Origin: Planctomycetota bacterium
GTDB lineage: Bacteria; Planctomycetota; Phycisphaerae; Phycisphaerales; SM1A02
Reading direction: 5' to 3'
Assembly (NCBI GenBank): GCA_046047595.1
Contig: JBJOHQ010000235.1
Coordinates: 1-24,338 of the forward strand
Length of the DNA: 24,338 bases
Made by a program: the position numbers and the translations under genes. How positions within the stretch are numbered: position 1 is the first letter of the stretch; the number at the start of each line of letters is the position of its first letter. Under the pieces are notes generated by a model, which made no database searches, was not told the DNA's origin, and was given only the letters and a program-made list of their open reading frames with translations. Of the stretch, positions 1-24,338 are shown one piece after another.

Positions 1-3
1 CAC

Positions 4-747
4 TCACGCTGTCCAGCCGCCGTCGATCACATGAATCGCGCCTGTCGTGTAACTCGACTCATCGCTTGCGAGATAGACCGCGAGCGACGCGATCTCCTCG
101 GCGGTGCCGAGGCGGCCCATCGGTTGCCGCGCGATGAAGGCCGCGCGCGCGGCCGTGGGATCGGCGTTCTGATTGATACGGCCTTGCAAACTCGGCGTTT
201 CCACCGTGCCTGGGCAAATCGCGTTCACACGAATGCCGTGCGTGACGGTGTCGGCCGCGACAGCCTTCGTGAGGCCGATCAGCGCCGCTTTCGTCGCGCT
301 GTACGCCGCGCGATTCGGTACGCCGCGGATACTCGACGCAACGCTCGCAATCGACACGATGCTGCCGCGCTTTCGCTCCATCATGCCTGGCAAAAACGCA
401 TGCAACATGCGGTAGACGCTCTTCACGTTGAGATCAAACGAGAAGTCCCACGACTTCTCGTCGCACTCGAGCACGGCGCCTTGGTGCACGAATCCGGCCG
501 CATTGAGCAGAACATCGATGGCACCCGCATCGGCTGCGGCGGTGCGCACCGCGGCGAAGTCGCGCACATCAAGTCGTGCGACGCGAATCGACGCGTGTTC
601 AGCGGCGAGCGTCGCGAGGCCATGCTCGTCGATGTCGGTCGCGATCACGGTTGCACCTTCGCGCGCAAATGCGATGGCACTCGCGCGACCAATACCCGCA
701 GCGGCAGCCGTGACGAATGCATGCTTGCCATGGAGACGACCACTCAT
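4..747 (-). CDS. SDR oxidoreductase, 2-keto-3-deoxy-L-fuconate dehydrogenase / BDH2-like (247 aa)
   Basis: Start moved to MSGRLHGK (ATG at 747, ATGA overlap with upstream stop, GGGAG SD). TAAAAGIG Rossmann motif, YSATK catalytic motif, ICPGTVETPSL; directly downstream of fuconate dehydratase. Confidence 0.85.
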   Translation of the reverse strand: MSGRLHGKHAFVTAAAAGIGRASAIAFAREGATVIATDIDEHGLATLAAEHASIRVARLDVRDFAAVRTAAADAGAIDVLLNAAGFVHQGAVLECDEKSWDFSFDLNVKSVYRMLHAFLPGMMERKRGSIVSIASVASSIRGVPNRAAYSATKAALIGLTKAVAADTVTHGIRVNAICPGTVETPSLQGRINQNADPTAARAAFIARQPMGRLGTAEEIASLAVYLASDESSYTTGAIHVIDGGWTA

Positions 748-2150
748 CGCGCAACTCCCTTTGCTGTGCGCGTTCCTGCGCGCTTGATCCACTCTGGTCC
801 ATCTGGGAAGCGGAACGCGTCGATCGACGCGCGCTTCACTTCGCCTGAATATCCAGGCAATTGCGGCGCGAGATAGCGGCCGCCCTTCACCACACACGGA
901 TCCACGAAGTGCTCGTGGAGGTGATCGACGAACTCACACACGCGGCCATCCATCGTCGGGTTGAAACGGACGTAGTCGACGAGAATCAAGTGTGCGACGA
1001 ACTCGCAGAGCCCGACGCCGCCTGCATGTGGACAGACGGGAACACCGAAGCGCCGCGCAAGCGCCATGATCGCGAGATTGTCGTTCACGCCGCCAACGCG
1101 GCATGAATCGAGTTGGCAGATTTGCATGCCGCCTGACGCAAGAAACTGCTTGAACATCACGCGATTCTGGCATTGTTCGCCAGTCGCGACGCGAATCGGT
1201 TGAATCGCGCGCGCAATCTCGGCGTGGCCGAGGATGTCGTCTGGCGAGATCGGCTCTTCAAACCACCAGAGGTTGAACGGCGCGAGTGGCTTGATCCAGT
1301 CAATCGCCTGCGCGACATCGAAGCGCTGATTCGCGTCGACCATGAGCACGCGATCAGGGCCGATTTCCTCGCGAATGATGCGCGCGCGACGCACATCGTC
1401 TTCGATCGATTGACCAATCTTCATCTTGAAATGCGTGAAACCATCGCGAATACCTTCGCGGCAGCGCGCGCGCACGGTGTCGTCCGAGTAGCCGATCCAT
1501 CCGCAGCTCGTGGTGTACGCGGGGAAACCTTCGCGCTCGACGCGCGCGATCCGCTCGGCGCGCGTCGCGTCATTCGCCTTCAACATCGCAAGGCATGCGG
1601 CTTCATCGACGGCATCGCGAATGCCGTGAAAGTCGATCGCGGCAACGAGTTCCTCCGCAGGCATGTCGGCGAGCAAACGCCAGAGTGGCTTGCCCGCGGC
1701 GCGCGCTTCGAGATCCCACACAGCATTGACGATCGCGGCAACCGCGAGTGCCATCACGCCCTTCTCAGGGCCAAGCCAGCGGAATTGCGAGTCCTGCGCG
1801 AGCGAGCGCCAAAACGCGCGGCGATTCTCGCGAATCTCACCGAGTGTCTTGCCAACCAGAAACGGCATCATCGAGCGAATCGCTTGGCAGACGATTTCGT
1901 TGCCGCGTCCGATGGTGAAGGTGAGTCCGTGGCCCTCGCGCGCGATCGCGTCGCCCGCATCGGTGCGAAGAACGACGTACGCGGCGGAGTAGTCGGGGTC
2001 GACGTGCACCGCGTCAGAACCGTGCGCTTCTTCACTGGTTGGGAAGCGAAGATCGACGATTTCAAAGTCGATAATTTTGACGTCGATCATTTTGACGTCG
2101 CCGATTTTGGTGTTGAGAGTCTTCACGTCGGTGTTGGTCGTGGACTGCAT
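744..2150 (-). CDS. fucD: L-fuconate dehydratase (enolase superfamily, mandelate racemase subgroup, ENOSF1-like)
   Basis: DLRFPTS..GSDAVHVDPDYSAAYV N-terminus, KMK motif, metal ligands MVDAN / WFEEP / ATGEQ, VCPHAGG, EFVDHLHEHF. True start may be 2150 or 2090. Confidence 0.9.
   Translation of the reverse strand: MQSTTNTDVKTLNTKIGDVKMIDVKIIDFEIVDLRFPTSEEAHGSDAVHVDPDYSAAYVVLRTDAGDAIAREGHGLTFTIGRGNEIVCQAIRSMMPFLVGKTLGEIRENRRAFWRSLAQDSQFRWLGPEKGVMALAVAAIVNAVWDLEARAAGKPLWRLLADMPAEELVAAIDFHGIRDAVDEAACLAMLKANDATRAERIARVEREGFPAYTTSCGWIGYSDDTVRARCREGIRDGFTHFKMKIGQSIEDDVRRARIIREEIGPDRVLMVDANQRFDVAQAIDWIKPLAPFNLWWFEEPISPDDILGHAEIARAIQPIRVATGEQCQNRVMFKQFLASGGMQICQLDSCRVGGVNDNLAIMALARRFGVPVCPHAGGVGLCEFVAHLILVDYVRFNPTMDGRVCEFVDHLHEHFVDPCVVKGGRYLAPQLPGYSGEVKRASIDAFRFPDGPEWIKRAGTRTAKGVAR
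2059..2100 (-). repeat. In-frame 15-bp degenerate tandem repeat at the FucD N-terminus
   Basis: ATTTTGACGTCG at 2074-2085 and 2089-2100 (period 15); peptide GDVKM-IDVKI-IDFEI. Confidence 0.7.
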
Positions 2151-2165
2151 GAATGTTCGTCGTTC

Positions 2166-3212
2166 TTAGTGATGAAGTTCGGGCACGCGTTCGCCGCCCG
2201 ACGCGCTCTTGTAACACGTCTCGACAAGTGCCATCGTGCGCCACGCGTCGTCGAAATTGCATTGCGATGGATCGCGGCCCTCGCTCGCGGCATCAAGCAC
2301 CGCGCGCATTGAGCCTGCGAATGCGTGCGGAAACCAATTTCCCGCGATTGGGGCATCGCGCCAAGGGCCTCCGTCTGCGCTCCACGTGAGCGTGTCTGGG
2401 CGACCCCGTGGATAGTCGAGATTCACGCCAAGTCGCGCGACGGCGCTGCCGCGCGTGCCTTCGACGCGTACGTGTGAAGCATCGTGACCCTCGGGAGCTG
2501 CGTGATGGTGGTAGGTGGTGACGACCGCGCGTTTGGGCGACCCGCGAGACTCGTATGCCAAGATCGACGTGCTGCGCGCATCAGCGATCTCTTGCGCCGC
2601 AGGATGCGAGCCGGCCCACGACCAAACCCGCGTCGGCTCGCCAAGCAGCGCACGGCAAAGATCGAGGTAGTGAATCGAATGCATGAGAATCTCCATCCGC
2701 GGCATTCCTGCGAGAAATGGCCACGTTTCCCACGGCATTCGGCACACGACACGGATTTCGAGGTCGACGATCTCGCCAATCGCGCCCGACGCAATGAGTT
2801 GTCGTAGCGCAACAATCACAGGCGCATGACGAAGTTGGAAGTTCACGGCACCGCGAATGCCGCGTTCTGCCAAGAGCGCACGAAGCGCGCTTGCTTCTTC
2901 CAAGGTGCGGCCAAACGGCTTTTGTAGAAGGACCGTTGTTCCTTGAGGAATGTGCGCAACCGTTGAAGCGACCGCTTGCGGAGGCAACGCGATGTCGAGG
3001 ACGCCGTTCGCGTGTGCGCAAGCATCAAGCGCCGCCGCGAGCGTTGGAAATGCAACGGCTCCTGGACAGAGCGCCGCGAGCGCGTGCGCGCGATCTTGAT
3101 CGAGATCGAAAAATCCGCCGATCGAGATCCCTGCTTCGCGATACGCGGGCACGTGCGCATCGCGCACGATCGAGCCAGCGCCGAGGATGAACGTGGGCCG
3201 CTGGCTCACCAT
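2166..3212 (-). CDS. Gfo/Idh/MocA family oxidoreductase (348 aa)
   Basis: Start at MVSQRPT (3212). GAGSIV dinucleotide-binding motif, QKP variant of EKP, VNFQLRHAP, MHSIHYLD; first gene of the fuconate operon. Confidence 0.85.
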   Translation of the reverse strand: MVSQRPTFILGAGSIVRDAHVPAYREAGISIGGFFDLDQDRAHALAALCPGAVAFPTLAAALDACAHANGVLDIALPPQAVASTVAHIPQGTTVLLQKPFGRTLEEASALRALLAERGIRGAVNFQLRHAPVIVALRQLIASGAIGEIVDLEIRVVCRMPWETWPFLAGMPRMEILMHSIHYLDLCRALLGEPTRVWSWAGSHPAAQEIADARSTSILAYESRGSPKRAVVTTYHHHAAPEGHDASHVRVEGTRGSAVARLGVNLDYPRGRPDTLTWSADGGPWRDAPIAGNWFPHAFAGSMRAVLDAASEGRDPSQCNFDDAWRTMALVETCYKSASGGERVPELHH

Positions 3213-3221
3213 GGGCTGCGC

Positions 3222-3227
3222 AGAATA
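3222..3227 (-). promoter_or_regulatory. Candidate -10 box TATTCT, 9 nt before ATG 3212
   Basis: cgc-TATTCT-gcgcagccc-ATG; no SD visible. Confidence 0.4.
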
Positions 3228-3255
3228 GCGCAGTCGGCAGGATGATTCGCTTTCA

Positions 3256-3966
3256 TCAGCGTCGTCGACGGACGAGTAAACCGCCGAGCCCGAGCACAGC
3301 GAGCGCACCTGGCGATGGGACCGCGTATGCACCTCGGACCTTCACGCTTTCGCCAAGAAGTTGCGGAGTCAAACTCGTGAAGTCCCACGCGAAGCGGAAG
3401 ACTTGCGAGAGACCGGAGTTTGTCGGAGGGGTCGGAGGCATCCAGTTGAGGACAAGCCCTTCGGAGAGCTCCGCGGGAAGCCACTCGTTGAACGAGCATG
3501 TCCCACGCGCGTTGTTGGCTTGCGCCGTGGTGAGCGCGGTGACGCCCGTTGTCGCGGACTCTGCGTTGATCAGCGCAATCAACTGATTGAGCGTGGAGCT
3601 CGACGCGCCGTAATCGATGTCGAGGACCGTGAAGTTCCCGCTGTAGTAGAGCGGGTTGTAGGTGTAGTTGAAGAACTGGAACTCAAGGAACCCCTTTGCG
3701 ATTCCGTTCGATTGCGAGCCAGCGAGTGTCACGCAGCCGTTGACCGCGCAATCGCCGCTGGGAAGCGAGACGAATGGTGACGCGCCGAGTTGTTCGAATC
3801 CAGCTTCCGTGAGGTCGCTGGCGCTCGCGCGAGTCTGCACGAAGGTGTTTGTGAGCTCGGCGGAAGCTGAAGAAGCCGCAACAAGGGCCACAACAACCGA
3901 GGACACACGCAGCGAGGCCGCACCCACGCAAGTCAAACGAGCGGGGATGGAAGTACACGTACGCAT
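3256..3966 (-). CDS. PEP-CTERM-type exported protein (236 aa), unknown body domain
   Basis: GGAG SD before ATG 3966; signal peptide ending AASSASA; C-terminal VPSPGALAVLGLGGLLVRRRR. Confidence 0.85.
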   Translation of the reverse strand: MRTCTSIPARLTCVGAASLRVSSVVVALVAASSASAELTNTFVQTRASASDLTEAGFEQLGASPFVSLPSGDCAVNGCVTLAGSQSNGIAKGFLEFQFFNYTYNPLYYSGNFTVLDIDYGASSSTLNQLIALINAESATTGVTALTTAQANNARGTCSFNEWLPAELSEGLVLNWMPPTPPTNSGLSQVFRFAWDFTSLTPQLLGESVKVRGAYAVPSPGALAVLGLGGLLVRRRR

Positions 3967-4475
3967 GGGGGGCTTTCTCCTTGGCGGGCGAGGGGACTCT
4001 GGGCTCTTGAAGAGGCTGGCTCTGTGCACATGCGGAGCGGCTTTTCGCCACAACAGCATGCGACCCAACTTCATCTCCGCGTCGCAATCCGCGGAAGCCT
4101 TCGACGAAGGACTCTTCGTGACGACCAACATTGGTTCTGCACGCCGGAGCGGACTCCCTCCGTTGAGGCTCCAAGGAACCTCACAAGACGAGCCAAGGCC
4201 CGTTGGAGAAGACTCCGGCACAGCGTGACAGCAGCCAAACTGCAACTCAAACAGGTCCGTGCGGAACGACGCAACGCACCTACAAGAGCCGATGCGTAAT
4301 CCGACCGCAAAACCTGTCACGAAGTTCCGAAAATGTTCCGTGTGGGACCTTCGCCCGAGGCGAATCGACGTGCGCGTTCGACTTCTGTTGACCGCGGCGG
4401 TTGAAGAAGTCTCGGCGGCATCGCGACTTGCGAGGCAACTCAACCCTGAGGCCGTCCCGTGCCGATGACCCACCC

Positions 4476-5174
4476 ATGACTCGGATCGCTCTGTCATCGT
4501 GCGCCATTCTTCTCGCGAGCCAACTGTCGGCTTGCTCGACGCCTCCTACTTCGGAGGCCCCGATCACGGAACCCGAGATTACAGAACCCACGGGTATGAA
4601 CCTTGTCGCAACCGCGCAGCCACCTCTGCCGCCCCTCGCGCAACCCGTCAGTGACGCGGAACTCGCCCGCGAGTTCAACAACATCCATTCGAACGGCGCG
4701 GTGTACTTCTCCGGTTGGCCGACGGAAGCGGGCCTGCGCGCGCTCGCTGCTCGTGGGGTCAAGCGCATCATCGCCCTGAAAACGCCCGACGAGACGATCG
4801 CGGCGCGTGGCTACGACCCACGCAAAGTTGCGAAGGAACTTGGGATCACGCTCGTAGAGATGCCTGTGAGCGCCGAGACGCTTTCGGACGCGTACATTGA
4901 CAAACTCACGCGCGAGATCGATCGCGATGGCGGGCCGACGCTCATCTATTGCGGTGGTTCAGCGACGAGCGGAATGGTGTGGGGCTCGTATCTCGCGAAG
5001 TCGAAAGACGCGTCCGCCACAGATGCGATGGCACAAGCGCGCGCCGCGGGTTTGAAGGATGGCCCACTTGCCGACGCTGCGCAGAAGTACATCAACGCGA
5101 CGGTATCGGCGAGAGCGGCTGCAGGAGCACCCGCAGGAGCACCTGAGAAAGCCGGTTCAAACGCGGAGAAGTAA
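4476..5174 (+). CDS. Lipoprotein with DUF442 / tyrosine-phosphatase-like domain and degenerate P-loop (232 aa)
   Basis: Lipobox LSAC at residues 17-20 and Pro/Thr/Glu linker. YFSGWPTEAGLRALAARGVKRIIALK and TLIYCGGSATSG match the DUF442/PTP-like pattern by eye. Confidence 0.72.
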   Translation: MTRIALSSCAILLASQLSACSTPPTSEAPITEPEITEPTGMNLVATAQPPLPPLAQPVSDAELAREFNNIHSNGAVYFSGWPTEAGLRALAARGVKRIIALKTPDETIAARGYDPRKVAKELGITLVEMPVSAETLSDAYIDKLTREIDRDGGPTLIYCGGSATSGMVWGSYLAKSKDASATDAMAQARAAGLKDGPLADAAQKYINATVSARAAAGAPAGAPEKAGSNAEK

Positions 5175-5189
5175 TCCGCCGCTGCTTCG

Positions 5190-5780
5190 TCAATAGAGCC
5201 AGAGGAAGGTCGGCAGAATGCCTTGCGTGTGTCCCTCTTCGATCGCTTGCGCTCCGAGGAAAACCAACGGGATCAGCGACGCCTCAAACATGGTGCGCGT
5301 GAAGACGCGCGTATTGACGACCAGCGAATCTGTGACTTGGTATGCACGGAATCGCGGGAGGAAACGCGGGACGCGAGCCATGTACGCATCGAAATCGCTT
5401 CCGAAGAGGCTTCGCAGGTGGACTTCTTCGAGTTTGATCGTGGGCCAATGTGTCGCGAAGAACACGATGCCAAACAGTGCGGCGAGCGTCAGCGATTCGA
5501 AGCTCAGCCCCGCGCCGATGAACGCGAGGAAACTGAAGAAGTAAAGCGGGTTTCGCGTAAGGGAATAGGGGCCGCAATCGACGAGTGTTTCGTTCTTACG
5601 GCCAGCGATGTAGAGCGCACACCAAATGCGGCCAGCACATCCGGTGATCAAAAGCGCGTAACCGATTGAGGCGAGAACACCATCAACTGCACCGTGCTCA
5701 TCCCACGCGTGCTGCGCAAACAGAGCAAGCCCAACCACTGCGCCGAGCGCAAGTCGTGACACCGTGAGGCGAACATTCAT
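5190..5780 (-). CDS. Isoprenylcysteine carboxylmethyltransferase (ICMT/PEMT) family membrane protein (196 aa)
   Basis: LV..GPYSLTRNPLY motif, EE..L...FG..F..Y...VPRF motif, hydrophobic segments. Start 5780 preferred over 5804 because of the upstream -10 box. Confidence 0.85.
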   Translation of the reverse strand: MNVRLTVSRLALGAVVGLALFAQHAWDEHGAVDGVLASIGYALLITGCAGRIWCALYIAGRKNETLVDCGPYSLTRNPLYFFSFLAFIGAGLSFESLTLAALFGIVFFATHWPTIKLEEVHLRSLFGSDFDAYMARVPRFLPRFRAYQVTDSLVVNTRVFTRTMFEASLIPLVFLGAQAIEEGHTQGILPTFLWLY

Positions 5781-5786
5781 ATGCAC

Positions 5787-5792
5787 AGCATA
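5787..5792 (-). promoter_or_regulatory. Candidate -10 box TATGCT, 6 nt before ATG 5780
   Basis: cac-TATGCT-gtgcat-ATG. Confidence 0.6.
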
Positions 5793-5843
5793 GTGCGTAC
5801 GCATGAAGATGCCAACAGAAAAGCCGCATCCAAGTGCGCCGCT

Positions 5844-8480
5844 TCACGGTGTCGGAGAGTTCGCGGGCGTCGCAGCTGGTGACGCCGCGGGCAATTGAAC
5901 CACGACCTCTGCGGGGAAAATCGCGCTCGGATCACTGCGCTCAGCGAGCGTCTTCGCCATCGTCCCAATGGTTGCGGGAACGACGCCCTCGAAGAGCGTC
6001 GCGCCGCCGAGATCGGGGCCCGCCTTCACGATCACGGGCTTCGCGAGATCGACCATTGAGCCGTCGAGTCGGATCGCGAGTTTCGTCACGCCCGTCGCTT
6101 CGAGAATCGTAATCGTCTGCCCTTTGCGCTCTGCAACGACGCGCTGGCCGCCCTTTGGTTCAGGGTTCGCAAGCCAGTAGAAGCGGGGGCTCGTCACATC
6201 GTCTTGCAACCAAACAATGCGTTCTGGCCGCAGATTCCGCGAGAATTTCGCCATCCACGGCACGGCAACCGCGTCTTTGCGATCCATCCAGTGGCCGTTC
6301 TCTTCGTAGATCGTGACCTCGTGCGTGTAACCGCCGGGATCCTTCGCCGCGAGATCCGCGAGCGTCGTCTTCCACGAACGTGCGATGTCGTTGCGACTGA
6401 AGGCGGCATCTTTGCCGCCCATATAGAGCGCAAAGGGAATGTTGCGGAGTCCGTCAGGACGCGTTTCGTTCGGATGGCCTGCCATCATTGCGGCGGCCGC
6501 GAACGAGTCCGCCATACGCGGCGCGAGTTGATAGACACCGTCGCCGCCTGCGCTGTATCCCATCAGATACACGCGATTTGGATCGACATCTTCAAAGACG
6601 ATCATGTCGCGAATGAGTTCGCGGAAGAGTTCATCGATGTGACTTTGGTGCCATAAGTTCCACGTGTCGGTTGGCGCGCGCGGTGCGACATACACGCCTT
6701 CTTCGGGCTTGTAGAGACGCTTTTGATTCTCCCATTGTTGGGTGTTCACTTGCGGAGGCGCGCCGCCGCCGCCGTGCATCGAGATGTACAGGCTGCGGCC
6801 CGTCTTCGGCTTCTCGCCGTAGACCGCGTACCAGAACGGCATCTTCGTTCCATCCGCGGCAACAAGTGTCTTCGATTCGAATTCCTTCTGATCGTTCCGG
6901 CGGACCTCAGATTCGAGCGCCTTCGTCAGCAGTGTCGTCACGCGCTCGAGTTCCTTCGAAGTCGGCGCTGCGTCGATCGGGGTTGATGCGAACGGCTGCG
7001 CAGCAACATCGGCGACACTGCCGTCCTTGAGGAAGGCTTGCAGGCTCTTGATGCTCGCGGCTGCGTTTGGCTTTTCGCTCTTCTCATCGCCGCGCGCAGA
7101 AGGCGCGAGGACTTCCGCAGGCATGAACGACGCGTCGATGAAGAAGTCGGAGTCGTCGAAAACAGCAGAAAATCGGCCAGAAACGGCGCCCGGCGCCGTG
7201 TTGGGCGCCGTGTTGGAAGCAGGCGTGGAAGCAGGCGTGGAAGCAGGCGTGGAGGTAGGTTTGGTCGTCGGCGCTTCGAGAATCACCTCGCGAATTTCAC
7301 CACCTGATCGCACGAACGAAGCCTTCTCGACGAGCACGCCGTCGATCGCGAACGCGATCATGCCTTCCTTCGGCACGATGAGTTCAAGATGGTCGTTGAG
7401 ATCGAAGCGTTCGTCCTTCGAAACGCCCTTCGCAACTGCGCCACTTGCTTCATCGCGCGCCTCGACCGCACGCGAAACACGCAACTTCGTTTGCGGATCG
7501 CGCACCGAAATACGCATGACTTGCATGCCTTCAGGAATCGCAGCGGCCTGGCCCGCGTAGCGATCGGTCACATCAACGGCGCGTGCGCGCGGTCGCGATG
7601 GATCGAAGACGAAGGGGAAATCAACGCCCGTGTCACGCCACGTCACAGCGTAAATCGCGTGCTCAGGCTTCGAGCGGTTCTGACCGCTCGCACGGCCGCT
7701 GAACCAACCTTGATCGAGTTCATCACCCGTCGGTTCTGCAGCACCCGTGTAGCGCCAACGCGTTCCATCCCAAATTTCAATCCATGAGTGATTGCCTGAG
7801 CCGTCGGTCCACATTGGAACACCCACGAATCGCGCAGGAATTCCAACGGATCGGCAGGCATCGATGAGGAGGATCGAGAGGCCTGAGCACGAGGCAAGCC
7901 CCGAGTCGATCGACTCGCTGGGCGATTGATCGGCGCGCTTGCGCTTCGTCGAGTACTTCACGTTGAACTCGGGGAAGATGCGCTGATTGAGCCGCGCGGC
8001 GGCGAGTGCTGGATCGCGCAAGCCTTCCACCATCGGCAGGCACTTCGGGCGAAGCAAAGGCATCCAAAGTTCGCGCTTCTCGCTCACGCTCGCGTAGGGC
8101 AAAATCGCGTCGAAGTACGTCGCTTCATCGACCATCGCGCTCCATGGCGCAGATTTCCACGCGTTGTACGCGCCGTCGACATGCGTCAAGAGAAAGACGG
8201 CCTTCAGTTCGCGCAGGTCCGCCTCGGGCATATGCGCGATCAGCCACTCAAGCGATGCACGCTGTGCATCGGGTACGCCCTCGAGCGCCTTCTCGAGTTC
8301 TGCGCGATTGGCGCCCGCTGCTTCGAGCGCGCGCGAGAGGCCCAACGCCGCAGGCGACGTCAGCGCATCACGCTCTGCGGGCGTCGACACGAAGAAGTCG
8401 GTACTCGCGTGCGTTGAAGCCGCGAGCAAGATCGGAGAAGCGACAGAGAGAAATGCGCAAACAGTGGGGACGATTCGCAT
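5844..8480 (-). CDS. Secreted transglutaminase-like domain + alpha/beta hydrolase fusion (878 aa)
   Basis: Signal peptide MRIVPTVCAFLSVASPILLAASTHA. TGase-like ASCSGLS and GNHSWIE; hydrolase HGGGG oxyanion loop, GYSAGG nucleophile elbow, GGKD, GHWM. Confidence 0.85.
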   Translation of the reverse strand: MRIVPTVCAFLSVASPILLAASTHASTDFFVSTPAERDALTSPAALGLSRALEAAGANRAELEKALEGVPDAQRASLEWLIAHMPEADLRELKAVFLLTHVDGAYNAWKSAPWSAMVDEATYFDAILPYASVSEKRELWMPLLRPKCLPMVEGLRDPALAAARLNQRIFPEFNVKYSTKRKRADQSPSESIDSGLASCSGLSILLIDACRSVGIPARFVGVPMWTDGSGNHSWIEIWDGTRWRYTGAAEPTGDELDQGWFSGRASGQNRSKPEHAIYAVTWRDTGVDFPFVFDPSRPRARAVDVTDRYAGQAAAIPEGMQVMRISVRDPQTKLRVSRAVEARDEASGAVAKGVSKDERFDLNDHLELIVPKEGMIAFAIDGVLVEKASFVRSGGEIREVILEAPTTKPTSTPASTPASTPASNTAPNTAPGAVSGRFSAVFDDSDFFIDASFMPAEVLAPSARGDEKSEKPNAAASIKSLQAFLKDGSVADVAAQPFASTPIDAAPTSKELERVTTLLTKALESEVRRNDQKEFESKTLVAADGTKMPFWYAVYGEKPKTGRSLYISMHGGGGAPPQVNTQQWENQKRLYKPEEGVYVAPRAPTDTWNLWHQSHIDELFRELIRDMIVFEDVDPNRVYLMGYSAGGDGVYQLAPRMADSFAAAAMMAGHPNETRPDGLRNIPFALYMGGKDAAFSRNDIARSWKTTLADLAAKDPGGYTHEVTIYEENGHWMDRKDAVAVPWMAKFSRNLRPERIVWLQDDVTSPRFYWLANPEPKGGQRVVAERKGQTITILEATGVTKLAIRLDGSMVDLAKPVIVKAGPDLGGATLFEGVVPATIGTMAKTLAERSDPSAIFPAEVVVQLPAASPAATPANSPTP
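7192..7251 (-). repeat. In-frame 12-bp tandem repeats encoding the interdomain linker (PAST x3, NTAP x2)
   Basis: GGCGCCGTGTTG x2 (7192-7215) then GAAGCAGGCGTG x3 (7216-7251) on the + strand. Confidence 0.9.
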
Positions 8481-8486
8481 TCCGCG

Positions 8487-8492
8487 AGTGTA
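8487..8492 (-). promoter_or_regulatory. Candidate -10 box TACACT, 6 nt before ATG 8480
   Basis: gag-TACACT-cgcgga-ATG; no SD. Confidence 0.6.
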
Positions 8493-8523
8493 CTCGTTCG
8501 CGCGCAAATCTCGAAGGCTCACA

Positions 8524-9696
8524 TCACTTCACAGTGACGACGCTCGCCTCATCGAGAATTGTGACGATGAATGCAAGGAAGAGCAGGATGTGCACGACGC
8601 CTTGCACGGCGTTGACCTTGCCGCCTCGGAGATTGACCGCCACGACAAGGAACGTCGTGATGAGGAGCACGATGTACGGAGCGTCGAGTCCGAGTTCGGG
8701 CGAAACGCCGGTAAACCAGCGAATCGCGAGGACCGCCGGCACCGTCAGGCCGATGGTCGAAAGCGAACTTCCGAGGAGCACATTCATCGCGCGTTGCGTT
8801 TCTTCGCGTGCCGCGGCCTTGAGTGCGGCCAGGCCTTCTGGTGCGAGCACGAGCGCCGCGATGAAGACGCCGCCGATGCCACTCGGCAGATAGGAGGCCG
8901 CGAGGAGGCCTTGTACGCGGCCCGCGAGTCCTTCAGCGATTGCGACCACGCCGACCAACGCGAGCACGAGGAGCGTGGCTGAACGCCACGTCGACACTGG
9001 CTCATGTGCTTCGCCCGAAGAGTGTGCTTCCTTGCGCGCATCGTGCTCGCGCTCGGTCATGCGGTGATGCGCGTAGAAACTCTTGTGGCGCGTTGTTTGA
9101 AAGTACAGAAAGACGAGGTAGATCACGAGGGAAGCGCAGCCGACGAAGACCTCCATCGGGTCGCTCATCCAGCCACCCTCAGCACTTCGGGTAAATCGCG
9201 GGAGAATCAGCGTGAGCGCGCCGAGCGCGATGATCATCGGGAGATACGCGCTCGCGGACTGCGCGTTGAACTCTTGCTCCTGCCGTTTGAGGCCGCCGAT
9301 GAGGAGAACCGCGCCCATCAAGAGATTCAACAGAATCATCAACACCGAAAGCATCGTGTCGCGCGCAACCGTCGAATCGCCAGTCGAGCCAAGCATCACC
9401 GCGCAAACCGCAGCAACTTCGATGATGATTGCGGAGATCGTGAGGATCACCGTTCCGAGTGGTTCACCGAATTTCTCCGCGAGTTCATCGGCGTGCGCCA
9501 TCGCGCGGAACGCGGCGGCCACGATGCACACCACGAGCCAGATACTCCAAAGTAGGTTCGCGCCGTTGTTGATTTCCCCCGCGGGAGACCAGTGCGCAAG
9601 CACCGCGCCGCCAGTGAGAAGCGCGAGCAGAATCGGCAAGTCTGGGAGCCAACGGGAGAGGAATGATCGCGGTGGAAATTTCGCGTGACTCGACAT
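8524..9696 (-). CDS. chaA: Ca2+(Na+)/H+ antiporter, CaCA family, ChaA-like (390 aa)
   Basis: LAEKFGEPLGTVILTISAIIIEV (alpha-1 repeat), ARDTMLS, LVLAPEGLAALKAA..QRAMNVLLGS (alpha-2 repeat); about 10-11 hydrophobic segments. Confidence 0.85.
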   Translation of the reverse strand: MSSHAKFPPRSFLSRWLPDLPILLALLTGGAVLAHWSPAGEINNGANLLWSIWLVVCIVAAAFRAMAHADELAEKFGEPLGTVILTISAIIIEVAAVCAVMLGSTGDSTVARDTMLSVLMILLNLLMGAVLLIGGLKRQEQEFNAQSASAYLPMIIALGALTLILPRFTRSAEGGWMSDPMEVFVGCASLVIYLVFLYFQTTRHKSFYAHHRMTEREHDARKEAHSSGEAHEPVSTWRSATLLVLALVGVVAIAEGLAGRVQGLLAASYLPSGIGGVFIAALVLAPEGLAALKAAAREETQRAMNVLLGSSLSTIGLTVPAVLAIRWFTGVSPELGLDAPYIVLLITTFLVVAVNLRGGKVNAVQGVVHILLFLAFIVTILDEASVVTVK

Positions 9697-9703
9697 GGCG
9701 CGG

Positions 9704-9709
9704 AAGATA
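9704..9709 (-). promoter_or_regulatory. Candidate -10 box TATCTT, 7 nt before ATG 9696
   Basis: gag-TATCTT-ccgcgcc-ATG; lies in the 22-nt intergenic gap. Confidence 0.6.
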
Positions 9710-9718
9710 CTCGCCAAT

Positions 9719-10090
9719 TCAAGGCGTGGGCTTCAGATCGCGGAACATAAAGAACGCGGCCGCCACGAGACAAAGCGACGCGTACACGAAGTTCATCGTG
9801 AGTTTCTCCTTCATGTAGAGCACGGCGAAACCCGCGAACACGAGCATCGTGATGACTTCTTGCATGACCTTCAATTGCGCGAGCGAGAAGCCCGCTTTCT
9901 CGAAGCCGATGCGATTCGCCGGAACCTGCAGGCAGTACTCAAAGAATGCAACGCCCCAACTCGCAAGAATCGCAATCCAGAGCGCCTTCGATTTGAAGTC
10001 CTTGAGGTGCCCGTACCACGCGTACGTCATGAAAATGTTCGACACGACGAGAAGGGCGGGGGCGATGATCAGCGCAGTTCGGGCGGTCAT
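9719..10090 (-). CDS. DMT-superfamily small membrane protein, DUF486-like (123 aa)
   Basis: SNIFMTYAWYGHLK, SWGVAFFEYCLQVPANRIG, QLKVMQEVITM; ATGA overlap with the MFS stop. Confidence 0.85.
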   Translation of the reverse strand: MTARTALIIAPALLVVSNIFMTYAWYGHLKDFKSKALWIAILASWGVAFFEYCLQVPANRIGFEKAGFSLAQLKVMQEVITMLVFAGFAVLYMKEKLTMNFVYASLCLVAAAFFMFRDLKPTP

Positions 10091-11541
10091 TCCCGCAAGG
10101 TATCGCGCGGGCCGCTCGGCATTCGCCACGCCACAAAGATGCCGAAACATCCGACGATCGCCGACGCAAGAATCGCAACACCAATAGAGGTGGCAAGCGT
10201 GGCGCCCTGTGAGCGAGTGACTCCCGCGACCGTTGCCGCGAACGCGACTCCTGTGGCGCTGCCGACCTGTCGAAACGTCTGAACGATCCCTGAGATTTGG
10301 CCACGCGCTTCGTCGGGAACTCCCGAGAGCGTGTCGGTACTGGCAGGCGACATGATGAACGCAACGCCGAGTCCAAGAAGTGCCATGCCCGTTGCGATGA
10401 CGCCGTACGAAACGAGCATCGACCCAGCACCCCACGTTGCAAGCCCTGCGGTCGCGGCGAGTGTGCCGAAACGTGCGAGCGGACGAACACCAACGCGGTC
10501 GTAAAGCTTGCCCGCACGGCGCGCGACGAGAATGACGGGAATCAGCATCGGCATGAGCGACGCGCCCGCGCGTGCCGCGTTGTAGCCCAAGACCTCTTGC
10601 GCATAAATCGCTCCTTGCACCACGAGCGAAGCCATCGCGAATTGCATGATCCCGACGAGGATGACATTCGCTCGTAAGCGCGGCTCGGCAAGCAGCGCGA
10701 GCCGAACAAGCGGTTGCGCGACTCGAAACTGCCGCACGACGAAGAGTGCAGAAAGTGTGCCGCCAATGGCGAGCATCGCGAGGTAGTGCGGCTCGAACAG
10801 GCGAAGTGTGCCGACGGGAGACTCGTTCGCCGCACCTTCTTGAAGTGCATAAATCGCGAGGGGAAGTCCGAGTGCGAGGAGAAGCGCAGAAGGCACGTCA
10901 AACGATCGAGTTTCAGCGCGACGGTTGGGCGGCTTAGCCGCAAGAAGGAGCACGATCGCAGCGATTGCGATCGGAAGATTGATGAAGAAAACCCAGCGCC
11001 AACCGGCGTATTCCGCAAGGAGTCCGCCGAGTACAGGCCCAATCGCAAAGAATGACATCGAGACGCCGATGTAGATACCCATCGCGCGACCGCGCTCACC
11101 GGCGGGAAACGTTTCGATGACGAGCGCACTCGACGCGGGTTGCATCAAGCACGCGGAAAGTCCTTGCAGAACGCGTCCCGCGATGAGGAGCTCAGCCGAT
11201 GTCGCGAGCCCGCAAAGGGCACTCGCGGAGGCGAATCCCACCACGCCCGCGAGAAACGTCGAGCGCTTTCCGAAGATGTCACCGAGTCGCCCGCCGACCG
11301 CCATCGCAGCGGCAAGCGTCACGATGTAGGCATTCGCGATCCAGGCGACACCCGTGGGGCCGAGGCCGAGTTCTGCGCCAATACGCGGACCCGCGACCGC
11401 CGTGACCGTGAGGTCGACGAAGATCATCGACAGACTTCCCGTCAACGCCAGGAGGACGAGCCCGCGGCGAGGCGTGAGAGAACCGGCGGACGTCGCCGCG
11501 GGAGGGCTCACGGGATTGTCATCAGGCGCAGGCAAGGTCAC
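10087..11541 (-). CDS. MFS transporter, DHA2 (EmrB/QacA, 14-TMS) family (484 aa, GTG start)
   Basis: IFVDLTVTAVA (motif D1), GGRLGDIFGKR (motif A), GRVLQG (motif B), GPVLGGLL..GWRWVFFINLPI (motifs C/H). Confidence 0.88.
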   Translation of the reverse strand: MTLPAPDDNPVSPPAATSAGSLTPRRGLVLLALTGSLSMIFVDLTVTAVAGPRIGAELGLGPTGVAWIANAYIVTLAAAMAVGGRLGDIFGKRSTFLAGVVGFASASALCGLATSAELLIAGRVLQGLSACLMQPASSALVIETFPAGERGRAMGIYIGVSMSFFAIGPVLGGLLAEYAGWRWVFFINLPIAIAAIVLLLAAKPPNRRAETRSFDVPSALLLALGLPLAIYALQEGAANESPVGTLRLFEPHYLAMLAIGGTLSALFVVRQFRVAQPLVRLALLAEPRLRANVILVGIMQFAMASLVVQGAIYAQEVLGYNAARAGASLMPMLIPVILVARRAGKLYDRVGVRPLARFGTLAATAGLATWGAGSMLVSYGVIATGMALLGLGVAFIMSPASTDTLSGVPDEARGQISGIVQTFRQVGSATGVAFAATVAGVTRSQGATLATSIGVAILASAIVGCFGIFVAWRMPSGPRDTLRE

Positions 11542-11547
11542 CTGCGC

Positions 11548-11553
11548 AGCGTA
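11548..11553 (-). promoter_or_regulatory. Candidate -10 box TACGCT, 6 nt before GTG 11541
   Basis: cgg-TACGCT-gcgcag-GTG; divergent partner box TACAAC at 11602-11607. Confidence 0.55.
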
Positions 11554-11601
11554 CCGCAACAAATTCCGCCTTCGACGCACCCGCGTGGAACGTTGGCGCG
11601 G

Positions 11602-11607
11602 TACAAC
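11602..11607 (+). promoter_or_regulatory. Candidate -10 variant TACAAC, 6 nt before ATG 11614
   Basis: cgg-TACAAC-acccaa-ATG; last position C rather than T. Confidence 0.4.
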
Positions 11608-11613
11608 ACCCAA

Positions 11614-14094
11614 ATGCACACCGCTTCGCATGCACGTCCACTCGCGGCCTTGATCCTCTCCTCGTCGGCGCTCGCACTGTCGACTTTGGGTGTTCTCACT
11701 TCAGATGCCCACGCGCGCACGCCACAAGATGCGCCTGCCGCGGCGGCGAATGCTCCCGCCAGCGCGACTGCCGCAGAATGGCCGCAAACAGTTGTCGATG
11801 GTGGCGACTCGATCACGGTCTATCAGCCGCAATTTGAAACGCTCAACGGTGTGCAACTCACGATGACGGCGGGCGTGAGTATTCGACGCCAAGATTCCGA
11901 CGGCACGACCGCGTCAACGAACGGCGTTGCAACCATGACCGCGCAAGCGGTGGCGGGCGATGTTCCGGGCGAACTTGAGATCAACGGCATCACCTGCTCG
12001 TCTGTTGACTTCCAAGGTACGTTCGACCAAGACATGGCTGCGCGATTGACGGGCCTTCTCATAGGTGTCGGTTTCACGGTCGATCGCGGCACGCTCGTGC
12101 AAGACATGAAACTCACGAACGCGCGCGCCGCAGGAACGCCTGGACTTTCGTTCACGCCGCCGCGCTTTGTCGACTCGAATGTTCCCGCGGTGCTGATCAC
12201 GATTGATGGTCAACCGATTCTCGTTCCCGCGGGTTCGAGCGGCTGGCAGTCGGTGAAGAACACGGCATTCATCCTGCTTCGCTCGCCGGAAGGCCGTTGG
12301 TACACCGCCGTCGGCACATCGACGCTCGCAAACAGTTCGCAGCCGCCAGTGTGGATGAGCGCCGACACCCTCACGGGCAACTACGCGCTCAGCGATGCGC
12401 CGCCAGCCGATGTCGTGGCAGCGCTCGGCACAACGAAGGAAAGGCCTTCGCAACTCGACGGTCAGTCGCCCACCACATTGATGGCTTCTGCGACACCAAA
12501 GCGCATCATCGTTGCGACGGAACCAACAGTGTTGCTCGCCACCGATGGCGCGCCGCAACTTGTCGACGCGGCACCTGGCGTCCGTGAAGCAACCAACGCC
12601 AACACCGTGCTGCTCTACGTCTCGAACCCCGGCGAATGGTGGACACTGCAAGCGGGTCGTTGGTTCCACGCGGCGCCATCGAAGCCTTGGCAGTACGCGG
12701 CTCCGAGCGAGGTTCCAGCGTCGTTCTCGCAACTCGCCGCCCGCGGCCGATTGCTCGCGGCACGCGCAGCAGTCCCGGGAACAATGGAGGCAAACGCTGC
12801 TGTGGTCGCATCGAGCGAAGTTCGCACCGTGACGGTGAAGGCGGACGCCGCATGCACCGTCACGTACGCGGGCGAGCCTTCCTTCAAGCCAGCCGCCGCT
12901 TCGGGTGACGCCGCGAGCGTTGGATACGCCACGAACTCCTCGCAGCCAGTGCTCGGCGTCGGCAGCGACTTCTACTGCTGCAACGCGGGCGCGTGGTTCA
13001 TCTCAAGCTCGGCGAATGGTCCGTGGAAGGTCACGGACTCAGTCCCAAGCGCGATCTACGGCATCCCGCCATCCTGCCCTGTCTACCCCGTGACCTACGT
13101 CGAGGTCTACGGAAGCACGAAGGACCCGACAACGGGCGCGATCACGAGCGTCACCTTCGGTTTCACCTCGGGCTACCTCGGCACCTACCTCAATCAAGGC
13201 ACGCCGGTCTACGGCACGGGCTACGACTACTCGCCCGAGTCTGACACGCCTGCCGCCGCTGACACCTATCAACCCTATCCGCAGACGTACGGCTCGGACG
13301 CGCTCTACGACAACCAGACGGGCACCTACGCGCCTGGTGGCTACTCGCCCGATTACGACTACGCATCGCCACTTGTCCAGCCGTACTACCTCGACTCGGG
13401 TTGGGGCGGTTGGGGTTGGTGCCCAGGTTGGACGTGCGGTTGGGGCTGGGGCTACAACAATTGGAACGACTGGAATCACTGGTCGGGCTACTGGAACAAC
13501 TGGCATCCGTACTGGAACCAAGATTGGCACAACGATTGGCAGAACAATCAACGCCTCTACTCGAACGCCCGCGCGAACAACGCGAATGCGCAGTACTCCG
13601 CTTCGAACCCATGGGGTGAGAGCAAGGACTGGCAGAAGTGGAACGCCGCGAATGCCGCAGGCGACGAGCCGCAGAATCACGAGCCTGCCAATTGGCAGAA
13701 GTGGAACGCTGCGAGTGCCGCGGGCGACGAGCCGCAGGATCACGAGTCTGCCGATTGGCAGAAGTGGAACGCGAACAACAACCTCTACGGTCAGAACACG
13801 CAGCGTGCGGAAAATGAAGGTCGCGCTGCCTTCAACCGCAACCAGAACTACAACTGGAATCAGTATCGCGGTCAGTCGAATTACGCGAATGGCTACGGCC
13901 GCACGGGTTGGAACACGCAACCCTCTCAGAACTACAACACCCAGTACAACAACCACAACTGGAATGCGTACCCGCGCACGGGTTACAGCGGTTTCCACCC
14001 GTCGTACAACTACAACTATCGCCCAGCAGAGGGGAGCTACCGCGCGCCCGCGGCCTCGTTCCGCGGCGGCGGTTTCGGCGGGGGCCGGCGCTGA
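11614..14094 (+). CDS. Large secreted protein (826 aa): repeated beta-rich W..A....GPW-like modules plus low-complexity W/N/Q/Y tail
   Basis: Signal peptide MHTASHARPLAALILSSSALAL. WPQ..VYQPQ N-terminal block, GRWFHA, GAWFISSSANGPW, IYGIPPSCPVYPVTYV, PVYGTGY resemble a family I recall being loosely annotated as carbohydrate-binding V/XII; function unknown. Confidence 0.8.
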   Translation: MHTASHARPLAALILSSSALALSTLGVLTSDAHARTPQDAPAAAANAPASATAAEWPQTVVDGGDSITVYQPQFETLNGVQLTMTAGVSIRRQDSDGTTASTNGVATMTAQAVAGDVPGELEINGITCSSVDFQGTFDQDMAARLTGLLIGVGFTVDRGTLVQDMKLTNARAAGTPGLSFTPPRFVDSNVPAVLITIDGQPILVPAGSSGWQSVKNTAFILLRSPEGRWYTAVGTSTLANSSQPPVWMSADTLTGNYALSDAPPADVVAALGTTKERPSQLDGQSPTTLMASATPKRIIVATEPTVLLATDGAPQLVDAAPGVREATNANTVLLYVSNPGEWWTLQAGRWFHAAPSKPWQYAAPSEVPASFSQLAARGRLLAARAAVPGTMEANAAVVASSEVRTVTVKADAACTVTYAGEPSFKPAAASGDAASVGYATNSSQPVLGVGSDFYCCNAGAWFISSSANGPWKVTDSVPSAIYGIPPSCPVYPVTYVEVYGSTKDPTTGAITSVTFGFTSGYLGTYLNQGTPVYGTGYDYSPESDTPAAADTYQPYPQTYGSDALYDNQTGTYAPGGYSPDYDYASPLVQPYYLDSGWGGWGWCPGWTCGWGWGYNNWNDWNHWSGYWNNWHPYWNQDWHNDWQNNQRLYSNARANNANAQYSASNPWGESKDWQKWNAANAAGDEPQNHEPANWQKWNAASAAGDEPQDHESADWQKWNANNNLYGQNTQRAENEGRAAFNRNQNYNWNQYRGQSNYANGYGRTGWNTQPSQNYNTQYNNHNWNAYPRTGYSGFHPSYNYNYRPAEGSYRAPAASFRGGGFGGGRR
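13627..13772 (+). repeat. 63-bp (21-aa) tandem repeat, about 2.3 copies
   Basis: TGGCAGAAGTGGAACGC at 13630, 13693 and 13756; WQKWNAANAAGDEPQNHEPAN / WQKWNAASAAGDEPQDHESAD / WQKWNA. Confidence 0.95.
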
Positions 14095-14218
14095 ATTCGC
14101 CCGCGCGAGGCGCGTCGTTTCTGATGTTTGTATGCACGGTCGCGCTCAATCGCGGCGTCGGGAGCGATGTCGCGTGCTGTGATGCGAGCATGGTCCGTGA
14201 GTTCGCGAGGGCTGTTCG

Positions 14219-15613
14219 GTGAACGCGCTCATGCGCGTGTTGCTTCCGCCCCGATCGCTCGAGGCGGAGCTCGAGGAGTACGAGCGCGACGACCCAACGC
14301 GTACGGACGTCCTCGCATGGTCGGCGGCGACGTGGCTTGCGTCGTTGTCGCTCCTCCGCGCGCTTGAAGCAGCGCTCTTCGCGTGGCTCATCTTCGTGCT
14401 GCTCTTTCGCTTTCGCGCGTCCGCGCGTGTTCTTCGTGCGGCGATTTGGACACCAGCGTTTGTGCTGCTCGTTGGCTATCTCCTCGTGACCGCGGCGGCG
14501 ACACTCGCCTACGGCCGCGAGAACATGTGGTCGCTTGCGATTCCCGAGCGCAAGTTTCTCATCCCGTTCTTACTCGTCCCTGTGCTGCATCGTTGGCGTT
14601 TGCTCCTCCTCGGGCTCGTCACGGGTGGTGCAATCGAAGTCGCGGTGATGCTGTGTCGCGCGGGGCTGCGCGTGAGCGTGTGGCCCGAACTCAAGATCGA
14701 TCTTGTTGATGGAACCGAGTGGACGCTTGTCGTCCTTGTTGCGGCGACGATGTTTGCCGCATTGAGAACGCGCGGAGCGACCTCTTTCGCGTGGGGCGCG
14801 CTTGGACTGCTGACGCTGTCGCTTCAGGGAATGTTGTCGCAACGTGCGCCGTTTGTCGGCGCGTTGGTCGCGCTCATCGCGACCATCGTCGTCGGTTGGC
14901 GCTTCTTCGCGCGCGGAACTCGCGTGTCGATCGTGGTCGCGGTGCCGCTTCTCATCGGCTGCGCGATCGCAGTGAGCTCGCTTGGTGGCGGTGTGACGGC
15001 GAAGCGTTTCGATTTGCTCTTTGAGAGCGGCGACGGCGGAGCCACCGTTGTCGAAGAGATCGGGCCGCAATCGCGCACAGCACCCATCTTCGACTACCAA
15101 ACGTTGAACGAATACTCGTCGCAGCGGCTCGAATTGTGGCGTTGGACTGCCAACGGCATCAGCGAGGAGCCGTTCATCGGACACGGTCGCAAAGCGTGGC
15201 GTACGGAAGTCGATCGACTCATCGATGAGGCGCCAGCGGAAGTGCGTGCGGAGCGCGGCGCAACAATCGTGCGTTGGGCGCGGGAAATCGGTTACTCGCA
15301 CAACACGCCGCTCGATGTCCTCTTTGAGTCGGGGTTCATCGGTGCAGGGCTTCTTGTGACGCTCATCGCTCTCGGCCTTTGGGGCGCGTTCAAGCGGTTA
15401 CGCGAGGAGCCGATCGCGGTGATTCCGATCGCGGCATTCGTGGGGCTCTGCGCAGCGGCGCAGTTTGAGTTTGTCTTCGCGCGCTCGATCCAAGGCGCGA
15501 CGCTGATCTCGTGCGCGGTGCTTGTTCTCGTGCCGCGACCAAGTGCGGCGCAGTGGGAACGCTCGGGGCTTGGACGAAGTGACGCGTGGATTGCACGACT
15601 CTTCGGAGCGTGA
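14219..15613 (+). CDS. O-antigen ligase / Wzy_C family membrane protein (about 460 aa)
   Basis: Many TM segments, SQRAPFVG, periplasmic RLELW....GI...PFIGHG, and SHNTPLDVLFESGFIG (H-N motif). Start GTG 14219 or ATG 14231. Confidence 0.82.
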   Translation: MNALMRVLLPPRSLEAELEEYERDDPTRTDVLAWSAATWLASLSLLRALEAALFAWLIFVLLFRFRASARVLRAAIWTPAFVLLVGYLLVTAAATLAYGRENMWSLAIPERKFLIPFLLVPVLHRWRLLLLGLVTGGAIEVAVMLCRAGLRVSVWPELKIDLVDGTEWTLVVLVAATMFAALRTRGATSFAWGALGLLTLSLQGMLSQRAPFVGALVALIATIVVGWRFFARGTRVSIVVAVPLLIGCAIAVSSLGGGVTAKRFDLLFESGDGGATVVEEIGPQSRTAPIFDYQTLNEYSSQRLELWRWTANGISEEPFIGHGRKAWRTEVDRLIDEAPAEVRAERGATIVRWAREIGYSHNTPLDVLFESGFIGAGLLVTLIALGLWGAFKRLREEPIAVIPIAAFVGLCAAAQFEFVFARSIQGATLISCAVLVLVPRPSAAQWERSGLGRSDAWIARLFGA

Positions 15614-15649
15614 GTTTCGGCGGGTGAGTTTCGGCAGCCGAGTTTCGGG
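15612..15649 (+). repeat. 14-bp period tandem repeat, 3 copies
   Basis: GAGTTTCGG at 15612, 15626 and 15640, starting within the Wzy_C stop codon. Confidence 0.85.
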
Positions 15650-15703
15650 CGCGAGGCCGCATCGCGCCCACTCGTAGGCCTTACGTTTGCGCTCCGATGT
15701 CGC

Positions 15704-15741
15704 AAAAAGTACAGCGGCCGGATCTGGTGGAACCCGGCCGC
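15704..15741 (-). terminator. Possible intrinsic terminator downstream of the HicA-like gene
   Basis: 8-bp stem GCGGCCGG/CCGGCCGC, 12-nt loop, followed on the minus strand by TGTACTTTTT. Confidence 0.35.
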
Positions 15742-15875
15742 GATCGGCGTACCGCCTCGTACATCTTCAAGATCCAGCCGCTTCAAGACTCAAAGACGAG
15801 TCTTTCGATGCAAGACACTTTGGAGGTACGAGACTCAACTGAAGCTGGCTCGTGTGTGGCGCGCGACTTCGACGG

Positions 15876-16148
15876 TCACGCGCTGTGCGCGGTCGGCGCG
15901 TGCCCGCACTCGCGCAGGAACCGACGGATCGCAGAGATCTCGTGGTCCGACTGCAACGTGTGGCCGCCACCGTGCGGGATCTTGAACGTCATCTCGTGAG
16001 GGCCAAACCTGACCTTCAGGTGATCGTGCTTGGTTTCCTCCGTCGTAGCCCCTAGCGACTCAAACATGTGGACGATGTCGCGCCAATGGATGTTGTGCGT
16101 GGTGGGGTGGGCGAAGAGTTGCTCAAGCGTGCGTTGATGGTTCGACAT
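15876..16148 (-). CDS. hicA: HicA-like mRNA interferase fold protein, His-rich, no adjacent hicB (90 aa)
   Basis: GAGGAG SD. FESLG..HLKVRF..IPH aligns with E. coli HicA LESQG..HLKLRF..MPRH (recalled), keeping the His23 equivalent; 13 His in 90 aa. Confidence 0.65.
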   Translation of the reverse strand: MSNHQRTLEQLFAHPTTHNIHWRDIVHMFESLGATTEETKHDHLKVRFGPHEMTFKIPHGGGHTLQSDHEISAIRRFLRECGHAPTAHSA

Positions 16149-16213
16149 GGAAGACTCCTCAAATCGTTGCGCTCAGCACCGAGCAAACTTGCGTTGGTAC
16201 TGCGCGCAGACGG

Positions 16214-16244
16214 ACAATAGCACAATCGCGGATATCTTTATCCG
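16214..16244 (-). promoter_or_regulatory. Extended -10 (TGcTATTGT) and inverted repeat CGGATA-N4-TATCCG upstream of the hicA-like gene
   Basis: -10 at 16214-16222 (minus strand); perfect 6+6 palindrome at 16229-16244 overlapping the -35 position. Confidence 0.5.
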
Positions 16245-16329
16245 TGTTTACGCTCTTTGGGCTCAATTGGCGGGTTTTAGGGTGTTCACCCCGCGGGGTG
16301 CGCGGTTTCGGGGAAGTGACTCGGCGGAG

Positions 16330-16378
16330 GTGATCTGGGGGATGTGTTCTGGGGGGATGTGATCCGCGCATGTGATCT
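16330..16378. repeat. About 14-bp period degenerate repeat, 4 copies
   Basis: GTG(A/T)TC(T/C) cores at 16330, 16344, 16359 and 16372. Confidence 0.7.
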
Positions 16379-16413
16379 GCGCAACGAAACCTCTCAACGC
16401 GCGCAACGCACGC

Positions 16414-16457
16414 AAAAAGGAACCGCGGGCGACGGTGGTGGCCGTCGCCCGCGGGTT
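16414..16457 (-). terminator. Intrinsic terminator of the EF-hand/b562 gene
   Basis: 13-bp perfect stem CCGCGGGCGACGG (16423-16435 / 16442-16454), 6-nt loop, then GTTCCTTTTT on the minus strand. Confidence 0.75.
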
Positions 16458-16502
16458 GCATTGTGAGATCTCGGAGTGCTCGCGCTTGGTGAGAGCGCGG
16501 GT

Positions 16503-17417
16503 TCACTCTGCTGCTGGTGGACGGTTCGCGCGACCACCACGGCCACGCGGACGGTCGCCTGCGGCATCACCCTCTGCAGCACCGCCGCCGGCAGGAGCAG
16601 CCGATTCGCCGCCCTCATCGTTTTGGAAGAGCGCGTGTCCCGACTCCTCCGATTGGTGGAGCTTCTCAAGCGCAGCCTTTGCAGCCGCGGTGTCGCCCGC
16701 GAGGATCGCGTTCTCGATTTCAAACGCAGTCATGATCGACGCGATGATCGCCTTTCGGAAGTCGCGCTCATACGCGGCCTTGTCGTCGCCGAACTTCGCC
16801 TTCGCAGCCTCAGACATCGGAATCGATGCGATCGCGCCCTTCGAAGCGACGAGGCCCATTTGCAGGCGCTGCACCGCGTCGAGGTCGTTCTTCTGCGTCG
16901 AAGCGTCCAACGCAGAACCGCGCAGCGCACGGAACGCGCCGTTTGCTTGCTTCATTGAAGCTTCCATGTTGGGGGCACCGCCAGCGGCGCCGCCGCGGCC
17001 TTGACCGCCTTGGCCACCTTGGCCACCTTGACCGCCCATGCCGCGAAGTGCTCCGCCTTCCTTCGCGATGACTTCGAGCTCAGTGCGCTCGACAAAGCCG
17101 TCCTTGTTGGTGTCGGCGCGTTCGAAGATGCGCTCCACGAGCATCGCAGGCATTTCGTCGCGCGAGAGCTTGCCGTCGCCGTTCTGATCCATACCCATCA
17201 GGCGCTCAACCATTTGTGCGGGGTCGACTTGGCCGCCGCGCATACCAGGGCGCTGGCCGTCCTGTCCTGGTTGACCCGGCTGGCCTGGTTGATTTGGTGC
17301 ACCCTGATTTCGGCCGCCCTGATTTCCGCCGGGCGGGAACGTGCCGTCTTGCTGAGCGAGTGCGAGCGATGAGAGCGAAAGCGCGAGAAGTCCGGTGAGA
17401 ATGCGAGTGTGCTGCAT
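16503..17417 (-). CDS. Secreted EF-hand pair + cytochrome b562-like four-helix bundle fusion (304 aa)
   Basis: Signal peptide MQHTRILTGLLALSLSSLALAQ and G/Q/P linkers. EF loops DQNGDGKLSRDE and DTNKDGFVERTE. C-domain with Met (MEASMKQ) and His (SEESGHALF) at the b562 ligand positions. Confidence 0.8.
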   Translation of the reverse strand: MQHTRILTGLLALSLSSLALAQQDGTFPPGGNQGGRNQGAPNQPGQPGQPGQDGQRPGMRGGQVDPAQMVERLMGMDQNGDGKLSRDEMPAMLVERIFERADTNKDGFVERTELEVIAKEGGALRGMGGQGGQGGQGGQGRGGAAGGAPNMEASMKQANGAFRALRGSALDASTQKNDLDAVQRLQMGLVASKGAIASIPMSEAAKAKFGDDKAAYERDFRKAIIASIMTAFEIENAILAGDTAAAKAALEKLHQSEESGHALFQNDEGGESAAPAGGGAAEGDAAGDRPRGRGGRANRPPAAE

Positions 17418-17602
17418 GGTGCGCGGCTTGGGGCCGACTCCGAGATGGGGCCGCGTACGCGGCGGGGTAGAGGGATCCAATCGGACGTGTGTCGAGAGAC
17501 ACGTCGCTTCGTCGAGATTGGTTGTCGCCGCGATCAGGCGATCCTGAAGAAGCGCGGCGAAGGTGAACGCTCCGCATCGGCAGTTCATTGCGCATTCGTG
17601 TC

Positions 17603-17634
17603 AAAAAACCGCCCACCCCGCGAAGGGTGGGCGG
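17603..17634 (-). terminator. Intrinsic terminator of the diheme protein gene
   Basis: 10-bp stem CCGCCCACCC/GGGTGGGCGG, 6-nt loop, followed by TTTTTT on the minus strand. Confidence 0.85.
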
Positions 17635-17681
17635 CGAAGAACACGAAAGTGGTGCAAACTCAGGATCGAGGCGAAGTCAGG

Positions 17682-20423
17682 TTACGGGCACGCGCCCCAT
17701 GCTCCGAGAAGGATGGCAAGGTCGGCGGCGTCGGTCGTGCCGCTGCCGTCAATGTCGGTGACGCCCGCGGTTCCCCAGCCCGAGAGGAGCGCCGCAAGAT
17801 CGCCACCGTTCACGATGCCATCTGGTGTCGCGGGCGAGATGTCGCCCACGCATGCGCCGGGGACGCTCGACGCATCAGCCGGATCGCTGCCCGCGTCGAG
17901 TTCATCGCGATCGAAGAAGCCGTCGAGATCGCGGTCGATACCGAGTCGCGTCTGCGAGCCCGCGGGCACGAGCGTGTAGGTGAGTTCGCTGCCACTCGCC
18001 GCGAGCGCGAGAAGCGCTGCCGGCGAAAGCGTCGGCTCATCTGCGCGATCGGGGCGGAAGGAGCCCGCGACGAGCATCCAGCCGCGCGCTTCACCATTGA
18101 CGCGACCCTTCACGATGAGCCCGAGGCCGCCAGGGGCGCTTGCAATCGTGATGAACTGATTGATACGGGCAGTGTCATTCGCAACGCCTGTGGCTGTCGT
18201 CTGCTGACCGACACCCGCGTGCGTACCTGAATTGAACGACATGCAGAACGCTTCCATATCGCGGCGTTGTTGTTGGCCCGTTGGATTATTCGCGAAGGTG
18301 AAGCCTGTCGTGATCGAGTCTTGGAACGTGAACTTCTCGCCGTTGTGTTCGAAGCCGAAGCCGCGCAACGCCGTCGTCGACGTGTTGCTCGCGCCAACTT
18401 TGCGCCAGAGTTCGCGCAAGTGCGCGTTCTTGCGATTCTGGTTCTCGCCGCCTGGAGCTGGAATATCAACACGGTTGTTCGAGCCGATCGCGCCCGCGTG
18501 GCAAGAGATGCAGGTGAGGCCGGGCGTGCCCGGAGGACCAGCGAAGAACTGACCAGTGTTGAAGAGATTCTGGCCCGTCACCGCGTTGCCCGTCACGTTG
18601 AAACCCGTCTGCGTACCACCAAAGATTGCAACCGACGTGCGAAGCGTGTTGTCGATGTTGCGGTTTGGATTTGGCGGGAAGACGAGCGACGCGAGGTAGT
18701 TCTGGAGCGACGACATTTCTGCTGGAGAAATCTCGCTTCCGCGGCCTTGCAAGTGTGTGAACGCGACGTTGAACTCGCTGAGATCATCTTTCTCGCCGCG
18801 CCAGTGGAAGGGCTCGTTCCCGATGATGCCTTGCAAGGTTTGCGTCGTCATCGGGCCCTTCATCGGGTGCCACGAAATGCACGCGCCTGGTGCCGCGACT
18901 TGGCAAACCTCGTCAAACGCTTCGACGACGCCCGTCGGATCACCAAGGTCCCACGCGAGTCGATCGCTGCGACCATCGATGTGACAGGTCGCACACGAAA
19001 CGTGACCGAGGCCCGACGTGAGATTCGTATCGAAGAGGAATTTGCGTCCCGCGCGCACAGTGGCGGGGGTTGCGTCGTGGAAGGTCGAACGCGCGACTTC
19101 ACTCGCACCCGCAGTCGAAACAGCGCTCACCGAGCCTTCGAAACGATTGAGCGTGTAGACGAACTGGCCGTTCGGCGACATCACGATGCCGCTTGGACCT
19201 TCGCCGACGCCAATCTTTGCCAGGCGCGCGCCCGAGGGCGACATCGCGATGATGCAGTTCGTCCCAAGCGATGCGACGTACGCGGCGCTTGAGTCGGGCA
19301 TCCACGCCACGCCGCGCGGATCGCCGATCGATTGGAAACGCTCAAGTTCAGGAATCGAACTCGACGCGTAGGTGAGGTGCGGGTTGAGATCGCGCACAAC
19401 AGGCGCGGTTCCGCCCGGACCTGTGAACGCGCCGACCATCTTGGCAAAGACGCCGTCGAGTTTCGGCTCGAAGCGAATCTCGTTGCGCGCTTCGATACCA
19501 ACCGCAAGCACGGTGCCGTTCGGCGCAACGCCGATACCCGCAACGCAACTCATCAGGCTCGGCACGTAGCTCGTGGAAAGGCTCGCCGCATCGATCACGG
19601 CGATGTCGTTGTCCACAACGTCCCATGTCACGAGGTTCGACCAGTTGCGGTTGTTGTCGTCGATCCATTGGCCGAGCGCGTTCTTTCGCACGATGTGCGC
19701 GACGCGCGGCGGGAGCGGTTGTCCCGCGGTGCGCGGCGGATCGAAGGCGTTGCCAGAGTTCGGTGGCGGATTGACGCCGTTGTAGGGGCTCGCGGGGCTA
19801 TTCACGGAAGCGCGTGGGACGATCGTCGATCGATTGCCTGACTCAAAGATCGCGAGGTAGACCGTACGACCATCGGGGCTTGTCGCGAGTGCGCGCGGCG
19901 AAGCACCGGCGATGGTGGTCGTGGTGAGCGTCGGCGCGGCGGCTGCGGGATCAAACGAAACGACGCGCGAAGACATCGCAAGCGACACAAAGGCGCGCGC
20001 GGGTTTCGAGGTGAAGACGATGTCTGCGGGTTCGTCACCAACGAGGATCGTGCGTGTAACGCGCATCGTGGCGAGGTCGACAACGCTGACCGAGTCAGAG
20101 ATTTGATTGACAACCCATGCTTCGCCATTCGAGCGCGCGCGGACCGAGACGGGATCCACGCCGACCGCGACCGAGCCGCGCCGCACGGGGAGGCCGCCGA
20201 CCAAGTCGAAGACCTCGAGCTGACCGTCTGCTGTGTTGACAGCGAGGAGCGCCGAACCGTCGGGTGTCACCTCAATCGGGTGGGTCTGTGGCGACTCGAA
20301 GTTTGTGAAGTTTCCCGTCTGCGCGAGAGCGACCGATGCGGTGAGCAGGCTGAGGGCCGCGCCCACGAGGGCGGATGACGGGGAAGCGGGACGGATGGGG
20401 CGTGGGGCTCGAGGCATGGCCAT
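17682..20423 (-). CDS. Secreted YncE/YVTN beta-propeller + diheme cytochrome c peroxidase/MauG-like domain + dockerin-like tail (about 913 aa)
   Basis: Signal peptide ending ASVALAQ; propeller blades (VTPDG..LLAVN, VGVDPVSV, VGDEP, VGEGPSG). CATCH at 18981-18995 and CISCH at 18498-18512; DRDLDGFFDRDE Ca-type loop; C-terminal DG.VNGGDLAALLSGWG..DIDGSG..DAADLAILLGAWG. Confidence 0.85.
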   Translation of the reverse strand: MAMPRAPRPIRPASPSSALVGAALSLLTASVALAQTGNFTNFESPQTHPIEVTPDGSALLAVNTADGQLEVFDLVGGLPVRRGSVAVGVDPVSVRARSNGEAWVVNQISDSVSVVDLATMRVTRTILVGDEPADIVFTSKPARAFVSLAMSSRVVSFDPAAAAPTLTTTTIAGASPRALATSPDGRTVYLAIFESGNRSTIVPRASVNSPASPYNGVNPPPNSGNAFDPPRTAGQPLPPRVAHIVRKNALGQWIDDNNRNWSNLVTWDVVDNDIAVIDAASLSTSYVPSLMSCVAGIGVAPNGTVLAVGIEARNEIRFEPKLDGVFAKMVGAFTGPGGTAPVVRDLNPHLTYASSSIPELERFQSIGDPRGVAWMPDSSAAYVASLGTNCIIAMSPSGARLAKIGVGEGPSGIVMSPNGQFVYTLNRFEGSVSAVSTAGASEVARSTFHDATPATVRAGRKFLFDTNLTSGLGHVSCATCHIDGRSDRLAWDLGDPTGVVEAFDEVCQVAAPGACISWHPMKGPMTTQTLQGIIGNEPFHWRGEKDDLSEFNVAFTHLQGRGSEISPAEMSSLQNYLASLVFPPNPNRNIDNTLRTSVAIFGGTQTGFNVTGNAVTGQNLFNTGQFFAGPPGTPGLTCISCHAGAIGSNNRVDIPAPGGENQNRKNAHLRELWRKVGASNTSTTALRGFGFEHNGEKFTFQDSITTGFTFANNPTGQQQRRDMEAFCMSFNSGTHAGVGQQTTATGVANDTARINQFITIASAPGGLGLIVKGRVNGEARGWMLVAGSFRPDRADEPTLSPAALLALAASGSELTYTLVPAGSQTRLGIDRDLDGFFDRDELDAGSDPADASSVPGACVGDISPATPDGIVNGGDLAALLSGWGTAGVTDIDGSGTTDAADLAILLGAWGACP

Positions 20424-20492
20424 CGTTGGAAGATGCCTCGCAAACGGGGACACGCAAAGTTTGCGATCTTTCTAGGTTCTCGATGTCACGAA

Positions 20493-20576
20493 GTTCGAAA
20501 CTCGGGATGCCGGCATCGAGTCTCAAACTTCGAATCTCAAACTTCGAATCTCGAGCTTCGAGGCACCAACTTCGAA
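20493..20576. repeat. Heptamer/14-mer tandem array with embedded 12-bp palindrome
   Basis: TCTCAAACTTCGAA x2 from 20521, then TCTCGAGCTTCGAG and GCACCAACTTCGAA; GATGCCGGCATC palindrome at 20506-20517. Confidence 0.85.
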
Positions 20577-20617
20577 TGCCCGGCGGCGCCCGCCGCGCCA
20601 GGCTTCCGGAAGTCAGA

Positions 20618-21475
20618 TCATCCTGCCCATGCCACCAAGAAATCGGTGAGGTCGCTCGCATCGACGACGCCATCCGCGTTGAGGTCGCCGGTGCCGGCGG
20701 TTGGGCGCCCGACATTGCCCCACGCGTCGAGGAGGAGCGCGAGGTCGCTCGCGCCGACAATCCCGTTGCGATCGAGATCCGCGGGATTGATCGTACAGGT
20801 GTCAAGGACGCCGTTTTCGTCGAGATCAAGGTCGGGGTTGGCCGCGATCTCAAGTGGATCAGGAGCGTTGTCGGCGTCGCAATCGACAAGCGATGTCCAC
20901 TCCATCACCGCGGCGCGTGAGCGTGTCCCGAGATCGGGGCTCTGGAGTGCGTCGAGCCACGTCCCATCCGCGATACCCGTGCCTCGAGCGTCTTCTGTGC
21001 CCCCGAGCACGAGCGCCGCCGCGGCCCGTGCCGTTTGCGCGGGTCGACCGGCGGCCCAAGCGAATCCATCAAACGACGCGCCGTTCGTCCAAGCCCACGG
21101 GCCATTCGCCGAACGACTGCCACCGATCCAAGGTCCATCGCACTCGAATGCACCTTCGAGGTTCGCGAGCGTTCCGACGAAACTCAGGAGCGCCGTCGAG
21201 TCGATGCTGGCGAGCCGCCCGCCGAGTGTGTGCGCAAGCGCATCGGCCTCGGCGTACGACCACGGTCGATCCACGACGACGACGGCGCGGCCGTATCCAT
21301 CACCTGCTCCATCGCCAGCCCCATCACCGACCTCAAAACGCGCAGCGGCAAAGCGCTCGATGCGCGGCGGCTCGTCCTGAGCGAAGAGCGGCGTCGCGGT
21401 GAAGAGCAGCGCGGCAACGAACATCACGCGCGTGTTTTCACTGGCAATGTGGTCCTTTCGTCGCGTTCCCGGCAT
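20618..21475 (-). CDS. Secreted C-type lectin-like domain protein with dockerin-like tail (about 285 aa)
   Basis: WSYAEA......LGGRLASI, PWIGG, WAWTNG, W..G.P, GTWLD (CTLD skeleton); DCDADN..D..E / DLDENGVLD.C repeats; DLDRNG.V...DL..LL.AWG..GDLNADG.VD..DL tail. Start uncertain (21475 or 21424). Confidence 0.78.
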   Translation of the reverse strand: MPGTRRKDHIASENTRVMFVAALLFTATPLFAQDEPPRIERFAAARFEVGDGAGDGAGDGYGRAVVVVDRPWSYAEADALAHTLGGRLASIDSTALLSFVGTLANLEGAFECDGPWIGGSRSANGPWAWTNGASFDGFAWAAGRPAQTARAAAALVLGGTEDARGTGIADGTWLDALQSPDLGTRSRAAVMEWTSLVDCDADNAPDPLEIAANPDLDLDENGVLDTCTINPADLDRNGIVGASDLALLLDAWGNVGRPTAGTGDLNADGVVDASDLTDFLVAWAG

Positions 21476-21593
21476 CGGCGGGACTATCGCAGAAACCGAC
21501 GACAACTGAAAATCAACTTCGAGTTCTTTGAGAAAATCATGCGCGTCGGGGGGTCGCATTTCGGGGCCATCGACGGAAAGATCGGTCGATCGC

Positions 21594-21599
21594 TATCGT
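21594..21599 (+). promoter_or_regulatory. Candidate -10 box TATCGT, 8 nt before ATG 21608
   Basis: cgc-TATCGT-ctgcaccc-ATG; no SD. Confidence 0.5.
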
Positions 21600-21607
21600 C
21601 TGCACCC

Positions 21608-23158
21608 ATGTCGAAGGAGCGCCCCGCGACCAACACCGACGCGAGCGACACCGACGCGAGCGAGATTCACGCGATTGAGAGTCGTGCGATTGAGAGTCGT
21701 GCGATTGAGGCGAAACTCGACGACGAGAGTGATGGCGATGGTGTCGCCGCGCGATTCGGCTTGTTCCTCGGCCCGTTGCTCGCCATCGCGGCAGTGCTGG
21801 CGACACATCCAGCGGCGGGGGCGTTCGGTGCGTTTTCGGCCGACGCCTCGTGGGTCCTTGGGCTTCTCGTGTGGATGGCAACGTGGTGGGTCACGCTTGC
21901 GGTCGATCCTGCGGTGACGGGGCTCTTGCCATTTGTCGCGCTTGCCGTGCTTGGCATTGGCAAGCCAACCGAGATCGCCGCGCCCTACGCGAATGATGTC
22001 ATGTTTCTCTTCGGCGGCGGAGCGCTGCTCGCGTTGGCGCTTGATCGCGGCGGTATCTCGCGCCGGTTCGCGGAAGGACTTATCGCAATCGCGGGTACTC
22101 GGCCACTCGCGGTGCTCGCGGCAGTCATGCTGGCGACGGCCGTCCTGAGCGCATTCGTTTCAAATCTCGCGACCGCAGCCACGATGTTGCCGCTTGCGAT
22201 CGCCCTCGGCGCGCAAGCACGCGATGCGGTTGAGAGCGAATCCAAAGCGACCTTGGCAGGAGCAACGCGGTTTTCAACCTCGCTCGTACTCGGAGTTGCG
22301 TTCGGCGCGAGTATCGGCGGCGCGCTCACACCGATCGGAAGTCCGCCGAACCCTATCGCCATCGAGTGGCTTTCGAAGAACGGCGTTGAGTTGGATTTCA
22401 TCCGCTGGCTTCGATTTAGCGTGCCAACCACGCTTGTCATGCTCCCGCTCGCGATCGTCGTGCTGGGAGTCTGGCTCTTCCCAGCGACGGGCATCACGGT
22501 GCCGCGCCGCGCTGGTTCGCTCTCGCCAATTGCGCGCGATGGATGGATTGCACTCGTGGTGTTCTTGATCGCGGTCGTGGCGTGGGTTTCACGGGAGTAT
22601 TGGAGAGTTTCCGCTCCGATCGTCTCGGACGGGACCATTGCAGTTGCGGCCGCGGGGCTCCTCTTTCTTGCGCCGAGTCGAGCGCGCGCCGGTGAAGGAG
22701 TGCTTGCGCCAAGAGACTTTGCACAGGTGCCGTGGCGCGTCCTCGTCCTTTTCGGCGGGGGGCTCTGTCTCGCCGATGCCATGCAGCGCACGGGGCTCTC
22801 GGCGTCGCTCGGGGCCGTTTTCGAGGCCGCAGGAACGTTGCCGTCGCTCGGTGTGTTGGCGGTGGTGGTGGCGATACTCGTCTTTGCGAGCGAAGTCGCC
22901 TCGAACACTGCGCTCGCCGCAATGGCGGTTCCGATCGTCGGCGCGATCGCGCCGGGCCTCGGTGTCGCGCCGGAGCAACTCGTCATTCCCGCCGTCTTCG
23001 CGGCGAGTTGGGCCTTCGCGATGCCTGTTGGAACGCCGCCAAACGCGCTTGTGTTTGCATCGGGACGCGTGCAAGTGCGCGACATGATGCGCGCGGGGCT
23101 CGTCCTCGATCTCGTCGCGATCGTCGTCATCGTGGTGATGGCGAAGATCCTGCTCTGA
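21608..23158 (+). CDS. SLC13/DASS family anion (dicarboxylate/sulfate) transporter (516 aa)
   Basis: FVSNLATAATMLP and ASEVASNTA (two SNT-type motifs), TPIGSPPN, FAMPVGTPPNALVF, DMMRAG. Confidence 0.9.
   Translation: MSKERPATNTDASDTDASEIHAIESRAIESRAIEAKLDDESDGDGVAARFGLFLGPLLAIAAVLATHPAAGAFGAFSADASWVLGLLVWMATWWVTLAVDPAVTGLLPFVALAVLGIGKPTEIAAPYANDVMFLFGGGALLALALDRGGISRRFAEGLIAIAGTRPLAVLAAVMLATAVLSAFVSNLATAATMLPLAIALGAQARDAVESESKATLAGATRFSTSLVLGVAFGASIGGALTPIGSPPNPIAIEWLSKNGVELDFIRWLRFSVPTTLVMLPLAIVVLGVWLFPATGITVPRRAGSLSPIARDGWIALVVFLIAVVAWVSREYWRVSAPIVSDGTIAVAAAGLLFLAPSRARAGEGVLAPRDFAQVPWRVLVLFGGGLCLADAMQRTGLSASLGAVFEAAGTLPSLGVLAVVVAILVFASEVASNTALAAMAVPIVGAIAPGLGVAPEQLVIPAVFAASWAFAMPVGTPPNALVFASGRVQVRDMMRAGLVLDLVAIVVIVVMAKILL
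21633..21709 (+). repeat. Two in-frame 15-bp tandem repeats at the SLC13 N-terminus
   Basis: ACACCGACGCGAGCG x2 (21633-21662); GCGATTGAGAGTCGT x2 plus a partial third (21671-21709); peptide TDASD-TDASE, IESRA-IESRA-IEA. Confidence 0.9.
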
Positions 23159-23216
23159 CGACGCGTGCTCTGACCTCCTTCGGCGGCAGGAGATCTTTGG
23201 CTTGTCTGTCGTAGAC

Positions 23217-23255
23217 AAAACGACAACCGGGCGACCTTTGCAGGTCGCCCGGTTG
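23217..23255 (-). terminator. Intrinsic terminator between convergent SLC13 and PEP-CTERM genes (possibly bidirectional)
   Basis: Perfect 14-bp stem CAACCGGGCGACCT (23224-23237 / 23242-23255), GCAA tetraloop on the minus strand, then TCGTTTTG. Confidence 0.8.
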
Positions 23256-23328
23256 AGAGTTTCAAATCACCCAGCCTGAGCTGAGTTCAGTCGGTCGTTC
23301 AGCGACGACGACGGCCGGTGAGGCCCGC

Positions 23329-23889
23329 TCAGCGGCGCGAGCGACGCGTGAGGCCAACGAGGCCGAGGAGCGCGAACGCGCCTGGAGCCGGAACTGGAAC
23401 TGCGTCGATGCCGAAGAGGGTAACGGTGCCAGTCCAGGTGCCCGAGGTACCCGCAGCGCCGTAGCCGTTACCGATCCAGATCGTGCCGTCAACAGCGTTG
23501 TTGCCGGTGAAGGAGAGGGCCGACGTGAAGTTCACGGTGCCGATCGAGGTCGTGCCGGGGACCGACGAACCGCCGTTTGGCCAGAAGTAGCGCTGCGCAG
23601 CGCTGAGGTTCGAGAAGCCACCGCACTGGAGGAAACCGCCGGTCGAGAGTGGCTCGACGTCGACGTAGATGCAGAGGTCGTCGGCGTAGGTGAACGCGGT
23701 CGACGCGTCGAGCGTGACGTTGATCGCAGCGCCGGTGAAGCTACCGACGATTTGGGTCGTCGTGTAGTCAACGATCTGCGAGAAGTTGAAGCCAGTGAAG
23801 GTCTGGTTCGTGAGGGTGACGGTGATGTCAGCCGAAGCAGCCGAAACGAGGGCCGCAGCAGCGACCGTGGACGCGAGGACAGTCTTCAT
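23329..23889 (-). CDS. PEP-CTERM-type exported protein (186 aa)
   Basis: GGAG SD; signal peptide MKTVLASTVAAAALVSAASA; C-terminal VPAPGAFALLGLVGLTRRSRR. Confidence 0.9.
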   Translation of the reverse strand: MKTVLASTVAAAALVSAASADITVTLTNQTFTGFNFSQIVDYTTTQIVGSFTGAAINVTLDASTAFTYADDLCIYVDVEPLSTGGFLQCGGFSNLSAAQRYFWPNGGSSVPGTTSIGTVNFTSALSFTGNNAVDGTIWIGNGYGAAGTSGTWTGTVTLFGIDAVPVPAPGAFALLGLVGLTRRSRR

Positions 23890-24141
23890 GATTCTCTCCG
23901 AGGACAAATGGGAAAAGGGGGACACAGGACAGGTGTACCTGCCAATCGAATTTGGACATTCGACTGACAGATGTAGAGACTCAGATTTCCTACCGACAGC
24001 CATGGACATGGCTCGCCGAAGGCCCTTTTCATCCGCTCCGACGGCGAACTTGACACGGGTCAGGGTGGAAGCAAGTCACTTCGACGAGATTTCTCCAATT
24101 TTGCCTGAGTCGGGGGCAGACGTCCGATCACAACCCGCTCC

Positions 24142-24338
24142 ATGCCCCCACAGTCGCACAATCCGGGTGCCGAGGCTGAACGCCTGATGATGCAGCAGCG
24201 CTTCCCAGAGGCACTTGCCTGCGCGGAAGCGTGGGCGGCGGCCTCTCCGCGGGACTGGCGACCCTACGACGTTCTCGCGCGCATCCACTTCGCGGTCGGA
24301 CGATTGCAGCAATCGGCGGATGCGGTGGACCGTGCACT
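24142..24338 (+). CDS. Tetratricopeptide-repeat protein, N-terminal fragment truncated by the window edge
   Basis: Own translation (absent from the ORF track): MPPQSHNPGAEAERLMMQQRFPEALACAEAWAAASPRDWRPYDVLARIHFAVGRLQQSADAVDRA, with TPR spacing (A..EA......P.D......LA......G....A). Confidence 0.75.
   Translation, partial: MPPQSHNPGAEAERLMMQQRFPEALACAEAWAAASPRDWRPYDVLARIHFAVGRLQQSADAVDRA

Follow-up and report, generated by a model that had tools for sequence, protein, structure and literature searches.

What does a planctomycete protein do in which an EF-hand pair appears to be joined to a relative of cytochrome b562, a protein used very widely as a model and in engineering, as in BRIL fusions and designed metalloproteins? 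To our knowledge the natural role and diversity of b562 are still poorly known, and a gene on a contig from a freshwater metagenome brings the two modules together in a single exported polypeptide. The 24,338 nucleotides of this contig, analyzed as a whole, are referred to below as the window. A reading made from the letters alone (hereafter the sequence-only reading) had suggested that the product could be a Ca2+-gated periplasmic electron or heme carrier and had named an adjacent diheme gene as the source of a plausible redox partner. Here we follow this proposal through profile searches, structure prediction, residue conservation and comparison of gene neighborhoods.

The gene and the layout of its product

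The gene (P0001) occupies positions 16503..17417 of the (-) strand, on which all the features described below also lie. It consists of 304 codons plus a stop, with the ATG at 17417 and the stop codon at 16505-16503, and its translation yields a 304 aa protein that is free of cysteine and hence of any CxxCH motif. A longer open reading frame beginning with an ATG at 17588 (361 aa) was dismissed, as nearly all the aligned homologues start at MQHTR. Since these homologues begin with MQHTR and continue with a hydrophobic core and ALA-QQ, we take 17417 to be the true start; the same start and architecture recur in more than 165 homologues of P0001.

Residues 1-21 (17355..17417) form a Sec-type signal peptide with MQHTR, a hydrophobic core and a predicted cleavage site in ALA-QQ, a layout that we read by eye from the sequence and that is common to 32/32 aligned homologues. 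Next come a QDGTFPP motif and a disordered linker rich in G, Q and P (residues 22-64; 17226..17354; pLDDT <50), and in the region of this motif Q23, D24, G25, P28 and P29 are invariant or near-invariant in the homologue alignment. An EF-hand pair (residues 65-120; 17058..17225) is separated by a low-complexity linker of GGQ repeats (residues 121-149; 16971..17057; pLDDT 41-56) from a four-helix bundle resembling cytochrome b562 (residues 150-265; 16623..16970). The GGQ linker varies in length and sequence, and in the fusion representatives the second EF hand lies between 5 and 67 residues (median 28.5) from the bundle. The protein ends in an acidic, Gly-rich stretch and a basic RGG tail, RPRGRGGRANRPPAAE (residues 266-304; 16506..16622; pLDDT <50), which is kept in close homologues and variable across the wider family. 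As the low-complexity linkers have pLDDT <50 and the pTM is 0.48, the AlphaFold2 model offers no confident arrangement of the domains relative to each other. The order of modules given in the sequence-only reading, along with its reading frame, strand and coordinates, thus stands in full.

A probable b562-type heme domain

The Pfam profile Cytochrom_B562 (PF07361) aligns with the C-terminal domain end to end, residues 151-264 corresponding to profile positions 2-101 of 102. The scores of 19.4 bits (E 1.6e-3) for the whole protein and 22.8 bits (E 1.4e-4) for the domain alone lie under the curated cut-off of 30, and the query itself thus stays below the membership threshold despite the complete alignment. 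All the 32 diverse members of our family alignment match PF07361 (32/32, best E 2.9e-7). When 1.84 billion representatives clustered at 50% identity were searched with a domain profile (A2), 948 of them were recovered at E ≤1e-3 and 263 at E ≤1e-10, among them the proteins P0344 (E 4e-20) and P0386 (E 5.5e-14), which pass the PF07361 cut-off with 60.7 and 36.7 bits respectively. Since the query lies below 30 bits and these profile-reached relatives lie above, the window's domain, as judged from the profiles, joins PF07361 by transitive homology only.

Direct comparisons yielded less. Neither BLASTP nor hhalign gave a significant match to E. coli K-12 cybC (L007:14536-14853), and an hhalign comparison of the domain alignment (144 rows) with 120 close b562 relatives from enterobacteria, which form a shallow set (>82% identity, Neff 1.4), produced an insignificant match that was out of register. 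A phmmer search with the domain and an hmmsearch with the family profile against the PDB sequences recovered no b562 chain, the matches being chance ones (Cas2, PezT, PPIase). The clusters closest to residues 146-268 in language-model features, used here as a lead only, are labeled 'cytochrome b562 family' (scores 0.89/0.86/0.86).

The predicted structure speaks for the same family. AlphaFold2 models residues 150-265 with a pLDDT of 90-98 as four long helices, with an additional short helix in the connection between helices 2 and 3. The best 50 Foldseek matches in the PDB are all b562-derived chains, with a target TM-score of up to 0.83 over about 116 alignment columns against the 106-residue b562. 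BRIL fusions are so numerous in the PDB that we repeated the structure search without Foldseek, using VIA on a redundancy-reduced set of one PDB chain per 40% cluster. The top matches (Z 13-14) are b562 and BRIL chains together with NaxLS (6r6n), followed by cytochrome c' (Z 11-12) and PsbQ-type bundles. Since the arrangement of the helices alone can lift such bundles to a Z of about 13, we treat the fold match as supportive rather than decisive. The model, Foldseek and VIA nonetheless agree on the up-down four-helix bundle of about 106 residues that typifies the b562 family, as the sequence-only reading had expected of this domain.

Two residues of the bundle are predicted to be the axial heme ligands, namely M155 (codon 16955-16953) at the start of helix 1 and H261 (codon 16637-16635) at the end of helix 4. 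Residues 2-106 of E. coli b562 correspond to PF07361 positions 1-102, and via these coordinates residue 151 is equivalent to Leu3, M155 to Met7, H261 to His102 and F264 to Tyr105. Foldseek aligns residues 151-265 of the query with residues 25-128 of the E. coli b562 precursor, which, given the 22-residue signal peptide of the E. coli protein, is the same mapping as that from Pfam. The two gap-free segments that the sequence-only reading had aligned with b562 agree with this as well, their offsets of 148 and 159 differing by just the 11 residues by which the connection between helices 2 and 3 is longer. The resemblance noted there is thus real, with PF07361 covering the domain end to end and Foldseek giving the same residue mapping.

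To examine conservation we used hmmalign to align 143 domain representatives (≤50% identity; fused and stand-alone forms) together with the query. The Met (143/143) and the His (144/144) are the sole invariant positions of the domain, a pattern beyond what chance would give, and the next most conserved are E235 (141), K193 (140), L179 (135) and R221 (131). The equivalent of Tyr105, F264, is F in 121/144 rows and Y in 7, and the positions matching b562 F61 and Y105 both keep their hydrophobic and aromatic character in the window's protein (F220 and F264). If the topology is that of b562, M155, K193, F220/R221, H261 and F264 would cluster at the heme end of the bundle. The placement of Met and His at the Met7 and His102 positions is therefore borne out by the Pfam coordinates, the Foldseek range and their invariance. 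This invariance is the strongest argument for the predicted b562-like binding of heme, and the complete lack of Cys, and with it of CxxCH, fits the b-type heme proposed earlier. We consider the domain, with good confidence, to be a b562-type heme domain.

Compared with E. coli cytochrome b562 (CybC; PF07361; PDB 256B), the window's domain shares Sec export, the absence of CxxCH, an up-down four-helix bundle of about 105-115 residues (target TM-score 0.81-0.83), the helix 1 Met and the His near the end of helix 4 at equivalent positions, a DFR motif and a turn glycine (G241 = G82). It differs in a structure-based identity of only about 15-17%, with a Pfam score below the cut-off, and in a connection between helices 2 and 3 that is longer by 11 residues and carries the extra short helix (203-209). 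Arg98 and Tyr101 of the E. coli protein are replaced by Glu and Gly. Unlike its counterpart, moreover, the window's domain is fused to an EF pair, long low-complexity linkers and a basic tail, and its host is a freshwater planctomycete rather than an enterobacterium.

We also considered whether the bundle might instead be a cytochrome c' (PF01322), an identity that we rejected given the lack of Cys and CxxCH, the weak matches in 3/32 members of the alignment (best E 0.029) and the lower Z.

A conserved EF-hand pair

The EF-hand pair comprises two loops, D77-E88 (17189-17154) and D102-E113 (17114-17079), that both have the canonical form of 12 residues with D1, D/N3, D5, G6, a hydrophobic residue at position 8 and E12, at exactly the coordinates reported in the sequence-only reading. 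Three Pfam models score above their cut-offs, namely EF-hand_1 (PF00036; 34.7 bits vs 25.4), EF-hand_5 (PF13202; 34.4 vs 25.9) and EF-hand_6 (PF13405; 33.5 vs 25), and the pair model EF-hand_7 falls slightly short (28.8 vs 30). In the AlphaFold2 model the region (pLDDT 81-89) folds twice as a helix-loop-helix, with helices at 66-74, 91-101 and 111-119, and short paired strands (83-85 and 108-110) link the loops. Among 72 fusion representatives (≤50% identity) Asp1 and Glu12 are retained in both loops in 72/72, Gly6 in 72/72 for loop 1 and 64/72 for loop 2, and the loop starts lie 24-25 residues apart. We are highly confident that the pair is a functional metal-binding module, and the intact ligand positions suggest that it most likely binds two Ca2+.

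In its spacing the pair resembles other compact bacterial EF pairs (EF-hand_5/PF13202; lanmodulin-like spacing), with two DxNxDG...E loops of 12 residues and 13 residues between them. The NCBIfam models for XopAW and lanmodulin match residues 73-117 weakly, with 18-23 bits vs cut-offs of 120-135. The lanmodulin model (NF053806) gives 18.2 bits vs 135, and the window's protein has two loops instead of four and lacks the prolines at loop position 2 that we take to be a hallmark of lanmodulin. With scores so far below the cut-offs, membership in either family was dismissed.

Distribution and history of the fusion

The fusion is not rare: 74 of the best 150 domain representatives (of the 948), about half, have one or two canonical EF loops ahead of the domain, and the remaining 76, some of which are fragments, have none. 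The fusion is spread over a large, mainly Planctomycetota clade. In a maximum-likelihood tree of 130 domains, which has few columns and unsettled bootstrap values and is safe for the broad picture only, the fusion state is clustered, requiring 10 changes vs a mean of 42 for shuffled labels, with 0/500 shuffles as low. A split with 98/84 support separates 34 stand-alone and 3 fused rows from 71 fused and 22 stand-alone rows. Stand-alone forms are nested among the fusions, and the well-supported branches force at least 6 gains or losses of the EF pair. This pattern suggests that the fusion is old, mostly kept and repeatedly lost or regained; the cytochrome domain can evidently work without the EF pair.

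Among 201 sampled Planctomycetota genomes the domain was found in 23. Three genomes of the same order as the window's host have stand-alone forms, one of which (L024) also has a stretch rich in His and acidic residues and probably a membrane anchor. The source names of the family members are all 'hypothetical protein', and in the atlas the clusters of the full-length protein bear EF-hand family labels only. As its members score just under the Pfam cut-off, standard annotation largely misses this b562-type family, which with 948 representatives (50% identity, E ≤1e-3) is a large one outside the enterobacteria.

Full-text literature searches returned no paper describing an EF-hand/b562 fusion, in agreement with the sequence-only reading, which knew of none. 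The fusion is a recombination of two known modules that is widespread and appears in no paper of the literature searched, and not a new kind of system. Its interest lies in a b562-type domain to which, in a large planctomycete clade, a calcium-binding module is permanently attached, and in the natural variants that the family offers for studying b562 function, the tolerance of the heme pocket and possible metal-dependent docking.

Proposed function and its alternatives

We propose that the protein is exported by the Sec pathway and resembles beads on a string, with the C-terminal bundle being a divergent member of the cytochrome b562 family. This bundle would hold one non-covalent heme b between Met155 and His261 and would carry single electrons in the periplasm as a small soluble protein, as other His/Met cytochromes do, with an electron partner that is not encoded alongside it in any conserved manner. 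The EF pair would bind two Ca2+, with which it is probably loaded permanently in the Ca-containing extracytoplasmic space, and would act as an accessory structural or docking module on a flexible tether instead of as an allosteric switch on the heme. On balance we lean toward this reading as a whole, in which we deduce the binding of heme and Ca2+, the carrying of electrons and an accessory function for the EF pair. For the electron carrier as against another role of the heme our preference is a similarly slight one: no physiological role has been established even for b562 of E. coli, and the carrier assignment therefore rests on analogy.

Gating, as suggested in the sequence-only reading, would mean that Ca2+ bound to the EF pair alters the contact of the pair with the b562 domain and so switches the redox potential, heme affinity, partner docking or oligomerization of the cytochrome, which would couple electron flow to external calcium. 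The two modules have indeed been kept together over a deeply diverged clade (71/93 rows on one side of the 98/84 split), the EF loops are under strong constraint, and EF hands regulate heme enzymes elsewhere, as in NOX5/DUOX. If Ca2+ control of this kind were true, the planctomycete clade would tune a periplasmic electron route to external calcium, and the system would provide a first physiological handle on the purpose of b562-type cytochromes. However, the modules are joined here by about 25 residues of low-complexity sequence modeled with low confidence (pLDDT <50, pTM 0.48), the distance from the second EF hand to the bundle varies over 5-67 residues across the family, and the domain tree calls for at least 6 losses or gains of the EF pair. 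Extracytoplasmic Ca2+ is, moreover, usually far above the dissociation constants of EF hands. The variable, disordered linkers, the lack of predicted packing between the domains and the dispensability of the EF pair in many lineages make gating less likely, and we regard it as improbable.

Similarly improbable in our estimate is a role in heme handling, in which the protein would be a periplasmic heme buffer, chaperone or scavenger with the EF pair or the basic tail anchoring it to the envelope. Such a role would accord with the non-covalent and reversible binding of heme by b562, with the long tethers and basic RGG tail, which could attach to anionic envelope polymers, and with the absence of an encoded redox partner nearby. 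Yet His/Met ligation is typical of electron-transfer cytochromes and not of heme carriers, and the five gene contexts examined showed no genes for heme uptake or of the TonB type.

Gene neighborhood and transcription

The gene upstream of the fusion gene (17682-20453, also on the (-) strand) encodes a 923-aa protein with a beta-propeller, two CxxCH motifs, a sub-threshold match to CCP_MauG and a dockerin-like tail, and the downstream gene encodes a His-rich protein of 90 aa with no Pfam family. Each of the three genes is followed on its 3' side by a terminator-like hairpin. The one behind the fusion gene (16423..16454) has a 13-bp stem with 12 GC pairs and a T-rich tail, and another (17608..17635) lies between the 923-aa gene and the fusion gene, where the sequence-only reading had placed a terminator.

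That reading further saw in the secreted diheme protein a plausible redox partner, and a dedicated one would give electrons to, or take them from, this beta-propeller/CCP-MauG-like enzyme. The same-strand adjacency found here recurs in L005 and L006, where the whole trio is present, and the two CxxCH motifs and weak CCP_MauG match of the neighbor also speak for the proposal. But the neighborhoods of both L005 and L006 are collinear throughout with that of the window, and in L005 the fusion protein is 53% and the 923-aa neighbor 70% identical. L020 is collinear too (patatin, Na/sulfate symporter, fasciclin and GT61 flanks) and lacks both neighbor genes, and the contexts in L021, L022 and the P0119 contig are unrelated. 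Among the 201 genomes of the phylum, 23 have the domain, 48 a homologue of the 923-aa protein and 0 the two adjacent, and three genomes of the same order have the domain and no homologue of the 923-aa protein. Adjacency is thus confined to closely collinear relatives. In one aquatic metatranscriptome, contigs that are 90-95% identical to the window cover 16849-17427 only and none of the flanking genes; these are short assembler contigs from a relative, and they fit an orthologue that is transcribed separately and at an appreciable level. The intervening hairpins, the erratic gene contexts and the restricted transcript contigs all argue against a dedicated partnership, for which these genomes offer no comparative support and which we consider unlikely, marginally more so than the two alternatives above. 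A functional operon with the 923-aa diheme and 90-aa His-rich genes was likewise rejected in view of the terminators and the unconserved adjacency, and the fusion gene is likely a monocistronic unit.

It is just as unlikely that the bundle is no heme protein at all and is instead a structural or metal-binding scaffold resembling b562, with Met and His serving, e.g., Cu or Zn: this would fit the sub-threshold PF07361 score, the insignificant direct comparison with E. coli b562, the high Z that helical bundles attain through arrangement alone and the His-rich stretches of some relatives, which are suggestive of metal binding, but the invariant residues are exactly the two b562 ligand positions, the transitive profile link leads to members above the Pfam cut-off, and aromatics still occupy the positions of b562 F61 and Y105.

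Related four-helix proteins

The periplasmic electron carrier that we favor may be set beside two further kinds of four-helix protein. NaxLS from the anammox planctomycete Kuenenia (6r6n) is, like the window's domain, a small four-helix heme protein, comes from the same phylum and matches with Z 13.6 and an rmsd of 2.1 Å over 104/111 residues. Unlike the Cys-free protein of the window, it is a c-type cytochrome, and since the structure deposited is that of a Cys-to-Met mutant, the native protein would have Cys ligation; it has no EF hands and shows no sequence-level match to the window's family.

The stand-alone b562-family proteins of planctomycetes and verrucomicrobia (e.g. P0386, P0344 and L026:6105-6569) are closer. 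They have the same domain, with E down to 1e-20, and the invariant Met and His, they are exported, and some of them lie above the PF07361 cut-off. They differ from the window's protein in lacking the EF pair and in elaborations of their own, such as the His/acidic-rich stretch and probable membrane anchor of L024 and the two tandem b562 domains of P0344. The 'cytochrome b562 family' clusters nearest to the window's domain in language-model features come from Verrucomicrobiota, Planctomycetota and Pseudomonadota.

Architectures of the b562-like domain and conserved termini of the fusion protein

The b562-like domain of the EF-hand fusion protein (window 16503-17417, minus strand) recurs in other architectural settings. 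A genome of the same order, Phycisphaerales, encodes a stand-alone b562-like protein (L024:6216-6977, minus strand), whose domain lies behind both a stretch rich in His, Asp and Glu (HGHGEHAGEGGHDDEHGHEDGHHGEEHHDD) and what is probably a membrane anchor; the position of the EF pair is therefore taken by a different metal-binding appendage. The metagenomic representative P0344 (344 residues) contains two tandem b562 domains and matches Pfam PF07361 with 60.7 bits, above the curated cut-off of 30 bits, so the family includes di-domain proteins as well. In a second metagenomic representative, P0113 (305 residues), an EF pair precedes a b562-like domain that is truncated (profile positions 2-100), and the region after this domain gives a VCBS/FG-GAP-type Pfam match (PF13517); this protein may be an additional fusion or an assembly chimera.

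Examination of the termini revealed that the mature N-terminus of the fusion protein, QDGTFPP (residues 22-28; window 17334-17354, minus strand), is almost unchanged in homologues down to 45% identity, despite the otherwise disordered linker around it. At the opposite end, Arg/Gly-rich C-terminal tails are present on two exported proteins of the window, namely the fusion protein (RPRGRGGRANRPPAAE; 16506-16622, minus strand) and the product of 11140-14094 on the plus strand (FRGGGFGGGRR). Many family members likewise have RGG-like or strongly acidic low-complexity C-terminal ends, and such tails may represent a lineage-specific envelope-attachment or sorting feature.

Expression and gene neighborhood

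Contigs from an aquatic metatranscriptome (run X8) match window 16849-17427 with 90-95% identity. Since they cover the fusion gene alone and none of the 4.9-kb flanks, they suggest that the orthologue in a relative is expressed separately and at a comparatively high level.

A 90-residue His-rich protein (15876-16148, minus strand), for which Pfam recovered no family, has its own terminator-like hairpin (15741-15714). It shares 73% identity with the product of the same-position gene in relative L005; the gene is also present in L006 and missing from L020, though the latter locus is otherwise collinear.

The 923-residue exported protein encoded beside the fusion gene (17682-20453, minus strand) has a lactonase/YncE-like beta-propeller at its N-terminus, a dockerin-like repeat at its C-terminus and a pair of CxxCH motifs; its CCP_MauG match is sub-threshold (24.0 versus 25.6 bits). 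Homologues were recovered in 48 of the 201 sampled Planctomycetota genomes, frequently in multiple copies, and the genome to which the window belongs carries a partial paralogue on contig C236.
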